DNA of 64,000 bases from Halioglobus sp. (GTDB lineage Bacteria; Pseudomonadota; Gammaproteobacteria; Pseudomonadales; Halieaceae): contig JAWKZK010000011.1 of NCBI GenBank assembly GCA_041396005.1, positions 67,779 to 131,778 on the forward strand, in the 5' to 3' direction. The notes below the pieces were generated by a model that was not told the origin of the DNA, did no database searches, and worked only from the letters and a program-made list of their open reading frames with translations. A program made the translations under genes and the position numbers. Below, piece after piece: positions 1-64,000 of this stretch (position 1 is its first letter; every line of letters begins with the position of its first letter).

Positions 1-502
1 GCTGGTAATACAGCTGGAATTCTCCGTTCTCCAGCGCGTCTTCCATTTTGTGCAGTAGCGCTGTCTCGGCATGCAGGTTGCGGGTGCGCTGCGGTGAATA
101 CACCTCGTACAGTTGCGGCGAATAACGGGCCTGGTTGAGGGCGATACCCGCCTGACGCATGGCGAGGTTTACATCGTCGTTCGCGCTGGAGAACAGCGAG
201 AAGCCGGCGCGCACGGAAAAATGCAGATTGGCGCCCAGGTGGTGGTGCGGCTCCTTGAAAAGGCGCTGCAGCTTGGAGGCGGCCAGCAGCAGTTCGCCTT
301 CCCCGCCGATATCCCTGAGCACGACGCAGACACGGTTGTGGTTCATCTTCCTGCATTCATCTTTTGCCCGTACCCAACCCTGCAGGCGGGTAAAAAATGC
401 ATCGCGCAGACCATTGAACGCCTCAGCGGCGCGCTGGTCCGAGGCGTCGTACTCGTCCGTGAGCTCCACGATGCCAATCACGTTCTCGCGCGTCTGCGGC
501 AT
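1..502 (-). CDS. Degenerate GGDEF + EAL domain protein, 5' part (runs off the window start)
   Basis: Hand-translated, not in the ORF track: MPQTRENVIGIVEL...KMEDALENGEFQLYYQ, the typical EAL-domain start. The GGDEF-like region lacks GG[DE]EF. The ATG overlaps the HD-GYP stop (TGATG at 500-504). Confidence 0.8.
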   Translation of the reverse strand, partial: MPQTRENVIGIVELTDEYDASDQRAAEAFNGLRDAFFTRLQGWVRAKDECRKMNHNRVCVVLRDIGGEGELLLAASKLQRLFKEPHHHLGANLHFSVRAGFSLFSSANDDVNLAMRQAGIALNQARYSPQLYEVYSPQRTRNLHAETALLHKMEDALENGEFQLYYQ

Positions 503-1683
503 CAGATAAAATACTCTTCGCTGTTGATGCCAAAGCTGCCATGCGGCAGTTCCTTGGCAATCCACCGCTCCCCCTCTGCGGCGATGCGCTGGTTGGCGAG
601 ATCAATCAGCCGCGGCGCATGCAGGCGCGCCTTGTCGCCGTCCAGCACGATCACGATCTCGGGTTTCAGCCGGCGTGTGCTGCTCTGGCTGACGACGATG
701 GCCACCTCTGCGGTATTCAGCTCAACCAGCGTCCCGGTGGGGAAAAGGCCGATTGCCTGCACAAACTGCTCTACCAGGGACTCCTGGAACTGGGTACCCT
801 TGCAGTCGAGCAGTTCCTGCGTTGCTTCATGCGACGTGCGCGCGCTGGCGTAGGGCCGGGCCGTGATCATTGCATCGTAGGTGTCTACCAGACCCGCGAT
901 GCGCGCCAGAAGCGGGATCGATGCACCCTCGATGCCGCGCGGATAGCCCGAGCCGTCCATGCGCTCGTGGTGGTTTTCGATAATGGAAATGATCTCGATA
1001 TCCACGTTCTTGGATTTGGCCGCCAGATCGGCGCCCATCAGAGGGTGTGCGCGGATGATCCTGCGCTGCTTGTCGGTCAGGTTCTCCGCCTGGTCGAGCA
1101 GTTCGGGCGGTAGTTGCGTCATACCCACGTCGCACATGGCGCAGCCCACGGCGAGCTTTTCCAGTTCATCGCGGTGCAGGCCGATGTGGCGCCCGAGAAT
1201 GGCGGCCCACACCGCCATGGACACACCGTGATGATAGCGATAGTCACCGCACTGCTTGAGTCGCACCAGGGCAGCGACTGCTTCCTGGTTCCGAAACACG
1301 CCCTGAATCAGCGGGTTGACGGCTTCCTTGACGGCATCGATGTCCTGGGAATGCCCTTTGCGCAGTGAATCGAACACCTTGTCCAGCGTTTCTGTGGCGC
1401 TGGCGAAGGACAGTTTCGTGCGCTCGAACTCATCGCGCAGGCGCAGCCGTTTTTTCGGACGGATGGCCGTGGGTTTCACCGCCAGCTCCAGATTTTGCCT
1501 GCGTCCCTTGTATTCGGCGTCCACGTACACGTGATCGACATAGTCCGAAACGTAGAGAATCTCCTCGGTGTCACGCACCACGAACCCCTGCAGGGCGAAT
1601 GGCGTTTTCAGCCATGGCCTGTCCAGCTCGGCAACGAACATGCCGGGCTTGAGATTCATCGCTGGTATTTTGACTAACCGCAC
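502..1683 (-). CDS. DUF3391 / HD-GYP domain protein (c-di-GMP phosphodiesterase family)
   Basis: N-terminal LKPGMFVAELDRPWLKTPF (DUF3391-like); HHERMDGSGYP motif; the HD dyad reads CD (AMCDVG). Confidence 0.9.
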   Translation of the reverse strand: MRLVKIPAMNLKPGMFVAELDRPWLKTPFALQGFVVRDTEEILYVSDYVDHVYVDAEYKGRRQNLELAVKPTAIRPKKRLRLRDEFERTKLSFASATETLDKVFDSLRKGHSQDIDAVKEAVNPLIQGVFRNQEAVAALVRLKQCGDYRYHHGVSMAVWAAILGRHIGLHRDELEKLAVGCAMCDVGMTQLPPELLDQAENLTDKQRRIIRAHPLMGADLAAKSKNVDIEIISIIENHHERMDGSGYPRGIEGASIPLLARIAGLVDTYDAMITARPYASARTSHEATQELLDCKGTQFQESLVEQFVQAIGLFPTGTLVELNTAEVAIVVSQSSTRRLKPEIVIVLDGDKARLHAPRLIDLANQRIAAEGERWIAKELPHGSFGINSEEYFI

Positions 1684-1873
1684 CTTAGTCCCTCGCGGAA
1701 CGCAGCTTCAGGGGGTCAGGTTAGGCAGCGGGAAATTCGAAGTCGATTAAATTGTGAACAAAAGTGAAGAAAATCAGCCGACGGGCGAGGGAGTGTGATT
1801 GGCGTCTCGCTTTGTATTGCGTAACGGGTAATTTTACGGCGGACGCGCCCGCCTGCGCCGCAATGTCGGGGCT

Positions 1874-2886
1874 TCAGCAGCTTGCGTCCTCACCGAGGTT
1901 GCAGTCGACGGTGTCGCCTGCAGACAGGCTGATGTCGTAGACCTGGCTGGTCGGCAGGGGTATCTGCAGGTCGTCCCAGTCCACCGGGTCGTCGTCGCCG
2001 GTATCGCAGGCAAAGGCGAGCCTGTAGTCGCCCGGGGCAGAAAACCGAACTCGTAGCGCAAGGCGTTATCGATGCCCGAGGGCGGCAGCACAGCAGCCAC
2101 CGCATAGGGTTGCTCCGCGTTTTCGGGCGCGCCGCCGTCGCTGCGAAAGACGTCGGCGAGGTTCTCGGTCACCACATCGGCGCCGCGGTACAGGTAGAGG
2201 CGATTGCCGCGCTCAGGGTCGGTCTTGGCGTCGCAGGGCGCAACCGAATCCAGCAGGGTGCTGTCCACGGTGCCGCGCAGGCGTGCGCTGTCGGCGTCAC
2301 TGACGATGCGGATTCCCTCGGTGCCCAGTCGGTAGTCGGCGCTGCGGGCGACCAGCGCGCGTGCCAGGTCGAACTCCACGGTGAAGCCGCTGCTGCCGCC
2401 GGGCACTCGAATGCCGCCGAGCTGGAGCACGGAGCCCGCCACGCTCAGGGGAACGCGCTCGCCATCGCGTTGCTGCACATAGGAGTTATTCACGTTGTCC
2501 TGCGTGCCGTTGACTACGGTGATCTCGATGCTGCTGTATTCGCCGGCGGCGAGATCGAGATTCGAGATCACCGGCACGCGGCGGGCGCCCGGGTAGTCGA
2601 GCAGGTTGATCGGTACCGTGGCGGAGTTGGCAACATTGATCGTGCCGTCGGCAATCGTGAACGTGGGCACGTCGACATCGTCCACGCGCGACCCTTTCAG
2701 TACGATCCGGTCCACCTCGATCACGACTTCATCCAGGTCCTCGGGCAGGGCGTCGGAGAAATACAGGCTGAAGGTCGCCCGCCCGTCATCGTCGTTATCG
2801 CTGGAGCAGTCGAAACCGCAGGTGCAACCGCCCAGCGACAGCAGCAAAGCCAGTGTGCCAAGGCGGTGTAAGACGGTGTTGTGCAT
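1874..2886 (-). CDS. DUF4382-like lipoprotein with a 1-bp frameshift near 2034-2037
   Basis: Lipobox LGGC; SDALPEDLDEVVIEV and FTVEFDL motifs. One extra C in the C4 run restores LPPGDYRLAFACDTGDDDP...CNLGEDASC, stopping at 1874. Confidence 0.7.
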
Positions 2887-3009
2887 GTGATTGTCGCGCT
2901 CCCTTGGGCGGGGTGATGGCCGCATTATGTAGGAGTCGCTCTCACTAGAGTAGGCGGTTTGCCCTGTGGCATGCCGCCTGCTCACCCGCGGGACCCCGGC
3001 AAACAGACC

Positions 3010-3840
3010 TTAGCGGATTCCTGCGGCTGTCTGGTAGGCGTGCGCATAGTCAATGCTGTCGCGATTGTCGATCAGCGTGCCGTTGGGTAGTTCCGAGGTG
3101 CGCGCACTGATCTCCAGCATCGCCTGGCCCAGTTCGCGGCCGGCAATGACGAGGTAGCCCGGTTTCAGCAGCGCCTCCGCCAGGTAGATCAGCGCGTTCG
3201 ATTGCTCGCTGGTCGGTCGGATAAACGCCGAGCGGTAGCTGTAAGTGCGCAGGTCACCGGCCGCCGCCATCCTGGCAAGCGTGCGTTCCGCGCGGCCTTT
3301 CTCCCGGGCCCAGTGCTGCGCGCCGTCCGGGTCCGTGCCCATGCCGGTCACGTAGTGGAAGGACATCGGGCCGGCCGTTCTCTCGGCCAGCCAGGCACCG
3401 ACAAAGGCCAGCGGGAAATCCACATGAATGCGCGTGTAGGTGGCGTCATCCACGTTGAGCGATGACGTGCCCAGGCCCCACAGTACGGTATTCACCTCTC
3501 CCAGTACGCCTGCGAGATCGCGGTAGTCGGTAAAATCCTGGTGCATGTGCACCTGCAGGCGCCCCGAGGCGGCGCCGGCTTCAATGCGCGGTGACGAGCT
3601 GCGCGTGACCACATGAATCGTTTTGACCGCCGGATCCTCCATCGCCGCTTTCAGCAGGCCGTCGCCAACGGACCCGGTGGCCCCGAAAACCATGACCACC
3701 GCGTTGGCCTGCGGGTTGCGTGCGGCGTTCGGGTCGGGCGTCAGCGTGCCCAGCGTCAGCCGGCCCCACAGATTGAACACAATAAGCAGTGCCGCCAACA
3801 GCCCCAGCGCGATGATGACGAGTTTTATGAGCAGCTTCAT
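3010..3840 (-). CDS. Membrane-anchored NAD(P)-binding Rossmann-fold protein (atypical SDR/epimerase-like)
   Basis: N-terminal TM helix; VFGATGSVGDGLL nucleotide-binding motif; ATGA overlap with the upstream gene. Confidence 0.75.
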   Translation of the reverse strand: MKLLIKLVIIALGLLAALLIVFNLWGRLTLGTLTPDPNAARNPQANAVVMVFGATGSVGDGLLKAAMEDPAVKTIHVVTRSSSPRIEAGAASGRLQVHMHQDFTDYRDLAGVLGEVNTVLWGLGTSSLNVDDATYTRIHVDFPLAFVGAWLAERTAGPMSFHYVTGMGTDPDGAQHWAREKGRAERTLARMAAAGDLRTYSYRSAFIRPTSEQSNALIYLAEALLKPGYLVIAGRELGQAMLEISARTSELPNGTLIDNRDSIDYAHAYQTAAGIR

Positions 3841-5330
3841 ACTTTGGGTTCCTTTCCTTCATCCGGTGGCGGGTGCCCTTCAGGGGGCGAATCGCCCTCT
3901 GGCGGTGAATCGCTCGACAGTCGCGGCGCGGTGTTCTGTCCGAGTGCCGCCTGCTGCGCTTGCGGCAGCTGGGCAAGACCGTCGGGCGGATACATGTGCA
4001 CGCCCGAGAGCGTGACATAGGCGGGACGCTGGCGGGGCCCGAGAAATCCGTAGAGCCAGACGCTGAGTATGCCGAGCAACAGCGCGCCCAGCAGCGTGCC
4101 GCCCAGCCACAGGCGATAGTCCGGACCGATGCGCATCGCCTCCGCGGCGGGCCGATCGATCACTGCCACCTGGGGATAGCGGTCCAGCGGATTGACCTGC
4201 ACTTCGATGAGTCGTGACTGGGCGGCCCGGTTCAATTCCTCCAGGCGAGCCAGATCTTCCACCAGCGCCTCGTGGGTGGCGTAGACAGTGGTAAATGCCG
4301 CAGCGTCACGCGAGTGTGTCTCCAGCTCCGCCTGCAGTTCCTCCACGGTCTGCTGCGCCGCCTCGAACTCGCGTCGCGCGATACCGAGTTGCAGCGCCTG
4401 GCCTTCCTCGTACACCAGCGCGAGCTCCGCTTCCAGCTCTTCGATGCGCGCGGGAATGTCGCGAAAACGCGGCTGCTTTTTCACGTATTCCATGGTGTAG
4501 TTTTTGGTCAAGGATTTGAGCTGTGAGTTGAGCTGGCGCAGTTCGGTTTCCATCGCGGCCACGCTGTCGCGTTCACTGACGGGCACAACCTTCCTGCCTG
4601 CGGCGATGGCGCTCTCCAGGGAACTGAGCTTGGCCTTGGCCTTCACCGCGTCTTCCGTGGCGGAATTGAGTGCGTCGTTGAGCCCCTCAAGCCGCGCCAT
4701 CACCGCGTTGTCACCGCTCTGTGCGGAGCTGATCGCATGCTCCTCGCGATAGTCCGCGAGCGCCAGTCGAGCCTCGGCGAGTTTCATTTCGAGGCCCGCC
4801 AGCTGATCGTGCACCAGGGCTACGGTCTGCTGCCGGTTTTCCTGCACATTGGTGGCGCGTATTTCCAGATACTCGTCGATCCACCGGTTCACCAGCTCTG
4901 GCAGCACACCGCGGTTGTCGCCCTCGGCGATCATCTCCACGAGGTTGGTATCGAGGACTGGCTCCACGCGCAGCGTGCGCTGCAGAAATGGCGCGTCCAC
5001 CCCGGGAAAGTCGAATTCGTCCAGGGCCTGTAACAAACGCGCGGTGACCTCGCCACCCAGCAGAATGCGCCGCTGAATAGCCACGCTCTGCACATCGGCT
5101 GACTGCGTCTCGCCGTCAACGGTCACCGGTGCCGTCATCAGCACGGTCGCGCTGGCGCGATACAGCGCGGGCTGCAGTGCCGTTACGGCGAGGCCCAGCA
5201 ATAGCGACAGGCAGAAAACCCAGAGAAAGATGCGCGCGCGCGGCGATCGTCGCCAGCTTTGGTACGGCGGGCCGTCCGCAAAGGGCGTACCACCCGGCAG
5301 GGCTTCCAGTCTCGGCAACTCCCTTTGCAT
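3837..5330 (-). CDS. GumC/Wzz-like polysaccharide chain-length determinant / co-polymerase
   Basis: TM1 followed by YRASATVL, a long periplasmic coiled coil, VAVIDRP, then TM2; no kinase domain. Start moved to MQRELP. Confidence 0.75.
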   Translation of the reverse strand: MQRELPRLEALPGGTPFADGPPYQSWRRSPRARIFLWVFCLSLLLGLAVTALQPALYRASATVLMTAPVTVDGETQSADVQSVAIQRRILLGGEVTARLLQALDEFDFPGVDAPFLQRTLRVEPVLDTNLVEMIAEGDNRGVLPELVNRWIDEYLEIRATNVQENRQQTVALVHDQLAGLEMKLAEARLALADYREEHAISSAQSGDNAVMARLEGLNDALNSATEDAVKAKAKLSSLESAIAAGRKVVPVSERDSVAAMETELRQLNSQLKSLTKNYTMEYVKKQPRFRDIPARIEELEAELALVYEEGQALQLGIARREFEAAQQTVEELQAELETHSRDAAAFTTVYATHEALVEDLARLEELNRAAQSRLIEVQVNPLDRYPQVAVIDRPAAEAMRIGPDYRLWLGGTLLGALLLGILSVWLYGFLGPRQRPAYVTLSGVHMYPPDGLAQLPQAQQAALGQNTAPRLSSDSPPEGDSPPEGHPPPDEGKEPKV

Positions 5331-5353
5331 GCCCGATCTCCCCCGCCCGCCGT

Positions 5354-6421
5354 TCAGGCAGCGCCTTTCGAAAGCGCTGGGGCTGCGCGCCCGGCGATCA
5401 TGGGCAGATCCAGGTAGGTCTTGATACCCGGCGCCGCTGCGCAGACGTAGGGAATGGCGCTCACGCAATGGTTTGCCGTGGCCACGATACCCGGGTTGCG
5501 CTCCAGCCCGGCGGCGATGGAGTCGGGATGCCAGCCATGGAACACCACGTGCGATGAGGGATCACCGCTCACCGCCACTTCAAAGCGTTCGCCCTCCGGG
5601 CCGAAATTCCAGGCGGGCTCCAGATCGCGCTCACCCATGAACCAGTTCACGCGCACGGTGATCACCGGCTGGCTGCGCACCGTGTACTGCCAGGTAAAGC
5701 GCTGCGCGGCCACGTGGCCGGGCTGTATCGGCCCGATCGGGGAATCGATGGGCCGCGTGGCCACGGCCACTTCGTGTCGTGCCACGGGTTCCGGGTCGAT
5801 ATCGAACTGCAGAGCGGTGGCAATCATATCCATGGACTGCTGGAAGCCGTTGCCGAGCAGGTCTACCATGGGGCTCTTCACGGCTTCTTCCGGCGTTTTG
5901 CCAAACAACATGATGTCGCTGATAACCGCGGCCGCGCCATAAGTGCGAATGTCGGAAAACTCCTCGGCGCGCACGTGCGTGATGGCGCCGGACAGTGCCG
6001 ACACCATCAACGGGAAGCGCTCGGTGATGCCGCCGGGATGAATGCCGGTGCCGTGCAGTGTGCTGTTGCCCGCGCGGCAGGCCGCCTCCAGTTCCGCCAC
6101 GTCGCGTGTGCCCGGGAAGAACCAGCCCAGGGGGGTAACCACGTTCTTGCCGGAGGCGAGCAGCCGCGCCACCAGTGCCGGATCGGGCATGATCGGGCTG
6201 TAAAGCACGCAGTCGGCCTCCAGTGCGACCAATGCGTCCACGTCGTCGCTCGCATGCACCCCCTGCGCTTCCAGCCCGCAAAGCTCGCCGACATCGCGGC
6301 CCACCTTGTCTGCGCTGTGCACCCAGCATCCTGCCAGTTCAAGCTCCGGGTGAGCTGCGATGCCTTGTATGGCCGCGCGCCCTACGCCGCCGGTTGCCCA
6401 CTGAATCACGCGTAATGCCAT
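5354..6421 (-). CDS. Dihydrodipicolinate-reductase-like (DapB_N / 2,4-diaminopentanoate dehydrogenase family) oxidoreductase
   Basis: VIQWATGGVG, LLASGKNVV, TGIHPGG, ATANHCVSAIPYVCAAAPGI motifs. Confidence 0.85.
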   Translation of the reverse strand: MALRVIQWATGGVGRAAIQGIAAHPELELAGCWVHSADKVGRDVGELCGLEAQGVHASDDVDALVALEADCVLYSPIMPDPALVARLLASGKNVVTPLGWFFPGTRDVAELEAACRAGNSTLHGTGIHPGGITERFPLMVSALSGAITHVRAEEFSDIRTYGAAAVISDIMLFGKTPEEAVKSPMVDLLGNGFQQSMDMIATALQFDIDPEPVARHEVAVATRPIDSPIGPIQPGHVAAQRFTWQYTVRSQPVITVRVNWFMGERDLEPAWNFGPEGERFEVAVSGDPSSHVVFHGWHPDSIAAGLERNPGIVATANHCVSAIPYVCAAAPGIKTYLDLPMIAGRAAPALSKGAA

Positions 6422-6430
6422 GGTTTGCTC

Positions 6431-7138
6431 CTATGCGTCCTTGCGGAGAGCGGAATCCAGGGGTTGCAGCGAACCCATGCCGCCACGTGGCTGCACGAAC
6501 AGACCCTCCGCGCTGGCGGTCATTACGCCATCGGCGAACATTTCCCCGGCGATGAAGTTTTTCCGGCCCTCGGTGCGTGAATATTTGCCCACCAGCTTCA
6601 ATTCCGTATTCAGCGGCGTGCGCTGGTGATAATTCACGTGCAGGTAGGCCGTCATGCCGGGCCGCTTGCCCATGAGCTGCGCCATGCCCAGGAACTGGTC
6701 GAAGAGGGCCGCCACAATGCCGCCGTGCACGCTGCCGGGCGGGCCCTCATAGGCCCAGCCGCACTCGGCACTGCCATAGGCCACATTGTCTTCGATGCGC
6801 ATGCTGACCGGCGGCGCAATGGGATTGCTCCAGCCCGCCATCGGGTTGAGCTCATGCGATATTTGTCCGTAGCTGCCGTGCTCGCCATTCTCCGCCCAGG
6901 ACCTGCGGCCATAGATGCGCGGCGAGTGGCGGAAATCCGCTGCCGTGGACTCCAGCTTCTCGGCGATCGCGTGCATTTCGTCGGTGTCGGGCGTGCTGGT
7001 TACCAGGACTTCGGTGAGCTGACGGATGGCATCGGCCACGCGCCGCTTGGCCACCCACTCGTCGTTGTAGGGTGGCGTGATCTCTTCGGAGGCAAACGGA
7101 TTGTGCAGGAGCGATTTCTCCAACTCGTGGTCTGTCAT
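6431..7138 (-). CDS. PaaI/hotdog-fold thioesterase
   Basis: YEGPPGSVHGGIVAALFDQFLG motif. Start moved to MTDHEL. Confidence 0.85.
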   Translation of the reverse strand: MTDHELEKSLLHNPFASEEITPPYNDEWVAKRRVADAIRQLTEVLVTSTPDTDEMHAIAEKLESTAADFRHSPRIYGRRSWAENGEHGSYGQISHELNPMAGWSNPIAPPVSMRIEDNVAYGSAECGWAYEGPPGSVHGGIVAALFDQFLGMAQLMGKRPGMTAYLHVNYHQRTPLNTELKLVGKYSRTEGRKNFIAGEMFADGVMTASAEGLFVQPRGGMGSLQPLDSALRKDA

Positions 7139-7303
7139 GCGCGCAGGGTCTGTAATGTCTGTAAGGTCGCTAGTGTAACCCAAAGCGGGCGCCTGCTGCG
7201 TGTGCCGTTGCAGCCCGTCCCAGAGCGCAACGGCAGCGGCAACCGGGCACTGATCGGCCGGCGCCCGGGATGCGTATACAGGGCCATGACCGGGGATTTG
7301 AAT

Positions 7304-7843
7304 ATGATTCGCTCAAGCTTGGTGGTTTGGGCGCTGGCACTGCTCGCAGGCTGCGCCGGCGTCACGGTGGAAGACTACCGCGGAAGGGAACCGACACTCC
7401 GCCTCGAAGCGTTCTTCGACGGGCCGCTCAGCGCGCACGGTGTCGTGAAAAACCGCTCGGGAAGGGTGATACGCAGCTTCAACGCCGAAATAGCGGCCTA
7501 CTGGGAGGGCGATACCGGTACGCTGGAGGAAGACTTCGTGTTTGACGACGGCGAGGAGCAGCGCCGCGTCTGGACGCTGACCCGCACGGGCGAGGGCAGT
7601 TACACCGGCACGGCCGGCGATGTGGTGGGTGAGGCGGCGTTGGCGCTTGCCGGCAACAGCCTGTTCATGGATTACGTGCTGCGCATTCCCTATGGTGATG
7701 ACAGTATCGACGTGCGCGTGGATGACCGTATGTACCTGGTGAGCCCCACCGTGCTGATCAATGAGTCGGTGATGAGCAAGTTCGGCGTGCGGGTGGGGTC
7801 GCTGCTTCTGGTGATTGAACGGCGTGGGCCTGGCGGGTCGTGA
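7304..7843 (+). CDS. DUF3833 family lipoprotein
   Basis: Lipobox LAGC; LEAFFDGPLSAHG, EEDFVFDDGEEQRRVW, VDDRMYL motifs; embedded in the 6626-7843 track ORF. Confidence 0.85.
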   Translation: MIRSSLVVWALALLAGCAGVTVEDYRGREPTLRLEAFFDGPLSAHGVVKNRSGRVIRSFNAEIAAYWEGDTGTLEEDFVFDDGEEQRRVWTLTRTGEGSYTGTAGDVVGEAALALAGNSLFMDYVLRIPYGDDSIDVRVDDRMYLVSPTVLINESVMSKFGVRVGSLLLVIERRGPGGS

Positions 7844-8031
7844 AGATTTCGCTCACGGAGTTCTGTTTACCGGATGAGCCGCTGCTGGTGATGATGCATG
7901 CGCTGGATTGCGCCCTGTATCAGGCGACAGTTGCGCCGCGCGGCGCGCAACACCCTGCTAGAGAGTGGAACGTAGGTTCGCGGTGCCCATGGGGTGCCGA
8001 CGGTGACGAGTTTTACTGGAGAAAGGGATGA
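7840..8031 (+). pseudogene. Probable truncated DUF6482-like remnant
   Basis: The start MKISLTE...HALDCALYQATV resembles small proteins found beside DUF3833 genes, but the ORF is only 63 aa and loses similarity midway. Confidence 0.35.
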
Positions 8032-9497
8032 GTAACCTGTTGACGCTGGATGAAGAGATCGCCGTGGATAGACCGCTGAACGAGGTATTTGCCTACGTAT
8101 CGGAATTCTCGCGGATTGAAGAATGGGACCCGGCGGTACAACGCGGCGTGAAGCTCACGCCGGGCAAGCCGGCAGTGGGGAGCGAATACCGGATCGAGAT
8201 GAAGGCCGGGTTCTCGCTGCACTACGTAATGCGTGAGCTTGAGCCCGATGCACGCATGCTCATGGATGTTACCTCGAAGGTGTTCAGCGCGCGCGAGGAA
8301 ATCCTGTTCAGGGAGCATCCCGAAGGCGGGTCGATCGTGCGCTACATCGCCACGTTCGATTTTCCCACGCCGCTGGCCACGGCCAACAAGCTGTACCCCG
8401 CGGTGATGGACAAGGTGGGCAAGAAAACCATGGAGGGGCTCAAGCGGGCGCTGGAAGACGATTTCGAGGCGCCGGAGCCCTCCACCTTGACGGAAATCGC
8501 TGACAAGCTGGTGCTGCCAGGGATCTGGCGGTTCACCCGCCTTGGCTATAAAGCCTCGCGCAAGCACTGGAACCCGGTGTCGGCCTACCTGGGCGACCGG
8601 CATGCGATCGTCACCGGCTGCACCTCGGGTGTCGGCCTGGCCACCGCGCAGGCGCTCGCGGCCATGGGCGCCACGCTGACGCTGGTGGCGCGCGATGCGC
8701 AGAAAGCGCGTAATGTGGCGGAAGATATTGTCAGGCAGTCGGGCAACCCGTCGGTACGCGTCGAACTGTGCGACATGAGCGTGATGTCCCAAGTGCATGC
8801 GCTGGCCGACCGGCTCCTGAGCCGGGCTGAACCGGTGCACATGCTGGTCAACAACGCTGGCGCGCTGTTCAACGAGAGGCAGCTGACGCCCGAGGGGCTG
8901 GAAAAAAGCTTTGCCCTGTTGCTGCTGGCGCCTTACATACTGACCGAGCGGCTGCACCCGCTGCTGAGTGTGGCGGACGACGCGCGGGTGGTAAACGTCT
9001 CTTCCGGCGGCATGTATTCGCAGAAAATTCACGTGGACGACCTGCAAACCGAGCGCGGAAAATATTCAGGGCCGGTGGCCTATGCGCGCGCCAAACGCGG
9101 CCTGATGATACTCACCGAACACTGGAGCGAGCGCTGGCGTCCGGACGGCATCGCGGTCAACGCGATGCACCCCGGCTGGGCCGACACACCCGGAGTGGAG
9201 AGCTCCCTGCCAGGATTCTATCGGCTGACGCGGCGTTGGCTGCGCAGCCCCGAGGAGGGCGCCGACACCGCGGTGTGGCTCGCGGCGTCCACCGAAGCGG
9301 GACGGGTGTCCGGCGAATTCTGGCTGGACCGGGATATCCACCCCAGCCACCTGTCGTCACGCACGCGGGAAACGCCCGTGGAGCGGGCACGGTTGCTGGA
9401 GGTGTTGGCGGAGCTCGCTGCAAGTACGCAGGACAAGGCTGGCAAGGGCGGCGCAGCAGCCAGGCGGCGCGGGAAAAAGACGCAGCGCAGTGGGTGA
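8028..9497 (+). CDS. SRPBCC domain fused to a DHRS12-like short-chain dehydrogenase
   Basis: N-terminal VFAYVSEFSRIEEWDP; TGCTSGVG, LVNNAG, YARAK, MHPGWADTPG motifs. Confidence 0.85.
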   Translation: MSNLLTLDEEIAVDRPLNEVFAYVSEFSRIEEWDPAVQRGVKLTPGKPAVGSEYRIEMKAGFSLHYVMRELEPDARMLMDVTSKVFSAREEILFREHPEGGSIVRYIATFDFPTPLATANKLYPAVMDKVGKKTMEGLKRALEDDFEAPEPSTLTEIADKLVLPGIWRFTRLGYKASRKHWNPVSAYLGDRHAIVTGCTSGVGLATAQALAAMGATLTLVARDAQKARNVAEDIVRQSGNPSVRVELCDMSVMSQVHALADRLLSRAEPVHMLVNNAGALFNERQLTPEGLEKSFALLLLAPYILTERLHPLLSVADDARVVNVSSGGMYSQKIHVDDLQTERGKYSGPVAYARAKRGLMILTEHWSERWRPDGIAVNAMHPGWADTPGVESSLPGFYRLTRRWLRSPEEGADTAVWLAASTEAGRVSGEFWLDRDIHPSHLSSRTRETPVERARLLEVLAELAASTQDKAGKGGAAARRRGKKTQRSG

Positions 9498-9535
9498 CGC
9501 TCGCCGGGAGGGTAGGCGCGATGTGGACGAGACGG

Positions 9536-10126
9536 TTATTGCGCAGGTGTGGGAGCGGTGAGGTGGCGGGCAAGCACTCGCCCTTCCAACGCCGCGGCGA
9601 GTGCGGGGGCGGGGGGCGAAGAGAGTTTGAGGGACGCTGCCAGGCCGGTGGCGAGCACGCGCTGATAATAGGGCAGGTGCGCCACAAAAAACGGCAGGTT
9701 CCCGAGAATATCGTCCTGCGATGCCAGGGCCTCGGTGAACCCGTCAACGAAATTCTGAAGTTTCTCACTCAGCGGTGCATTCTCCTCAACGGCGGTAAAT
9801 GCAACCTGCCAGGTCATATCGCTGCGCAGTGTGCAGGTGGCGACGAAGGTGCCCGGGAGGGCAGCGCCCCACTCTTCGGGTGAAATGAGCGACAACAGCC
9901 AGGTGTCGTCGCGGGAATAAAGGAAGTAACCGCGACCGACGACCGGGCGGAATTGAAAGCGAGCTGCGAGCACCAGCGACGACACGCAGTAGTCGCGAAA
10001 GAATTCCAGCGGGGGTTTGCGGCGCACGGAATCGGGATTAAACAGCGCAAGGTCGCCCAGGGTAGGGACGAGGCCCTTGCCCTGGGGATTGGGAGTTTTC
10101 TGCTGATTGGCGCTGGTAACAGGCAT
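9536..10126 (-). CDS. DUF2452-like protein
   Basis: NPQGKGLVP start; AARFQFRPVVGRGYFLY, LSLISPEEW, TLRSDMTW motifs. Confidence 0.65.
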   Translation of the reverse strand: MPVTSANQQKTPNPQGKGLVPTLGDLALFNPDSVRRKPPLEFFRDYCVSSLVLAARFQFRPVVGRGYFLYSRDDTWLLSLISPEEWGAALPGTFVATCTLRSDMTWQVAFTAVEENAPLSEKLQNFVDGFTEALASQDDILGNLPFFVAHLPYYQRVLATGLAASLKLSSPPAPALAAALEGRVLARHLTAPTPAQ

Positions 10127-10179
10127 GGGGAAAGGCTACGGCAGTGGGCGACGAGGGTGCACGTGCGAAGAGGACGTGG

Positions 10180-10764
10180 CTAGAGCACGGCTTCGATGGC
10201 AGCACGCAGCGCATCGCTGTCGGGCGAGGTGCTGCTGCCAAAATGCGCGGTGACCTTACCGTTGGCGTCGACCACGTACTTGTTGAAGTTCCAGGCAGGG
10301 GGTTCAGCCTGACGACCAAGTTCTGCGAAAACGGGGTTGGCGTTGGCGCCACGCACGGAACTGGGCGCCAGCATGGTGAACGTTACGCCATAGTTGACGT
10401 AGCACACGCGAGCGGCGGTCTCCTCGTCCCTGGCTGCCTGACGAAAATCGTCGCTGGCAAAACCGACCACCCGCAGGCCCTGCGCGCGATAGGTCTGGTA
10501 CAGCGTTTCCAGGCTTTTGAATTGCGGCGTAAAGCCGCAGTGGCTGGCGGTATTGACGATCAACAGCGGCTTGCCTTTGGCGACTGCGCACAGGTTTACG
10601 TTTTCGCTGGAGTGCAGTTTTCGCAGGTCGTGGTTGAGGTACTCGGGGCACGACTCTGCCGACGCCGTCAGCGGAGACAGTGTCGCGAGCAGCGAGCCCA
10701 GCAGCATGGCCGATATGCGCATGACGTCGCGATTATCGTTCAGGGGTTTGTGGAATGCTGGCAT
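10180..10764 (-). CDS. Exported glutathione peroxidase family protein
   Basis: LLIVNTASHCGFTPQF, GFASDDF, PAWNFNKYVV; signal peptide. The true start may be MRISAM at 10722. Confidence 0.9.
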   Translation of the reverse strand: MPAFHKPLNDNRDVMRISAMLLGSLLATLSPLTASAESCPEYLNHDLRKLHSSENVNLCAVAKGKPLLIVNTASHCGFTPQFKSLETLYQTYRAQGLRVVGFASDDFRQAARDEETAARVCYVNYGVTFTMLAPSSVRGANANPVFAELGRQAEPPAWNFNKYVVDANGKVTAHFGSSTSPDSDALRAAIEAVL

Positions 10765-10824
10765 GTTGATCTCCGTGTTGAAGCGTGGCGCAGGGGCATG
10801 GCGGCTGCGCCCGCAGCCGCAGCG

Positions 10825-11055
10825 TCAGCAGACCGACGTCGGCCGGGGCTCGCGCTTGCGGCGTGTATTGATATCCCAGACATACCACAGATAGCAGCGC
10901 GAAAACACGCCATTGAGTATGAGCGCAATGGATACCGCCACCACGAACCATTCCACGCCATTCATGGCGGGACGCGTAACGGCCCACAGCGCAAAAGCGA
11001 TACCGAACAGGAGCCGGATCACGCGCTCCAGGTTGCCAAGATTGGGTTCGATCAT
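10825..11055 (-). CDS. DUF2892 / YgaP-like small membrane protein
   Basis: NLGNLERVIRLLFG; two TM helices; C-terminal CYLWYVWDINT. Confidence 0.8.
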   Translation of the reverse strand: MIEPNLGNLERVIRLLFGIAFALWAVTRPAMNGVEWFVVAVSIALILNGVFSRCYLWYVWDINTRRKREPRPTSVC

Positions 11056-11208
11056 GTGTCACCTTCCACCGTTGCGTTGCTTTCAGAATGCCGTATATAC
11101 GCCGTGTCAGGGCAAACGGATGACCGGCAGGCGCGCAGCGCCCGGCGCCGCCGAGGCGCCGAACCCGGACGCGGATCAGGTGTGAAGCACTGCCCCGGGG
11201 GGTTGCCG

Positions 11209-12273
11209 CTAGCGAATGTGCCGAATCAGGAAGGGCGCCAGCGTTTCGCCGGACGGATCGGTGAGCGGAAACGCCGTGTCCTCGGAGTACGCCACGCTCG
11301 CCACGCCGACCTCGTCCGCGCGGTTTTTCACCGCGATGGCGTGCAGCCCGTGGTGCAGGAACAGGTTGAGCGGGTCGTCCAGCCCGGTGGCGTAATTCTG
11401 CACGTAGATGGGCGCGTCGCCGGCATCCATCAGGCCCAGCATGTCGATATTGGCGCGGTAGGCGGCATTCTCTTCACTGGTGATCGCCTCTAGGCTGTCA
11501 ACGCCGAGAAAGGTGAGCAGGTAGTTGGTGGCGCCCACAGCGGCGGCAAGCGTGGGTACGTCGGTACCGCCCAGCAGGTTGGCGAGCGGCTGTGTCACCG
11601 GCAGCAACACCTCCTCCCAGCGTAACAAATCGTAGGTCGCCTGCGTGGCCAGTAGCCCTACGGCCTTCACGCGTGTGGACTCGCGCAGTACCGGATCAGC
11701 ATTCTGCGGGTCGGCCATGTCATCATGCGTGCCCAGCCACAGGCTGGCGCCGGCGCCAGCCGAGCCGCCGTACAGGGCAACGTTTTGCGGATCTATGTTC
11801 AGGCTGGCGAAATGGTAACGCATGAACTGCAGGGCCCTGGCGGTATCTTCCAGCGAAGTGAGCACACCGCCCTGGGATACGGCCGAGGCAATATCCTCAT
11901 CGCTGTCGGGCACCTTGAGCAGCGTGTAGTTGATAGAAGCGTGCGCCACGCAGGACTGCAGGAATTCCCGCACCAGGGAATCGCGCACGCTGCTCTTGTC
12001 GCCGCCGGTAAAACCGCCGCCATGAATGTAGATCACCAGCGGCAGCGGGCCGTCGCAATCGGGCAGGTACACATCGAAAACGTTGCGCTCTTTCGACCCG
12101 TAGACCACGTCGGCCGCGAAGTCGGCGCTGATACCGGCGAGGTCGATGGGCGCATCGGAAAACGTGAGTTGCAGGGCGGGCCGCACCTCGGCGCCGCCGT
12201 TGTCGCCGCCGTCGCTGCAGGCGACCAGAAGCGCGAGAGTGGATGTCAGTAGCAGGCGTCTTATTGTTGGCAT
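11209..12273 (-). CDS. Alpha/beta hydrolase (BD-FAE/esterase-like) lipoprotein
   Basis: Lipobox LVAC followed by SDGGD; YIHGGGF and GGSAG motifs. Confidence 0.85.
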   Translation of the reverse strand: MPTIRRLLLTSTLALLVACSDGGDNGGAEVRPALQLTFSDAPIDLAGISADFAADVVYGSKERNVFDVYLPDCDGPLPLVIYIHGGGFTGGDKSSVRDSLVREFLQSCVAHASINYTLLKVPDSDEDIASAVSQGGVLTSLEDTARALQFMRYHFASLNIDPQNVALYGGSAGAGASLWLGTHDDMADPQNADPVLRESTRVKAVGLLATQATYDLLRWEEVLLPVTQPLANLLGGTDVPTLAAAVGATNYLLTFLGVDSLEAITSEENAAYRANIDMLGLMDAGDAPIYVQNYATGLDDPLNLFLHHGLHAIAVKNRADEVGVASVAYSEDTAFPLTDPSGETLAPFLIRHIR

Positions 12274-12391
12274 GATCTGGGATCCCGGGTGTCTGTAGGT
12301 TCAACATAGCGCAAACGACTTTTGCTGGCCATACTGTGCGCGTCCGTCGCGGTTTGCGCGGGCAGACCATCATCCACAAGAGGAGAAGCGC

Positions 12392-12799
12392 ATGCAGGTA
12401 AGCGGAGGCTGTTACTGCGGGAAAGTTCGCTATGAGGCCGAGGGAGAACCGGTGATGCGGGGCCTGTGCCACTGCCGGGAGTGCCAATACATCACCGGGG
12501 GCGGCGCCAACGTTGCGCTGGCCATGCCATTGGCGGGTTTCCGCTACGTGGCGGATGCGCCGAAAGGGTTTGCGCGCCAGGATCTGGACAACGCGGTGCT
12601 GCGCGAGTTTTGCCCCGAGTGTGGAACGCATCTCACCAGCCGGCCCCAGATGCTGCCAGACCTGGTGATCATCAAAGTGGGCACGCTGGACGACCCGAGC
12701 GTGTATGGCCAGCCCGATATGGCGCTGTATTGCAGCGAGCGGCAGCCTTTTCACTATCTGCCCGAGGGCTTGCCGCAGTTCGACCGCTTTCCCGAGTAG
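12392..12799 (+). CDS. GFA family protein (CENP-V/GFA zinc domain)
   Basis: GGCYCG, CHCRECQ, REFCPECGT motifs. Confidence 0.92.
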   Translation: MQVSGGCYCGKVRYEAEGEPVMRGLCHCRECQYITGGGANVALAMPLAGFRYVADAPKGFARQDLDNAVLREFCPECGTHLTSRPQMLPDLVIIKVGTLDDPSVYGQPDMALYCSERQPFHYLPEGLPQFDRFPE

Positions 12800-12847
12800 C
12801 GTGGCGTGTGGCTCCTGGTGCAAGCCGGGCGCTGAGACAGCCGCCCG

Positions 12848-14083
12848 CTAGCGGGCGCGATGCTCTGCAATGACCTCCCGGAACAGGCTCATGTACTCAT
12901 CGGCGACGCGCGGCAGGTGGTAGGCCGCGGCCGCGGTGGCGGCTGCGGCACCCAGGGCCTTGCGACGCGGCTCGTCCGCCAGCAATGCCAGAATGTCCTT
13001 TGCCCAGACTTCAGGCCGATCGTCGTGCACCAGTAGCCCGTTCACACCGTGCTGGATGAATTCCGGCACGTAGCAGCGGGCTGCGGCGATCACCGGGCGA
13101 CCTCGAATCAACAGCTCTATCAGGCCCCAGTTGCCGCTGCCGAACAGCACGGGGTACATGAACAGGTCCACAGCATGCAGCAGGTCGGAAAACCGGTTGT
13201 AGGGCAGTTTACCGGTGAGCGTGAAACGGCTGCGATCCACCTTGTAGCGGCGCATGAGGTGCTCGAGAAAGGTCATGCCCTTGTCCTTTCCATACTTGCG
13301 ATCCAGAAAGAGCTGCTCGTAGCCGTAGGTTGTGGCGGCCGGATCACCGATCACCACGAACTGGATATTGTCGTCCAGTTTGCTCAGGTGCGCGGCGGTG
13401 GCCATGAAACTGTCCAGGCCCTTGGCCGAACTCAGGTCACGCGCGGCGAAGCCCAGGGTTTGCTTGCCCGGGGGTAATTCCACGCCGCAGGGCACGCGCT
13501 CCGCGACCTTGTCTGGGTCCATGCCTTCGAAGCGGGCCACGATCTTGTGCTGCAGATAGTCCGGAAACATCTGCCGGGCATACTCCGTGGGCACCAGCGT
13601 GCGCGGGCTCTTGATCACCTCGTAGTAGGAGAGCATCTGCATGTTCTTGTCGATGAGGCGTTGCGGCTCCGTGGGCGGAAAGCGTGAATCCCAGCCGTGA
13701 TCCGCGTAGGAGGGAAATTCGATATAGGGAATGACCGGAATATCAAACTCGTCGTACAGAAAATGGGGCGAGCCGAGACTGCCGTGGGCCACGATCAGAT
13801 CCAGTTTGCGTTTTGCCAGGAACTCTTTCAGTGCGCGGAACAAACCGAGACTGATGCGCCCCGCGCGCTCAACCTTGCCCGAGTAGTAGTAGCTGTTGGC
13901 GGCCATCATGTTGCCGTCCGGCTGCAGGGGCAGCAGTTTCTGGTAGCGGGACTGGTTCTTTTTCATGTTGCCGGGCGTTGTCATGTACCACGCGTCAGCC
14001 GCGCCGGAAGTGTTCAGGTATTCGCAGAGATCGCTGAACTGCGAGGGGCAGACCGTGTGTACGAAGAGGATTTTCGGCTGCAT
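12848..14083 (-). CDS. Glycosyltransferase family 4
   Basis: ILFVHTVCPSQF; FAARDLSSAKG; E motif in WGLIELL...PEFIQHGVNGLLV. Confidence 0.85.
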   Translation of the reverse strand: MQPKILFVHTVCPSQFSDLCEYLNTSGAADAWYMTTPGNMKKNQSRYQKLLPLQPDGNMMAANSYYYSGKVERAGRISLGLFRALKEFLAKRKLDLIVAHGSLGSPHFLYDEFDIPVIPYIEFPSYADHGWDSRFPPTEPQRLIDKNMQMLSYYEVIKSPRTLVPTEYARQMFPDYLQHKIVARFEGMDPDKVAERVPCGVELPPGKQTLGFAARDLSSAKGLDSFMATAAHLSKLDDNIQFVVIGDPAATTYGYEQLFLDRKYGKDKGMTFLEHLMRRYKVDRSRFTLTGKLPYNRFSDLLHAVDLFMYPVLFGSGNWGLIELLIRGRPVIAAARCYVPEFIQHGVNGLLVHDDRPEVWAKDILALLADEPRRKALGAAAATAAAAYHLPRVADEYMSLFREVIAEHRAR

Positions 14084-14212
14084 AAAGGAACCTGGCGTGT
14101 GGCTATGGAGTCTATGTCACGGGAGTTGCAATGGGCCAGCCAGTGAAGATACCCTCTAGGCGCGAAAAGGCAACCGACCAAACCAGGCGCCTGCGGGCGC
14201 AAGCCGGAACGA

Positions 14213-14778
14213 ATGATGAGAATCTTTCCCAGTGTGAAAGCCGTGAACAGACTGATGATTTCAGGCTTGCTGTTCCTGGGCAGCCTGTCTGCCGGCGCCT
14301 CGCAGGCGCATGACGGGCCCGAGATCCAGGCGATAACCGATGACGGCAGGGCCGTGGTGTTGCGCAAGGACCACACCTGGGATTTCGTGGAGGTGCAGGC
14401 GGGCGATCCGGCCACGAGCGCCGTACTGACCGTAACGGAAGTGAAAGAAATGCACGAGGCCTGCGGCCTGCAGATTCGCCTGCAGAACAACATGACACAT
14501 CGTATTCGCAGCATCGTGCCGCGGTTCTCGGTATACAATGACAGGAACATCGAGTTCGACTCCAAGTCCCAGTCGTTTACCGCGGTGAAGCCCACCCGCA
14601 GCCAGTACAAGCGTATTCAGTTCAACGGCATCGGCTGTCACGAGATCAAGTGGGTGCGCGTGCATGACGCGGCTCGCTGCACCATTGGCGAAGTGGTGGA
14701 CATGTTCAACGAGGAGGAGGGCAGTGTCTGTCCTATATCTATGTTGAACCCAGCAACCTGATCAATATTTCCAAGTAA
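14213..14778 (+). CDS. Exported hypothetical protein (DUF3157-like N-terminus) with a probable 1-bp frameshift near 14720-14724
   Basis: Signal peptide; ITDDGRAVVLRKDHTWDF. A shifted frame continues CLSYIYVEPSNLINISK to TAA at 14778. Confidence 0.6.
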
Positions 14779-14813
14779 CGGCGTCCCCGACGCATTCACA
14801 GGGAACGCCCGCC

Positions 14814-15683
14814 ATGAAGTTTGTACTGTCTACCTCGTTCAGTAGCGTAGCGCATTTGACGCAACTTGCGCCGGTGGCCGATTCCCATGGCTGGCACGCG
14901 ATGTCGTTTTCGGACCACGTGGTGAATCCCGAACAGATCAGTACGCCGTATCCTTATACCGACGATGGCAGCCGCCGCTGGCAGCCGTTTACCGATTGGC
15001 CGGACCCGTGGGTGATGATCGGCGCGCTGGCGACGATCACCGAGCGGTTACGCTTCACCAACAATATTTTCGTGTTGCCCATGCGCAACCCGTTCCTCGT
15101 GGCCAAGGCCATCAGCACGGCGGCCATTGTTTCCAACAACCGGGTGACGCCTGCGATAGGGGTGGGCTGGTCGGCGGACGAGTTCGCGCTGATGGATGCC
15201 GATTTCAAAACACGCGGCAAGCGCACCGATGAGATGCTGGAGGTTCTGCGCCTGCTATGGACGGGAGAACTCGTGGAGTATCGGGGCAAGTATTACCAGT
15301 TCGACGCGCTGGAGATGAATCCGGCGCCCACCGCCTACATTCCCATCTGGGTGGGCGGCATTTCCGATGCGGCGATGCGCCGCGCCGCGCGCCTGGGCGA
15401 CGGCTGGGTGACCGATCTGCAAACCAGCGCTGACATTATCGAGTGCATCGAGCGCATCAAGGTATGGCGCAACGAGTATAGGCGCGCGGATCAGCCCTTC
15501 GACATCATGGCCACGCCCTCGGACGCCTGGGACGTGGACGGCTACAAGCGCCTGGCGGATGCCGGCGTGACGCATATCCTCACCATGCCGTGGCCGTTTT
15601 ACCATGGCGACACAGACAACGTGGACAAGAAGATCGACAGCGTAAAGCGCTACGCCGACGATATCATCAGCAAGTTCAACTAA
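14814..15683 (+). CDS. LLM-class (TIGR03619-like, nominally F420-dependent) oxidoreductase
   Basis: SDHVVNP, WPDPWVMIG, GVGWSADEF, WVGGISDAAMRRAARLGDGW. Confidence 0.88.
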   Translation: MKFVLSTSFSSVAHLTQLAPVADSHGWHAMSFSDHVVNPEQISTPYPYTDDGSRRWQPFTDWPDPWVMIGALATITERLRFTNNIFVLPMRNPFLVAKAISTAAIVSNNRVTPAIGVGWSADEFALMDADFKTRGKRTDEMLEVLRLLWTGELVEYRGKYYQFDALEMNPAPTAYIPIWVGGISDAAMRRAARLGDGWVTDLQTSADIIECIERIKVWRNEYRRADQPFDIMATPSDAWDVDGYKRLADAGVTHILTMPWPFYHGDTDNVDKKIDSVKRYADDIISKFN

Positions 15684-16521
15684 GCGAAGGCGCAGCGTCG
15701 TCTGCAGCGCGCCAGGCCTCCAGCAGGGGTCGCGTATCCCGTTGCCAGGGGTGGAAACCCTCGCGGTAGTATTCGCGGTAGGCCGGCCAGAGGCGGCGCA
15801 GAATGCCGCCGCGGGCGAACAGGAAGCGCCAGCCCTCGCGCCACAGCCGCAGGTTCCACAGCTTGCCGTCGCGGCGCAGCATGTGCACCACTCCGTACAG
15901 CACATCCACCATCAGGAAGAACGTGGCGCCGCGCATTGCGCGCCGGCGCAGCTTCTCGCTGCCGCCCATGGCGCGGAACACGTCGAAGGCCACGGCCTTG
16001 TGTTCCATTTCTTCCGCTGCATGCCAGTCCCAGAGCTCGCGCATCGCCGGTTCGGCCTCGCCGATCATGGGGTTGTCCGGCGCCAGGGCAGATTCCGCCA
16101 TGATCGCGGTGAGGTGTTCCAGCGCCGCGGTAACGGCGAGTTGCTCCAGCGGTGAAAGCCGTTTCTGTGCGGTGCCGATGTTTTTCGAAAGGCGCCGCTC
16201 CTGCGCGGCAAGATCGTAGCCACGCGCGGTGCATAGTGTTTCGTTGTAGCGCTGGTGCTCGCGGCGATGGTAGCCCTCCTGGCCGCAAAAGCCGCGAATC
16301 TCTTCCTGCAGCTTCGGGTCATCGATCTGGTCGGCGAAGTGACGCACGCTGTCAATGAAGAACTTTTCACCCTGTGGAAACGTGATGGACATGGCGTTGA
16401 ACCAAGCTGTCTTGAAGGCGTGGTTATCGAACCAGTCCCGTTGCAGGCATTCGGCAATGGCGTACTCGCGGTTGCGCGGCGTGATGGCCACGTCCTGCGG
16501 TGTGTGAGATTGCTGCTGCAT
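15676..16521 (-). CDS. Predicted metal-dependent hydrolase (PF10118-like)
   Basis: FPQGEKFFIDSVR, QEGYHRREH, WHAAEEMEHKAVAFDV. Confidence 0.9.
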   Translation of the reverse strand: MQQQSHTPQDVAITPRNREYAIAECLQRDWFDNHAFKTAWFNAMSITFPQGEKFFIDSVRHFADQIDDPKLQEEIRGFCGQEGYHRREHQRYNETLCTARGYDLAAQERRLSKNIGTAQKRLSPLEQLAVTAALEHLTAIMAESALAPDNPMIGEAEPAMRELWDWHAAEEMEHKAVAFDVFRAMGGSEKLRRRAMRGATFFLMVDVLYGVVHMLRRDGKLWNLRLWREGWRFLFARGGILRRLWPAYREYYREGFHPWQRDTRPLLEAWRAADDAAPSLS

Positions 16522-16547
16522 CGGTGACCCTCCCGGGAAATCCCCGC

Positions 16548-17348
16548 CTAGCCCATACCGCCCCAGGCGCGTGGCATCTGCATGTTGAGGCGCTCCAGGC
16601 CGCCGTTCACGCCGAGGATGTCGCCGGTGACATAGCTCGCCGCGGGAGAGCAGAGATACAGCGCGCCAAGCGCAATATCCTCGACCTCGCCCAGCCGGCC
16701 CATGGGTGTCAGATCCACCATGGTCTGTTCTATCTCCGGCGTCAATACCGTGTTGAGCGCATCGGTTTTGGTGGAACCCACGGCGATCGCGTTCACGCGC
16801 ACCTTCGGCGCGAATTCCTGCGCCAGTTCCTGTGTCAGCAGCGACAGCGCGCCCTTGGCGGTGCCGTAGGCGGCGAAGCAGGGTGTGGGCTTGTGGCCGG
16901 CGATGGAGGAAATGTTAAGGATCGCGCCGCTGCCGGCGGTATCCACCATGACGGGCGCACAGATGCGCGACATCTCGAAGGCGCTGGCAACGTTGAAACG
17001 GAAGGCGCCGATAAACTCCTTGGTGGTGGTTTGCGACACCGGTTTCGGTGGGAACCCCCCCGCGTTGTTGACCAGAATGTCGATGCGCCCGAATTCCTGC
17101 ACGGCCCGGTCAGCGAGATTCTGCAACTGGCCGTCTTCCATGACGTCGGTGAGTACGACCAGTGCCCGCTGCCCGAGCGCGCGGACAGACTGGGCAACCT
17201 GCTCCAGGTCGGATTCGGTGCGCGCGCCGATGACCACGTCCGCGCCGGCCTCCGCGAAGGCCCGCGCGATCGCCGCGCCGATCCCCTTGCCTGCACCGGT
17301 GATCACTGCCACCTTGCCCTTGAGACTGAACTGATCCATGAGTGCCAT
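16548..17348 (-). CDS. Classical SDR oxidoreductase (7-alpha-hydroxysteroid dehydrogenase/FabG-like)
   Basis: TGAGKGIG, NNAGG, YGTAK; GGGAGA RBS upstream of MALMDQ. Confidence 0.9.
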   Translation of the reverse strand: MALMDQFSLKGKVAVITGAGKGIGAAIARAFAEAGADVVIGARTESDLEQVAQSVRALGQRALVVLTDVMEDGQLQNLADRAVQEFGRIDILVNNAGGFPPKPVSQTTTKEFIGAFRFNVASAFEMSRICAPVMVDTAGSGAILNISSIAGHKPTPCFAAYGTAKGALSLLTQELAQEFAPKVRVNAIAVGSTKTDALNTVLTPEIEQTMVDLTPMGRLGEVEDIALGALYLCSPAASYVTGDILGVNGGLERLNMQMPRAWGGMG

Positions 17349-17497
17349 GCGTTTCTCCCGTGTCATGTGAGCCATCTGTGTGACAGCTTACGCGAGGGTG
17401 GCCGATTTTTCGCGCCAGTCAAGCCCCGCAGCGGTTCTGATATGCTGCGGGTATACCTGACTGCACAGCGCGACTCGCAACGAACGGATGCCCGCAC

Positions 17498-18505
17498 ATG
17501 GAACTCTGCCTGACCTACGACATGCGTGCGCCGGATTTCGGCGCCGCGCGTCGCGACCTCTACGATTGCGCACTGGACCAGGTGGCCTGGGCGGACGATG
17601 TCGGTTTTGATGTCGTGGGCCTCGGCGAGCACCACTGCGCGCCGGATGGTTACAACCCGTCGCCGCTGGTGCTCGCCAGTGCGATGGCCGCGCGCAGCCG
17701 GCGCATCAAACTGCGTACGTCGGTGCTGCTGGCGCCGCTCTACGACCTGCCGAAACTCGCCGAGGACACAGCGGTGTTGCAGACCCTCAGCAATGGTCGC
17801 CTGCTGCTGGGCATCGGCGCGGGTTACCGGCCCGCGGAGTTCACGGCGTTCGGCCGCTCGCTGGACGAGCGCTGGCGAGCGATGGGTGAGGTGTGCGAGT
17901 TCCTGCGCCTTGCCTGGCGCGGCGAAACGTTCGAGTGGCAGGGCCGGGCGGTGACGATCACGCCGCGTCCGGAGCCGTTTCCGCCGCCGATCCTGCTGGG
18001 CGGCAGTTCCCCCGCTGCGGCGCGGCGCGCCGCCCGCATCGCCGACGCCTGGTTTCCGCCGCTGGACGCGCGCCTCTGGCAGCCGTATCGCGATGAGTGC
18101 CTGAAGCGAAACATGCCGGACCCTGGCGAGTATCCGCGCCAGGGCCCGATATTCCTGTGGATCGCGGAGGATCCCGCGCGCGCCTGGGACCTTGTCATGC
18201 CGCACGTGCTGCACCAGTTGCAGTCCTACAGCGCCTGGACCGAGGAGGCGTTCGGTGCGCCCGCCGGGCCCTACGCCGCGAGAATGATGCCCGAGACGAT
18301 CAAGGCCAGCGGCGCCTACCGGGTGGTCACACCACAGGAGGCGCTGGCGCTGCTGGAGGAACTCGGCGAGCACGCCGTGCTGTATCTCAACCCGCTACTG
18401 GCGGGTATCGACCCCGGGGAAGCGTGGCGCATGCTGCGCCTGTTTGAACGCAGCGTGCTGCCGCACATACCCCGGCGAACGTCGCAAGGCAAGGGCGCTA
18501 CCTAA
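17498..18505 (+). CDS. LLM-class flavin-dependent oxidoreductase
   Basis: LGEHHCAPDGYNPSP, LLLGIGAGYRPAEF, ILLGGSS. Confidence 0.9.
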   Translation: MELCLTYDMRAPDFGAARRDLYDCALDQVAWADDVGFDVVGLGEHHCAPDGYNPSPLVLASAMAARSRRIKLRTSVLLAPLYDLPKLAEDTAVLQTLSNGRLLLGIGAGYRPAEFTAFGRSLDERWRAMGEVCEFLRLAWRGETFEWQGRAVTITPRPEPFPPPILLGGSSPAAARRAARIADAWFPPLDARLWQPYRDECLKRNMPDPGEYPRQGPIFLWIAEDPARAWDLVMPHVLHQLQSYSAWTEEAFGAPAGPYAARMMPETIKASGAYRVVTPQEALALLEELGEHAVLYLNPLLAGIDPGEAWRMLRLFERSVLPHIPRRTSQGKGAT

Positions 18506-18510
18506 GAGGT

Positions 18511-19061
18511 TTAGTCGAAAGGAACAGGCCGCGGTGTAGCATCGGCGGAAGGCGGCAGTATCGGCAGGGCGAACCGCGGCTGGTCAACGGTCAGGCTCTT
18601 GAGGAACGGGACAATCTGTGCGTTCTCTTCCGGCGTGTACTGATCACCCAACTGCAGGCGCCCCATGAGATCCACGGCTTCGGCCAGGGTATCCACCGCG
18701 CCGTCATGGAAGAACGGATAGTTAAGTTCCACATTACGCAGGGTGGGAACCTTGAAACTGAATCGGTCCGCGTCCTTGCCGGTTACCGCGTAGCGGCCCT
18801 CCGCGGGGTTGTCGGTCTGGTAAGGCTCTATCAGACCCATGCACTGAAACGTGGTGCCGCCGGGGCGGCGCCGTTGTGGCAGGCGCTGCAGCCGCTGCTC
18901 TTGAATAGTTCGTAGCCTGTGTGTTCATCCGCGTTGATCGCCGTCTTGTCGCCCAGCACACCGATGGCAAGGGTGTGGCTGAAGGCCATGTCCTTGGGGT
19001 TGGCGATCGGACCGCCCGCCTGCTCATTTAGATTTGCTGCGCGGCCGTCCCAGAACTGCTC
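18511..19061 (-). pseudogene. Diheme cytochrome c peroxidase (CcpA/MauG family) pseudogene
   Basis: QFWDGRAANLNEQAGGPIANP, GCSACHNG, FKVPTLRNV, PFFHDG. The N-terminal heme domain is absent, there is an internal in-frame deletion at 18953/18954, and a frameshift near 18861-18866. Confidence 0.9.
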
Positions 19062-19070
19062 CCCGACTCC

Positions 19071-19529
19071 TTACTGTAGATAAATCCCGTGGCTGGCCAG
19101 CCAGCGTTCATCGAGCACCCACTCCACCCTGTCCACGTCTTCCTGCTCTTTCACCAGGGCAGCCGCGCGGGACTGAACCTGCGCCAATCGCTCCTGCGCC
19201 TCCATGAGGCGCGGCGAGTCTATTGCAAGATCTCGCAACTCGGGATACATCACGCGCAAACCCTGCAGCGCGGACATCTGCGCCGAGCGGGGGCTCGACA
19301 TCCTCGCGACGCCGTTGTCCAGCGCCAGTACCCGGAACTGATAGGGATAGGCAGCCAGATCCGCATCCGCTTCCAGAAGGTCATTGAGTTGTGACGCGCG
19401 AAAGTCGAGGCTCAATAACCACCACGCCAGGCCGATGACTGCTGCACCGGCGAGCAGGTAAAGATAGCGCTGCGTAAAATCATCAAGCGTTCCTGTCTGG
19501 CCCGCATCTGCCATGTAGCGCATCTCCAT
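19071..19529 (-). CDS. Single-TM hypothetical protein
   Basis: TM helix followed by LNDLLEADADLAAYPYQFRV...SSPRS...WVLDERWL. Start uncertain (19529 or 19514). Confidence 0.7.
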   Translation of the reverse strand: MEMRYMADAGQTGTLDDFTQRYLYLLAGAAVIGLAWWLLSLDFRASQLNDLLEADADLAAYPYQFRVLALDNGVARMSSPRSAQMSALQGLRVMYPELRDLAIDSPRLMEAQERLAQVQSRAAALVKEQEDVDRVEWVLDERWLASHGIYLQ

Positions 19530-19576
19530 TTCGAGGCTTTTGTGGAAATGTTTTCCACGAGTGCCTGGGCTCCCTA

Positions 19577-19616
19577 TAATATTAGTTGACTCTAATAAAA
19601 GCAAACTCTAATATTA
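19577..19616. promoter_or_regulatory. AT-rich inverted repeats, candidate ArsR-family operator
   Basis: TAATATTAG (19577-85) / CTAATATTA (19608-16), with an internal ATTAG-N6-CTAAT, between divergent genes. Confidence 0.45.
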
Positions 19617-19645
19617 AGTCCGAGCGGCAGGCAGGAGCTACGGCT

Positions 19646-19939
19646 TTGGATATTGCGGGGATGCAGGAAAACGCCCAGGAGGCTGCTGCCCTGCTGAAAT
19701 CGCTGGCCAACACCAGCCGCCTTGTGGTGCTGTGCGCACTGGTGACCCGGGCGCACACGGTAGGCGAACTGGAGGAACTGACCGGACTCAGTCAGTCGGC
19801 TATCTCGCAGCACCTGGCCCGGCTGCGCGAGGACGAACTGGTCAGTACGCGCCGCGAGGCGCAGCGCATTTACTACTCATTGGAAAACCCCAACGTGAAG
19901 GCCATATTGACGACCTTGCATCGTATTTACTGCTCTTGA
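19646..19939 (+). CDS. ArsR/SmtB family regulator of BigR/SqrR/HlyU type
   Basis: AAALLKSLAN..RL.VLC, SQSAISQHLARLR, C-terminal IYC; TTG start after GGAG. Confidence 0.9.
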   Translation: MDIAGMQENAQEAAALLKSLANTSRLVVLCALVTRAHTVGELEELTGLSQSAISQHLARLREDELVSTRREAQRIYYSLENPNVKAILTTLHRIYCS

Positions 19940-19962
19940 TGATGCCTCGCGTCACCGGCATT

Positions 19963-21870
19963 CTATTGCAGGTTGCGTTGGATAAACGCCAGCAACGGCG
20001 CAATCACCTGGTTGCTCTCGTCGTCGTCTGCGGTGACGATGTCCACGTGAGCATAGCCCTCCGAGATGTAGACCTCGAAACCGCCCGCCGCGTCGCCGAA
20101 AGCGGGGAAGGCCGGGCTGGGGTTCGCGCGGTCTACCACCCGCGGCGTGGTGCCATCGCAGCTCGGCGCGGCGCAGGGCGCGATGGCGTCGGCAAAACCC
20201 AGCCACACCGCCGGCACCGGTGTCAGCCCGTTGCTGCCGCCGAAGGCGATCACCGGGATGTCGATGTTGGTGGCCTGGGTGCGGTAGTCGATATCGCCGC
20301 GGCCCCGGCCCACGGGCGGGGGTGCGGATAGCGGCGTGGTATCCAGCCCCAGGCCGTTGGTCACCGCAAGGCCGGAAGAGGCGTAATACCACTCGGAAAA
20401 GTTGGTGCCGCCGCGGAAAAAGATCGGCAGCATGCGCCCTTCGAGATCGGAGGGCTCCGCCTCCACCCCCCAGACACCCGCGCCGGCCAGGCTGGTGGGC
20501 GCCGGGCCATTGTCGGTGAACGCCTCGGCCGGTATGCCGTCGCTTTTACTCAGCCAGGTGGCGACGCCGTTTTCCACCGGGCCGTCGAAGCCCACCGAGG
20601 TTGCCACGAAGCTTGCCAGCGAGGCGGCCACGCCGTCGTCATCCAGGAATTTTCCCAGCAGGGCGCTGGAGGAGGCGTCGCCGCCGCCCACCAGTGGCGC
20701 CAGAATGGTGAGCTGGGGCACCCTGGCGATGGCGTTGTTGCCGGCGATGCCGTTCTGGTCCTGCTGCAGAATGGATTGCACACCGTCGCCCACGGCCAGC
20801 GCGTCGATGGCATTCACTTCGGAGATGGCGAGCAACTGGGGTGAGAGCAGCCCCGCAACCTCGGCGTAGGCGCCGCGGGGTTGCACGCAGCGGGTGTTGG
20901 CGAAAGCGGCGCAATCCGTCGCGGCGGTGTCGCTGGTGCAGGCGGTGTTGCCATCGATGCATCGCGGAGCCTGGTCGCGCACCGCGCCGTACAGTCCACC
21001 GTCGAAGCTGGCCTCGATCAGGTCCAGGGTCTCCTCGCTCACCGGCTCGTCCGAGAGACTGCCGCCGCCTCCCTCGAGCAGCACCAGGCCGCGCAGCCTG
21101 GCGTAGCCCGGCTGGGGCGCGCCCGAACCGAAGCTGAAGTCGGTAGCCGCGTAGCGGGCGGTGTAGCCGGTGCCCGCGGAGTGTCCGCCGAGGAAGACGT
21201 TTGCGCCGCGCGCCGCAGCACGCGCGGCCTCAACCACCGCGTCGATATCCTGCGAGTGCACCAGCGTGGTCCACTGCGCCATGAAGGCGGTGTCGCTGCT
21301 GCTGTTGTAAAACTCGGCCCGGCGGTTCGGCCCCTCGACCAGCGCCTGGCTCAGGTTGAGCCCGAGGGCGTCACCGAACAGGAAGTCCAGCCCTACCAGC
21401 GGGTCGTTCAGTTCCTCCGCGATATCGAGGCCCACCGTGTCTTCCAGAAAACTCGAGCGTCGGTCTACCGCCCACACTTCCAGCACCAGCGAGGTGTCGG
21501 CCGCCGCGCGACGCAGCAGGTTTTCCGCCAGCAGGTAGAAGGTGGACGCCCCCCCCTCGAAGCCGGGTATCAGCACCAGAATCGCATCCGGCTGCCGGTT
21601 TTCATTGTTCGACAGGAAGTAGCGCGTGTAGCGCGCCTTGTTGAAGTTGATGTCCTGGCCGGCGAACTGACGCAGCAGCTTCGGGTTGCTCACAAGCACG
21701 CCCGGTGAGCCGGGCGTAAAGGCGGGTTGCGCCACGCTGGGCAGATCGACAGTGGCCTGCAGGAAGGCGTTATCACCCGGCATCACCGGGGTGGGTGAAT
21801 CGCTGCCGTCCGAGCAGCCGGTCAGCGACCCGATGAGGGCAAGGGCAGTCACGAGACAAGGCATGCGCAT
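19963..21870 (-). CDS. Large alpha/beta hydrolase lipoprotein
   Basis: Lipobox LTGC followed by SDGSD; IPGFEGGA, GGHSAG nucleophile elbow, GYAHVD. Start moved to MRMPCL. Confidence 0.8.
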   Translation of the reverse strand: MRMPCLVTALALIGSLTGCSDGSDSPTPVMPGDNAFLQATVDLPSVAQPAFTPGSPGVLVSNPKLLRQFAGQDINFNKARYTRYFLSNNENRQPDAILVLIPGFEGGASTFYLLAENLLRRAAADTSLVLEVWAVDRRSSFLEDTVGLDIAEELNDPLVGLDFLFGDALGLNLSQALVEGPNRRAEFYNSSSDTAFMAQWTTLVHSQDIDAVVEAARAAARGANVFLGGHSAGTGYTARYAATDFSFGSGAPQPGYARLRGLVLLEGGGGSLSDEPVSEETLDLIEASFDGGLYGAVRDQAPRCIDGNTACTSDTAATDCAAFANTRCVQPRGAYAEVAGLLSPQLLAISEVNAIDALAVGDGVQSILQQDQNGIAGNNAIARVPQLTILAPLVGGGDASSSALLGKFLDDDGVAASLASFVATSVGFDGPVENGVATWLSKSDGIPAEAFTDNGPAPTSLAGAGVWGVEAEPSDLEGRMLPIFFRGGTNFSEWYYASSGLAVTNGLGLDTTPLSAPPPVGRGRGDIDYRTQATNIDIPVIAFGGSNGLTPVPAVWLGFADAIAPCAAPSCDGTTPRVVDRANPSPAFPAFGDAAGGFEVYISEGYAHVDIVTADDDESNQVIAPLLAFIQRNLQ

Positions 21871-22044
21871 AGCGGGCACTCTGTTGTTGTGGATGTTGTT
21901 GTGGATTATGTGAGTAAGGGTGTGAGAGCAGTATAGAAGAATCTGGCGCGGCTGCAGCGCCAGATGGCCACCCGGGGGATGCGCCGCGGTGCGCACTGGC
22001 CTACACTAGGCGGAGCTTTCACGATAACAACAACAGGTTGAGCG

Positions 22045-23202
22045 ATGGTTCGCAAACTCTCCGCGGCACTGCTGGCCCTCGCGTCTATCGCGTTGTCCGG
22101 CTGTAGCGATGGCAGTGACGGCAGTCAGGCCGGCGCGGCACTGCCGGTACCTTCCGATTTCAGCGACGCCGATGCCAGCCTTGAGGCCTTTGTGGCTGCG
22201 CATCCCGGGTTCAGCGGTGCCGCCTATATCGTGGTAGACCGTTCGCGCGGCGTGATCCACCAGCGCGCGGTGGGTGACTACACCGTAGACACGGTGGTGA
22301 TGCTCGCATCCACCAGCAAAGTGCCGTCCTCGATGCTCCTGATGGCGCTGGCGGAAGACGATGACAACGTCGATTTCGAGATAGACCGCGCGATTGACGA
22401 TTACCTGCCCTGGATGGGTGTGTGGCCGGGGCGCACCGCTGAACAGCTCGTTTCCAACACCTCGGGCATCCCCGGCCTCGGCCAACTCGCCGGCTATGGC
22501 GCTCACCTGTGCCAGTTTTCTCCCGCCGGCCAGTTGCGTGACTGCGGGCAGGTGATTTATGAAACGCCGCTGGATGCGCTCAGCAGTTTTCCGCCCGGCA
22601 CCGGCTTCGATTACGGCGGCAGCCCCTGGCAGCTCGCGGGTGCGGTCGCTGAAGTGGTGGGCGGTGCAAGCTGGAACCAGCTGTTCGACGCCTACATTGG
22701 CCAACCCTGCGAACTGGAGGTGTTTCGCTACGGCAACAACCTCGCCGTGTTTGCGGACTGGAGCGGCGACCCGGACAGCCTGCAGGGTCTGGATAACCCG
22801 AATATCGAGGGCGGGGCGATCAGCAATCTGGCGGATTACGCCAGGTTGATTTCGCTGCATCTCAACGAGGGCCGCTGCGGGGATACGCAGGTGCTCAGCC
22901 CCGAGGCCGTTGCCTTTATGCGCCGTGATCGTGCCTGGGCCACCGGCACGGTGGCGCGAGACGCATGGGGCTATGGCATGGGCTGGTGGATCGAACCGCC
23001 CGAGGATGTCGATGCCGCGCCCACCCTGTTTCGCGACCCGGGTGCTTTCGGTGCGCTGTCGTGGATCGATATCGAGCGCGGTTTCGGCGGCTTCATGGCG
23101 ATCCAGTCAAAAGCACTCGAGGACGGTTCCGACGCCAGCGGCTATGGCTCCAGGGAGTTGATTCCCCTGTTGCAGGCCGCCTACGACGCGGTGCGACCCT
23201 AG
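22045..23202 (+). CDS. Serine hydrolase (beta-lactamase family) lipoprotein
   Basis: Lipobox LSGC followed by SDGSD; ASTSK (SxxK); FDYGG; YGMGWW; PGAFG. Confidence 0.9.
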   Translation: MVRKLSAALLALASIALSGCSDGSDGSQAGAALPVPSDFSDADASLEAFVAAHPGFSGAAYIVVDRSRGVIHQRAVGDYTVDTVVMLASTSKVPSSMLLMALAEDDDNVDFEIDRAIDDYLPWMGVWPGRTAEQLVSNTSGIPGLGQLAGYGAHLCQFSPAGQLRDCGQVIYETPLDALSSFPPGTGFDYGGSPWQLAGAVAEVVGGASWNQLFDAYIGQPCELEVFRYGNNLAVFADWSGDPDSLQGLDNPNIEGGAISNLADYARLISLHLNEGRCGDTQVLSPEAVAFMRRDRAWATGTVARDAWGYGMGWWIEPPEDVDAAPTLFRDPGAFGALSWIDIERGFGGFMAIQSKALEDGSDASGYGSRELIPLLQAAYDAVRP

Positions 23203-23262
23203 CGGCGACCCGCGCCCGGCACCGGGCCGCGCCTCGTGGGCTACCAGGCGGGAGGAGAGGAG

Positions 23263-24693
23263 ATGAAACGCAGAGCTTTTTTACGCTATAGCGGCCTCGG
23301 CGCGGCTGGCGCGGCCACGGCAGCCACGCTGGGTGGCTGTGCCGATGACGCGCCGTCGGTCAAATTCTGGCAACAGGGCAATTTCCGGCCAGTGAAGGAC
23401 GAGGTCAGCGTCAGTGAGCTGACCATCGAAGGGTCCATTCCGCCAGAGCTCTCGGGCCTGTATGTGCGCAACGGCACCAACGCCGCAAGCGGCACGGCGG
23501 AACACTTCTTCGGCGGCGATGGGATGTTGCACGGACTGCGCCTGGAAGGCGGGCGCGCGCTCTGGTATCGCAACCGTTACGTCGATACGCCGGTGTACCG
23601 CCAGGAAACCGGCGGCTTTGGCGCGCCGAAGGCCGAGGATACCACCAGCGCGGTGTCGCTCATCTATCATGGTGGGCGCCTGATGTCGCTCGGCGAGTTC
23701 GGTTACCCGTACCTCATTGATCCGGGCGACCTGTCAACGCTGGGCGTGTTCAACTACGATGGCAAACTGACCGGCAATATGACGGCGCACCCGCGGATAG
23801 ACCCGCACACTGGCGAGATGCTGTTTTTCGGCTACAACGTGATGCAGCCCTACCTGACCTACATGCGCGCGGACGCCGCCGGCAACATGCTGCAGGTTGA
23901 ACCCCTGGAATTGAGCGGTCCGAGCATGATGCACGATTTTGCCGTGACGGAAAATCATGTGGTGTTCATGGAGATGCCGGTGCGTTTCTCCTGGTGGCAG
24001 GCGCTCACCGGCAGCGCGCTGCCTTTCAAGTGGGATGACGGCGCGCCCTGTCGCGTGGGTGTAATGCCGCGCACGGGCAGCAACGCCGATCTGCGCTGGT
24101 TCGATATTCCCCCGTGCTTCGTATTTCACATCATGAATTCGTTTGAGCGCGGGAACGAAGTGATGGTGGACGCTGCCCGCTACGATCACCTCTGGGTGAA
24201 AAACTCGCACGACTTTTTCCATCCGGCCCGGCTGTCGCGTTTCACGATGAACCTGAAAACCGGCAAGGCCTCGGTTGAGCGGATTTTCGATGCCGCCATG
24301 GAGTTCCCGCAGGTGAATCGCAGCCAGTGGACGCTGCCTTACCGCTACGGTTACAGCCTTGCGGTGGACGAAGTGAATGACGCGCCCGAGCGCATCAATC
24401 TCGCGCGCGGCGGTATTCGCAAGTACGACCTGAGTACGGGAGACGCGCAGGAATGGGCGTCAGGCGTGAACCTGGTGCCCGGCGAGGCGCTTTTCATTCC
24501 GGCGGCGGATGGCGGCCTGGAAGACGATGGCTATCTGGCCAGCTTCGTGTACGACAGGCACGCGGATGTGAGTAGTTTCTGTCTGTTCGACGCCACTCGC
24601 GTGGCCGCGGGACCGATCGCGACGGTGCGTCTGCCGGTGCGTGTGCCGGTGGGATTCCACGGCCTTTGGGTTCCGGATTTCGCGCTCGCTTGA
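23263..24693 (+). CDS. Carotenoid/stilbene cleavage oxygenase (RPE65 family) with Tat lipoprotein signal
   Basis: MKRRAFL...LGGC; FGGDGMLH; four Fe-ligand His motifs TAHP, MHDF, FHIMN, GFHG. Confidence 0.92.
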   Translation: MKRRAFLRYSGLGAAGAATAATLGGCADDAPSVKFWQQGNFRPVKDEVSVSELTIEGSIPPELSGLYVRNGTNAASGTAEHFFGGDGMLHGLRLEGGRALWYRNRYVDTPVYRQETGGFGAPKAEDTTSAVSLIYHGGRLMSLGEFGYPYLIDPGDLSTLGVFNYDGKLTGNMTAHPRIDPHTGEMLFFGYNVMQPYLTYMRADAAGNMLQVEPLELSGPSMMHDFAVTENHVVFMEMPVRFSWWQALTGSALPFKWDDGAPCRVGVMPRTGSNADLRWFDIPPCFVFHIMNSFERGNEVMVDAARYDHLWVKNSHDFFHPARLSRFTMNLKTGKASVERIFDAAMEFPQVNRSQWTLPYRYGYSLAVDEVNDAPERINLARGGIRKYDLSTGDAQEWASGVNLVPGEALFIPAADGGLEDDGYLASFVYDRHADVSSFCLFDATRVAAGPIATVRLPVRVPVGFHGLWVPDFALA

Positions 24694-24800
24694 GGACCGG
24701 GCCACTCGTTGCCGCTTGTGGCTAAAGGAAGACGTGACCGACTGTTCGCTCGGAACGGTCCGCCAGGGCAGCGCGCGAGCGCCTGCACAAAATTCGAACC

Positions 24801-24828
24801 AAAAAAAAGCGGCTACCGAGGTAGCCGC
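24801..24828 (-). terminator. Rho-independent terminator after the porin gene
   Basis: Stem GCGGCTAC / GTAGCCGC with a 4-nt loop, followed by T8 on the minus strand. Confidence 0.85.
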
Positions 24829-24854
24829 CCTGTCCTGACGATGTCGCCCAGTGC

Positions 24855-25667
24855 CTAGAAACGCGCGCTGGCCGTGAACACGTAGGAATCGGTCTCGAAG
24901 TCGGTGTCTTCCACTTCCGCTTCGGTGTAGGCGATGCCTACAGACACGCTGTCGGTGATGAAGTACTCGGCGAATGCCAGGTACTGCTCCAACTCCTCGC
25001 CACCGTCTTCGGTATTGCTGTAACCGCCGCCGATGCCGAAGTTGCGAGTGATGTACCAGGTGGCGTCGATTTCGTAAACGTCCACGTCGTCGTTGTCGCT
25101 GAACTCTTCGTCATCGTCGATATCGGTGATGCCGTAGGCGCCGTGCAGCTTCAGGCCGCCATCGTTGCCGAAGGTCCACAGGTGATCCACGTCTACGCGG
25201 TAGCTGTCGACATCGCCGCCGGCGTCAGCGTCGCTGTTGCTGTAGCTGAAGACCAGGGTGGTGGTGTCCCACAGGTACTTACCCACGCCGATGGAGTAGT
25301 TGTCTACTTCAAAGCCGCCCGGCTCGTCACGCGTGTAGGCCAGGTCCACGATCCAGCTGCCGGTCTCCTTGGTCACGTAGCGGCCGCCGATCCCATAGCT
25401 TTCCAGCTCGATGTCGTTGGCGCTGTCTACGTCGGTTTCACCGTCGGAGTAGAACACAGACAGTGAGGACGCCTGGTCGATGAACGCAGCTTCACCCAGC
25501 GGACCCTTGCTGTCGTCTACCGGCATCAGGAATGCGGTGCCGCCGAGCGTGATGGAGCTTACATCGCCGCCAGAAATGCCGGCGTCGGCCTGAAAGCGGT
25601 AATCCGCCTGGGCGGTTGCTGAAAGAGCCAGACCAAGACCGGCCACGATTGCAGTTTTCTTGAACAT
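24855..25667 (-). CDS. Putative outer-membrane porin (Porin_7-like beta-barrel)
   Basis: Signal peptide; alternating beta-strand pattern; acidic loops; C-terminal ASARF. Confidence 0.8.
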   Translation of the reverse strand: MFKKTAIVAGLGLALSATAQADYRFQADAGISGGDVSSITLGGTAFLMPVDDSKGPLGEAAFIDQASSLSVFYSDGETDVDSANDIELESYGIGGRYVTKETGSWIVDLAYTRDEPGGFEVDNYSIGVGKYLWDTTTLVFSYSNSDADAGGDVDSYRVDVDHLWTFGNDGGLKLHGAYGITDIDDDEEFSDNDDVDVYEIDATWYITRNFGIGGGYSNTEDGGEELEQYLAFAEYFITDSVSVGIAYTEAEVEDTDFETDSYVFTASARF

Positions 25668-25915
25668 TGTCGTCTCCTTGCGGGTTCTATTGGTGTATTC
25701 CCAGTCGTTGTAGTTATCGGGATTGGCGACATCCTAAGCGCCAGACGGGCCCGTACCTAGTGGAAATTAGGGGCACTATTTACTTCTTTTTTCCTGCAAA
25801 AACTTACACTTAATCCGGATCTACGGGTTTTGGTGTCAGTGAACGCTAACCTCCGCGCATTGCAAAGCCAGGGAGCAACAATTATGTTTAGCCCTTTGCC
25901 AAACGGAGCGGCACT

Positions 25916-26278
25916 ATGGAAACCCTCGTGGTATGGCTACCCAGAATCGGTGCCGGTATTACGTTTCTGATCGGCCTCGTCGGTTTTTTCAAACCGCGGC
26001 TGTTCCTGGACCAGGTCAACATAGAGCTCACCAGCCCCATGGCCTTTTCAGAGGCGCGTGCGGTGTTTGGCGGGCTGAACATCGGCGGGGCGGTGGCTGC
26101 CTTCACGCTCGGGGAGCCAGCGATATTCACCGCGCTGGGCATGGCCTGGGCGGCGGTGACGCTGGCGCGGGTGTGGTCGATCGCTGTCGACGGCATCGGC
26201 GTGAAAGCCTCGGTGCCCGCCCTGGTTTTCGACGGCGCCCTGTGCTTCCTGTTTCTCAGCCCATTGTTGCTGGCCTAG
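25916..26278 (+). CDS. DUF4345-like membrane protein
   Basis: Four TM helices; SEARAVFGG; LARVWSIAVDG. Confidence 0.75.
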   Translation: METLVVWLPRIGAGITFLIGLVGFFKPRLFLDQVNIELTSPMAFSEARAVFGGLNIGGAVAAFTLGEPAIFTALGMAWAAVTLARVWSIAVDGIGVKASVPALVFDGALCFLFLSPLLLA

Positions 26279-26297
26279 ACCCGCGCGTTTGGGCAGC

Positions 26298-27032
26298 ATG
26301 AGCAGGGTGGCCGTGGTCACGGGGGGCGCGCGCCGGATAGGCGCCGCCATCGCCCGGCAATTGCACGCGACCGGCTTTGATATCGCGCTGCATTACCGCA
26401 GCTCACAGACCGACGCAGAACGATTGCGCGACGAACTCTGTGCGCTGCGCGCCGGCTCCTGCGAACTGTTCGCCGCAGACCTTGGCGACCTGGCACACGT
26501 TAATGCGCTGGCGCAAGCCCTGGTCAGTCAGTATCCGCGGATAGACCTGCTGGTGAATAACGCCTCTGGTTTCGAGCCCACGCCCATCCGCGGCTGCACC
26601 CCCGAGCAGTTCGATCAAATGCTCGGCGCCAACCTGCGCGGGCCGTACTTCCTGATCCAGGGGCTGCTGCCCGCTCTGCGGGATGGCGCCAGCATCGTGA
26701 ATCTGCTGGACGTGCACATAGAGCGTCCACTGCGCGATTACAACGCCTATGGGGCCGCGAAAGCGGGGTTGGCGTCGCTCACTCGAAGCCTGGCACTGGA
26801 GCTGGGTCCTGCGGTGCGGGTTAACGGCGTGGCGCCGGGCGCGATTCTCTGGCCGGAAGACGAGGCCGCCTACGATGCCGAAACCCGCAAGCGCACGATC
26901 GCCCAGACACCGCTCGCGCGCCTGGGAGAGCCCTCCGACATTGCGCGCACGGTAGCGTTTCTGGCCTGCGAGGCGCCGTTTATCACCGGACAGGTGATCG
27001 TCGTGGATGGCGGCCGGGGATTGGCCTCCTGA
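26298..27032 (+). CDS. folM: Pteridine reductase / dihydromonapterin reductase
   Basis: TGGARRIG, IALHYRSS, VNNASGF, YGAAKAGL, VNGVAPGAILWP. Confidence 0.85.
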   Translation: MSRVAVVTGGARRIGAAIARQLHATGFDIALHYRSSQTDAERLRDELCALRAGSCELFAADLGDLAHVNALAQALVSQYPRIDLLVNNASGFEPTPIRGCTPEQFDQMLGANLRGPYFLIQGLLPALRDGASIVNLLDVHIERPLRDYNAYGAAKAGLASLTRSLALELGPAVRVNGVAPGAILWPEDEAAYDAETRKRTIAQTPLARLGEPSDIARTVAFLACEAPFITGQVIVVDGGRGLAS

Positions 27033-27066
27033 CGAAGCGGTACGTTCGGGCCTTCGCCCGGGGCCA

Positions 27067-27492
27067 CTACCAGGCGAGCAAGGCAGCGCGCACGATCAGC
27101 GCGATCAGTACCAGCGACGACAGCGAAAACAGCACAAAGCGCACCTCGATCTTGTTCCACAGCGTTTGCTGCAGGCTGTGCACCACGCGCAGCGCCACGT
27201 AGGCCCAGGCGAGCGTGACGTTGAGGCCGCTGCCGGCGCCCAGCAGCGCCAGTGTCAGCGCCACCGCGTAGAACAGCGTGGGCTGTTCCAGCAGGTGATT
27301 GTAGTTGTCTGCCTTCCAGCGCACGCGCGCCGGCAGTTCCGCCATCTGCTCGCCCTTGGGGCGGTTGGGATCCATCTGCATGCCGGCTTTCTGAATGGCG
27401 GGGATGCGCGTGGCGTACATCCAGGCCCAGATAATACTGGTCCAGATCAGCAGGGCGACGACGGGTTGCAGGATGTCAGACGCTACAGGCAT
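27067..27492 (-). CDS. MAPEG family membrane protein
   Basis: WMYATRIPA, ADNYNHLLEQPTLFY, YVALRVVHS. Start moved to MPVASD. Confidence 0.9.
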   Translation of the reverse strand: MPVASDILQPVVALLIWTSIIWAWMYATRIPAIQKAGMQMDPNRPKGEQMAELPARVRWKADNYNHLLEQPTLFYAVALTLALLGAGSGLNVTLAWAYVALRVVHSLQQTLWNKIEVRFVLFSLSSLVLIALIVRAALLAW

Positions 27493-27640
27493 GGCGTGTT
27501 CCTTATTGTAGGAGGGCGTCGTTATGATGCGCCGGCACCGTCGCGTACACAAGTAACCGCCGCGCGGCACCGGACTGTCATGGCAATTTAATGTGACGAG
27601 GCTATGCTTGTCATACCCATCCCGGAGGCGAAGAACCCCC

Positions 27641-29362
27641 ATGACCCAATCATCGCATTTGAAACGCCGTACCCTGATCAAGGGCATGGCAGCCAGTACC
27701 CTGTTGCCCCTGCTCGGCGCCAATCTCGTGGGCTGTTCAGACGGATCAGACAATCTCGGCAACTCGGTTCTCGCCGATTTTCTGCACGGCGTTGCCTCCG
27801 GTGACCCTCTGACCGACCGGGTGATCCTGTGGACACGCCTGACTCCGCGTGGCGAAGGCCTGGTGCGGGTGGCCTGGGAGGTGAGCACGGACGAGAGCTT
27901 TTCGAATATCGTCGCCAGCGGTAGCGGTACTACCTCGGCGGAGGTGGATTACACGGTAAAGGTAGATGCCGAGGGCCTGCAGCCGGGTTCCCAGTACTAC
28001 TACCGCTTCAGCAGCGACGACACGGTCTCGCCGCTGGGTAGAACCCGAACCCTGCCGGCGGGCAGCGCTGCGGCCGCGAGCTTCGCGGTGGTGTCCTGCA
28101 GCAACTATCCCGCAGGATTCTTCAATGTCTACCGCGAAGTCGCGCAGCAGGAGCTCGACGCGGTGCTGCATCTGGGCGATTACCTCTACGAATATGCCCC
28201 CGGGGGTTACGCCAGCGCCAACGCGGAGGCCTATGGGCGGGTTGTACAACCGCCCAACGAGCTGTTCTCGCTGGCCGACTATCGCACCCGCTATGCGCAG
28301 TACCGCACCGACGAGGACCTGCAGGCGGCCCATGGCCGTCACCCTTTCATCACCGTGTGGGACGATCACGAAATAGCCAACGATGCCTGGCGCGACGGCG
28401 CGGAAAACCACGATCCCGCCACCGAGGGCGATTACGCGGCGCGGAAAATGGCGGCCATCCAGGCCTGGTACGAGTGGCAGCCCGTGCGCCCGCCCACGGA
28501 TGTGAACGAGGTGATCTATCGTCGCTTCCAATACGCCGACCTGCTCGACCTGCTGATGCTCGACACGCGCATCATCGGCCGCGACGAGCAGTTCGTGTAC
28601 CCGGATTTTGTCAGCGGCGGCATGATCGACGTGGCCGCCGCCAGGGCGGCGTTCGGCGACAGCAACCGCAGCCTGCTCGGCGAGGAACAACGGGCCTGGC
28701 TGCGGGAACAACTGGCGGGGAGCGCCGCCCGCTGGCAGGTGCTGGGCCAGCAGGTGCTGGGCGGCCGCTATCACCTGCCCGCGCCGATTCTGGAGGCGCT
28801 GGACCCCGCGCTGTCGGGCGATGATCCGCTCGCTAAGGGCACCGCGGCGGTACTCGCCGCGGTGGCCGCCAAGACCACGCCCGAGGCATCGCGCACGCCC
28901 GAGCAGCAGGCGCTGCTGGATTCAGCGATCCCCTACAACCTGGATGCCTGGGACGGCTACGAGTACGAGCGCGACCAGCTACTTTCCTATGCGATCGATG
29001 TGGGTTCGAAACTCGTGGTGCTGGCGGGCGATACCCACAACGCATGGAGCAGCCAGCTCACCACCCCGGACGGACGCATCGCCGGTGTTGAGTTCGGTTG
29101 CGCCAGTGTAAGTTCGCCGGGTTTTGATTCGGTGCTGGGGCTGGAGGCCTCCGGCCTCTTCACGCCGCTGATCATTACCCTGGTGGACGATCTCAAGCGG
29201 GTAAACCTGGTGGATCGCGGTTACCTGCACCTGCGCTTCACGCCCGATGCCGTGGATGCCAGCCATCGTTTCGTGAGTACCATCGAATCGCGCGAGTACA
29301 CCGTGGATGCGGCGAAAACCATCGCCCAGTCCATCAGCCGCAGCGATATGCTGATGACCTGA
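27641..29362 (+). CDS. phoD: Alkaline phosphatase D family, Tat lipoprotein
   Basis: KRRTLIKG; LVGC followed by SDGSD; HGVASGDP, HLGDYLYE, WDDHEIAND, DAWDGY, GDTHNAW. Confidence 0.95.
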   Translation: MTQSSHLKRRTLIKGMAASTLLPLLGANLVGCSDGSDNLGNSVLADFLHGVASGDPLTDRVILWTRLTPRGEGLVRVAWEVSTDESFSNIVASGSGTTSAEVDYTVKVDAEGLQPGSQYYYRFSSDDTVSPLGRTRTLPAGSAAAASFAVVSCSNYPAGFFNVYREVAQQELDAVLHLGDYLYEYAPGGYASANAEAYGRVVQPPNELFSLADYRTRYAQYRTDEDLQAAHGRHPFITVWDDHEIANDAWRDGAENHDPATEGDYAARKMAAIQAWYEWQPVRPPTDVNEVIYRRFQYADLLDLLMLDTRIIGRDEQFVYPDFVSGGMIDVAAARAAFGDSNRSLLGEEQRAWLREQLAGSAARWQVLGQQVLGGRYHLPAPILEALDPALSGDDPLAKGTAAVLAAVAAKTTPEASRTPEQQALLDSAIPYNLDAWDGYEYERDQLLSYAIDVGSKLVVLAGDTHNAWSSQLTTPDGRIAGVEFGCASVSSPGFDSVLGLEASGLFTPLIITLVDDLKRVNLVDRGYLHLRFTPDAVDASHRFVSTIESREYTVDAAKTIAQSISRSDMLMT

Positions 29363-29387
29363 TGACAGGTTGCGCCTCGCGCACCTG

Positions 29388-30827
29388 CTACGCCTTCTCA
29401 CCCGCGTGCACCGCGGGCCGCCGGCCGCGCCAGGGCGCCGCGTCTTCCAGTTGCGCAGCCAGGCTCAGCAGCAGGGCATCGTTGCCGTAGGCGGCGCTGA
29501 ACATCATGCCCAGGGGCAGGCCGCTGTCGGTCCAGGCCAGCGGCAGCGAGATGGACGGTTGTCCGGTCTGGTTGTACAGGCCCGTATCGCCCATGAAGCT
29601 GAACAGGCGCTCGCCGTATTCCTCGGGCGGCGCCTCGCCGATGAAGCCGGTGAGTACCGGCGGACTCGACAGGGTAGGCCCCAGGATCACATCGTAGCGC
29701 TGGTGAAACTGCCCGAGCTGGCGGGCGAGCTGGTGGTTGCTGCGCACTGCGCCCAGGTAGTCGGGCGCGCTGATGCCCTCGCCCAGGGCCAGGGTCAGCC
29801 GCGTACCGTCCTCGATGTCGAGTTGCTCAAGCGTCGTGCCCAGCGCCATGGCACGCTCGCGCAGCGTATACAGCGTGTTCACGCAGATCACCGTGAACAT
29901 GGCGGAGGCAGCGGCCTCGCCGTCGAAGTCGGGGCGCGCCTCCTCCACGCTGTGGCCCAGCCCTTCCAGCAGTGCGATGGTGCGCTGGAGCCCCTTCAGT
30001 ACCTCCGGCTGGAATTCACCGGGCCCGAATTTGGAATGGCATACGGCGATGCGCAGTGTTCCGGGCGCCGCGCTCGCGGCGTCCAGGAAGCGGCCGGCGG
30101 GCGGGGGCGCGGTGTAGTAATCGCCGACATCCGGTCCGGCGGTGGCGTCCAGCATGGCCGCGGTGTCGCGCACGCTGCGGCTGACAATATGGCTGGTGGT
30201 TTGCCCGGCCCAGCCCTCGGAGTTTGTCGGACCCATGGGAATACGGCCGCGGCTGGGCTTGAGACCCACCAGAGCGCAGCAGGATGCGGGAATGCGAATC
30301 GAGCCGCCGCCGTCCGACGCGTGCGCCATGGGCACCACGCCCGACGCCACGGCGGCCGCGGCGCCGCCGCTGGAACCGCCCGGTGTTCTGGCGGTGTCCC
30401 ACGGGTTGCAGGTGGGGCCGAACGCCGCCGGTTCCGTGACCGGGTTGAGACCCAGTTCCGGGGAGTTGCTGCGCCCGAAGCACACCAGGCCGGCCTGCCG
30501 GTAGCGCTGTGCCAGCGTGCTGTCACTGTCGCACACGTGGTCGCGCCACGCGCCGCTGCCGTTACTCATCGGTGTGCCGGCCATGGCGATGTCGAGGTTC
30601 TTCAGCAGGAAGGGCACGCCGGCGAATGGACCCTGCGGTACGCCCGTCGCAACGGCTTCGCGCGCCTCGTCGTACCAGGTGTGCACCACCGCGTTGAGGC
30701 GGCCGTTCACCCGCTCGGTGCGCGCGATCGCCTCTTCCAGGAGTTCGCCGGCGCTCACTTCCCCATCGCGTACCAGCGCCGCCAGGCCCAGTCCGTCGTA
30801 CTCGTCGTATTGCGCAAAGCCTGCCAT
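29388..30827 (-). CDS. Amidase (amidase-signature family)
   Basis: GVPFLLKNL, GGSSGG, ASDGGGSIRIPASCC. Start moved to MAGFAQ. Confidence 0.92.
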   Translation of the reverse strand: MAGFAQYDEYDGLGLAALVRDGEVSAGELLEEAIARTERVNGRLNAVVHTWYDEAREAVATGVPQGPFAGVPFLLKNLDIAMAGTPMSNGSGAWRDHVCDSDSTLAQRYRQAGLVCFGRSNSPELGLNPVTEPAAFGPTCNPWDTARTPGGSSGGAAAAVASGVVPMAHASDGGGSIRIPASCCALVGLKPSRGRIPMGPTNSEGWAGQTTSHIVSRSVRDTAAMLDATAGPDVGDYYTAPPPAGRFLDAASAAPGTLRIAVCHSKFGPGEFQPEVLKGLQRTIALLEGLGHSVEEARPDFDGEAAASAMFTVICVNTLYTLRERAMALGTTLEQLDIEDGTRLTLALGEGISAPDYLGAVRSNHQLARQLGQFHQRYDVILGPTLSSPPVLTGFIGEAPPEEYGERLFSFMGDTGLYNQTGQPSISLPLAWTDSGLPLGMMFSAAYGNDALLLSLAAQLEDAAPWRGRRPAVHAGEKA

Positions 30828-30980
30828 GCGTTCGCTCCCTGTGGTTGGCGTGGAGTGGTTCCGCTGTACTGTAACGCTACTTCCGCTATCGCACCAAGGG
30901 TCGTTACCACTGGTGTTTCGGCGGCTGTCTGCTATGTTGGATCGGGCTTGAACACACCCTAACAAGAGGCGGGCAACCCG

Positions 30981-32246
30981 ATGCGACGATTTTTCCTGCT
31001 GGTTCTGTTTTCCCTCACCGCCGCGTGCAGCGGCGCGTCCAAACCGCTGGATGCGCCGCCCATGGCAGACGGCCTCGCGGCCCCGGAGCCGCTGGCTTGG
31101 TGGAGTCGTGCCGCGATCGACGCCTACATCCGTTTTTCGTCCTGGCGCGGGGAGCGCTCGGGCTACATCGTGCTGCTGGCACGCGACGGTGTGCCGGTGT
31201 ACGCCAATGCGGCGGGCTGGAAGAACATTGAAGCGCGCACGCCCATGACCCTGGACACCGAGGTGCGCATCGCTTCAATGACGAAACCGGTCACAGCGGT
31301 GGCGGCCATGCTGCTGGTGGAACAGGGGCTGCTGGGCCTGGACGATCCGGTGGCCGAGTATCTCCCGGCGTTTGCCCGGCTGCGGGTGGCCACCTCGCAA
31401 ACCGCCGGCGCCGACGGCAGTTTCGCTTCGCGGCCTGCCGCCACCCCCATGACGGTCAGGCACCTGTTGATGTTCGCTTCGGGGATCGGGCCCGGCATGG
31501 GCGAGTCCACCGATCTGACGTCGCTCTGGGAGGCCAGGGGTATACACGGTCAGGCCGATGGCGATCTCCGGCAGCGGGTTGATCGCCTGGCCGCGCTGCC
31601 GCTGTTTGAGGAACCGGGAACCCGCTGGCGCTACGGCGCCTCCGCCGATGTGCTGGCCGCCGTCGTGCAGCAGGTGAGCGGGCGCAATATCGGCGACTTC
31701 ATGCAGGAGCGAATCTTCGAGCCGCTCGGCATGGCGCATACCCGCTTCGAGCCGCCCGTCGCGGAGCGCGGGAACATGGCGACTGTGTACCGGCAGGACA
31801 GCAACGGCGATCTCGTGGAGGCCGATATTCACTACGCGCCTGACTGGCAGCCCGGTGGCGGCGGCCTGGTGTCCACCGTATCGGACTACATGCGCTTTGC
31901 GCTGATGCTGTACAACGGCGGCGAGTATCGTGGCGTGCGCATCCTGCAGCAGGCCACGGTCGACGAGATGCGGCGTGTGCATGTGCCCGAGGGCGTGCTG
32001 GCCGAACAGGGGATTGCCGGCGTCGGCTGGGGCCTTGGTATGGCGGTGGTCAGCAACGCCGAGGCGTCACGAACGCCCGATCGCAACGGGGATTTCTGGT
32101 GGTCGGGGTTCTACGGTACGCAGTTTTTCGTCAGCCCCGAAACCGGCCTGGTGGGCGTCATCATGACGCAGAACAAGCCCGGTGAGTTCTCCGGCATCAA
32201 CTACCAGCCCTACATTGTGCAGGGGCTGGCACTGGCCGGTTTGTGA
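30981..32246 (+). CDS. Serine hydrolase (beta-lactamase family) lipoprotein
   Basis: Lipobox TAAC; IASMTKP; WRYG; GGGGLVST; WWSGFYGT. Confidence 0.9.
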   Translation: MRRFFLLVLFSLTAACSGASKPLDAPPMADGLAAPEPLAWWSRAAIDAYIRFSSWRGERSGYIVLLARDGVPVYANAAGWKNIEARTPMTLDTEVRIASMTKPVTAVAAMLLVEQGLLGLDDPVAEYLPAFARLRVATSQTAGADGSFASRPAATPMTVRHLLMFASGIGPGMGESTDLTSLWEARGIHGQADGDLRQRVDRLAALPLFEEPGTRWRYGASADVLAAVVQQVSGRNIGDFMQERIFEPLGMAHTRFEPPVAERGNMATVYRQDSNGDLVEADIHYAPDWQPGGGGLVSTVSDYMRFALMLYNGGEYRGVRILQQATVDEMRRVHVPEGVLAEQGIAGVGWGLGMAVVSNAEASRTPDRNGDFWWSGFYGTQFFVSPETGLVGVIMTQNKPGEFSGINYQPYIVQGLALAGL

Positions 32247-32297
32247 GCCGGTTATTCCAGGCAGGACTCAGCCACATCGAACCGGTGGCTGGCGCGC

Positions 32298-33209
32298 TCA
32301 GCCGGGCGCATGGGTTGTTTCAGCGAGTGTATCCAGGTAGCGCCTGATGGCGCGCCATGCTGCCTGCGCTTCCGGCACGCCGGCGTTGACCAGCCCGTGC
32401 CAGCCGTGAATGGCGCCCGGCCAACTCTCCAGGGTCACATCGACGCCCGCGCGGATGGCGTTGCAGCCAAGCGTCAGCGCTCCCTCGCGCATTGTATCGT
32501 GCTCGCCAATCTGCAGATACAGTGGCGGCAGACCGCTTGGGTCGGCATAGGCCGCAGACACCTGCGGCGCATCCAGTGGCAGGGCGCCTGCGAGGTAGTC
32601 GGTGGCTCGATTGCGAACCCACTGTGGGGTAAGGAACGGGTCGGGTCCTGCAGACCCGCTGTCTGCTACCGCCAGGTCGAACCAGCCGGTGAGTGAAACA
32701 AACGCCGCAGGCATCGGAGAGCCCGCATCGCGCAATCGTTGCAACAGGCCCATGGCCAGGCTGCCGCCGCAGGATTCACCGAACAGCACGCAGCGAGCCG
32801 GATCCACGCCACTGTGCAGCAGCCCGCGCCAGGCGTTGTAGCAGTCGTCGTGCGCGGCCGGATAGGGATGTTCCGGCGCCAGGCGGTAATCCGGCATCAC
32901 GACTCGACAGCCCGTCTGCTCGGCAATGATACCGGCATAGAAGTGGTACTCGTCGACTGGCGTGGAGACGAACGCGCCGCCGTGGCAGTGGAAGGCCATC
33001 CACCGTTCGTCGCTGCCGGCGAGTGCGTACACGCCGCAGCGCACGCCGCCAAAGTGCCGGATCTGCACATCGAGGTGCTCGCTAACCGGTTGGCCGTGAA
33101 AGGGCGCGAACATTTTCCGCACAGCCCGGTAGTCGGCAGCCGGGTCTGCGAAGTTCCCGGGGATGGTGCTGATCAGCGCCCGTAGTGCATCGCTTGCGTG
33201 TGTTGTCAT
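32298..33209 (-). CDS. Alpha/beta hydrolase, HSL-family esterase
   Basis: HGGAF, DYRLAPEHPYPA, GESCGG, GAIHGW. Start moved to MTTHAS. Confidence 0.9.
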   Translation of the reverse strand: MTTHASDALRALISTIPGNFADPAADYRAVRKMFAPFHGQPVSEHLDVQIRHFGGVRCGVYALAGSDERWMAFHCHGGAFVSTPVDEYHFYAGIIAEQTGCRVVMPDYRLAPEHPYPAAHDDCYNAWRGLLHSGVDPARCVLFGESCGGSLAMGLLQRLRDAGSPMPAAFVSLTGWFDLAVADSGSAGPDPFLTPQWVRNRATDYLAGALPLDAPQVSAAYADPSGLPPLYLQIGEHDTMREGALTLGCNAIRAGVDVTLESWPGAIHGWHGLVNAGVPEAQAAWRAIRRYLDTLAETTHAPG

Positions 33210-33361
33210 ATCTACTCCGCACAGGTGTGGCCCGCAGTATACGCGTGCATGCGCGTAGCCCGTGCCGGTTGGTAGCACCGGCGTCTTCGGCTATATTGGC
33301 GCGTGGGCCGCACGACGTGCTGCCCGAACAGGCGATTTTCTATGACGGATGGATATTCCCG

Positions 33362-34012
33362 ATGACGGAGCACGGCGGTACTTTTTTGCGTGAGCTGAGA
33401 CGCCGCAAGGTCCTGCGCAGTTGTCTGTACTACGTTGCTGCCTGCGCTGTCGCGCTGTTCGTGGCGGGCGAATTCGTTTTTCCGGGCATGCAGCGCAACA
33501 TGGAACCCGTGTTTAGCGCGATGTTGTACTCATCCATCCTGGGGCTGCCGCTGGTGGCGATCCTGGCATGGTACCTGCAGGTCACGCCCCGCGGCATCGT
33601 GCGCACGACCTCGTTCGTGGAGCGTCGCGTGCTGCGTAACATGGCGCCCATCAACGATCAACGTCATCAGGGCGACCCCGCTGCCGATGAGCGCCGCGCG
33701 CAACCGGGCGACTATCGCTGGATCGTGGCCGCCGAGACAGGCCCGCTGGCGGGTTTGCAGTACGGAATCACACAGCCCGTTGAACTGGGCCGCTCGCTGG
33801 AATGCGACATCGCGATTGTGAGCCAGCATGTCGCCCCACGCCACGCCCGCCTCGCGGTGCAGGACAACCAGTTGCTGGTAGAAGATCTCGGTTCTGGTTC
33901 CGGCACCTTTGTGAACGGCAGGGTGATCGAGGGGCGACACGTGCTCGTCGCCGGCGACGAATTGCGCCTGTATGACGTGATATTCCGCGTGTCCGAAAAG
34001 GCTACTGCGTAA
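33362..34012 (+). CDS. Membrane-anchored FHA-domain protein
   Basis: LRELRRRKV followed by two TM helices; C-terminal LGRSLECDI..VAPRHARL..DLGSGSGTFVNG. Confidence 0.85.
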   Translation: MTEHGGTFLRELRRRKVLRSCLYYVAACAVALFVAGEFVFPGMQRNMEPVFSAMLYSSILGLPLVAILAWYLQVTPRGIVRTTSFVERRVLRNMAPINDQRHQGDPAADERRAQPGDYRWIVAAETGPLAGLQYGITQPVELGRSLECDIAIVSQHVAPRHARLAVQDNQLLVEDLGSGSGTFVNGRVIEGRHVLVAGDELRLYDVIFRVSEKATA

Positions 34013-34118
34013 AAAAACGCCTCCGCCCGACCCCCCAGGACGTTGCCGCCCCTAAAACCGCGTCTCCCGCAAGGCCGTGTCGCCTGGGGGGCGGCCCGAC
34101 AAAGTGTGAACTGGTTCA

Positions 34119-34135
34119 TGTCGGCGATTTTTACA
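34119..34135 (+). promoter_or_regulatory. Candidate enhancer (bEBP, possibly PrsR) site
   Basis: TGT-N11-ACA (TGTCGGCGATTTTTACA) about 80 bp upstream of a sigma-54 promoter. Confidence 0.5.
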
Positions 34136-34210
34136 GAATCACGCTCCAGGGCCGGGTATTAACTAGGCCGCCTAAAGGAAAACTCAAGTAAATCAATATG
34201 ATAAGAACTT

Positions 34211-34226
34211 TGGATCGATAATTGCT
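34211..34226 (+). promoter_or_regulatory. Sigma-54 (-24/-12) promoter of the PEP-CTERM gene
   Basis: TGGATCGATAATTGCT, which has the GG-N10-GC spacing. Confidence 0.7.
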
Positions 34227-34307
34227 TTCCTTCAGAGCCTGAGAGAAAAAACAGCAACGCGCAGTAGCCACCCGGGTGGTGCTGCATTCGAGAGACAAGG
34301 AAGGGGT

Positions 34308-35129
34308 ATGACAATCAAAGTATGGAAAGCGGCCTGTATGGCCGTGATCGGTAGCGTCGCCGCGCTGCACGCAGCGCCTGGCCTGGCCGCCATCCAGACC
34401 CAAACCTGGGATTTCAGCAATTCCAGCCAGAGTTTTTCCGGTACGGGATTTGGCAACTCGCTGAACCTGACCTCCTCCGATGGTGTTAACCTGACGATCA
34501 CCGGCTGGTCCGATACCAATGATGTCAGCGGCCCTGACAGAATCGAGACGGCGAAGCTGATCTGGGCGCAGAACAGTGCGCTGGGCATCCAGAACCGCGA
34601 CGAGGACACCAATTCCCCGAACCACTCTATCGACAGCATCACCTCCGATGCCGATGGCGAGTTTGACATGCTGCTGCTGCAGTTCGACACGGCCGTTCGC
34701 CTGACCGGCATCGACCTGAACTGGGCTGTGGGCGGTAATGCTGCCAACCGCGCCGATGTGTCCATTCTGGCCTATGACGGCAGCGGCTCCACGTCGCTTG
34801 GCGGCAGCACCTGGGCCAACGTGCTGTCCAGCAACGGTGGCAACTACGATTCCGTAGGCAATTATGCCAACGTGGGTCTGAGCTACTACGCAGTGAATCC
34901 TGCCCAGGTGGAATCCACCACCTGGCTGGTAGGTGTATACAACCCGGTATTCGGTAGCGGCGGTGACGCCGGCGACGATGGCTTCAAGCTCGGCCTCATC
35001 ACCACCGAAACTGATGATCCCCAGGATGATCCGCCCGGCGAAGTGCCGGTGCCCGGCAGCGTTCCCCTGATGCTGCTTGGTTTGGTGCTTCTGCGCCGTC
35101 GGATCTCCGCCCTCGGAGGGAAGGCCTAG
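34308..35129 (+). CDS. PEP-CTERM exosortase-dependent surface protein (XDP1-like)
   Basis: Signal peptide; S/G/N/D-rich body; LGIQNRDED..SPNHSID; tail VPVPGSVPLMLLGLVLLRRR. Confidence 0.88.
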   Translation: MTIKVWKAACMAVIGSVAALHAAPGLAAIQTQTWDFSNSSQSFSGTGFGNSLNLTSSDGVNLTITGWSDTNDVSGPDRIETAKLIWAQNSALGIQNRDEDTNSPNHSIDSITSDADGEFDMLLLQFDTAVRLTGIDLNWAVGGNAANRADVSILAYDGSGSTSLGGSTWANVLSSNGGNYDSVGNYANVGLSYYAVNPAQVESTTWLVGVYNPVFGSGGDAGDDGFKLGLITTETDDPQDDPPGEVPVPGSVPLMLLGLVLLRRRISALGGKA

Positions 35130-35156
35130 CCCCGGGTCTTTCCTCCACCCCTATTC

Positions 35157-35190
35157 AAAAAGCGGAATTTGCAAATTCCGCTTTTTTTTT
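35157..35190 (+). terminator. Rho-independent terminator, perfect palindrome
   Basis: AAAAAGCGGAATTTGCAAATTCCGCTTTTT followed by further T residues. Confidence 0.85.
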
Positions 35191-35249
35191 GCCTGCGTTA
35201 CCATCGCGTGTCACCGTGGGCCACGCCCGGATTCCGGAGGATTGAAGCC

Positions 35250-38063
35250 TTGAACAGGACGATGAGCTGCTTGCTGGCCCTGCTGTTGGTTTGCAGCGCT
35301 GGGGCGTTTGCCCAGTCGGAAGGCGCGTATTACGAGCAGGGGGTACAGGCTTACGCCGAAGGCGAATACGCGGAAGCCTACATTCACCTGAAAAACGCGC
35401 TGCAGGCAGACCCCAATATGGTGTCGGCTCGTTTGCTGCTGGCGAAAGTGCATTTCAATGCAGGCAATGTGCACGGCGCTGCCAAGGAATCCGAGGAGGC
35501 ATTGCTGCTGGGAGCGGATATCAATCTGGTTCTGCCGGTTTACGGTCCGGCACTGATCGTGCTCAGGCAGACCGACAAGTTGTTCGAACTGGAGAAAGTG
35601 GCGGACGAGTTCACGCCGGAAACGCAGTTTGAGTGGGCTTTGCTGAAAGGGCAGGGTTACCTGCAGCGCTCGGAGCCGGATCTTGCCCGACGTGAATTCG
35701 AACGCGCGGCCGAGAAGTTCCCCAACGATGTGCGCTCCAATAATACGCTGGCGGCGTTGTACATTGATAACGGCATGCTGGAAGAGGCCGCGGGCCTGCT
35801 GGAAAAATCCCTGCTGCTGGACGCGAACAATGTCAAAACGCTGGAACTGTCGGCGGAACTGGCGATTGCCGAGGAACACTACGATAAGGCCCTGCGCCTG
35901 CTCAATGCTGCCTATGAACAGGACAGCGCAGACCTGCGTGTGTTGCGCAGCCTGGCGCGGGTACATTTGCTGCAGGGCAACGAGCAGGAGATGGAGCGGT
36001 ACCTCGAACTGATTCTGGAGCAGTCGCCGGATGATCCGGCAGCCACCCTGTTGATCGCGATCACCTCTATTGACCGGGGCGACACCGAAATAGGCGATGC
36101 CATGCTCAGCGAGCTGAGCCAGAAGCTGTCGCGGGTGGACGCGCTGCGCCTGCAGACCACCGATGGCATGCTGTTCATCCAGGCTGCGTCCGATTATGTG
36201 CGCGGCAGTGATCGCAGCGCGATCGACCTGTTCAACACCTATCTGGCGCGTAACCCCTCCGATCTTGCGGCCATCAGCATGCTGGTGGATCTCTACCTGC
36301 GCAATGGCGAAAGCCGTCGCGCCAACACCCTCTTGAGCGACTCACGCGAATTTATTACCAACGATCTTGCGCTGTCGCTGCAGCTTCTGCACCTGTATAT
36401 CCAGAACGGCAGCGTGCTGAACGCCCGGGAGTTGCTGGAGGACCTGCGCAAGAGCACTGACGATAATCCTTTCGTAACGATTCTCGAGGCGGAACTGGAG
36501 CGCAGTCAGGGCAGGCCCGCCGAGGCGCTCGCCGTGCTGGATTCGCGTGACTTTGCCGACGATCCGCCGCTCTCCGCCGGGCTGCTGCGCGGCGCATTGC
36601 TGCTGGATCTCGGGCGCCTGGAGGAAGCGCGCGAGGTGGCGTCCGGGCTGCAGCTTAGCGCTGCCGACGAACTGCGGGTGCAGAACTTTGCAGCCATTGT
36701 CTACCTGCGCAGCGGGCGCCTGAAGGATGCGGAGCGCGCTGTGAATGCCGCTCTCAAGCTGTCGCCGAGCGACCAGGAAGCGCGCTTCAGCCAGGCCATG
36801 CTGCTCAAGCAGCGTGGCAAGCGCGAAGAAGCGGCGCGCCTGTTGAACGAAATACTGGAAGATCGTCCCAGTCACACCAAGTCGATTCTGTTGATGGCGC
36901 AGATCCTCTTTGAACAGGGACGCTCGGAAGAGGCCATCGACTGGAGCAAAAAAGTCTATGTGTATGACAAAACATCGACCCTGCCCGACGAATTCCAGGT
37001 GGGCGTTTATGCGCAGCAGGGAGATTGGGAAGAGGCGCTTACAGCCTTCCTTGCGCTGAGCAAAGCGGACCCGTTAAGCGATGTGTACCTGGTGCAACTG
37101 GCGGAAATCTATCTGCGTCTGGGCGATCTCGAAGTGGCACAGCGGCCGCTGCGCAGGCTGTTCGTGCTGTGGAAGGACGACCCGGCCAAATTGCGCAGGT
37201 TGGCAGACCTGCAGATCGCCGCGCAGAACCCTGCCGAGGCGCGCCTCACGCTCGAAGCCGCGTTGAAGCTGGAGCCTGAATCCCTCGACTCCCGCCTGTC
37301 ACTGGTGCGCCTGGACATTGCACAGGAGCGCTACGCGGCGGCGGAAGACCGTCTCGACGCGCTGTTCGAGTTGATTGGCGACAACGCCGAGGTTGCGCTG
37401 TTGTACGGCGAGGTGGCGCTGGCCGAAGGCGAGCGCGAAACCGCGCGTGCCCACTACCTGCAGGCGCTGGCGCTGGATCCGAAGCAGTCGCAGGCCGTGT
37501 TGCGCCTGTATGACCTCAGCCTGCAGGGCGTTGGCGGCGAGGAGTTTACCGCCACGCTTGAGAAAATCCTGCAGCAGGCATCGCTGCCGCCGTGGCAGGT
37601 GCGCCTGCTGGCGGACAGTTACCTGGTGCAGGGTAGATCGGACCGCGCCCAACGCTACTACGAGACGCTCCTGGAACACCCGGACTACGGTACGGATACC
37701 GGCGTGCTGAACAATCTGGCGAATATCTATGCCGAGGACGATCTGGACAAGGCACTGGCAACCGCGATGCGTGCGGTGGAAAGCGGCGGCGAAAAGAGCT
37801 ACGCCCTGCTGGACACCATCGGCTGGATACTCACCCGCCAGGGCAAGGAAGCGGACGCGTTGCCCTACCTGCGCAAGGCCTACAGTATCAACTCGCGTGA
37901 CCCGGAGGTTCGCTACCACACGGCGGTGGCATTGCTGGGCCTGAAGCGCGAGGCGGAGGCGTTGACCGAGTTGCGCGCCGCGCTGGCGGGCGATGCAGAG
38001 TTTGCTGGTCGTGCGGACGCGCAAACGTTGCTGGATTCACTGACCGACGACCCCGTGCCCTAG
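35250..38063 (+). CDS. prsT: PEP-CTERM system TPR-repeat protein (PrsT-like)
   Basis: Signal peptide; AYIHLKNALQ...ARLLLAK..GN; many TPRs; ending LNNLA...LDTIGWIL...PEVRYH; adjacent to a PEP-CTERM gene. Start at TTG 35250 or ATG 35262. Confidence 0.8.
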   Translation: MNRTMSCLLALLLVCSAGAFAQSEGAYYEQGVQAYAEGEYAEAYIHLKNALQADPNMVSARLLLAKVHFNAGNVHGAAKESEEALLLGADINLVLPVYGPALIVLRQTDKLFELEKVADEFTPETQFEWALLKGQGYLQRSEPDLARREFERAAEKFPNDVRSNNTLAALYIDNGMLEEAAGLLEKSLLLDANNVKTLELSAELAIAEEHYDKALRLLNAAYEQDSADLRVLRSLARVHLLQGNEQEMERYLELILEQSPDDPAATLLIAITSIDRGDTEIGDAMLSELSQKLSRVDALRLQTTDGMLFIQAASDYVRGSDRSAIDLFNTYLARNPSDLAAISMLVDLYLRNGESRRANTLLSDSREFITNDLALSLQLLHLYIQNGSVLNARELLEDLRKSTDDNPFVTILEAELERSQGRPAEALAVLDSRDFADDPPLSAGLLRGALLLDLGRLEEAREVASGLQLSAADELRVQNFAAIVYLRSGRLKDAERAVNAALKLSPSDQEARFSQAMLLKQRGKREEAARLLNEILEDRPSHTKSILLMAQILFEQGRSEEAIDWSKKVYVYDKTSTLPDEFQVGVYAQQGDWEEALTAFLALSKADPLSDVYLVQLAEIYLRLGDLEVAQRPLRRLFVLWKDDPAKLRRLADLQIAAQNPAEARLTLEAALKLEPESLDSRLSLVRLDIAQERYAAAEDRLDALFELIGDNAEVALLYGEVALAEGERETARAHYLQALALDPKQSQAVLRLYDLSLQGVGGEEFTATLEKILQQASLPPWQVRLLADSYLVQGRSDRAQRYYETLLEHPDYGTDTGVLNNLANIYAEDDLDKALATAMRAVESGGEKSYALLDTIGWILTRQGKEADALPYLRKAYSINSRDPEVRYHTAVALLGLKREAEALTELRAALAGDAEFAGRADAQTLLDSLTDDPVP

Positions 38064-38087
38064 CGCGGCACCCGGGCGAGCGGCGCG

Positions 38088-40754
38088 TCAGGGCGCGGCG
38101 GCGGTGTGTGCGTGCCAGCCATCGCCCTCGGCGTCCAGCAGCACCGGGTTGGCGAACGCGAAAGGGATCGCGCCGGGCGCCACGGTGGCGTATGCCGGCG
38201 TCGGCTGTCCCAGCACCTCGACGAATACAAATCCGTCTTCGCTGATCGGCAGCGCCTCGGCCACGGTTTGGCCCGGCGCGATGGCCAGCGTCTTCCACAG
38301 CCCGCCATTGAGCCAGATACGCAGTGTGTCGACAGCCACCCAGGGTGCGGCATCTACCGAGACGGTGAGTGTTCCCGCCGTCCCGCTGTGAGTACCCCCG
38401 GGCCCGGTACCGTCCACGTCCACGCGCAGTATGGGGCCGGTGGTGCCGTAGAGGTTGCCGGCGGCCAGCGCGCGCATGACCCGTCCGACCTTTACGCTGT
38501 CGTCCGCGAGTGCGCCTGCGGCAGACGCATCAAAAAACCCCTCAGCGTCTTCGAGCGCCAGCATATTGCGCGGATACGCCACGAGGTGATGGCTCTTGTG
38601 CGAATCGCTGTTGGCGGTGGCTACCTTGTACACGCCCTGCCTCAGCAGTGCGAACCAGTCGCCGCGCACCTGCTGGTAGAGTTCCAGGTCGGTGCCGTTG
38701 AGCAGTTCGATCGCATCGAAATCGATATCGCGATAGGCGCTGCCCGGGTGCTGCTCCAGCAGCGATGCGTTGGGTGCCTCCTGGAGGTCTTTGGCCGGCT
38801 CGAATGCCGCGCCCTGTGACAGGTGGTCGAAGAACGCGCCATCGTCGTCCTGTGCCGTGGAGCGCGGATGATTCAGCTGAAACAGGCTGTTCCGGAAACG
38901 CGCCTTGTAGGCGCTGATCACTTCTCCCAGGCGCTTGCCTTCGAAGTGCAGGTTGCCGCGCATGAACTCGCCAGGCGCAGGCACCACCGGAAACACGTTG
39001 CTGTGCCCGATGGTGTAGGGCGTGCGCGGGCTGCGCGCCATGCCCGTGACCTCGACACCGGGGAAACTGAACAGCACCTGTTGCAGGCCCATGTCAGCAA
39101 TGGTCGGCGCGAGATCGTAGAGCACGTTGTGCTCCGTGGGTACCAGTACCTCGCAGCCCTGTGCCACGAAGTCTCTGACGCGTTGTTGCGCGGTGAGGCT
39201 GGAATCGAAACTGATGCCGCTGTGCACGTGAAAGTCGGCGCTGATAAGGCCCTCGCTTTCCACCGCGCGCCGGGGTGGCGCGATGGCGAGCACGCTGCGC
39301 GTGCCTGCCACCAGTTCCAGTGCCGCCTCGGTGACGTTGAACTCCGGCCCCCGGCTTGCGAGTACGCGATAACTGCCGGCGGGCAGTGCCAACTCCCGCG
39401 GGTCACCCGGCCCGCCCGACAGGCTCAGGCGATGACTTTCGGCGGCCACGAGGTGGCGCTCCCCGGCAACGCTGGCAGAAGTCAGTTCGTCGTTGAAGAC
39501 CGGCTGGCCGGCGTCGCTGGTGAACACCAGGCTCATGGCCTCTCCCCGGGGCAGTTCCACCACGGCGGGCGCGCCGGTGTCTATCACGCCGAGTTCGGTG
39601 AGTGGCGCTGCCAGTGCCACCGATTGTTGCGTGCTGCTCCAGGGCGTGCGTACGTCCAGGGTGATAGCGGTGATGCCCCGGGGCAGGCGCAGCGTGAAAT
39701 CGCCGCTGGCATCCGGGCGCGCAAAGTTGAGTTCCCGGCCCGCGGTATCGCGCGCGGTCACGCTGGCATCCAGGGTATCGAGGCGGCCCTGCACGCTGTG
39801 GCCGGTATACAGGGCGTTCAGCGTGGCGGCGGCGTCGGCGCTCGCGGCTGCCGTGATCGACTGGCGAAGGATCAGGCTTTCGCCCGTTTCCAGGTCAAAC
39901 AGCTGTCCAAGCGCGAGGCTTATCACGCCGGGCGCGCGGCTCCAGAAGCGCGGAAAGGGCCGTGTGAAGGCGGCGAAAAGGCTGAACGTGTCACCGGACA
40001 CCAGTAGCGTGTGCACGGGTTCTTCGTTGCCCTGCGCGTCACGCAGCAGGGCCTCGTGCAGGCGCAGGGTGTAGCTGATGTCTGCGCCGGTGTTGCGGCT
40101 GCCGATCAGCACCTGGGTATCGGCGGGGCTCACCGCGTTGAGCAGCGACAGGTAGTCGCTGGTGTCCACGGCCGGCTGGCTGAAGCCGGTGGTATAGGCA
40201 ACGTCCTGGCTGTCCACCGTGAAGGGCGTGAGCGAGCTGCCAGGGTGTAGCACCAGTGAGCCGAACATGCGCAGCGCGTCGCCGGCCTGCACACGCGTGA
40301 GGCGCGTTTCAACCTGCAGGGTGTCAGGCTGCGCAGCGTCCATGACATAGCGAACGACGGTTTGCACGCCGGCGTGCTCGCCGCGCGTTTCCAGCCAGGC
40401 CGTTGTGCTGCCCACGCCCGCGCTGATGCCGGTGGTGCGCGGAATCTGGTCTTTCTGCAGGTTGAGTTGCGCGTGGGCCACGTTCCACTGGTCGTTGGCG
40501 CGCTCACAGTGCCACAGGTCTACCAGCGCCGCGCCATGCAGCGCCAGGTAGGTGGGATGGCCGGCGTCCGAGACCACGGCGCACAGTTCGCCGTTGCTGA
40601 GGAACCAGTCATTGGCGCCGCCAATTGCGGCCATGCCGCCCGCAGGCAGGCGGTGCAGTGTTTCAGGCGTGAGTTGAGCGGCGAAAAATTCAGGCGCCTG
40701 CGCCTGCGCCTGGGGCGTCAGGAAGAGGGCAATAGTCAGCAACAGTTTCTTCAA
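38088..40754 (-). CDS. Exported CehA/McbA-like (PHP-fold) metallohydrolase
   Basis: Signal peptide; ADFHVHSG, PTEHN, QLNHPR, IELLNG, ANSDSH. Confidence 0.8.
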   Translation of the reverse strand: MKKLLLTIALFLTPQAQAQAPEFFAAQLTPETLHRLPAGGMAAIGGANDWFLSNGELCAVVSDAGHPTYLALHGAALVDLWHCERANDQWNVAHAQLNLQKDQIPRTTGISAGVGSTTAWLETRGEHAGVQTVVRYVMDAAQPDTLQVETRLTRVQAGDALRMFGSLVLHPGSSLTPFTVDSQDVAYTTGFSQPAVDTSDYLSLLNAVSPADTQVLIGSRNTGADISYTLRLHEALLRDAQGNEEPVHTLLVSGDTFSLFAAFTRPFPRFWSRAPGVISLALGQLFDLETGESLILRQSITAAASADAAATLNALYTGHSVQGRLDTLDASVTARDTAGRELNFARPDASGDFTLRLPRGITAITLDVRTPWSSTQQSVALAAPLTELGVIDTGAPAVVELPRGEAMSLVFTSDAGQPVFNDELTSASVAGERHLVAAESHRLSLSGGPGDPRELALPAGSYRVLASRGPEFNVTEAALELVAGTRSVLAIAPPRRAVESEGLISADFHVHSGISFDSSLTAQQRVRDFVAQGCEVLVPTEHNVLYDLAPTIADMGLQQVLFSFPGVEVTGMARSPRTPYTIGHSNVFPVVPAPGEFMRGNLHFEGKRLGEVISAYKARFRNSLFQLNHPRSTAQDDDGAFFDHLSQGAAFEPAKDLQEAPNASLLEQHPGSAYRDIDFDAIELLNGTDLELYQQVRGDWFALLRQGVYKVATANSDSHKSHHLVAYPRNMLALEDAEGFFDASAAGALADDSVKVGRVMRALAAGNLYGTTGPILRVDVDGTGPGGTHSGTAGTLTVSVDAAPWVAVDTLRIWLNGGLWKTLAIAPGQTVAEALPISEDGFVFVEVLGQPTPAYATVAPGAIPFAFANPVLLDAEGDGWHAHTAAAP

Positions 40755-40899
40755 TTTTACGGCGCCTCGTCGTGTGAAAATCAGTGGCGGTTATCTGGAT
40801 GCGGGCACAGGCCGGCATGCGTAGCAACCGGGACTGGACCATGCCGGGCCCCTGCACGCTTCGGTATTCGAGCGGCTCGCGTGCATGCAGCGCGCGGCG

Positions 40900-42003
40900 T
40901 CACTCGATCTGCCAGCGGGCGTCGAGAAACGCGAGAATATCGGTATAGCCGCGTTTGCGGGCGTTTTCGTCGCGCCCCACATAGTAGCCATAACCCACAC
41001 AGTCGCGAAAACGCTTGCCGCTGGAGAAGCGCGCGGCCATTTTGCGCGCGTGCGAGGCGTCCAGAGCATAGTCGGTCAGCGGCTCGCCGTTGAGGAATGC
41101 CTTGCCGCGCGCGTCGTAGCGTACCTCGCAACCGGCGAGGTAGGGCGACTCTTCGGAGAAGAACCGCGCCTGGCTGTTCTCCCAGGCGTGGCCGACACCC
41201 TCGTACACGTGGGCGGTGACCGCAGCGCCAAGGTCGCGCAGTGCCTGCTCGCGGCGCGCGCAGGCGGCGAGATCATTGGAGGCATCGTCGGTGCCGCGCA
41301 GGGTCAGGAGCGGAGCGCCGGTGGTTTGCGTGGATTGCAGGTTTTGAAAGCAGGGGCCGTAATTGTCGATGTGCAGGTCGAACGGCGGAGACTGGCCCGC
41401 AAGCGCGCGCTGGATGCGAGAATCCATGGCCAGGCGCGCCGCCATGCCGCCGTAGGAGAAACCGATAATGCCGATACGCTGCGCGTCGATCTTCGCGCTG
41501 GTGCCGAGCAGACGCAACGCCGCGTAGGCGTCGGCGATCAGGTCGAACTCGGTCACGGAGGCCGTGCGCACCAGGTAATTGGCATCCTCATCGAAACCGC
41601 GCGGCGCATAATACTCCACGACGAAGGCGGCGATTCCGTGCTCGTTGAACAGCCGGGCGTAGTCGTGTTCGCGCCCTTCGGCAATGCCGCCGCTGCCGGG
41701 CACGATCACCATCGCCGGTACCGGCGAGGTGGCGCTCGCACCTTCCGGGTACGACAGGTAGCCCATACCGGTGGTGGGTCGCGCCAGCTCCATGGCGTTG
41801 AGAATCACTTCCAGGTCATAGGGGCTGCTGGTTGGGTAGTAGATCACCCCGCTGTCGTCCGGAGCGAGGGTCGCCTGCGGCGCCGGCCAGTCCGGGTAGT
41901 CGGGCAGTGTCCTGGCGATCAGCCACGCCTGCACCGGTTGCAGTAACAGTACGGCGGCGGCGATGGCGATCAGTACGCCGAGTGTCAGCAGGAGTCTTTT
42001 CAT
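40900..42003 (-). CDS. Dienelactone hydrolase family protein, exported or membrane-anchored
   Basis: GFSYGG, GTDDASN, YEGVGHAW. Start moved to MKRLLL. Confidence 0.85.
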   Translation of the reverse strand: MKRLLLTLGVLIAIAAAVLLLQPVQAWLIARTLPDYPDWPAPQATLAPDDSGVIYYPTSSPYDLEVILNAMELARPTTGMGYLSYPEGASATSPVPAMVIVPGSGGIAEGREHDYARLFNEHGIAAFVVEYYAPRGFDEDANYLVRTASVTEFDLIADAYAALRLLGTSAKIDAQRIGIIGFSYGGMAARLAMDSRIQRALAGQSPPFDLHIDNYGPCFQNLQSTQTTGAPLLTLRGTDDASNDLAACARREQALRDLGAAVTAHVYEGVGHAWENSQARFFSEESPYLAGCEVRYDARGKAFLNGEPLTDYALDASHARKMAARFSSGKRFRDCVGYGYYVGRDENARKRGYTDILAFLDARWQIE

Positions 42004-42052
42004 CGGTGCGGGCTCCAGTGTGTGTGGGCGATGATCGCCATGGATCGGCGCA

Positions 42053-43627
42053 CTAGCGCGGCGCGAAAATATCCGAGCTGGCGGCATGGGCCTTGATCAG
42101 CTCGGCGTCTGCGGGCAAGAGGAACCCCTTGCTCACCGCATCGTCGGCGGCCGTGGCAACTGCGGCGACATACGCTGCGTTGTCGGGATACAGCGAGGCC
42201 AGGGTCGCCGCATCGAACAGCTCGGTGGTGCCGGAGAGGAAACAGAAATTGCGGTCTTCCGGGTTGAAAGGATCCTGCGGTTGACCCTCCCCCGAGAGGA
42301 TGGCGATCGGCACATCCACGTAGGGCGTGCGCACGCCGCCCAGTACGTTGCCCAGGTTGTCCAGTTCGAAACGCGGCGGTTCACCGGATACCGCGAGCCG
42401 CTCGGCGGTGGGCGCCGGCGTGCCGTCAACGATCCAGCGGTTGAGCGCCGACATGGCGGCTTTTGCCACCCAGTGCTGCGGGCCGGCGTTCACCGGCACG
42501 GGACATTCGATGATGCCCGGTATCGGGTTGGCGTTCTCTACCACGGCGGCAACGCGCGGGTTGGTGCCCACGTCCACGCGGTTATCGAGAAAGGTATAGA
42601 GGTCCGCATGGGCGGTGCCCGCCACTTCCCACAGGCGAAACAGCTCGCTATCGGGCTGGTTGCTCGGCCAGGAGCCGAGAATGAACAGATCCGTCTCGGT
42701 TTGCAGCATCAGCACCGGCACGCCGAGATCGTCGCGTACGCGCACGATATCGGGGGTGGCAACCACCACGTCCTCGAAAAAGCCGCCCTGCAGCGGCGCG
42801 CTGCCTGACAGTCGACTGTGGACAAAGTAGCCGTCGAACAGCGCGTGCAGCGGGGCGAACGCGTTGACGTAGGTCATCATGCGGTCTGCCGATTGCGATT
42901 CGCCCGCGGCGATCAGGCGCTCGGGCTGCAGCGCGCCCAGCGGCTGCGGGCCACCGGCCATCGGTGCGCGCAGGGCCTGCGCAATCTGTGAATAGATATC
43001 ATAGGAGAATGCGTCGCCCGGGTGCGAGAGGCCGGCAGTGGCATAGCGCGTGGCGTCTGCGCCGGGCACAAGCGCGGCGGCGCTGCCGTCATTCAGGGCT
43101 TGTACCCCCTCGCGCTGCGCCGATACCCCCACCCAGGCATAGCCGCTGCGAATCAGCTCCGTGTGCAACATGCCCCAGTCGGGTCCGGAATCGAACCCCG
43201 CGCTTACGTTCAGCCATTCCACTACCACACTGCCGTTAAAGTCCGCCGGGTCAGTTGGGCGGATCACCACGATCCGGGTTCTATAATCGGCCGCGTGGCT
43301 GGCCTGCACCTGCCAGCGTCCGTCGGGTTTGAGCTCGTTGCGGTTGGTGTACGCGTTTGCCGTGCCGGCGACGAAGAACTCGTCGCGCTGGTAGCCGAGA
43401 CTGGCCAGCGGAAAGAAGGTGCTCACCAGAACAGGCTCTCCCGGAACGGGCCCTTCCAGCGCTGCGGCGGGCACCTGTACGGCCGCCGGGTTGCCGGCCC
43501 CGGGCACGCCGAGCGTCGGGCGCAGCGCATCGCTGCCGTCGCTGCAGCCTGGCAATGCCATGCCCGCAGTGACGGCGAGACCCAGGAGAAAACGGCGGGT
43601 GCCTGGCCAGCGAGAGAATGCGTTCAT
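42053..43627 (-). CDS. Alpha/beta hydrolase domain lipoprotein (Abhydrolase_10-like)
   Basis: LPGC followed by SDGSD; VVVEWLNVSAG, GESQSA, WEVAGTAHAD, GNVLGGVRTP. Confidence 0.85.
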   Translation of the reverse strand: MNAFSRWPGTRRFLLGLAVTAGMALPGCSDGSDALRPTLGVPGAGNPAAVQVPAAALEGPVPGEPVLVSTFFPLASLGYQRDEFFVAGTANAYTNRNELKPDGRWQVQASHAADYRTRIVVIRPTDPADFNGSVVVEWLNVSAGFDSGPDWGMLHTELIRSGYAWVGVSAQREGVQALNDGSAAALVPGADATRYATAGLSHPGDAFSYDIYSQIAQALRAPMAGGPQPLGALQPERLIAAGESQSADRMMTYVNAFAPLHALFDGYFVHSRLSGSAPLQGGFFEDVVVATPDIVRVRDDLGVPVLMLQTETDLFILGSWPSNQPDSELFRLWEVAGTAHADLYTFLDNRVDVGTNPRVAAVVENANPIPGIIECPVPVNAGPQHWVAKAAMSALNRWIVDGTPAPTAERLAVSGEPPRFELDNLGNVLGGVRTPYVDVPIAILSGEGQPQDPFNPEDRNFCFLSGTTELFDAATLASLYPDNAAYVAAVATAADDAVSKGFLLPADAELIKAHAASSDIFAPR

Positions 43628-43641
43628 AGCATGGATTCCTG

Positions 43642-43677
43642 TTGTGATGGTGTCGGTTCTTGTGATGGTGTCGGTTC
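43642..43677. repeat. Perfect 18-bp tandem duplication in a gene leader
   Basis: TTGTGATGGTGTCGGTTC twice, 15 bp upstream of the 43627 start. Confidence 0.9.
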
Positions 43678-43810
43678 CCGCGCAGCATAGCGTGCCGCGC
43701 GCCCGTTGGCATGGTGTCTCTGTGTTGTACCATGGATTGGAGGCAGGTCCATCTCGCTGGCGTGAGGGGTAGCGGTCTACATCTTCGTCTGTTCGCCAGG
43801 CGTGTCTTTG

Positions 43811-44260
43811 CTACAGGCCTTCGGCATTCTCCGGCAGGTAGGCCTTGAACACATCGCCCAGATTCGCATTGTCGTGATTCGGTACACGGTAGTAGGTACG
43901 AATCTCTACCGAGCTGTCGTCACCGAAGCGGTAGGTTTCGAGGCTGAACTGAAGCTGTGGCCCGTCCGGCCCCTCGAAGTGGTTCTCCAGGCACCAGGCC
44001 ACTTCGTTGCCGCAGACGAACAGCGTGCCGGGCTGGATACGAAACCGCACGCGAGGCTGGAACAGGTCCCAGGACTCTTCGCAGCACTCCTTGAAGCCGA
44101 ATTTTTCCGGCGTGCCGACCGGGTCGAGCATCCGAAACTCGCCGCGGGCGACGCTGCGCCAGTTGTCGATCCAGGCCTGCTTGTCGCCAGCGTTCCAGAG
44201 TTCAGGGTAACGTTGCGCCCAGTTGAGCAGCGCGTGCTTGTGCGGATAAGCCATGGCCAT
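43811..44260 (-). CDS. SnoaL/NTF2-like protein
   Basis: WNAGDKQAW...DPVGTP; GGAG RBS. Confidence 0.75.
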   Translation of the reverse strand: MAMAYPHKHALLNWAQRYPELWNAGDKQAWIDNWRSVARGEFRMLDPVGTPEKFGFKECCEESWDLFQPRVRFRIQPGTLFVCGNEVAWCLENHFEGPDGPQLQFSLETYRFGDDSSVEIRTYYRVPNHDNANLGDVFKAYLPENAEGL

Positions 44261-44268
44261 ATCTCCTG

Positions 44269-46527
44269 TCAAAAATCGTAGCGCAGCTCGATGCCCAGGG
44301 TACGGTTGGCGTACTTGGGCACCGAGTGAATGTAGCCGTGCGGGATAAGCTCCGAAGCCTGCGCGAAGATGAGCGTGGCGTAGTTCTTGTCCAGCACGTT
44401 TTTCACGAACGCCGTGACCTGGTAGCCGCTGTCGGTACCGGCGATACCGGCGCGCACATCGAGTATGGCGTAGGCGTCCTGGCGGGTGTACTGATCCTGC
44501 GATATTTCAAACAGCGTATCGTCCTGCGCGCGCAGGTCCGCGCCCAGGCGCAGCTCCGCCGGCATCGACGTGAGTGCGTGGCGATAGTCGGTGCTGAGAT
44601 TGAGTTTCCATTCGGGTGTGTAGGGTAATTGCCCGCCCGCGAGATCCTGGAATCCCAGCGGGCATTCGCCGCGGAACTTCTGTCCGGCGCTACAGTTGCC
44701 TGCGGGATAATCGTCGATACTGCCGTCGGTATAGCTGAGGCCGCCGGTGATCGTCCAGTTGTCCAGTGGCCGGGTGATGAACTCGATCTCCACGCCCTGT
44801 GTTGATACCTCGCCAGCGTTCACCAGCAGGAAGGATTCCGGCAGCAAATCGTTCGGGTCTTCATCCACCAGCGCCTGTGCCTGAAAATCCGTGTACTCGG
44901 CATAGAACGCGCTGACGTTCAGAATCAAGCGGTTGTCCAGCCAGGTGGACTTGTAGCCCAGCTCGAAAGCGTCACTGGTTTCTGCGGCGATCACGCGGCC
45001 GCCGGCCACCACCGAGGTATCGAACGCGGGGCCCTTGTAGCCGCTGACGTAACTGATGTACGTCATGGCCGCCTCGCTGACATTCCATTGCAACGCGATC
45101 TTGGGGGAGATGTCGCTTTCGCTGAGGGTGTTGTTTACCTGGCCCTCCGGGCCGAACACGATGTTGTCGGTGCCCACCGCGCTGGTGCGGTACTTGAGCT
45201 TGTCCTCGGTATAGCGTGCGCCGAGGGTGAGCTGCCAGTCTTCATTCAGGTTGTAGTTCAACTCTCCGAAGATAGCGAAGTTGGTACTCGACACGCGGGT
45301 GTCGGTTATTCGCGTGGTGGGCGGCAGCAGCGGTGCCAACAGCGCCGTGGTGGTGATGTTGCCGGAATCGGAATCCTGGTCGAAGTAAAACAGGCCGGCC
45401 ACGTAGGAACCCCAGGCGGCGGGCGCCGAGGCAATACGCAATTCTTGAGACAGCTGTTGCACCTCGTTGTGTGGCGGTACGTTGAAGGTGAGCGCGAGCG
45501 GATTGCTTGGGCGATTGTCGAGATCGACGATGCCTTCGTAGTCCCAGTCGCGCCAGGCGGAGATGGAGGTGAGCACGTGCTCGGCAACCGACCAGTCCAC
45601 CGTGAGTGAATGGCCGCTGGCGCGGGTCTTGTTGAAAGTGGGCTGATCGTTGTTCACGTCCTGGTTGCCTTTGGAGGGCACCACCGGCAGCTGCTCGGCA
45701 AGCAGAGCGGCCTGCTGGGCAGATTCGCGGATATCGCGCACTGACAGCGTGTTGCAGTCGCACTCGCCGTCGCTGACATCGCTGCTCCACTCAAGCTCCA
45801 GGTCCTCGCTCGCTGCCCACAGCAGTTTGCCGCGAAGGTTGTAATTCTCCGCGCTGTTTACTTTCTTGCCATTGAATCGGTTCTCGGCATAACCGCCGTC
45901 GTCGAGCACTGAACCGGTAATGCGATAGCCGAGACTGTCGGTGATCGGCCCGGAGAAGGTCGCGTCCAGGCGGTATTCGTCGTCTTCTATCGCCGTGCCC
46001 GAAACCGTGCCGCTGAACTCCGCTGTCGGATCGCGGGTGATGATGTGGATCACGCCACCCGAAGCGTTCTTGCCGTACAGCGTGCCCTGCGGGCCGCGCA
46101 GCACTTCCACACGTTCGATGTCGACCAGCTCCAGAAAGGCCATGCCGGAATTGCTCATGACCACGCCGTCTAGCATGGTGGATACGCTCGGCTCCACGGC
46201 GGTGCTGAAGGCCTGTGTGCCGATGCCGCGAATATTGAAACTGGAGGTGGAAGGCCCGGAACTCGCCTGCACATTCAGCGTGGGTATCAGCGTGGACAGA
46301 TCGGCGGCGTTACGCAACTGGGCTTCAGCCAACGCCTTGCCGGTGAGCAGCGATACGCCCACGGCGACATCCTGCAGGTTTTGCTCGCGCTTGCGCGCGG
46401 TCACCACCAGTTCTTCCAGCAGAGCCGTCTGGCTGGCCCGTTGGGTTTGCGCGATGGCCGCTAATGGCAGCGTGGCGTGTGCAAGCAGGGCGGCCGCCAG
46501 CGGCAGCGTGCAGTAGCGTAGTGTCAC
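44269..46527 (-). CDS. TonB-dependent receptor
   Basis: LEELVVTARKREQ TonB box; VLRGPQGTLYGKNASGG plug motif; C-terminal LRYDF. GTG start after GAGGAG. Confidence 0.95.
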   Translation of the reverse strand: MTLRYCTLPLAAALLAHATLPLAAIAQTQRASQTALLEELVVTARKREQNLQDVAVGVSLLTGKALAEAQLRNAADLSTLIPTLNVQASSGPSTSSFNIRGIGTQAFSTAVEPSVSTMLDGVVMSNSGMAFLELVDIERVEVLRGPQGTLYGKNASGGVIHIITRDPTAEFSGTVSGTAIEDDEYRLDATFSGPITDSLGYRITGSVLDDGGYAENRFNGKKVNSAENYNLRGKLLWAASEDLELEWSSDVSDGECDCNTLSVRDIRESAQQAALLAEQLPVVPSKGNQDVNNDQPTFNKTRASGHSLTVDWSVAEHVLTSISAWRDWDYEGIVDLDNRPSNPLALTFNVPPHNEVQQLSQELRIASAPAAWGSYVAGLFYFDQDSDSGNITTTALLAPLLPPTTRITDTRVSSTNFAIFGELNYNLNEDWQLTLGARYTEDKLKYRTSAVGTDNIVFGPEGQVNNTLSESDISPKIALQWNVSEAAMTYISYVSGYKGPAFDTSVVAGGRVIAAETSDAFELGYKSTWLDNRLILNVSAFYAEYTDFQAQALVDEDPNDLLPESFLLVNAGEVSTQGVEIEFITRPLDNWTITGGLSYTDGSIDDYPAGNCSAGQKFRGECPLGFQDLAGGQLPYTPEWKLNLSTDYRHALTSMPAELRLGADLRAQDDTLFEISQDQYTRQDAYAILDVRAGIAGTDSGYQVTAFVKNVLDKNYATLIFAQASELIPHGYIHSVPKYANRTLGIELRYDF

Positions 46528-46699
46528 GGGAACTCCTCGGCGCTGTTTGTTGTTATGCTGCGCGTGGCCTAAGCATAGGCCAAAGCGGGCTACTCCACCA
46601 ACAGCAAAAAGTGCTTTAATACTCCGCTGCGATACCAGGCCACACACACCAATAATCAGGCACTCATGGCGTTGCGCCGCAACCCTCCGGAGGTATCCC

Positions 46700-48202
46700 A
46701 TGCGAACATTCAAGGCGTTTTCAGCGCTTGCTCTTGGCGCGGTTTGTATCCTTTCGTTGGCGGTGGGCTGCAGCGATGGCAAACCCTCCCCTCAGGTGCT
46801 GGAACGCTCGCGCACAACGCCCGACTGGTACGACGATGCCAAGCTCGGGATTTTTATTCACTGGGGGCCTGCCTCGGTGCCGGCTTTCGCGGAAGGCGAG
46901 CCGTTGCGCCCCGGCGAGTTGGAGGAAATGCTCCTGCACGATTCCGGGCGCCAGCAGTTGCCCTATGCCGACTGGTACCTGTACAGCCTGCGGCTGCCGG
47001 GCAGCGCCACTGCGCTGCACCATGCGCAGGAATATGGCGATGCGCCCTACGAGGCCTTTGGTCCCGAGTTTGAGCAGCGCGTCAACGCCGCCTGGGATCC
47101 GGCGGCCTGGGCGGAGCTGTTTGCCGCGACGGGCGCGAAGTATGTGGTGCTGGTATCCAAGCACCACGACGGCTACACCCTTTGGCCCAGCGATGTACCC
47201 AACCCGAATCACGCGGACTGGGGCGCCCGCCGCGACCTGGTGGGCGATCTCGCCGCCGCGGTGCGCGAGCGCGGCATGCGCTTTGGTGTGTACTACTCCA
47301 CCGGGCTGGACTGGAGTTTCGAGCTGGTGACGGAGGGCGACCTGGTGCGCGATATGATACGCAGCGCGCCCACCGGTGAAGGCTACGCCAACTATACCCA
47401 TGCGCACCTGCGCGAACTCATAGACCGCTATCTCCCGGATGTGCTCTGGGCGGATATTGCCTACCCTACCAAAGGTCGCCTGGACGATCTGCTGGCGTAC
47501 TACTTCGACGCGGTGCCAGACGGCACGGTGAATGATCGCTGGGGTGCGCTGGACACGTTCTCCGGTGTTGCCGACATACCGGGCAGCGGGACTGTGATGA
47601 AGGCGCTCGCGCGCTGGCTCACCGCCAACGTGGACCCGCTGGCGGATGACCCTGCGCGCATTGGCTTCAAAACCGCCGAGTACGACAGCCTGCCCGGCAT
47701 TGCGCCCTTCAAGTGGGAGGCGACTCGCGGCCTGGGGGGGTCTTTCGCCTTCAACCAGCGTGAAACGGCCGACGACATGCTGAGCGCGGATGAGCTGGTG
47801 CGCTTCGTCGTGGACACGGTGGCGAAAAACGGGAACGTGCTGATCAACGTGGGCCCCGACAGCCACGGACGCATTCCGGCGATTCAGCGGGCGCCGCTGC
47901 GCGGCCTCGGTGCTTGGATCAGGGTAAACGGCGAGGCCCTTTACGGCACGCGCCCGTGGCAGCGCTTCGGTAACCTGCGGGGCCGTGAACTGCGCTACAC
48001 CCGCTCGCCAACCGCGCTGTATGCGATTGTGTCGGGCGCCGTGGGCAGTGCATTCACAATCGAACACCCGGGTGTGGAATGGTCGGAGGTGTCGGTGCTG
48101 GGCGCCGAGTTGAGCGGGGTTGAGCAGGAGGGCGGCATGCTTACCCTGTCGCTGGCCGCGCCGATGACCGGCCCGGCAGCGGTGGTGCGCTTTGTGCTTT
48201 AG
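46700..48202 (+). CDS. Glycoside hydrolase family 29 (alpha-L-fucosidase) lipoprotein
   Basis: AVGC followed by SDG; WYDDAKLGIFIHWG, KHHDGYTLWPS, WAD, VAKNGNVLINVGP. Confidence 0.92.
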   Translation: MRTFKAFSALALGAVCILSLAVGCSDGKPSPQVLERSRTTPDWYDDAKLGIFIHWGPASVPAFAEGEPLRPGELEEMLLHDSGRQQLPYADWYLYSLRLPGSATALHHAQEYGDAPYEAFGPEFEQRVNAAWDPAAWAELFAATGAKYVVLVSKHHDGYTLWPSDVPNPNHADWGARRDLVGDLAAAVRERGMRFGVYYSTGLDWSFELVTEGDLVRDMIRSAPTGEGYANYTHAHLRELIDRYLPDVLWADIAYPTKGRLDDLLAYYFDAVPDGTVNDRWGALDTFSGVADIPGSGTVMKALARWLTANVDPLADDPARIGFKTAEYDSLPGIAPFKWEATRGLGGSFAFNQRETADDMLSADELVRFVVDTVAKNGNVLINVGPDSHGRIPAIQRAPLRGLGAWIRVNGEALYGTRPWQRFGNLRGRELRYTRSPTALYAIVSGAVGSAFTIEHPGVEWSEVSVLGAELSGVEQEGGMLTLSLAAPMTGPAAVVRFVL

Positions 48203-48252
48203 CGGGCGTACTGGCCGCGCGGTGCAACACCGCGCCGCCTGACCCGCACCGG

Positions 48253-49293
48253 CTATTGGGCGGCGAGCGCGCCCAGCGGCTGCGCCGCGCTCTGGCGCAG
48301 GCGATAGTTGTAGCGCAGCACCGAAAAGCCCAGCAGCAGCTTGCGCCACAGCGGTGCGTCGGCGGCGGCTTCCATGAGGTCGTCGGGAAACAGGCTCTGG
48401 TACGTGGGAATGCCGTATTTGGCGCGGATATCTTCCAGCTGGGTGTCCCACTCGTCTTCCCAGGGAATGTCCATCATCACCGGTGCCGCGCGCCCGTGTT
48501 GCCAGCCCTCGTTGATGATCTGCATCAGCACGGTGAAACCGCGCTGGTCGTTGAAGGTGCCGATGGCCATGGCTGCCGCGAGAAACATCGACGAATAATT
48601 GTGGCCGAACTGCGCCAGCTGGAACGCCGAGATGGCGATCTCGCCGGTTCCCGTGGTTTTATACCCGGCTACCAGGTGCCAGACCTCATGCATCTGCAGA
48701 ATGCGGGCGTTCAGGTAGTGCAGCACGTGCGGCAGGTTGCTCAGGCCAATGTCATCGCGCTTGAGCACTTCCGGATCGTAGCCGTTATCCAGGATCAGCC
48801 GATGCAGGGCGTGGCCCAGCGTGCCCGGCGCGCATAGCGCGAGTGCGCTCATGTCGGTATAGCCGGGAATGGGGTTGCGCTGCGCCGCGGCCGCGCCGGG
48901 ATGGTTCAGCGCGTGCTGCTCGGCCAGCGGGCCGAAGTCCTCATGCAGCTCTGCACCCAGCGAGGCGACCGCCACGGTAATGCTGATGGCGTCGTAGCCT
49001 TCCTCCGGGCCCTCCACCACCTTCCAGAAGGCCTCCCAGAAGCTCTCGGTAAGCGGCGCTTCCGACAGGCCCTGCGGTATCGGCGGCGTGGGCCCCGAGC
49101 CCAGCCAGGCCGAGGCGATGTTGTCACACACCGCCGGCGTGGCGTCGGGGCAGGCAAAGGCCACCCAGGCCATCACTGCGGTGAGCTGCACGCGCCCTTC
49201 CAGTTTGCCGCGTTTGGCAGCGGCCACAGCCCGGGCAATGGTGGCTGCGTCGGTATACCGCGTGAGTTGCTGAAGTTGCTCCCGGTTGTTCAT
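48253..49293 (-). CDS. Coq4-family (HDxxH-like) protein
   Basis: PGTLGHA, QMHEVWHLVAGY....GEIAISAFQLAQ, GWQHGR, MDIPWE. Confidence 0.75.
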   Translation of the reverse strand: MNNREQLQQLTRYTDAATIARAVAAAKRGKLEGRVQLTAVMAWVAFACPDATPAVCDNIASAWLGSGPTPPIPQGLSEAPLTESFWEAFWKVVEGPEEGYDAISITVAVASLGAELHEDFGPLAEQHALNHPGAAAAQRNPIPGYTDMSALALCAPGTLGHALHRLILDNGYDPEVLKRDDIGLSNLPHVLHYLNARILQMHEVWHLVAGYKTTGTGEIAISAFQLAQFGHNYSSMFLAAAMAIGTFNDQRGFTVLMQIINEGWQHGRAAPVMMDIPWEDEWDTQLEDIRAKYGIPTYQSLFPDDLMEAAADAPLWRKLLLGFSVLRYNYRLRQSAAQPLGALAAQ

Positions 49294-49355
49294 TGCGCCT
49301 CCTCGCAGACGGACAATGCCGCTGCTCTGCGTGTTCTATGGCCTGTTATCGTTCT

Positions 49356-49387
49356 CGCGCCATGCGCCTTACGCGCCATGCGCCTTA
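49356..49387. repeat. Perfect 16-bp tandem duplication upstream of the Coq4-like gene
   Basis: CGCGCCATGCGCCTTA twice. Confidence 0.9.
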
Positions 49388-49486
49388 AAGTATACGCCAT
49401 GGGGACAAAACCGCACACAAGACCCGATACCACCAAACACAGCCCGCCAATCGCGTGTGCGTGCCAAAACCGGTCTGGGGCCCAGT

Positions 49487-49744
49487 TTAAAAAAAGTACT
49501 TGTAGGCGGCATAAATAGCGGCGACGCCGATGGCGAGTATGACGATACGGCCGATACCCGTTTCGGCGTTGGGCGGCTGCAGCGATGTGATCTCGGGGTG
49601 CGCATTCACATAGTCATCAACCAGGGCTTTGGCACTTTTTAGGTCAATGCCCTTGTGCGCACGAAGCATCTTGATGGCACTGATCTTGCGGCCTGCCTTA
49701 AGCTCAGCCACCACGTCATCCGGCAGATCGATTGGGGTGGTCAT
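49487..49744 (-). CDS. Small protein with a ribosomal L7/L12-C-like domain and a C-terminal TM helix
   Basis: GRKISAIKMLR...DLKSAKALVD motif followed by a hydrophobic tail. Confidence 0.65.
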   Translation of the reverse strand: MTTPIDLPDDVVAELKAGRKISAIKMLRAHKGIDLKSAKALVDDYVNAHPEITSLQPPNAETGIGRIVILAIGVAAIYAAYKYFF

Positions 49745-49863
49745 CGGCAAACCTCGCTGGGCCACGGTGAGGCTACTGTGCCGCCTGCAAAGACTTTGCG
49801 CTGATAGTCTTTATGAACACCAAGGCAGCCATTGTGATCGTCGTCCTGCAACTGGCTCGCTCG

Positions 49864-49958
49864 GGCAACAATGGCGAAGCCATGCCCTGGCAAGTGCGGA
49901 GCGCTGGCCGACCGAGCGAGCTTGCGAGCGACCTGATCGCCTGTGACGCATTATTAGC
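49864..49958 (-). mobile_element. Eroded attC remnant at the distal end of the array
   Basis: Top strand GCTAATAATGCGTCACAGGCG...GCTCGCAAGCTCGC...: an attC-like left arm with AAC changed to AAT, and no matching right arm. Confidence 0.4.
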
Positions 49959-50346
49959 AGCCACATGACACAATCCGGCCTGCTTTGCCCTCCGTACCTT
50001 CGGTGGCATAACCGTCACGCTTCCACCAATCGATGCCACCCATCAGCTCTTTGACCGTAAACCCGAGCCTCGCCAAATTGAGCGCACCCTTCGTCGACGC
50101 GTTGCAACCGATGCCATCGCAGTACGTAACATACATCGCGGATCTGTCGAGGTGCAAGGTGCTTTCCTCGGTCATGACGCGGTGCGGGATATTCAATGCA
50201 TTCGGAATATGCTCGCGTTCGTATGCCTCCGAAGAGCGTGCATCGATAACCTTCACCTTCGCTTTTTCCTGCAAAGTCTCAAACAAATCCGATGAATCAA
50301 TCTCGAATTGGAGCTTGGCTTCATAAAAACTGATTTGATCAACCAT
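49954..50346 (-). CDS. Rhodanese-like domain protein (cassette)
   Basis: VIDARSSEAYEREHIPNA, YCDGIGCNASTKGA, LMGGIDWW. Confidence 0.9.
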   Translation of the reverse strand: MVDQISFYEAKLQFEIDSSDLFETLQEKAKVKVIDARSSEAYEREHIPNALNIPHRVMTEESTLHLDRSAMYVTYCDGIGCNASTKGALNLARLGFTVKELMGGIDWWKRDGYATEGTEGKAGRIVSCGC

Positions 50347-50364
50347 TGGCACGATCCTTTTCAC

Positions 50365-50439
50365 GTATAACGCGTCAATAACCGGCGCAGCGTTGCGGCG
50401 TCCGGCGCCGTAGCCCCAAAGTTCATTGCCATGTTGGCA
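50365..50439 (-). mobile_element. attC site (canonical)
   Basis: TGCCAAC-ATGGC-AATGAACT...GGTTATT-GACGC-GTTATAC; L boxes pair with one extrahelical G. Confidence 0.9.
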
Positions 50440-50458
50440 CTTTGAATCCCAGGCGAAT

Positions 50459-50809
50459 TCATGACCTCAGAATCTTTTCCATAGATCTGCCCTTGGCAAG
50501 CTCATCGATCAGTTTATCGAGGTAGCGAATATTGCGCATGAGTGGGTCTTCGACCTCCTCAACACGAACCCCACATACCACTCCCCTGATGAGGGATGCG
50601 CTGCGATTGATTGCCGGCGCCTCGGCAAAGAATGCGGCCACGTCATTCTCGCTGCCAACCTGCTTTGCCAGGTCGTCAGCGCTGAAAGCTGTGAGCCAAC
50701 AAATAATCTGAACGACCTCCTCTTCTGTTCGTTTCTTCTTCTCGGCTTTCTGGACATAGAGAGAATAGATCTTTGAGAAAGCCATAGAGAAGACTTTGTG
50801 ATCAGACAT
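50459..50809 (-). CDS. DUF2200 family protein (cassette)
   Basis: [51 protein letters not shown]. Confidence 0.9.
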
Positions 50810-50827
50810 TTCTTCGTCTCCCGAGTG

Positions 50828-50853
50828 CGCCAACGCTTCAATCCTTGGCCACG
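50828..50853 (-). mobile_element. attC right half only
   Basis: Top strand CAAGGAT-TGAAGC-GTTGGCG; the left arm is missing. Confidence 0.6.
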
Positions 50854-50893
50854 GAAAAACCTCGAAATGTATTCTCCCGTACCGATCAAGTAA

Positions 50894-51529
50894 CTAGACG
50901 TATTGAACGCGGTTGCGAACTCTTCTCAATCGTGTCTGCAAGAGCAACAGAGCCATAACTAGCAATGCTGCTGTTGGTGGCGTAGAAATTTCATGCAATT
51001 CCGCATCAATACGCAAGGAAATATCGTACCCGGTGCTCGTTCGCCACTCCCAGTTTGACCAGGTTCCTCTCGCTGCGCCATTCTCAAGAGGCTTGGGGGA
51101 GTCCATGGGCATAAACCCCCTGAATGTCTGAAATTCATCGACGCCAAAAACAATCCAGTAGTTGCCAGAAGCAAGATCAAGATCAATATCATAGACCCCA
51201 TTGTAGCCACCTTGAGGGCTCCCAAAACGATAATCCGCTTTTGAGTCGAAATAGACATCCAGGTCATTGGGCTTGTCATCGAGAGAACCGAGAACCATCA
51301 GGTTGAATGTGCCAACAATGACTTCCCCGCTCATCCAGCCTTCAATGCTGTTGAGCGTATACGGCGAATCCAAAGTTATATACCCAGCAAGTTCCTGTAC
51401 GCCGGCTCTCAAGGTTCCACCAGCATTCTTTTGAATTGGCTCGCCGGTATCGATGATTAGAGATGCAAAAGTCCATGGGGCATTTAGCATGAGAATTGCG
51501 AGGGTATAGGCTTTCAATATTGGCGGCAC
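50894..51529 (-). CDS. Exported protein with a PEP-CTERM-like C-terminal sorting tail (inside the cassette array)
   Basis: Signal peptide ending in FA; tail EISTPPTAALLVMALLLLQTRLRRVRNR; GTG start after AAGGA. Confidence 0.7.
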   Translation of the reverse strand: MPPILKAYTLAILMLNAPWTFASLIIDTGEPIQKNAGGTLRAGVQELAGYITLDSPYTLNSIEGWMSGEVIVGTFNLMVLGSLDDKPNDLDVYFDSKADYRFGSPQGGYNGVYDIDLDLASGNYWIVFGVDEFQTFRGFMPMDSPKPLENGAARGTWSNWEWRTSTGYDISLRIDAELHEISTPPTAALLVMALLLLQTRLRRVRNRVQYV

Positions 51530-51569
51530 CTGGGTGTTCCTTATTGCTCTTCCACCTGATTATGTTAGC

Positions 51570-51735
51570 TGAGAACGAAAGCGTTCGCCTGATTAATGTC
51601 CGCTCATCTGGAAGGTGCTTTCGCCAGCGCAATGTTTCGAGACATGAAGTGTGCCCAGTGAAGCTCGCGGCAGCCCGCGCGCTGTAAACGCGTCCGGCTA
51701 GCGAAGGGAGTGCGCTACCCGCACCTGTTGAGGTG
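51570..51735 (-). mobile_element. Degenerate attC-like sequence(s)
   Basis: CCTCAAC left core at 51727-33; GCGTCCGG central motif shared with the 50365 and 53976 sites; right core damaged; possible GTTCTCA core at 51570-76. Confidence 0.45.
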
Positions 51736-51967
51736 CCTCACGGAGCCTACTACGACCAGTGCGCCACAACGCCCATAACGTCGGCCGAACCAGTACTGCA
51801 GCCTCAGGTACAGATACAACTAGTAGACGATCGCTGGGACAGCTCTCGAATAGACACAGAATCCGGGGTGCTGAGCATGCTCCCCAACCAGAGGTTTTCA
51901 GACTGGCTGTACAGGCGAAGACCGCACCCGCCAGGGCGTATGTGTTGTCGAGCCTCCAGTCAGTAGA

Positions 51968-52420
51968 CTAGTAGACTTCGTAGGTAAAAAGATTCCAAAC
52001 GTTGGGAACGGGAACTGCAACGCCGTTTTCTTCGTAGGGTGCATATTCGAACTGGGCTGCGGCCTCCAGAGCAGAATTTGAGAAAACGCCTTCGGGATAT
52101 TCATCGATAATTCGTAGATTTTCCATGTCGCCCGATTCCGTAATATTGTAGACCACCAGCACCCATCCTGTTTTTCTCCGATCTAGTGCTCTAGGCGGGT
52201 AGCCAGGCGCGACTTTTTTGGTGGGAAGGTAGTTTCCGACTGGAAGATCGATACCCCGAGACCTGGCTTCCTTTGCCTGGGCCTGCGACGCACGAAGGTT
52301 TACGGATTGATCGAGGCCATAAGCAGACAGGCCAGGAAGGGGGGTCTTCCTTGTAGCTTCGCCCGTATTGGCGCAGGCCACTAGCGTCGAAACCAGGAGG
52401 ATTATCAATAGTCCATTCAT
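51968..52420 (-). CDS. TonB C-terminal domain lipoprotein (cassette)
   Basis: Lipobox LVAC; PGYPPRAL...GWVLVVYNITESG..N.RII....VFSNSALEAAAQFEYAP. Confidence 0.85.
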   Translation of the reverse strand: MNGLLIILLVSTLVACANTGEATRKTPLPGLSAYGLDQSVNLRASQAQAKEARSRGIDLPVGNYLPTKKVAPGYPPRALDRRKTGWVLVVYNITESGDMENLRIIDEYPEGVFSNSALEAAAQFEYAPYEENGVAVPVPNVWNLFTYEVY

Positions 52421-52456
52421 ATGTTCACTGCTCGGCCGGTTCTGTAACGCTAAGGA

Positions 52457-52504
52457 AGCCAACGCCGGTAAGCTTTTGGTGAGCGATTGACCGTCTGGTT
52501 ATGG
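52457..52504 (-). mobile_element. attC site, shortened
   Basis: CCATAAC core overlapping the upstream stop codon; GTTGGCT core; only 48 bp, with weak L-box pairing. Confidence 0.65.
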
Positions 52505-52813
52505 CTCTCGGGTAATGATCTCATAGACTGCGGATATCCCACCATCCAGAAAGGTGTTCACGATAAAGGGTACGATCGCTCCTATCATCAGCCCCCAGAA
52601 CAACGAGAATACCAACGAGTTTTCCTTTCTCGATTGTGTTGGCCAGATGGACTCCAATTGCAGTGCGACGATGATCATCACGAGTGCTGACAAGCCAACA
52701 AAATAACCAATCACCGGGGATGCCGATGATCCGAGTATAACCAGGACCACAACGATCAACACGCCAAGCAAAGACTTCACTTGTGGCCTTGCAAGACCAT
52801 GGCCTCTAAACAT
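52499..52813 (-). CDS. Small three-TM hypothetical protein (cassette)
   Basis: Hydrophobic ORF; its stop TAA lies in the attC core CCATAAC; the 5' core GTTATGG is complementary. Confidence 0.7.
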   Translation of the reverse strand: MFRGHGLARPQVKSLLGVLIVVVLVILGSSASPVIGYFVGLSALVMIIVALQLESIWPTQSRKENSLVFSLFWGLMIGAIVPFIVNTFLDGGISAVYEIITREP

Positions 52814-52839
52814 ATTTACGTTGACCCTGCGGCAAAGTG

Positions 52840-52894
52840 CCATAACGCCTCAAGAAGAGCGGTTAAACCGCTCCGGTTGAGCGACATGTTAGGC
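52840..52894 (-). mobile_element. attC site
   Basis: GCCTAAC...GAGCGGTTTAACCGCTC hairpin...GTTATGG; 55 bp. Confidence 0.85.
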
Positions 52895-53326
52895 GGCATC
52901 GGGCACCAAACGCTTGGCGTAGAAGATGTTTGAATGCCCTTGTGGATGGTCGGCGACGGTCGCTCGCTTTTCGTAGCCAAGCCGCTTGTAGAACCAGGGT
53001 GCCTGGAAGCTGTGAGACGAGACGAGTACGACCGCGCAACCCTTGCTCCTTGCGTTGTCCTCGGCGCCTTGCAACAGCGCCCTACCAAGTCCTTGCCTTC
53101 GTTGTGCCTCAGCTACCCAGAGATGCGAGATGAAGCAGCAGCCGCCCCAGGTATACCCGGAGATGCCCGCGAGGATGGCGCCCAAGTTGTTTCGCTGGAT
53201 CAGGCTGAACGACTCTCCATCGAAGTACCCCGTCACCTTGGAGTTGAACTCATAGATGCGGTCTGCCAGGAATGCCTCAATCTCCTGGCAGTCGCCAACA
53301 CGAAGTTCGATGGGAGGGTGTTTCAT
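52889..53326 (-). CDS. GNAT family N-acetyltransferase (cassette)
   Basis: LWVAEAQRRQGLGRALL, SSHSFQAPWFYKRLGYE. Confidence 0.92.
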   Translation of the reverse strand: MKHPPIELRVGDCQEIEAFLADRIYEFNSKVTGYFDGESFSLIQRNNLGAILAGISGYTWGGCCFISHLWVAEAQRRQGLGRALLQGAEDNARSKGCAVVLVSSHSFQAPWFYKRLGYEKRATVADHPQGHSNIFYAKRLVPDAA

Positions 53327-53329
53327 GCC

Positions 53330-53383
53330 GCCTAACGCCGCAGGCTGAGGCCGCTGTAAGTCCGTTGCTGCGCCCTGTTAGCT
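53330..53383 (-). mobile_element. attC site
   Basis: AGCTAAC...GTTAGGC; 54 bp; contains the upstream stop codon. Confidence 0.85.
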
Positions 53384-53956
53384 TTCATTTAACAGCACGT
53401 ACTCTCTGATGCCATTTACTAAACTCTGTGGATTTTCTTTGTAGAAGTTGGATGCCCATATCTCAACATTTCTTAAGAAATCAGTAAGATCCTTTTTGGC
53501 AGATAGTATCAAGTCACTTACTTCTGTTTGGCTAAATTCTATACTGATAGCCTTTTCATTGGCAGGCTCATCGCTCCACAATGTAATCTGATCTCCATTA
53601 AATATAAATGTAGGGCTTGGATCGTGCCCCATCCAATTGCTCTTATGCTGAGGCAGGCCTTCAATTACATCTTTCCAATCCTGAAAGTCTGCACAGCAAG
53701 ACGGTTTGATGGACACTCCATTTTTCTCGAATAGCGCACCACCACCAAGCGCTATTTCCTCGCTCAGATAAAGAGCACTAATAAACTCTGAATCTAAAGC
53801 CAATTCATTGAACTCGAGTAAAGACCCTATAAAAACTCCAATCTCATTTTGAGTGGTATTTCCATCTAAGATGATGGTTCCTGTGCGTTTCGGGAATTCC
53901 ACCTTAAATGCGTATTTCTCAACATCGAAATAATAGATATCGAAACATATCTTCAT
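53378..53956 (-). CDS. Hypothetical protein (cassette), AT-rich
   Basis: 192-aa ORF with PSCC..FQDW and WMGHDPSP motifs; bounded by complementary cores GTTAGCT / AGCTAAC. Confidence 0.8.
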   Translation of the reverse strand: MKICFDIYYFDVEKYAFKVEFPKRTGTIILDGNTTQNEIGVFIGSLLEFNELALDSEFISALYLSEEIALGGGALFEKNGVSIKPSCCADFQDWKDVIEGLPQHKSNWMGHDPSPTFIFNGDQITLWSDEPANEKAISIEFSQTEVSDLILSAKKDLTDFLRNVEIWASNFYKENPQSLVNGIREYVLLNES

Positions 53957-53975
53957 TTATTTAACGCTCTAAGGA

Positions 53976-54059
53976 AGCTAACGCCTACCGCTGCGGCGCG
54001 GAAACCGCGCAGCGGTTTTTGCGTCCGGCCCCGCAGGTGCGCACAGCCGGTTGTTATGT
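53976..54059 (-). mobile_element. attC site
   Basis: ACATAAC...GTTAGCT; 84 bp; GC-rich internal stem. Confidence 0.85.
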
Positions 54060-54329
54060 GTGTTTCTTAACCCCGTGATCATAGTCAATCTGCTCCTCAC
54101 TACCTGTAGCAATATAGTCGCTTATTCCTTGGCGCTTGTGCCCTGGCAACGACGGAGGTGGATTTGACATCCAGCCATAGAACACCAAACCGACTAGTGG
54201 GATAAGAAGAACGATACTCCAAAGTGTCTTCGCATATAAAGGTCGATAACTACGCCATAGAAAGAAATATGTGAATAGAACAATCACATAATTCACGGCG
54301 AGAAAAACTATAGCTCCAAGGTTATCCAC
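54054..54329 (-). CDS. Small two-TM protein, PLDc_N-like (cassette)
   Basis: KTLWSIVLLIPLVGLVFY motif; stop codon in the attC core. Confidence 0.7.
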   Translation of the reverse strand: MDNLGAIVFLAVNYVIVLFTYFFLWRSYRPLYAKTLWSIVLLIPLVGLVFYGWMSNPPPSLPGHKRQGISDYIATGSEEQIDYDHGVKKHT

Positions 54330-54335
54330 GATGCC

Positions 54336-54821
54336 TCAGCCCACATAACGCTTCAGGTTGCGGCGGTACGCCGTCCGCAACCCTGACTGGTTATGGTGCA
54401 CATATTGAACCCCACGATGAGCAACCCACACTCCAAGAAGCGTACCAATCACGTAAGGAATGCCAAAACTAAGCAGAGTACCTAGGGCGAGAATGTCGAA
54501 TGAAATGAAAAGGAGCGACGATATGTGGGCATCCGTTGGTATGACCATGACCAGAGCTAGAAATAGGCCAAAGGAATAGAGACTTAAGACGACTACTGCT
54601 AGGCCATAGAGCACTCCTAAAAAATTTAGGAAAAATCCCGAGGCAAAGCGATGAAACATGAACTTGGCTTGCAGGTACCACGCCCATGCGACTGCAAGAA
54701 GAGTTAGAGGGACGCCGTAGAAGGTAAACAAAAATAGTGATTTGATCACAAGGCAAATCGCTGCAGAGCTCAACCCAGCACCTATTGCAGCGACGATAGC
54801 GGCCTCAGTGCGCGGGCTCAA
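54336..54821 (-). CDS. Four-TM hypothetical membrane protein (cassette) that reads through its attC
   Basis: Hydrophobic ORF with a TTG start; the last about 20 codons are encoded by the attC sequence. Confidence 0.7.
   Translation of the reverse strand: MSPRTEAAIVAAIGAGLSSAAICLVIKSLFLFTFYGVPLTLLAVAWAWYLQAKFMFHRFASGFFLNFLGVLYGLAVVVLSLYSFGLFLALVMVIPTDAHISSLLFISFDILALGTLLSFGIPYVIGTLLGVWVAHRGVQYVHHNQSGLRTAYRRNLKRYVG
54343..54396 (-). mobile_element. attC site (canonical)
   Basis: CCATAAC-CAGTC-AGGGTTGC...GCAACCT-GAAGC-GTTATGT; 54 bp. Confidence 0.92.
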
Positions 54822-54827
54822 CGTGCA

Positions 54828-54881
54828 CCATAACGCCAGCGGTTGCGGCTGTAGGTCGTCAGTAACCCGTATTTGTTATGT
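54828..54881 (-). mobile_element. attC site (canonical)
   Basis: ACATAAC-AAATA-CGGGTTAC...GCAACCG-CTGGC-GTTATGG; 54 bp. Confidence 0.9.
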
Positions 54882-54900
54882 TTCTGGGAAGCTGGTAAAG

Positions 54901-54927
54901 TGTGTATATATTTCATATTTATACACA
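54901..54927 (+). promoter_or_regulatory. Palindromic operator of vapBC
   Basis: TGTGTATA-N11-TATACACA, 11 bp upstream of the vapB ATG. Confidence 0.7.
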
Positions 54928-54938
54928 TAGGTAATGTT

Positions 54939-55133
54939 ATGAGAACCAACATTGTCATAGATGATCAATTAATGGCAGATGCTCTAAAGGCTACTGGATT
55001 GAGCACCAAGAAGGAAGCTGTTGAGGAAGGCCTGAGGCTACTTATTCGGAGAAAGAAACAACAGAAAATCCGAAAGCTGCGAGGAAAGCTGAAGTGGGAA
55101 GGTAACCTGGATGAGATGCGAGACGCCTCGTGA
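54939..55133 (+). CDS. vapB: VapB antitoxin (DUF2191 type)
   Basis: MRTNIVIDDQLMADAL...TKKEAVEEGLRLL; GTGA overlap with vapC. Confidence 0.92.
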   Translation: MRTNIVIDDQLMADALKATGLSTKKEAVEEGLRLLIRRKKQQKIRKLRGKLKWEGNLDEMRDAS

Positions 55134-55531
55134 TACTTGTCGATACCAGCGTATGGATCGACTATTTTAATGGTATTGAGAATGCACAAACCCATTCGCT
55201 GGATACCGCCCTAGAAGAAGGCACAGTTGCCATAGGTGATCTAATCTTTCTGGAGGTACTTCAAGGCTTCAAAAACGACAAAGATTTCCGAACAGCAAAG
55301 AGCACACTGAAGACACTGGATATATATGAATTACTGGGCAAAAAAATGGCCTTAAAGAGTGCCGAATATTATCGCACACTGCGAAAAAAGGGAATCACGA
55401 TACGAAAAACGAACGATGTGATAATCGCTACTTTTTGCATTGAGAATAGAATCCCTCTTCTTTTTAGTGATAGAGATTTTTTTCCATTCGTCGATCATCT
55501 GAAACTACGCGCCGTAGTCGAGGAAACATAA
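55130..55531 (+). CDS. vapC: VapC PIN-domain toxin
   Basis: ILVDTSVWIDYF, LEVLQG, TNDVIIA, LLFSDRDF. Confidence 0.95.
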   Translation: MILVDTSVWIDYFNGIENAQTHSLDTALEEGTVAIGDLIFLEVLQGFKNDKDFRTAKSTLKTLDIYELLGKKMALKSAEYYRTLRKKGITIRKTNDVIIATFCIENRIPLLFSDRDFFPFVDHLKLRAVVEET

Positions 55532-55585
55532 CGCTTCAAGCACCGGCGGTGAAAAATGGAGCCGGCTGAGCTACTCTTGACTGTG
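55526..55585 (-). mobile_element. Array-proximal attC (right half intact, left half degenerate)
   Basis: Top strand CGGTGCT-TGAAGC-GTTATGT; same TGAAGC spacer as the 50828 and 54343 sites. Confidence 0.65.
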
Positions 55586-55604
55586 TTTAAAAGGGGATCT
55601 TGCC

Positions 55605-56546
55605 ATGCGAATGAGCCTGCGCAGTCCAGGCTTGCTGCTTTCCCTGTTTGCGGTCTGCGCGCTGGTCATGCCGGTTCAGGCACAGTGTCAGGGCGGCAGC
55701 TTTGAAGTACATGCTGTGCACATTTCGCCGGCTGTCGTCATTGAGGAGCAGCCCGTCACGGTGACGGTAACGGGCTTCAACCTGCTGGCGGGCGGTTTTG
55801 AGCCATACCAGGGCAGCCTGCTGATCGCCGATCCGGCGCTGTACGACGTGGCGGTGGAAGGCGCCCGAGTGACACTCACTTATCAGGAGCCGATCTGGGA
55901 TCTGTGTATAGATCCCACACCGCCCTTGGGCGCCAATTACCCGCAGCGGCGGCAGTTTCAGCTGCCGGGCCTGGCGGAGGGAGATTACCTGCTGGTAGTG
56001 GACTACGGCATCGCGCGCAACTGCGGTGGCACCGTTTCTCAGAGCGTCGAGCGGAAGTTGAGGGTTTACCGGGAGGAGCCCGCGCAGCGGCTTTTCAATC
56101 ATGAAACCCCCGAGCAGGGTCAAACGGTGAGCGGTGTGGGTCTCATTCGCGGCTGGGTGTGCTACAACGATGATTGGCGGGCGGGTGGCACGGCGCCAGT
56201 GGTGAGCAGCCTCGGCTACCGAGTGGATAACGGGCCGGTAAAGGCTCTGGCCGCCGGCACCAGCCGAACAGATACTGCGTCAGTGTGCGGCGAGTACAAC
56301 ACAGCCACGGGCTACGGCGCGGTGGTGTACTGGGGCAGTTTCGGTGTGGGCGAGCACGAGTTCACGCTGCTGGTGGACGGCGAGCCGGTGGAAACCACGG
56401 TGTTCAACGTGGTCGCGCCGCCGGAGGGTTTTCTGAAGGGTGTGCAGGCTGGCGCCACGGTGGCCGATTTTCCCGTCCCCGGGCGCAGCGTGCGCGTGGA
56501 GTGGTCCGAGGCGGACCAGAACTTTGTGATTACCGAATTTAATTAA
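55605..56546 (+). CDS. Exported hypothetical protein
   Basis: Signal peptide; C-terminal domain ETP..G.TVSGVGLIRGWVC...GTSRTDTASVCG...EWSEADQNFVI; not an integrase. Confidence 0.75.
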   Translation: MRMSLRSPGLLLSLFAVCALVMPVQAQCQGGSFEVHAVHISPAVVIEEQPVTVTVTGFNLLAGGFEPYQGSLLIADPALYDVAVEGARVTLTYQEPIWDLCIDPTPPLGANYPQRRQFQLPGLAEGDYLLVVDYGIARNCGGTVSQSVERKLRVYREEPAQRLFNHETPEQGQTVSGVGLIRGWVCYNDDWRAGGTAPVVSSLGYRVDNGPVKALAAGTSRTDTASVCGEYNTATGYGAVVYWGSFGVGEHEFTLLVDGEPVETTVFNVVAPPEGFLKGVQAGATVADFPVPGRSVRVEWSEADQNFVITEFN

Positions 56547-56550
56547 CGGC

Positions 56551-57660
56551 CTATTCGGAAACCGAGTTCCAGTTACCCTCCACATCGTCTATCTGAGATT
56601 CAACCCATTCACCCACCGTGACGCCTTCCACGGCCACGTCCAGCTCTCCCAGCAGGAAGGTGTGCGAGGCGCCCGGGGCGATGAAGCTGCGCATGCGTTC
56701 CGGGTTGCGGCTTTCCAGTTCCGCCATGGCGCTGCGCAGTATGGATTCAAACGCCGGGCCGCCGATGCCGAGGAAGAAGGTGCCGATGGTGAAATCCTGC
56801 GCGTAGCTGAGCATACCCAGGCGCACGTCCGGGTCTTGCTTGAGCTGCCAGTCGAGGAAGCCTGTGGGGTCGCCCTGCACGGTGCACTCGGCGCAGCTTG
56901 CCGGGAAGAAGCCGCCGATGTTCCAGTAGTCGATCACCTGCTGGTTGAAGGCCGCATCGTCGGGTCGGTTGATGCCTACACCTGAATCGTTGATCACGTC
57001 GATGGGTACGCCGGGGTACAGCTGGCGCACCAGCGGCAGCGCGAAGATGCTGCCGTAGCCGCCGCCGCTCACGCCGGCCAGCACGATGCGTCGCGGCGCC
57101 GGGAAGGTTTGTACCGCCACGTCCAGCGCGGCGGAGAGGTTGTGCAGCCCGCGGTGGAAGCGGTCCGGCGTGCCGTCTTCGTCCGAGTCTACGTCTGCGT
57201 CGCTGGCGAACAGGCCGCCGTCGCAGTAGGGCAGGTACACGGTGCTGATGCCCGCCAGCGGGTTGGCCGCCAGTGTCGGGTTGAGAATGCCGGCGCTGGG
57301 AATACCCGGTGCCGCGGAGGACGTGGCGGAACAGAAGTCGAACCAGCACGCGCCGCCGCCCTGCAGGAAGATCATCAGGTCTTCGGTGCCCTCGTCGCGG
57401 GTGGCCATGGTGTAGGGGCCGCCGTTGAGGCACAGCGGACCGTCGCCCTCACCGAACTGATGGTTGATCACGTTGCCGTCCGGGGTGCTCAGCATGGGTG
57501 AATACAGGCCGAGGTAGCGGGTTACCCCCTGGTCAATCAGTTCCTGGAAGGGCACCGCGTTGCCGCCGCCCGCGCCGTTGTCGTTGCCGTCCGAGCAGCC
57601 TGCGGCTGTCAGCGCCAGTGCTGCGAGTGAGAGAGCGCCTGCGCGGCGCAGGTGTTGCAT
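56551..57660 (-). CDS. Pectin acetylesterase-family hydrolase lipoprotein
   Basis: AAGC followed by SDGND; CLNGGPY, IFLQGGGAC, LPYCDG, GVSGGGYG, NDSG. Confidence 0.85.
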   Translation of the reverse strand: MQHLRRAGALSLAALALTAAGCSDGNDNGAGGGNAVPFQELIDQGVTRYLGLYSPMLSTPDGNVINHQFGEGDGPLCLNGGPYTMATRDEGTEDLMIFLQGGGACWFDFCSATSSAAPGIPSAGILNPTLAANPLAGISTVYLPYCDGGLFASDADVDSDEDGTPDRFHRGLHNLSAALDVAVQTFPAPRRIVLAGVSGGGYGSIFALPLVRQLYPGVPIDVINDSGVGINRPDDAAFNQQVIDYWNIGGFFPASCAECTVQGDPTGFLDWQLKQDPDVRLGMLSYAQDFTIGTFFLGIGGPAFESILRSAMAELESRNPERMRSFIAPGASHTFLLGELDVAVEGVTVGEWVESQIDDVEGNWNSVSE

Positions 57661-57807
57661 GAAATCAGTCACGGTGAGTGCCTCTGCTTGGCTGTTATGT
57701 GAACGGGATAGTACAGCAAGCCCGGGCGAATAGCTGCCTGCTGTCCCGGTAGTGAACAACAGGGAAGGCCAAGGAAGCGCCGCGCCCCGAGAGGCGCGGC
57801 GCTGTCG

Positions 57808-60579
57808 TCAGGGCTGGTAACCGCGCTGGATACCCTGGTCGATCCACTGGCCGATCACCTGACACTCCTGGCGCGTGGCGGAGGTCTTGTGCGCGGGCCC
57901 GAAATCGATGTCGTTGTCGTACTGCGCGTCCGTACGGCCGTCCTGTCGTGAGCCCATGCATTTCCAGTACAGCAGCGAGTCCCGCGCCAGTTTCGAAACC
58001 CACTTGCTGGTATAGGGGCGTGGCAGGCGGTAGCTGCCGTTCAGTGTGGGTTGGCGCTGGGCCCAGGCCCAGTCGATCTGGTCGTAGTCCCAGGCGATGC
58101 GTGAATCGAGCAGGCCGTCCTCGTCATGCATGTCGCCATGGCAGGTTGAGCATTTGTTCAGGAGGATGGGTTTCACATCCTCCCAGGTGGTGCGGAAGCC
58201 ATTGTTCGGCATCGGCCGGTTGCTGCGCGCGGCGATAGTATTGGCAAACCGCTCCTCGGCGCTTGCAGCAAGCTGCGCGGCGCGTTCCTCGGAGTGCCCG
58301 TCGTGGCAGCCGTGGCAGGTGCGCGTTTCGCCCTTCTGCAGCGAATGCAGCTTATCGTCGTGCGCGATGGTCATGCCGTCCTTGTCCTGGCCCACAATCT
58401 GCAACGGTGTCTCGCAGGGTACGCGCATGCGCACGGAACCGTCCGCCTCGATCGGCTGGTAGCCCTGCACACGCAGGCTTTTGAAGCCGTGGTTGTTGAT
58501 GGTGTTGGCGAATTCCTCCTGGTTGCCATCGGAGTAGCTGCGGTCCCACATTTCCACCTCGAACACCGTGAGGTAGTGCATGTTGCGCGCGTGGAAGCCC
58601 TTGTCTTCCGTGTTGATGGCGCAGCCCTGCGCAGAGCACTGCTGGTACAGCGTGCGTTCCCAGTCGTAGGGTTCGGCAGGCTGCAATTCGGCCCTGCGCG
58701 CGTCAACGACCTGAAGAAAACACGCGTTTCCAGTAAGGGGTCTGGGCCGCTCGGGCTCGGGCTGACCCCAGAGATCCTGGTAACTGGCCACTGCGTCGGC
58801 ATCATATACATGCCAGCGCGCATCGCCGGCAATTTGCTCCATCTGGCGTGTGTCAAATGAATCTGTCACCTGGTCTACTTTGACGCGATAGATACCTTTC
58901 TGGCATAGCGGCTCACCCCCCGTGTACTGGGCATTGGCCTTTTCGACAAAGGTGGCCTCGAAGCACAGGCCCCGGCCGTGGGTGATCATGTAGTCGTCGG
59001 TATTGGGCAGCGCGCTGGCATAGCCTGCCTTGCCCATCACCTTGCCGCTTCGATTCCGCCGCGGCTCGTGCGAGTCGGCGTCATTGCCATAAGGAGTCAG
59101 CGCGATGAAATCGGAGGGAATGTATTTTCCGGAGCCTTCCCGCTCGCTTGAGTAGATGCCGTGCTCGAAGTTATTCAGTCGCGAGATGCCCTCCACGCTA
59201 CCACCGCGATAATTGAACCCGTAAACGATTCCCATGCTGCCAACGTGATTCGCACGATAGTAGTTGGTGGCCGCGAGGTAATCCCTGCGGATCTCGGCGA
59301 CGGAGCGTACTGCGCGCAACGCGGATGCGCCTTCTCCGCCCGTGATTGACTTGTCAAGCCAATCTCGAGTTTTCAGCAGCGGACTGCCGTGTCCGCCGAG
59401 GACAACGCCACCTTCGGCACCATTGCCGTCCATCTGGCAAAGCCACCATTTATTGGCTTCGGTTCCCGGCGAGTTCGAGTGACGATTGGGACTGTCAAAC
59501 GCCTCGTTCGCGTGGCCATTCCAGCAGGAGTAGATGATGTCGCCGTTGGTCATCACCGTGGGCGACAGCGCCATGGTTTCGTGCGGCGTGAGATTCTTCG
59601 CACCGGTGCCATCGATCTTCATGGTCCAGATCTGCATGGCCTTGCCAGCATCGCGGTAGCCGTAGTACTGAGAGACGCCGTACGCCGTGCCAAACCACCT
59701 TGGCGTGCCGTTGGCGTAGCGCCCACGATGCTGGTTGAACTGGCTCTTGTGCGGGAACAGGTTCCCGCGATTGCTGGAAAATACCAGCGTGTTGTTGTCC
59801 AACCACTCAGGTTGGCGGTCTATACTTCTCCCATCATATCCTGGAACAGGCTTGCTCACGCCGCTGTCGAGGTCATAGATAAAAATCCTGGCGTGCGTGA
59901 GCGCGGGAATCTCCTTGATACCGAGCTTGACACGGCCATGGTAGGTATCCACCAGCGTGCTGGCGTAGCCCACGGAGTAGGCTATTTTTCGACCGTCCGG
60001 GCTGACTCTTGCCTCCTGCGCAACGCAGATGTCCGGCGATGTCGTGCAGTTATAGAGTACATGGACGTTTCCCTGCAGGTCGTCGAGCACAACATCCGCT
60101 TCGGCGATACCGCCATTGATGCGGCCGACATCGCTGGCGTGTTGCCAGCTTGAAGCATCCATAATGCTGCTGCCGGGCACGGGGTTAACGGCGCGCGGCT
60201 GGCGCGTGTAGACGATGCCTGTTGTCGGCTGAGGTGAGGTCACGGGGGGCGGGGTTGCGTCGGTCACGGGCGCGGGTGCTGGTGCCGGTGTGGGCGCGGG
60301 CGCGGGCGCGGGTGCTGGTGCCGGTGTGGGTGCAGGCGCTGGAGCAGGCGCTGGAGCAGGCGGCGCGGGTGGTTTGGCTGCCTCCGCTTGCTGTTGCGCG
60401 AGAAGGCGATGCAGATAATTCCCCCAGATGAGTTCGCGTAACCACTGCGGTAGTCTTTCCTGGTTTTGCACCAGGAAATTCTCGAACGAATTTCTAGCGG
60501 CAACCGGTTCGGTGGCAAACAAAGTGCCGAGCAATAGCACCACGACTGATGCGCGGATAAGGTGTTTGAACTGTATCAC
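57808..60579 (-). CDS. Large exported hydrazine-synthase-alpha-like protein (TolB-like propeller + HZS-alpha middle domain + two CxxCH)
   Basis: Signal peptide; (PA)n linker; ARVSPDGRKIAY; PIEADGSVRMRVP..P.Q...DKDG...LQKGETRTCHGCH; CSTCH. Start uncertain (60579 or 60606). Confidence 0.75.
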   Translation of the reverse strand: MIQFKHLIRASVVVLLLGTLFATEPVAARNSFENFLVQNQERLPQWLRELIWGNYLHRLLAQQQAEAAKPPAPPAPAPAPAPAPTPAPAPAPAPAPTPAPAPAPVTDATPPPVTSPQPTTGIVYTRQPRAVNPVPGSSIMDASSWQHASDVGRINGGIAEADVVLDDLQGNVHVLYNCTTSPDICVAQEARVSPDGRKIAYSVGYASTLVDTYHGRVKLGIKEIPALTHARIFIYDLDSGVSKPVPGYDGRSIDRQPEWLDNNTLVFSSNRGNLFPHKSQFNQHRGRYANGTPRWFGTAYGVSQYYGYRDAGKAMQIWTMKIDGTGAKNLTPHETMALSPTVMTNGDIIYSCWNGHANEAFDSPNRHSNSPGTEANKWWLCQMDGNGAEGGVVLGGHGSPLLKTRDWLDKSITGGEGASALRAVRSVAEIRRDYLAATNYYRANHVGSMGIVYGFNYRGGSVEGISRLNNFEHGIYSSEREGSGKYIPSDFIALTPYGNDADSHEPRRNRSGKVMGKAGYASALPNTDDYMITHGRGLCFEATFVEKANAQYTGGEPLCQKGIYRVKVDQVTDSFDTRQMEQIAGDARWHVYDADAVASYQDLWGQPEPERPRPLTGNACFLQVVDARRAELQPAEPYDWERTLYQQCSAQGCAINTEDKGFHARNMHYLTVFEVEMWDRSYSDGNQEEFANTINNHGFKSLRVQGYQPIEADGSVRMRVPCETPLQIVGQDKDGMTIAHDDKLHSLQKGETRTCHGCHDGHSEERAAQLAASAEERFANTIAARSNRPMPNNGFRTTWEDVKPILLNKCSTCHGDMHDEDGLLDSRIAWDYDQIDWAWAQRQPTLNGSYRLPRPYTSKWVSKLARDSLLYWKCMGSRQDGRTDAQYDNDIDFGPAHKTSATRQECQVIGQWIDQGIQRGYQP
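60265..60375 (-). repeat. Pro-Ala/Thr low-complexity linker
   Basis: Encodes PPAPPAPAPAPAPAPTPAPAPAPAPAPTPAPAPAP. Confidence 0.9.
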
Positions 60580-60889
60580 TGCGAAGCCCCCGGGATCGTA
60601 TCCCATTTGTTGAAACGCAGGGCTGGCCCGGGTGCGGTTGGTTTTTTTTGCCGGGCTTGTGGGAAAGATGCTAACCGCTGGAAACGGAAAAAGATGGTTA
60701 ATTGTGCAGAAATCTCCACTCTTTTTTCTTATATGATGAAACAACCGCCGTTTATATCTGTGCTAATCCTGCGAGCGTTGAGAAGCGACGTCGAACTTGT
60801 GGGAAGGGTTGCCGGCGCGTGTGGCGTGCGTCGAGGGCGAGGTCCTGCAGGGCCCCAGCCTATGGCATCCGAAGGCCTTCTGTGTTTCA

Positions 60890-60908
60890 CTAAATGAGAA
60901 TAGTTTGC
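60890..60908 (+). promoter_or_regulatory. Probable Fur box
   Basis: CTAAATGAGAATAGTTTGC (11/19 to GATAATGATAATCATTATC), 42 bp upstream of an iron-binding protein gene. Confidence 0.65.
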
Positions 60909-60950
60909 GTTTGCAGGCGATCGTCTACTACACACTATCGAGAGGTAATC

Positions 60951-62012
60951 ATGCGTGTCATCTCTTCGGGTTCCGGCTTGAGGCCGACCCTGCGTCGCTG
61001 TGCGGCGATATTTTGCGCCAGCGCCCTGAGCCTTTTGTGGGGCGGAGCGGCCGCCGGCAAGGAGTCGGTGAATGTCTATTCCGCGCGGCAGGAAGCACTG
61101 ATCAAGCCGGTGCTGGACAAGTTCACCGCGAGTAGCGGGATTGCAGTGAATCTGGTGACCGGTGATGGCGACGCGCTGCTGACTCGCCTGGCCAACGAAG
61201 GGCGCAACTCGCCCGCTGACGTGCTGCTCACGGTGGATGCGGGCAGGCTTTACCGTGCGCGCGAGGCCGGTGTGCTGCAGCCGGTGAAATCCGCGTATCT
61301 GGAGCAGGCGATACCCGCACACCTGCGCGACGGCGAGGGCTATTGGTATGGCCTGTCAGTGCGTGCTCGCGTGCTGGCCTACTCGAAAGAGCGCGTGAAA
61401 CCGTCGGAGCTCAGCACCTATGAAGCGCTCGCGGAACCCGCGTGGCGGGGCAGGATCTGCATCCGCTCCTCCGGCAATATTTATAACCAGAGCATGGTGG
61501 CGGGCATGCTGGCCACCGAGGGTGAGACGGCCACCGACAAGTGGTTGCAGGGCCTGGTGGCGAACCTCGCGCGGCCCCCGCGCGGCGGCGACCGCGACCA
61601 GATCAAGGCAGTGGCCGCGGGCCAGTGCGACGTGGCCGTGGTGAACAGCTATTACTACGGCGCCATGCTGCAATCCGAGGATGGGGCGGAGCGCGAGGCC
61701 GCGGCGGCGGTCGGCCTGTTCTTTCCCAACCAGCAGGGGCGCGGCACGCACATCAACATCAGCGGTGCGGGCGTGACCGCTGCCGCGAAAAATGTGGCCG
61801 GCGCCGTGGCATTGATCGAGTATCTCGCCACGCCCGAGGCGCAGCGCTGGTACGCCGAGCGCAACAATGAATACCCGGTGCGTACCGACGTGACTCCGGA
61901 TGCGCTGCTGACCTCCTGGGGTGAATTTAAAGCCGATGCCCTGGACGTCACTGAACTCGGCCGTCGCAATGCGCAGGCGGTGATGGCGATGGACAGGGCG
62001 AATTGGAAGTAG
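60951..62012 (+). CDS. fbpA: Fe(III) ABC transporter substrate-binding protein (FbpA/FutA)
   Basis: VNVYSARQEAL, SPADVLLTVDAGRL, ICIRSSGNIYNQS, VNSYYYG. Confidence 0.92.
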   Translation: MRVISSGSGLRPTLRRCAAIFCASALSLLWGGAAAGKESVNVYSARQEALIKPVLDKFTASSGIAVNLVTGDGDALLTRLANEGRNSPADVLLTVDAGRLYRAREAGVLQPVKSAYLEQAIPAHLRDGEGYWYGLSVRARVLAYSKERVKPSELSTYEALAEPAWRGRICIRSSGNIYNQSMVAGMLATEGETATDKWLQGLVANLARPPRGGDRDQIKAVAAGQCDVAVVNSYYYGAMLQSEDGAEREAAAAVGLFFPNQQGRGTHINISGAGVTAAAKNVAGAVALIEYLATPEAQRWYAERNNEYPVRTDVTPDALLTSWGEFKADALDVTELGRRNAQAVMAMDRANWK

Positions 62013-63703
62013 CGTCTACCTCCGCGCCTGCTCGCCGCGTGGCGGGCTGGCGCGCCGGTTTCGGCTGGCGCGCCGCGATGGTCGTGACGGCGGGCGTTAT
62101 CACGCTGCCGGTGCTGGTGATCGTCGGCAGCCTGCTGCAGGGCTTCAGCCCGGTGTGGCAGCATCTGCTGGATACCGTACTCGCGGACTACGTGCTCAAC
62201 TCGCTGCTCCTGATGCTTGGGGTGGGTGCCGGCACGCTGGTGCTCGGCGTGGGCAGTGCATGGCTGACCGCAATGTGCGAGTTTCCCGGGCGCCGCTGGT
62301 TCAACTGGGCGCTGCTGCTGCCCATGGCCATGCCGGCCTATATCATCGCCTACACCTATACGGGCATGCTGGATTACGCGGGCCCCGTGCAGACTGCGTT
62401 GCGCGAGCTGTTCGGTTGGCGCTTCGGGGATTACTGGTTCCCGGAGATACGCTCCCTGGGCGGCGCGGTGTGCATGCTCTCGCTGGTGCTGTACCCGTAT
62501 GTGTACCTTCTCACGCGGGTCGCCTTCCTCGAGCAATCCAGCGCCGTGCTGGAGGCGAGTCGCAGCCTTGGTCGCGGGCCCTGGCAGACGCTGTTCACGG
62601 TGGCATTACCGATGGCGCGTCCGGCGATTGCCGCCGGCGTCAGCCTGGCCCTGATGGAGACACTGGCGGATTACGGCACGGTGCAGTATTTCGGCGTGAG
62701 CACCTTTACCACGGGCATCTTCCGCACCTGGTATGGTCTTGGCGAGTTGCAAACGGCGGCACAGCTGGCGGCATTCCTGCTGCTGTTTGTGTTCGTGCTG
62801 TTCGTGCTGGAGCAGCACTCGCGTCGACGCCTGCGGTTTCATCCGTCTTCAGCACGGCAGTTACCGCGCCGGCTGCATCTGTATGGCTGGCGCGCAGCCC
62901 TGGCATGCACCGCGGCGCTGCTCGTGGTCATGGCCGGCTTTCTGTTACCCGCGGCGCGCCTCCTGGCCTGGGCGGTGGAGCGCGCGGGGCACACCGATTT
63001 GCCGGCGTTCGGGCAATTGATGGCCTCGAGCTTCGGGCTGGCCGCAACGGCGTCGCTGGCCTGTCTCCTCTGTGCGCTGCTACTGGGCTACGGCAAGCGG
63101 CTGCATCCTGGCCCGCAGGAGCGGCTCGCGGTGCGTCTGTCCTCCATGGGCTACGCAGTGCCCGGCACCGTGATTGCGGTCGGCGTGCTGATACCGTTTG
63201 CCTGGCTGGACAATCGTGTGGACGAATTCATGCGCGCGCAGTTCGGGTTGTCCACCGGGCTGTTGCTGAGTGGCACGCTGGCGGCGCTGGTGTTCGCATA
63301 TGTCGTGCGGTTCTTGTCGGTGTCGCTGCAAACGGTAGAGGCGGGCCTCACGCGTATCCGCCCGAGTATCGACGAATCGGCCCGTTCGCTCGGACATGCG
63401 CCGCTGGCGGTGTTTCAGCGTATTCACCTGCCCATGCTGAAAGGCTCCCTGGCCACTGCGTTGCTGCTGGTGTTTGTGGATGTTCTCAAGGAGTTGCCAA
63501 CCACACTCATACTGCGTCCGTTCAACTTCAACACGCTGGCGGTGCGCGCTTACGAGCTGGCGTCGGATGAACGCCTCGCCGATGCCGCGCTGCCCGCCTT
63601 GGCGATTGTGCTGATCGGCTTGCTGCCGGTGCTGCTGATGTTGCGCACCAGCAGCGCCGCCGACAGTACCGTGCGGCCCACCGCAGAGGCCGTCCATGCG
63701 TAA
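62003..63703 (+). CDS. fbpB: Fe(III) ABC transporter permease
   Basis: Two permease repeats with EASRSLG and ESARSLG EAA loops; LRPFNFNTLAVRAY. Start uncertain. Confidence 0.92.
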   Translation: MEVASTSAPARRVAGWRAGFGWRAAMVVTAGVITLPVLVIVGSLLQGFSPVWQHLLDTVLADYVLNSLLLMLGVGAGTLVLGVGSAWLTAMCEFPGRRWFNWALLLPMAMPAYIIAYTYTGMLDYAGPVQTALRELFGWRFGDYWFPEIRSLGGAVCMLSLVLYPYVYLLTRVAFLEQSSAVLEASRSLGRGPWQTLFTVALPMARPAIAAGVSLALMETLADYGTVQYFGVSTFTTGIFRTWYGLGELQTAAQLAAFLLLFVFVLFVLEQHSRRRLRFHPSSARQLPRRLHLYGWRAALACTAALLVVMAGFLLPAARLLAWAVERAGHTDLPAFGQLMASSFGLAATASLACLLCALLLGYGKRLHPGPQERLAVRLSSMGYAVPGTVIAVGVLIPFAWLDNRVDEFMRAQFGLSTGLLLSGTLAALVFAYVVRFLSVSLQTVEAGLTRIRPSIDESARSLGHAPLAVFQRIHLPMLKGSLATALLLVFVDVLKELPTTLILRPFNFNTLAVRAYELASDERLADAALPALAIVLIGLLPVLLMLRTSSAADSTVRPTAEAVHA

Positions 63704-64000
63704 CCAGTTGGAGCTGCGAGAAGTGACGGTGCGTTACGGCGAGGTCACAGCGGTGGATGCAGCGAGCCTGAGTGTGCAGCGGGGCCAGATCGGCTGTCTG
63801 TTAGGGCCGTCGGGCTGCGGTAAAACCACGCTGCTGCGCGCCATCGCGGGGTTCGAACCGCTCAGCGGCGGCGACATCCTGCTGGGCGGCGCGCTGATCG
63901 GTTCGCCGCTGGGCCAGGTGCCGCCCGAGCAGCGTCGGGTGGGTATGGTGTTTCAGGATTTCGCGCTGTTTCCCCACCTCGACGTGCGACGCAACATTGC
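63696..64000 (+). CDS. fbpC: Fe(III) ABC transporter ATP-binding protein, 5' part (runs off the window end)
   Basis: Hand-translated MRNQLELREV...LLGPSGCGKTTLLRAIAGFE...GMVFQDFALFPHL. Confidence 0.9.
   Translation, partial: MRNQLELREVTVRYGEVTAVDAASLSVQRGQIGCLLGPSGCGKTTLLRAIAGFEPLSGGDILLGGALIGSPLGQVPPEQRRVGMVFQDFALFPHLDVRRNI

What the first reader, a model, noticed from the sequence alone, without database searches (positions are those of the whole stretch)
57808..60579. Hydrazine-synthase-alpha-like diheme beta-propeller protein in a heterotroph, divergent from a Fur-controlled iron transporter
An exported protein of about 920 aa: short helical N-terminal segment, long (PA)n tether, TolB-like propeller, an HZS-alpha-middle-like segment, and two CxxCH motifs (58303-17, 58138-52), with many additional Cys. 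No hzsB/C or other anammox genes are present, so this is not hydrazine synthesis. Non-anammox HzsA-like proteins have no known function. A tethered, surface-reaching heme enzyme sharing an intergenic region with the Fe(III) ABC operon could act in redox chemistry or iron mobilisation (inference).
Basis: partly seen in the sequence, partly recalled or inferred. Interest (0 to 1): 0.65.

Follow-up and report, generated by a model that had tools for sequence, protein, structure and literature searches.

The report
Tethered hydrazine-synthase-like two-haem protein
A marine Halioglobus bacterium encodes an exported, tethered two-haem protein built like the alpha subunit of anammox hydrazine synthase; it cannot be that enzyme, its relatives are mostly paired or fused with esterases, and its place beside an iron transporter is a recent rearrangement.

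Summary
The gene at 57808-60579 (minus strand) encodes a 923-aa protein with these parts:
- a signal peptide, a helical segment and a 53-residue Pro/Ala linker;
- a TolB-like propeller;
- an HZS_alpha middle domain (Pfam 49.5 bits, cut-off 26.6);
- two CxxCH motifs at the stated coordinates.

An AlphaFold model (pLDDT 88) matches HzsA (PDB 5C2V_A) over its full length (E 5e-19). It is not hydrazine synthase. Tyr591 is replaced, no hzsB or hzsC exists in the genome, and the NCBIfam equivalog score is 41 against a cut-off of 800.

The neighbouring transporter is a true FutA/IdiA-type Fe(III) ABC system. The adjacency occurs in only 3 of 56 non-redundant Halieaceae loci, all close relatives. The "Fur box" matches 11 of 19 positions, which is no better than chance.

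The family-wide partner is a serine esterase, fused or within three genes in 40 of 56 loci. It is either a previously unnamed esterase-D/CE1-like domain, a BD-FAE esterase, or (here) a PAE-like lipoprotein directly downstream. Phages also carry the esterase-haem fusion.

My best reading is an envelope-tethered haem enzyme acting with an esterase on an unknown organic substrate. An iron-related role remains a minority possibility.

The parts
57808..60579 (-). HzsA-like two-haem propeller protein, 923 aa from the GTG start. An alternative in-frame ATG lies at 60606. The stop codon is 57808-57810.
   Evidence: ORF. Pfam HZS_alpha 49.5 bits. AlphaFold2 model plus Foldseek top hit 5c2v_A, E 5e-19. 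Orthologues at 66-84% identity.
60496..60579 (-). Sec-type signal peptide (V/M-IQFKHLIRASVVVLLLGTLFATEPVAA).
   Evidence: Read from the sequence. Equivalent signals occur in orthologues. Several orthologues instead have a lipobox plus poly-Gly.
60376..60495 (-). Helical N-terminal segment carrying the conserved motif LPxWL(R/Q)xLxW. It may be a docking or anchoring helix.
   Evidence: The motif is shared by the window, L001, L047 and L012. Sister lineages have a lipoprotein anchor in its place. The function is inferred.
60217..60375 (-). Pro/Ala/Thr-rich linker of 53 residues, the tether.
   Evidence: Orthologues have Pro/Asp/Glu/Thr-rich linkers of 60-150 residues after a lipobox.
58528..60216 (-). 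N-terminal beta-propeller domain with insertions (residues 122-684). It includes the invariant YYRxNHxGS motif.
   Evidence: Strand-rich model. TolB and S9-peptidase propellers are the next-best Foldseek hits. Invariant columns.
58294..58527 (-). Middle domain carrying the haem alpha-I-equivalent site. The motif is CHGCH (58303-58317) followed by the invariant DGHSEE, with His762 at 58294-58296.
   Evidence: Pfam match at residues 685-760. The profile alignment to HzsA places Ser590 opposite His762 and Tyr591 opposite Ser763. Invariant columns.
57811..58293 (-). C-terminal domain carrying the haem alpha-II-equivalent site. The motif is CSTCH (58138-58152), and invariant His897 (57889-57891) aligns with the HzsA distal ligand His772.
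   Evidence: Profile-to-5c2v_A alignment, E 5e-11. Invariant H748 in trimmed numbering.
56551..57660 (-). PAE-like (pectin acetylesterase/Notum family) lipoprotein esterase. Its start MQHLRRAG lies at 57660, the lipobox is LTAAGC, and the nucleophile elbow is G-V-S-G-G. It lies about 150 bp downstream on the same strand and is probably co-transcribed.
   Evidence: Pfam PAE 42 bits against a cut-off of 26.6. Conserved downstream of the orthologue in L001/L011, L047 and L046. No terminator-like site was found between the two genes.
60951..62012 (+). FutA/IdiA-type periplasmic Fe(III)-binding protein, transcribed divergently.
   Evidence: PDB 6g7n at E 6e-103 and 2pt1 at E 6e-101. SBP Pfam families.
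62003..64000 (+). FutB fused double permease (62003-63703) and the start of the FutC ATPase (63696 to the window end).
   Evidence: BPD_transp_1 twice, and ABC_tran. Same order in L001 and L047.
60890..60908 (.). Fur-box-like element CTAAATGAGAATAGTTTGC, upstream of futA.
   Evidence: Conserved in three close relatives. It matches only 11 of 19 consensus positions, no better than 92 other sites in the window.
60700..60765 (.). Conserved intergenic block with the direct repeat ATATAA-N17-ATATAA. It is an unassigned regulatory site or promoter region for the HzsA-like gene.
   Evidence: Three-way alignment. No Rfam match. No consensus sigma-70 promoter was called there.

Best explanation
SHOWN.
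- The gene encodes a Sec-exported c-type cytochrome with the complete three-domain architecture of hydrazine synthase alpha: propeller, middle domain with the haem alpha-I site, and C-terminal domain with a bis-His-type haem alpha-II site.
- The protein hangs from an N-terminal helix and a roughly 50-residue Pro/Ala tether. In sister lineages a lipoprotein anchor with a long Pro-rich linker takes that place.
- It has no beta or gamma partner, and it lacks the Tyr591 ligand.
- It belongs to a Halieaceae-rich branch of the large non-anammox HZS_alpha family.
- In that branch the recurrent genetic partner is a serine esterase. The partner is either a roughly 430-aa esterase-D/CE1-like domain (fused at the N-terminus, fused at the C-terminus, or encoded next door), a BD-FAE esterase, or, in this clade, a PAE-like lipoprotein encoded directly downstream.

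INFERRED MECHANISM.
- The protein is a periplasmic or envelope-tethered haem enzyme.
- The esterase first removes or opens an ester on an imported organic substrate of unknown identity.
- The alpha-I-type haem, at the interface of propeller and middle domain, then transforms the unmasked group.
- The alpha-II haem relays electrons to or from soluble periplasmic cytochromes. Single-haem relatives that lack the alpha-II domain argue that alpha-I is the catalytic core.
- The adjacency to FutABC is a recent insertion and most likely coincidental. It may at most confer iron-responsive expression on a haem-rich protein.
For: Architecture:
- Pfam match.
- Profile alignment to 5c2v_A covering chain residues 498-767 (about 525-794 in HzsA residue numbering), E 5e-11. 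Both CxxCH motifs and the His772 equivalent are kept, with no gap at positions 590/591.
- AlphaFold2 model, pLDDT 88, and a full-length Foldseek hit to HzsA.
- The cytochrome c maturation (Ccm) genes are present in the genome.

Tether: the N-termini of orthologues carry either the LPxWLRxLxW helix or a lipobox with poly-Gly and a Pro-rich linker.

Esterase coupling:
- The c18-like domain is fused in dozens of homologues of 1000-1500 aa, adjacent in L012, L013, L020-22, L062, L068 and L081, and C-terminal in P0220 and P0232.
- Its fold is that of esterase D, S-formylglutathione hydrolase and the CE1/CE7 esterases.
- The Ser-Asp-His triad is kept in 57, 65 and 64 of 69 copies.
- 40 of 56 non-redundant loci have an esterase fused or within three genes.
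- The PAE-like gene is conserved downstream in the window's clade.

Single-haem relatives: many representatives of about 650 aa match only profile positions 56-723. One example, P0130, ends just after CHGCHDGHS.

Catabolic contexts of the paralogues: DUF3604, sulfatases, TonB-dependent receptors, SDR, P450, VOC dioxygenase and a CrtI-like flavoprotein.
Against: - No substrate, activity or expression data exist for any member of the family.
- The window's own protein lacks the c18-like domain, and the genome has no free-standing copy of it. The esterase link here therefore rests on a different esterase family (PAE), which is unrelated to c18 by hhalign.
- Gene neighbourhood is only indirect evidence.
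- About 16 of 56 loci show no esterase within three genes. Some of these loci are cut by contig ends.
- A minority of c18-like domains have lost the nucleophile Ser.
- The model carries no haem, so the ligation could not be inspected: His759 versus His762, or a metal site like the HzsA zinc site.
Confidence: 0.5

Rival explanations
1. Iron acquisition. The tethered two-haem protein works with FutABC, either as a periplasmic ferric-chelate reductase or ferroxidase, or as part of a siderophore-dismantling step in which an esterase opens the chelator and the haem protein handles the iron or the ligand. Expression would be iron-regulated through a shared intergenic region.
For: - The divergent adjacency to a genuine FutA-type Fe(III) ABC operon is conserved in three related species.
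- A conserved Fur-like element lies in the intergenic region.
- The esterase-D fold of the family's partner domain is, from general knowledge, also the fold of the siderophore esterases Fes, IroE and PfeE.
- TonB-dependent receptors are frequent near the paralogues.
Against: - The adjacency occurs in only 3 of 56 loci, all at 81% identity or more. It is absent at 74% (L046) and at 66-71%.
- The Fur match is 11 of 19, at chance level, and lies next to futA rather than the HzsA-like gene.
- No siderophore esterase appears among the top 50 fold matches.
- The paralogue contexts (sulfatases, DUF3604, SDR, P450) are not iron-related.
Confidence: 0.15
2. Nitrogen-oxide or hydroxylamine chemistry inherited from the hydrazine synthase lineage. 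The alpha-I-type haem would bind hydroxylamine, NO or an N-hydroxy compound and detoxify or condense it in the periplasm.
For: - Full-length structural homology to HzsA.
- Unlike the published non-anammox clades I-III (PMC12758564), this clade has no two-residue gap at positions 590/591 and keeps the His772 equivalent.
Against: - Tyr591 is replaced by Ser, and His stands at the Ser590 position.
- The genome has no beta or gamma subunits.
- No nitrogen-cycle genes appear in any of the neighbourhoods inspected.
- The organisms are aerobic heterotrophs.
Confidence: 0.08
3. A non-catalytic electron shuttle or binding protein. The propeller would bind a partner or polymer, as TolB does, and the two haems would only pass electrons across the periplasm on a long tether.
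For: - The TonB-like Pro-rich tether and anchor.
- The TolB-like propeller.
- A bis-His-type second haem.
Against: - Single-haem family members that keep only the alpha-I site fit catalysis better than a relay.
- Many polar residues in the propeller are invariant, for example YYRxNHxGS.
- Fusion to hydrolase domains is typical of enzymes.
Confidence: 0.12

Closest known systems
Hydrazine synthase alpha subunit HzsA (kuste2861, 'Ca. Kuenenia stuttgartiensis', PDB 5C2V chain A)
   Same: - The same three-domain architecture: propeller, middle domain with the haem alpha-I CxxCH, and C-terminal domain with the haem alpha-II CxxCH and its distal His.
- Foldseek E 5e-19 with TM 0.55.
- Profile E 5e-11 over chain residues 498-767, about 525-794 in HzsA residue numbering.
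   Different: - About 13% identity.
- Tyr591 is replaced by Ser, and Ser590 by an invariant His.
- There are no beta or gamma partners and no anammox genes.
- The propeller is larger and has insertions.
- It adds an N-terminal helix and a Pro/Ala tether.
- The host is an aerobic marine heterotroph.
- The NCBIfam equivalog score is 41 against a cut-off of 800.
Non-anammox HzsA homologues, clades I-IV of Hagglund et al. 2025 (Genome Biol Evol, PMC12758564)
   Same: - Exported HZS_alpha-domain haem proteins outside anammox bacteria.
- The residues needed for hydrazine synthesis are not conserved.
- The function is unknown.
   Different: - Those clades were defined by a co-located fused beta-gamma gene, often with an FG-GAP/CRTAC1 gene, in mostly anaerobic taxa. 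This clade has no beta-gamma neighbour.
- The paper reports a two-residue gap at positions 590/591 and the absence of His772 for clades I-III. This clade has no gap and keeps the His.
- The partner here is an esterase.
Esterase D / S-formylglutathione hydrolase and CE1/CE7 carbohydrate esterases (fold of the family's partner domain)
   Same: - The c18-like partner domain has the alpha/beta-hydrolase fold, with best matches 7yvt, 3fcx, 3e4d, 7xmj and 5vol.
- It has a G-x-S-x-G elbow with a Ser-Asp-His triad.
   Different: - It has no Pfam or NCBIfam match.
- It carries an extra C-terminal beta-sandwich.
- It is absent from the window's own gene, where a PAE-family lipoprotein takes the neighbouring position.
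FutA/IdiA-FutB-FutC ferric iron ABC transporter (neighbouring operon)
   Same: - The binding protein matches 6g7n and 2pt1 at E 1e-103 and 1e-101.
- It has the fused double permease and the ATPase.
   Different: It is not part of the conserved neighbourhood of the HzsA-like family. It is adjacent only in three close relatives.

Membership tests
Hydrazine synthase alpha subunit (HzsA, functional HZS) | Three-domain fold: propeller, haem alpha-I middle domain, haem alpha-II C-terminal domain | tested here: met
   AlphaFold2 model with pLDDT 88. Foldseek to 5c2v_A gives E 5e-19 and TM 0.55 over the full length.
Hydrazine synthase alpha subunit (HzsA, functional HZS) | Score above the NCBIfam equivalog cut-off (NF052339, 800 bits) | tested here: not met
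   40.6 bits.
Hydrazine synthase alpha subunit (HzsA, functional HZS) | Tyr591 as the proximal ligand of haem alpha-I, four residues after the CxxCH histidine | tested here: not met
   The profile alignment puts Ser763 at the Tyr591 position and the invariant His762 at the Ser590 position.
Hydrazine synthase alpha subunit (HzsA, functional HZS) | Zinc site formed by His587 and Cys303 | not testable with these tools
   The N-terminal domain did not align at sequence level.
Hydrazine synthase alpha subunit (HzsA, functional HZS) | Bis-His haem alpha-II: CxxCH plus the distal His772 | tested here: met
   CSTCH at residues 810-814, and invariant His897 aligned to His772. This rests on alignment only, not on spectroscopy.
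Hydrazine synthase alpha subunit (HzsA, functional HZS) | Beta and gamma subunits encoded with it | tested here: not met
   NF052340 scores at best 37 bits against a cut-off of 560, and NF052341 scores 23 bits against 625. Both hits are on other contigs. None lies in the window's neighbourhood.
Pfam HZS_alpha (PF18582) domain family, non-anammox members | Match above the gathering threshold that includes the CxxCH of the middle domain | tested here: met
   49.5 bits against 26.6, residues 685-760. There are 2707 cluster representatives at E<=1e-3 with the family profile.
Non-anammox HZS-like clusters, clades I-IV (PMC12758564) | Alpha homologue co-located with a fused beta-gamma homologue | tested here: not met
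   No CCP/MauG-like or propeller-CCP gene lies beside either HzsA-like copy of this genome or in the 56 related loci clustered.
c-type cytochrome (covalent haem) | Export signal, CxxCH motifs, and a maturation system in the genome | tested here: met
   Signal peptide and two CxxCH motifs. CcmF/CcmC-type genes lie on contigs C19 and C22. Actual haem attachment cannot be tested here.
Fur regulon | A Fur box significantly matching the consensus in the promoter | tested here: inconclusive
   The best site matches 11 of 19 positions and lies next to futA. 92 sites in the window match as well or better. The site is conserved in three close relatives.

The most novel reading that the evidence does not exclude
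The esterase-plus-HzsA-like pair would be a self-contained, horizontally mobile (phage-carried) two-step periplasmic system. In the window's subclade it would have been recruited beside FutABC to dismantle acylated hydroxamate or ester-type siderophores. The PAE-like esterase would remove the acyl group and destroy the chelate. The hydrazine-synthase-like haem would process the exposed N-hydroxy or other reactive group. FutABC would then take up the freed Fe(III). This would give the hydroxylamine-binding haem of hydrazine synthase an ancestral-type role in ordinary aerobic heterotrophs.
Probability: 0.07. Interest if true: 0.8.

Novelty: new variant of a known kind. Interest (0 to 1): 0.45.

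Why it matters
Hydrazine synthase is one of the most unusual enzymes of the nitrogen cycle, and its origin is debated. Non-anammox relatives were described in 2025, mainly from anaerobes and always with a beta-gamma partner.

This locus differs in four ways:
- It is a stand-alone alpha-type protein in aerobic marine Halieaceae.
- Judged by alignment, it keeps more of the HzsA haem environment than the published clades do: the bis-His alpha-II site, and no gap at positions 590/591.
- Its branch of the family is genetically wedded to serine esterases, through repeated independent fusions.
- The module travels on phage genomes.

That gives a concrete, testable handle on what this large orphan haem-enzyme family does: esterase first, haem second. 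It also corrects an attractive but weakly founded iron-uptake reading.

Tried and rejected
- Rfam scan of the intergenic region: only a chance miRNA hit.
- RNA fold of the highly conserved leader, 60560-60680: z-score +0.9, so no structure.
- Consensus sigma-70 and terminator scans: nothing useful for the HzsA-like gene.
- Fur consensus scan: at chance level.
- NCBIfam naming of the binding protein was misleading. It gave weak 2-aminoethylphosphonate and thiamine hits below cut-off. PDB sequence similarity settled it as FutA.
- PAE-like protein against PDB by sequence: no hit.
- hhalign of the c18-like profile against the PAE-like alignment: probability 1.4%, unrelated. Against the Bdellovibrionaceae neighbour L079 (440 aa): probability 7.6%. 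The cross-phylum extension of the esterase pairing to that locus is therefore not established, and only a weak PF00756 hit at E 0.002 supports it.
- tblastn of the phage-context homologue against the GenBank phage collection: no match.
- Foldseek against viral structures: only generic propellers.
- Literature searches for DUF3604 and for PDB 8YZN: nothing informative.
Full report
**1. The observation**

An in-frame ATG at 60606 (MGYDPGGFAV...) is also conserved in two orthologues.

locates these parts:
- a Sec-type signal peptide (residues 2-28);
- a helical segment (residues 29-68);
- a 53-residue Pro/Ala/Thr linker (residues 69-121);
- CHGCH at 58303-58317 and CSTCH at 58138-58152;
- 12 further cysteines.

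Pfam finds the HZS_alpha middle domain at 49.5 bits against a cut-off of 26.6.

**2. Fold**

I built a 31-sequence alignment of homologues (A1). It gave an AlphaFold2 model of residues 150-923 with pLDDT 88 and pTM 0.91.

Foldseek against the PDB returns HzsA (5c2v_A) first, at E 5e-19 and TM 0.55 over the full length. TolB and S9-peptidase propellers follow at E of about 1e-7.

The family profile finds only HzsA in the PDB by sequence (E 5e-11). The alignment covers chain residues 498-767, about 525-794 in HzsA residue numbering. In that alignment:
- both CxxCH motifs are kept;
- HzsA Ser590 and Tyr591 align without a gap to the invariant His762 and Ser763 (motif CHGCH-DGHSEE);
- the distal ligand of haem alpha-II, His772, aligns with the invariant His897.

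The genome has CcmF/CcmC-type maturation genes.

**3. It is not hydrazine synthase**

- The NCBIfam equivalog scores 41 bits against a cut-off of 800.
- Tyr591 is absent.
- The genome has nothing above cut-off for hydrazine synthase beta or gamma. The best hits are 37 and 23 bits, on other contigs.
- No CCP/MauG-type gene lies next to the gene.

Hagglund et al. 2025 (PMC12758564) already reported hundreds of non-anammox HzsA homologues of unknown function. Their clades I-III were defined by a neighbouring beta-gamma fusion. They were reported to have a two-residue gap at positions 590/591 and to lack His772. The present clade differs on all three points.

**4. Organism and family**

Close homologues come from Halioglobus, Haliea and other Halieaceae.
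- PF18582 occurs in 23 of 81 Halieaceae genomes and in 15 of 40 genera. This is a patchy distribution.
- The window's genome has a second copy on contig C18, 1247-1251 aa long (by start codon) and 56% identical.
- The family profile finds 2707 cluster representatives at E<=1e-3 among 1.84 billion proteins.
- Many representatives are forms of about 650 aa that stop after the first haem. P0130, for example, ends just after CHGCHDGHS.
- That argues that the alpha-I haem is the functional core and the alpha-II domain an accessory relay.

**5. The iron link**

The divergent operon is a real FutA/IdiA-FutB-FutC ferric iron transporter. Its binding protein matches 6g7n and 2pt1 at E 1e-103 and 1e-101.

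I clustered the neighbours of 68 related loci and built a tree of 56 non-redundant full-length proteins. FutABC is adjacent only in the window, L001/L011 (81% identity) and L047 (84% identity). That is 3 of 56 loci.
- In L046 (74% identity) the GSDH gene directly precedes the HzsA-like gene. The PAE-like gene is still downstream.
- At 66-71% identity the upstream gene is an esterase-like gene.
- GSDH and a beta-lactamase-fold gene are older neighbours of this clade, so FutABC looks like an insertion.

The intergenic alignment shows a conserved Fur-like element about 45-60 bp from the futA start. It matches the consensus at only 11 of 19 positions, and 92 other sites in the window do as well or better. 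A second conserved block (about 60700-60765) nearer the HzsA-like gene is unassigned.

Iron regulation is possible but not shown, and a conserved functional linkage is not supported.

**6. The conserved partner is an esterase**

In orthologues at 66-71% identity, the gene directly upstream (cluster c18, about 430 aa) has no Pfam or NCBIfam match. An HMM built from it finds the same domain in several arrangements:
- fused to the N-terminus of dozens of HzsA-like proteins of 1000-1500 aa, including the genome's own C18 paralogue;
- fused to the C-terminus of others (P0220, P0232);
- as a separate adjacent gene in L062, L068 and L081.

Its AlphaFold2 model (pLDDT 81) matches esterase D, S-formylglutathione hydrolases, and the CE1/CE7 acetyl-xylan and feruloyl esterases. 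A Ser-Asp-His triad is kept in 57, 65 and 64 of 69 copies.

Other esterases also recur:
- Paralogue group B carries a BD-FAE/Abhydrolase_3 esterase convergent to the gene in 17 loci, and sometimes a further alpha/beta hydrolase.
- In the window's own clade the c18 domain is missing, and the genome has no free copy of it.
- Instead, a PAE-family lipoprotein esterase (Pfam 42 bits, lipobox LTAAGC, G-V-S-G-G elbow) lies about 150 bp downstream on the same strand. It is conserved in L001/L011, L047 and L046.

Altogether 40 of 56 loci have a serine hydrolase fused or within three genes. Repeated independent fusion in different orders is strong evidence of functional coupling.

**7. Other context**

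The paralogues sit among DUF3604, sulfatases, TonB-dependent receptors, SDRs, SnoaL-like proteins, a P450, a VOC dioxygenase, a CrtI-like flavoprotein and PqiABC. These are catabolic-island neighbourhoods rather than respiratory or nitrogen-cycle ones. No glycoside hydrolases were seen, so the substrate class remains open: an acylated lipid, phenolic, terpenoid or glycan.

**8. Anchoring**

- The window, L001, L047 and L012 share a signal peptide followed by a helix with the motif LPxWL(R/Q)xLxW and then a Pro-rich linker.
- Sister lineages (L013, L014, L019-L022) have a lipobox, a poly-Gly run and a Pro/Asp/Glu/Thr-rich linker of 60-150 residues.

The two devices look interchangeable, which supports the "tethered" reading. 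Whether the protein reaches the cell surface cannot be told.

**9. Phages**

- Homologues P0220 and P0145 lie on phage-like contigs (SU10 portal and adaptor, endolysins), just before SASA-esterase tail-spike-like genes.
- An IMG/VR contig (L082) has a replication initiator, HNH, a spanin and terminase subunits. It encodes a 1552-aa signal-peptide protein made of a c18-like domain plus an HzsA-like core with both CxxCH motifs.
- The module therefore moves as a unit, which fits its patchy distribution.

**10. Verdict**

This is a real gene and a correct description. It is a member of the known but functionally orphan non-anammox HZS_alpha family, in a stand-alone, tethered, esterase-coupled variant.

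My best mechanistic reading (confidence about 0.5) is an envelope haem enzyme that acts after an esterase on an imported organic ester, with haem alpha-II as an electron relay. The rivals are:
- the iron hypothesis, at about 0.15;
- nitrogen-oxide chemistry, at about 0.08;
- a pure shuttle or binding role, at about 0.12.

Earlier notes of this scan report many HzsA-like loci in other phyla with unknown chemistry, some with glycan-binding modules. They are consistent with this report but are not independent evidence.

Noticed in passing
L082 6033-10691 (IMG/VR contig); L080 8001-11945; L081 6442-10697: Phage or prophage contigs carry signal-peptide HzsA-like two-haem genes fused or adjacent to the c18-like esterase domain. 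The contigs have terminase, spanin, SU10 portal/adaptor and endolysin genes. The HzsA-like gene sits directly before a large tail-spike-like gene (a SASA esterase or an Ig-domain protein). A periplasmic c-type haem protein as phage cargo is unusual.
   Followed up: partly
L012 8175-9485 and relatives; N-terminus of L009 (own genome, contig C18): An unnamed domain family of about 430 aa with no Pfam or NCBIfam hit. It combines an esterase-D/CE1-like alpha/beta hydrolase with a C-terminal beta-sandwich ending ...GSLTLEGLTLxSSxxYTxLxV. A Ser-Asp-His triad is mostly conserved. A minority of copies have Asp or Gly in place of the nucleophile Ser.
   Followed up: yes
Own genome C3:218839-220743 (L084 5839-7743, minus strand): A 634-aa protein with a C-terminal CCP_MauG/RoxA-like two-haem part and a weak hit to hydrazine synthase gamma (23 bits). 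It lies beside a 561-aa unknown protein and an NMT1-type binding protein. It may be a beta-gamma-like protein, and it is unlinked to both HzsA-like genes.
   Followed up: partly
window 60700-60765: An intergenic block almost identical in three species. It contains the direct repeat ATATAA-N17-ATATAA, about 120-180 bp upstream of the HzsA-like start. It is probably a regulator site or promoter. It has no Rfam match and no consensus sigma-70 call.
   Followed up: partly
window 55605-56546 (+): A secreted 313-aa protein with no family match, convergent with the PAE-like gene. It is conserved in L001/L011 but not in L047. In the window the integron cassette array begins just beyond it, where the relative L001 has eight unrelated genes before the shared Coq4-like gene.
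   Followed up: no
L085 1611-4077 (own genome, contig C18): The TonB-dependent receptor next to the paralogue's BD-FAE esterase is split into two ORFs, Plug (415 aa) and barrel (394 aa). This is either a frameshift or an assembly error.
   Followed up: no
Paralogue loci L005, L006, L029-L045 and others: A strongly conserved block: an HAD hydrolase, two unknown genes, PqiA-PqiA-PqiB(MlaD)-PqiC, and DUF3604 divergent from the HzsA-like gene. BD-FAE, a TonB-dependent receptor, SnoaL, SDR and sulfatases follow. DUF3604 has no characterised member in the searched literature.
   Followed up: partly
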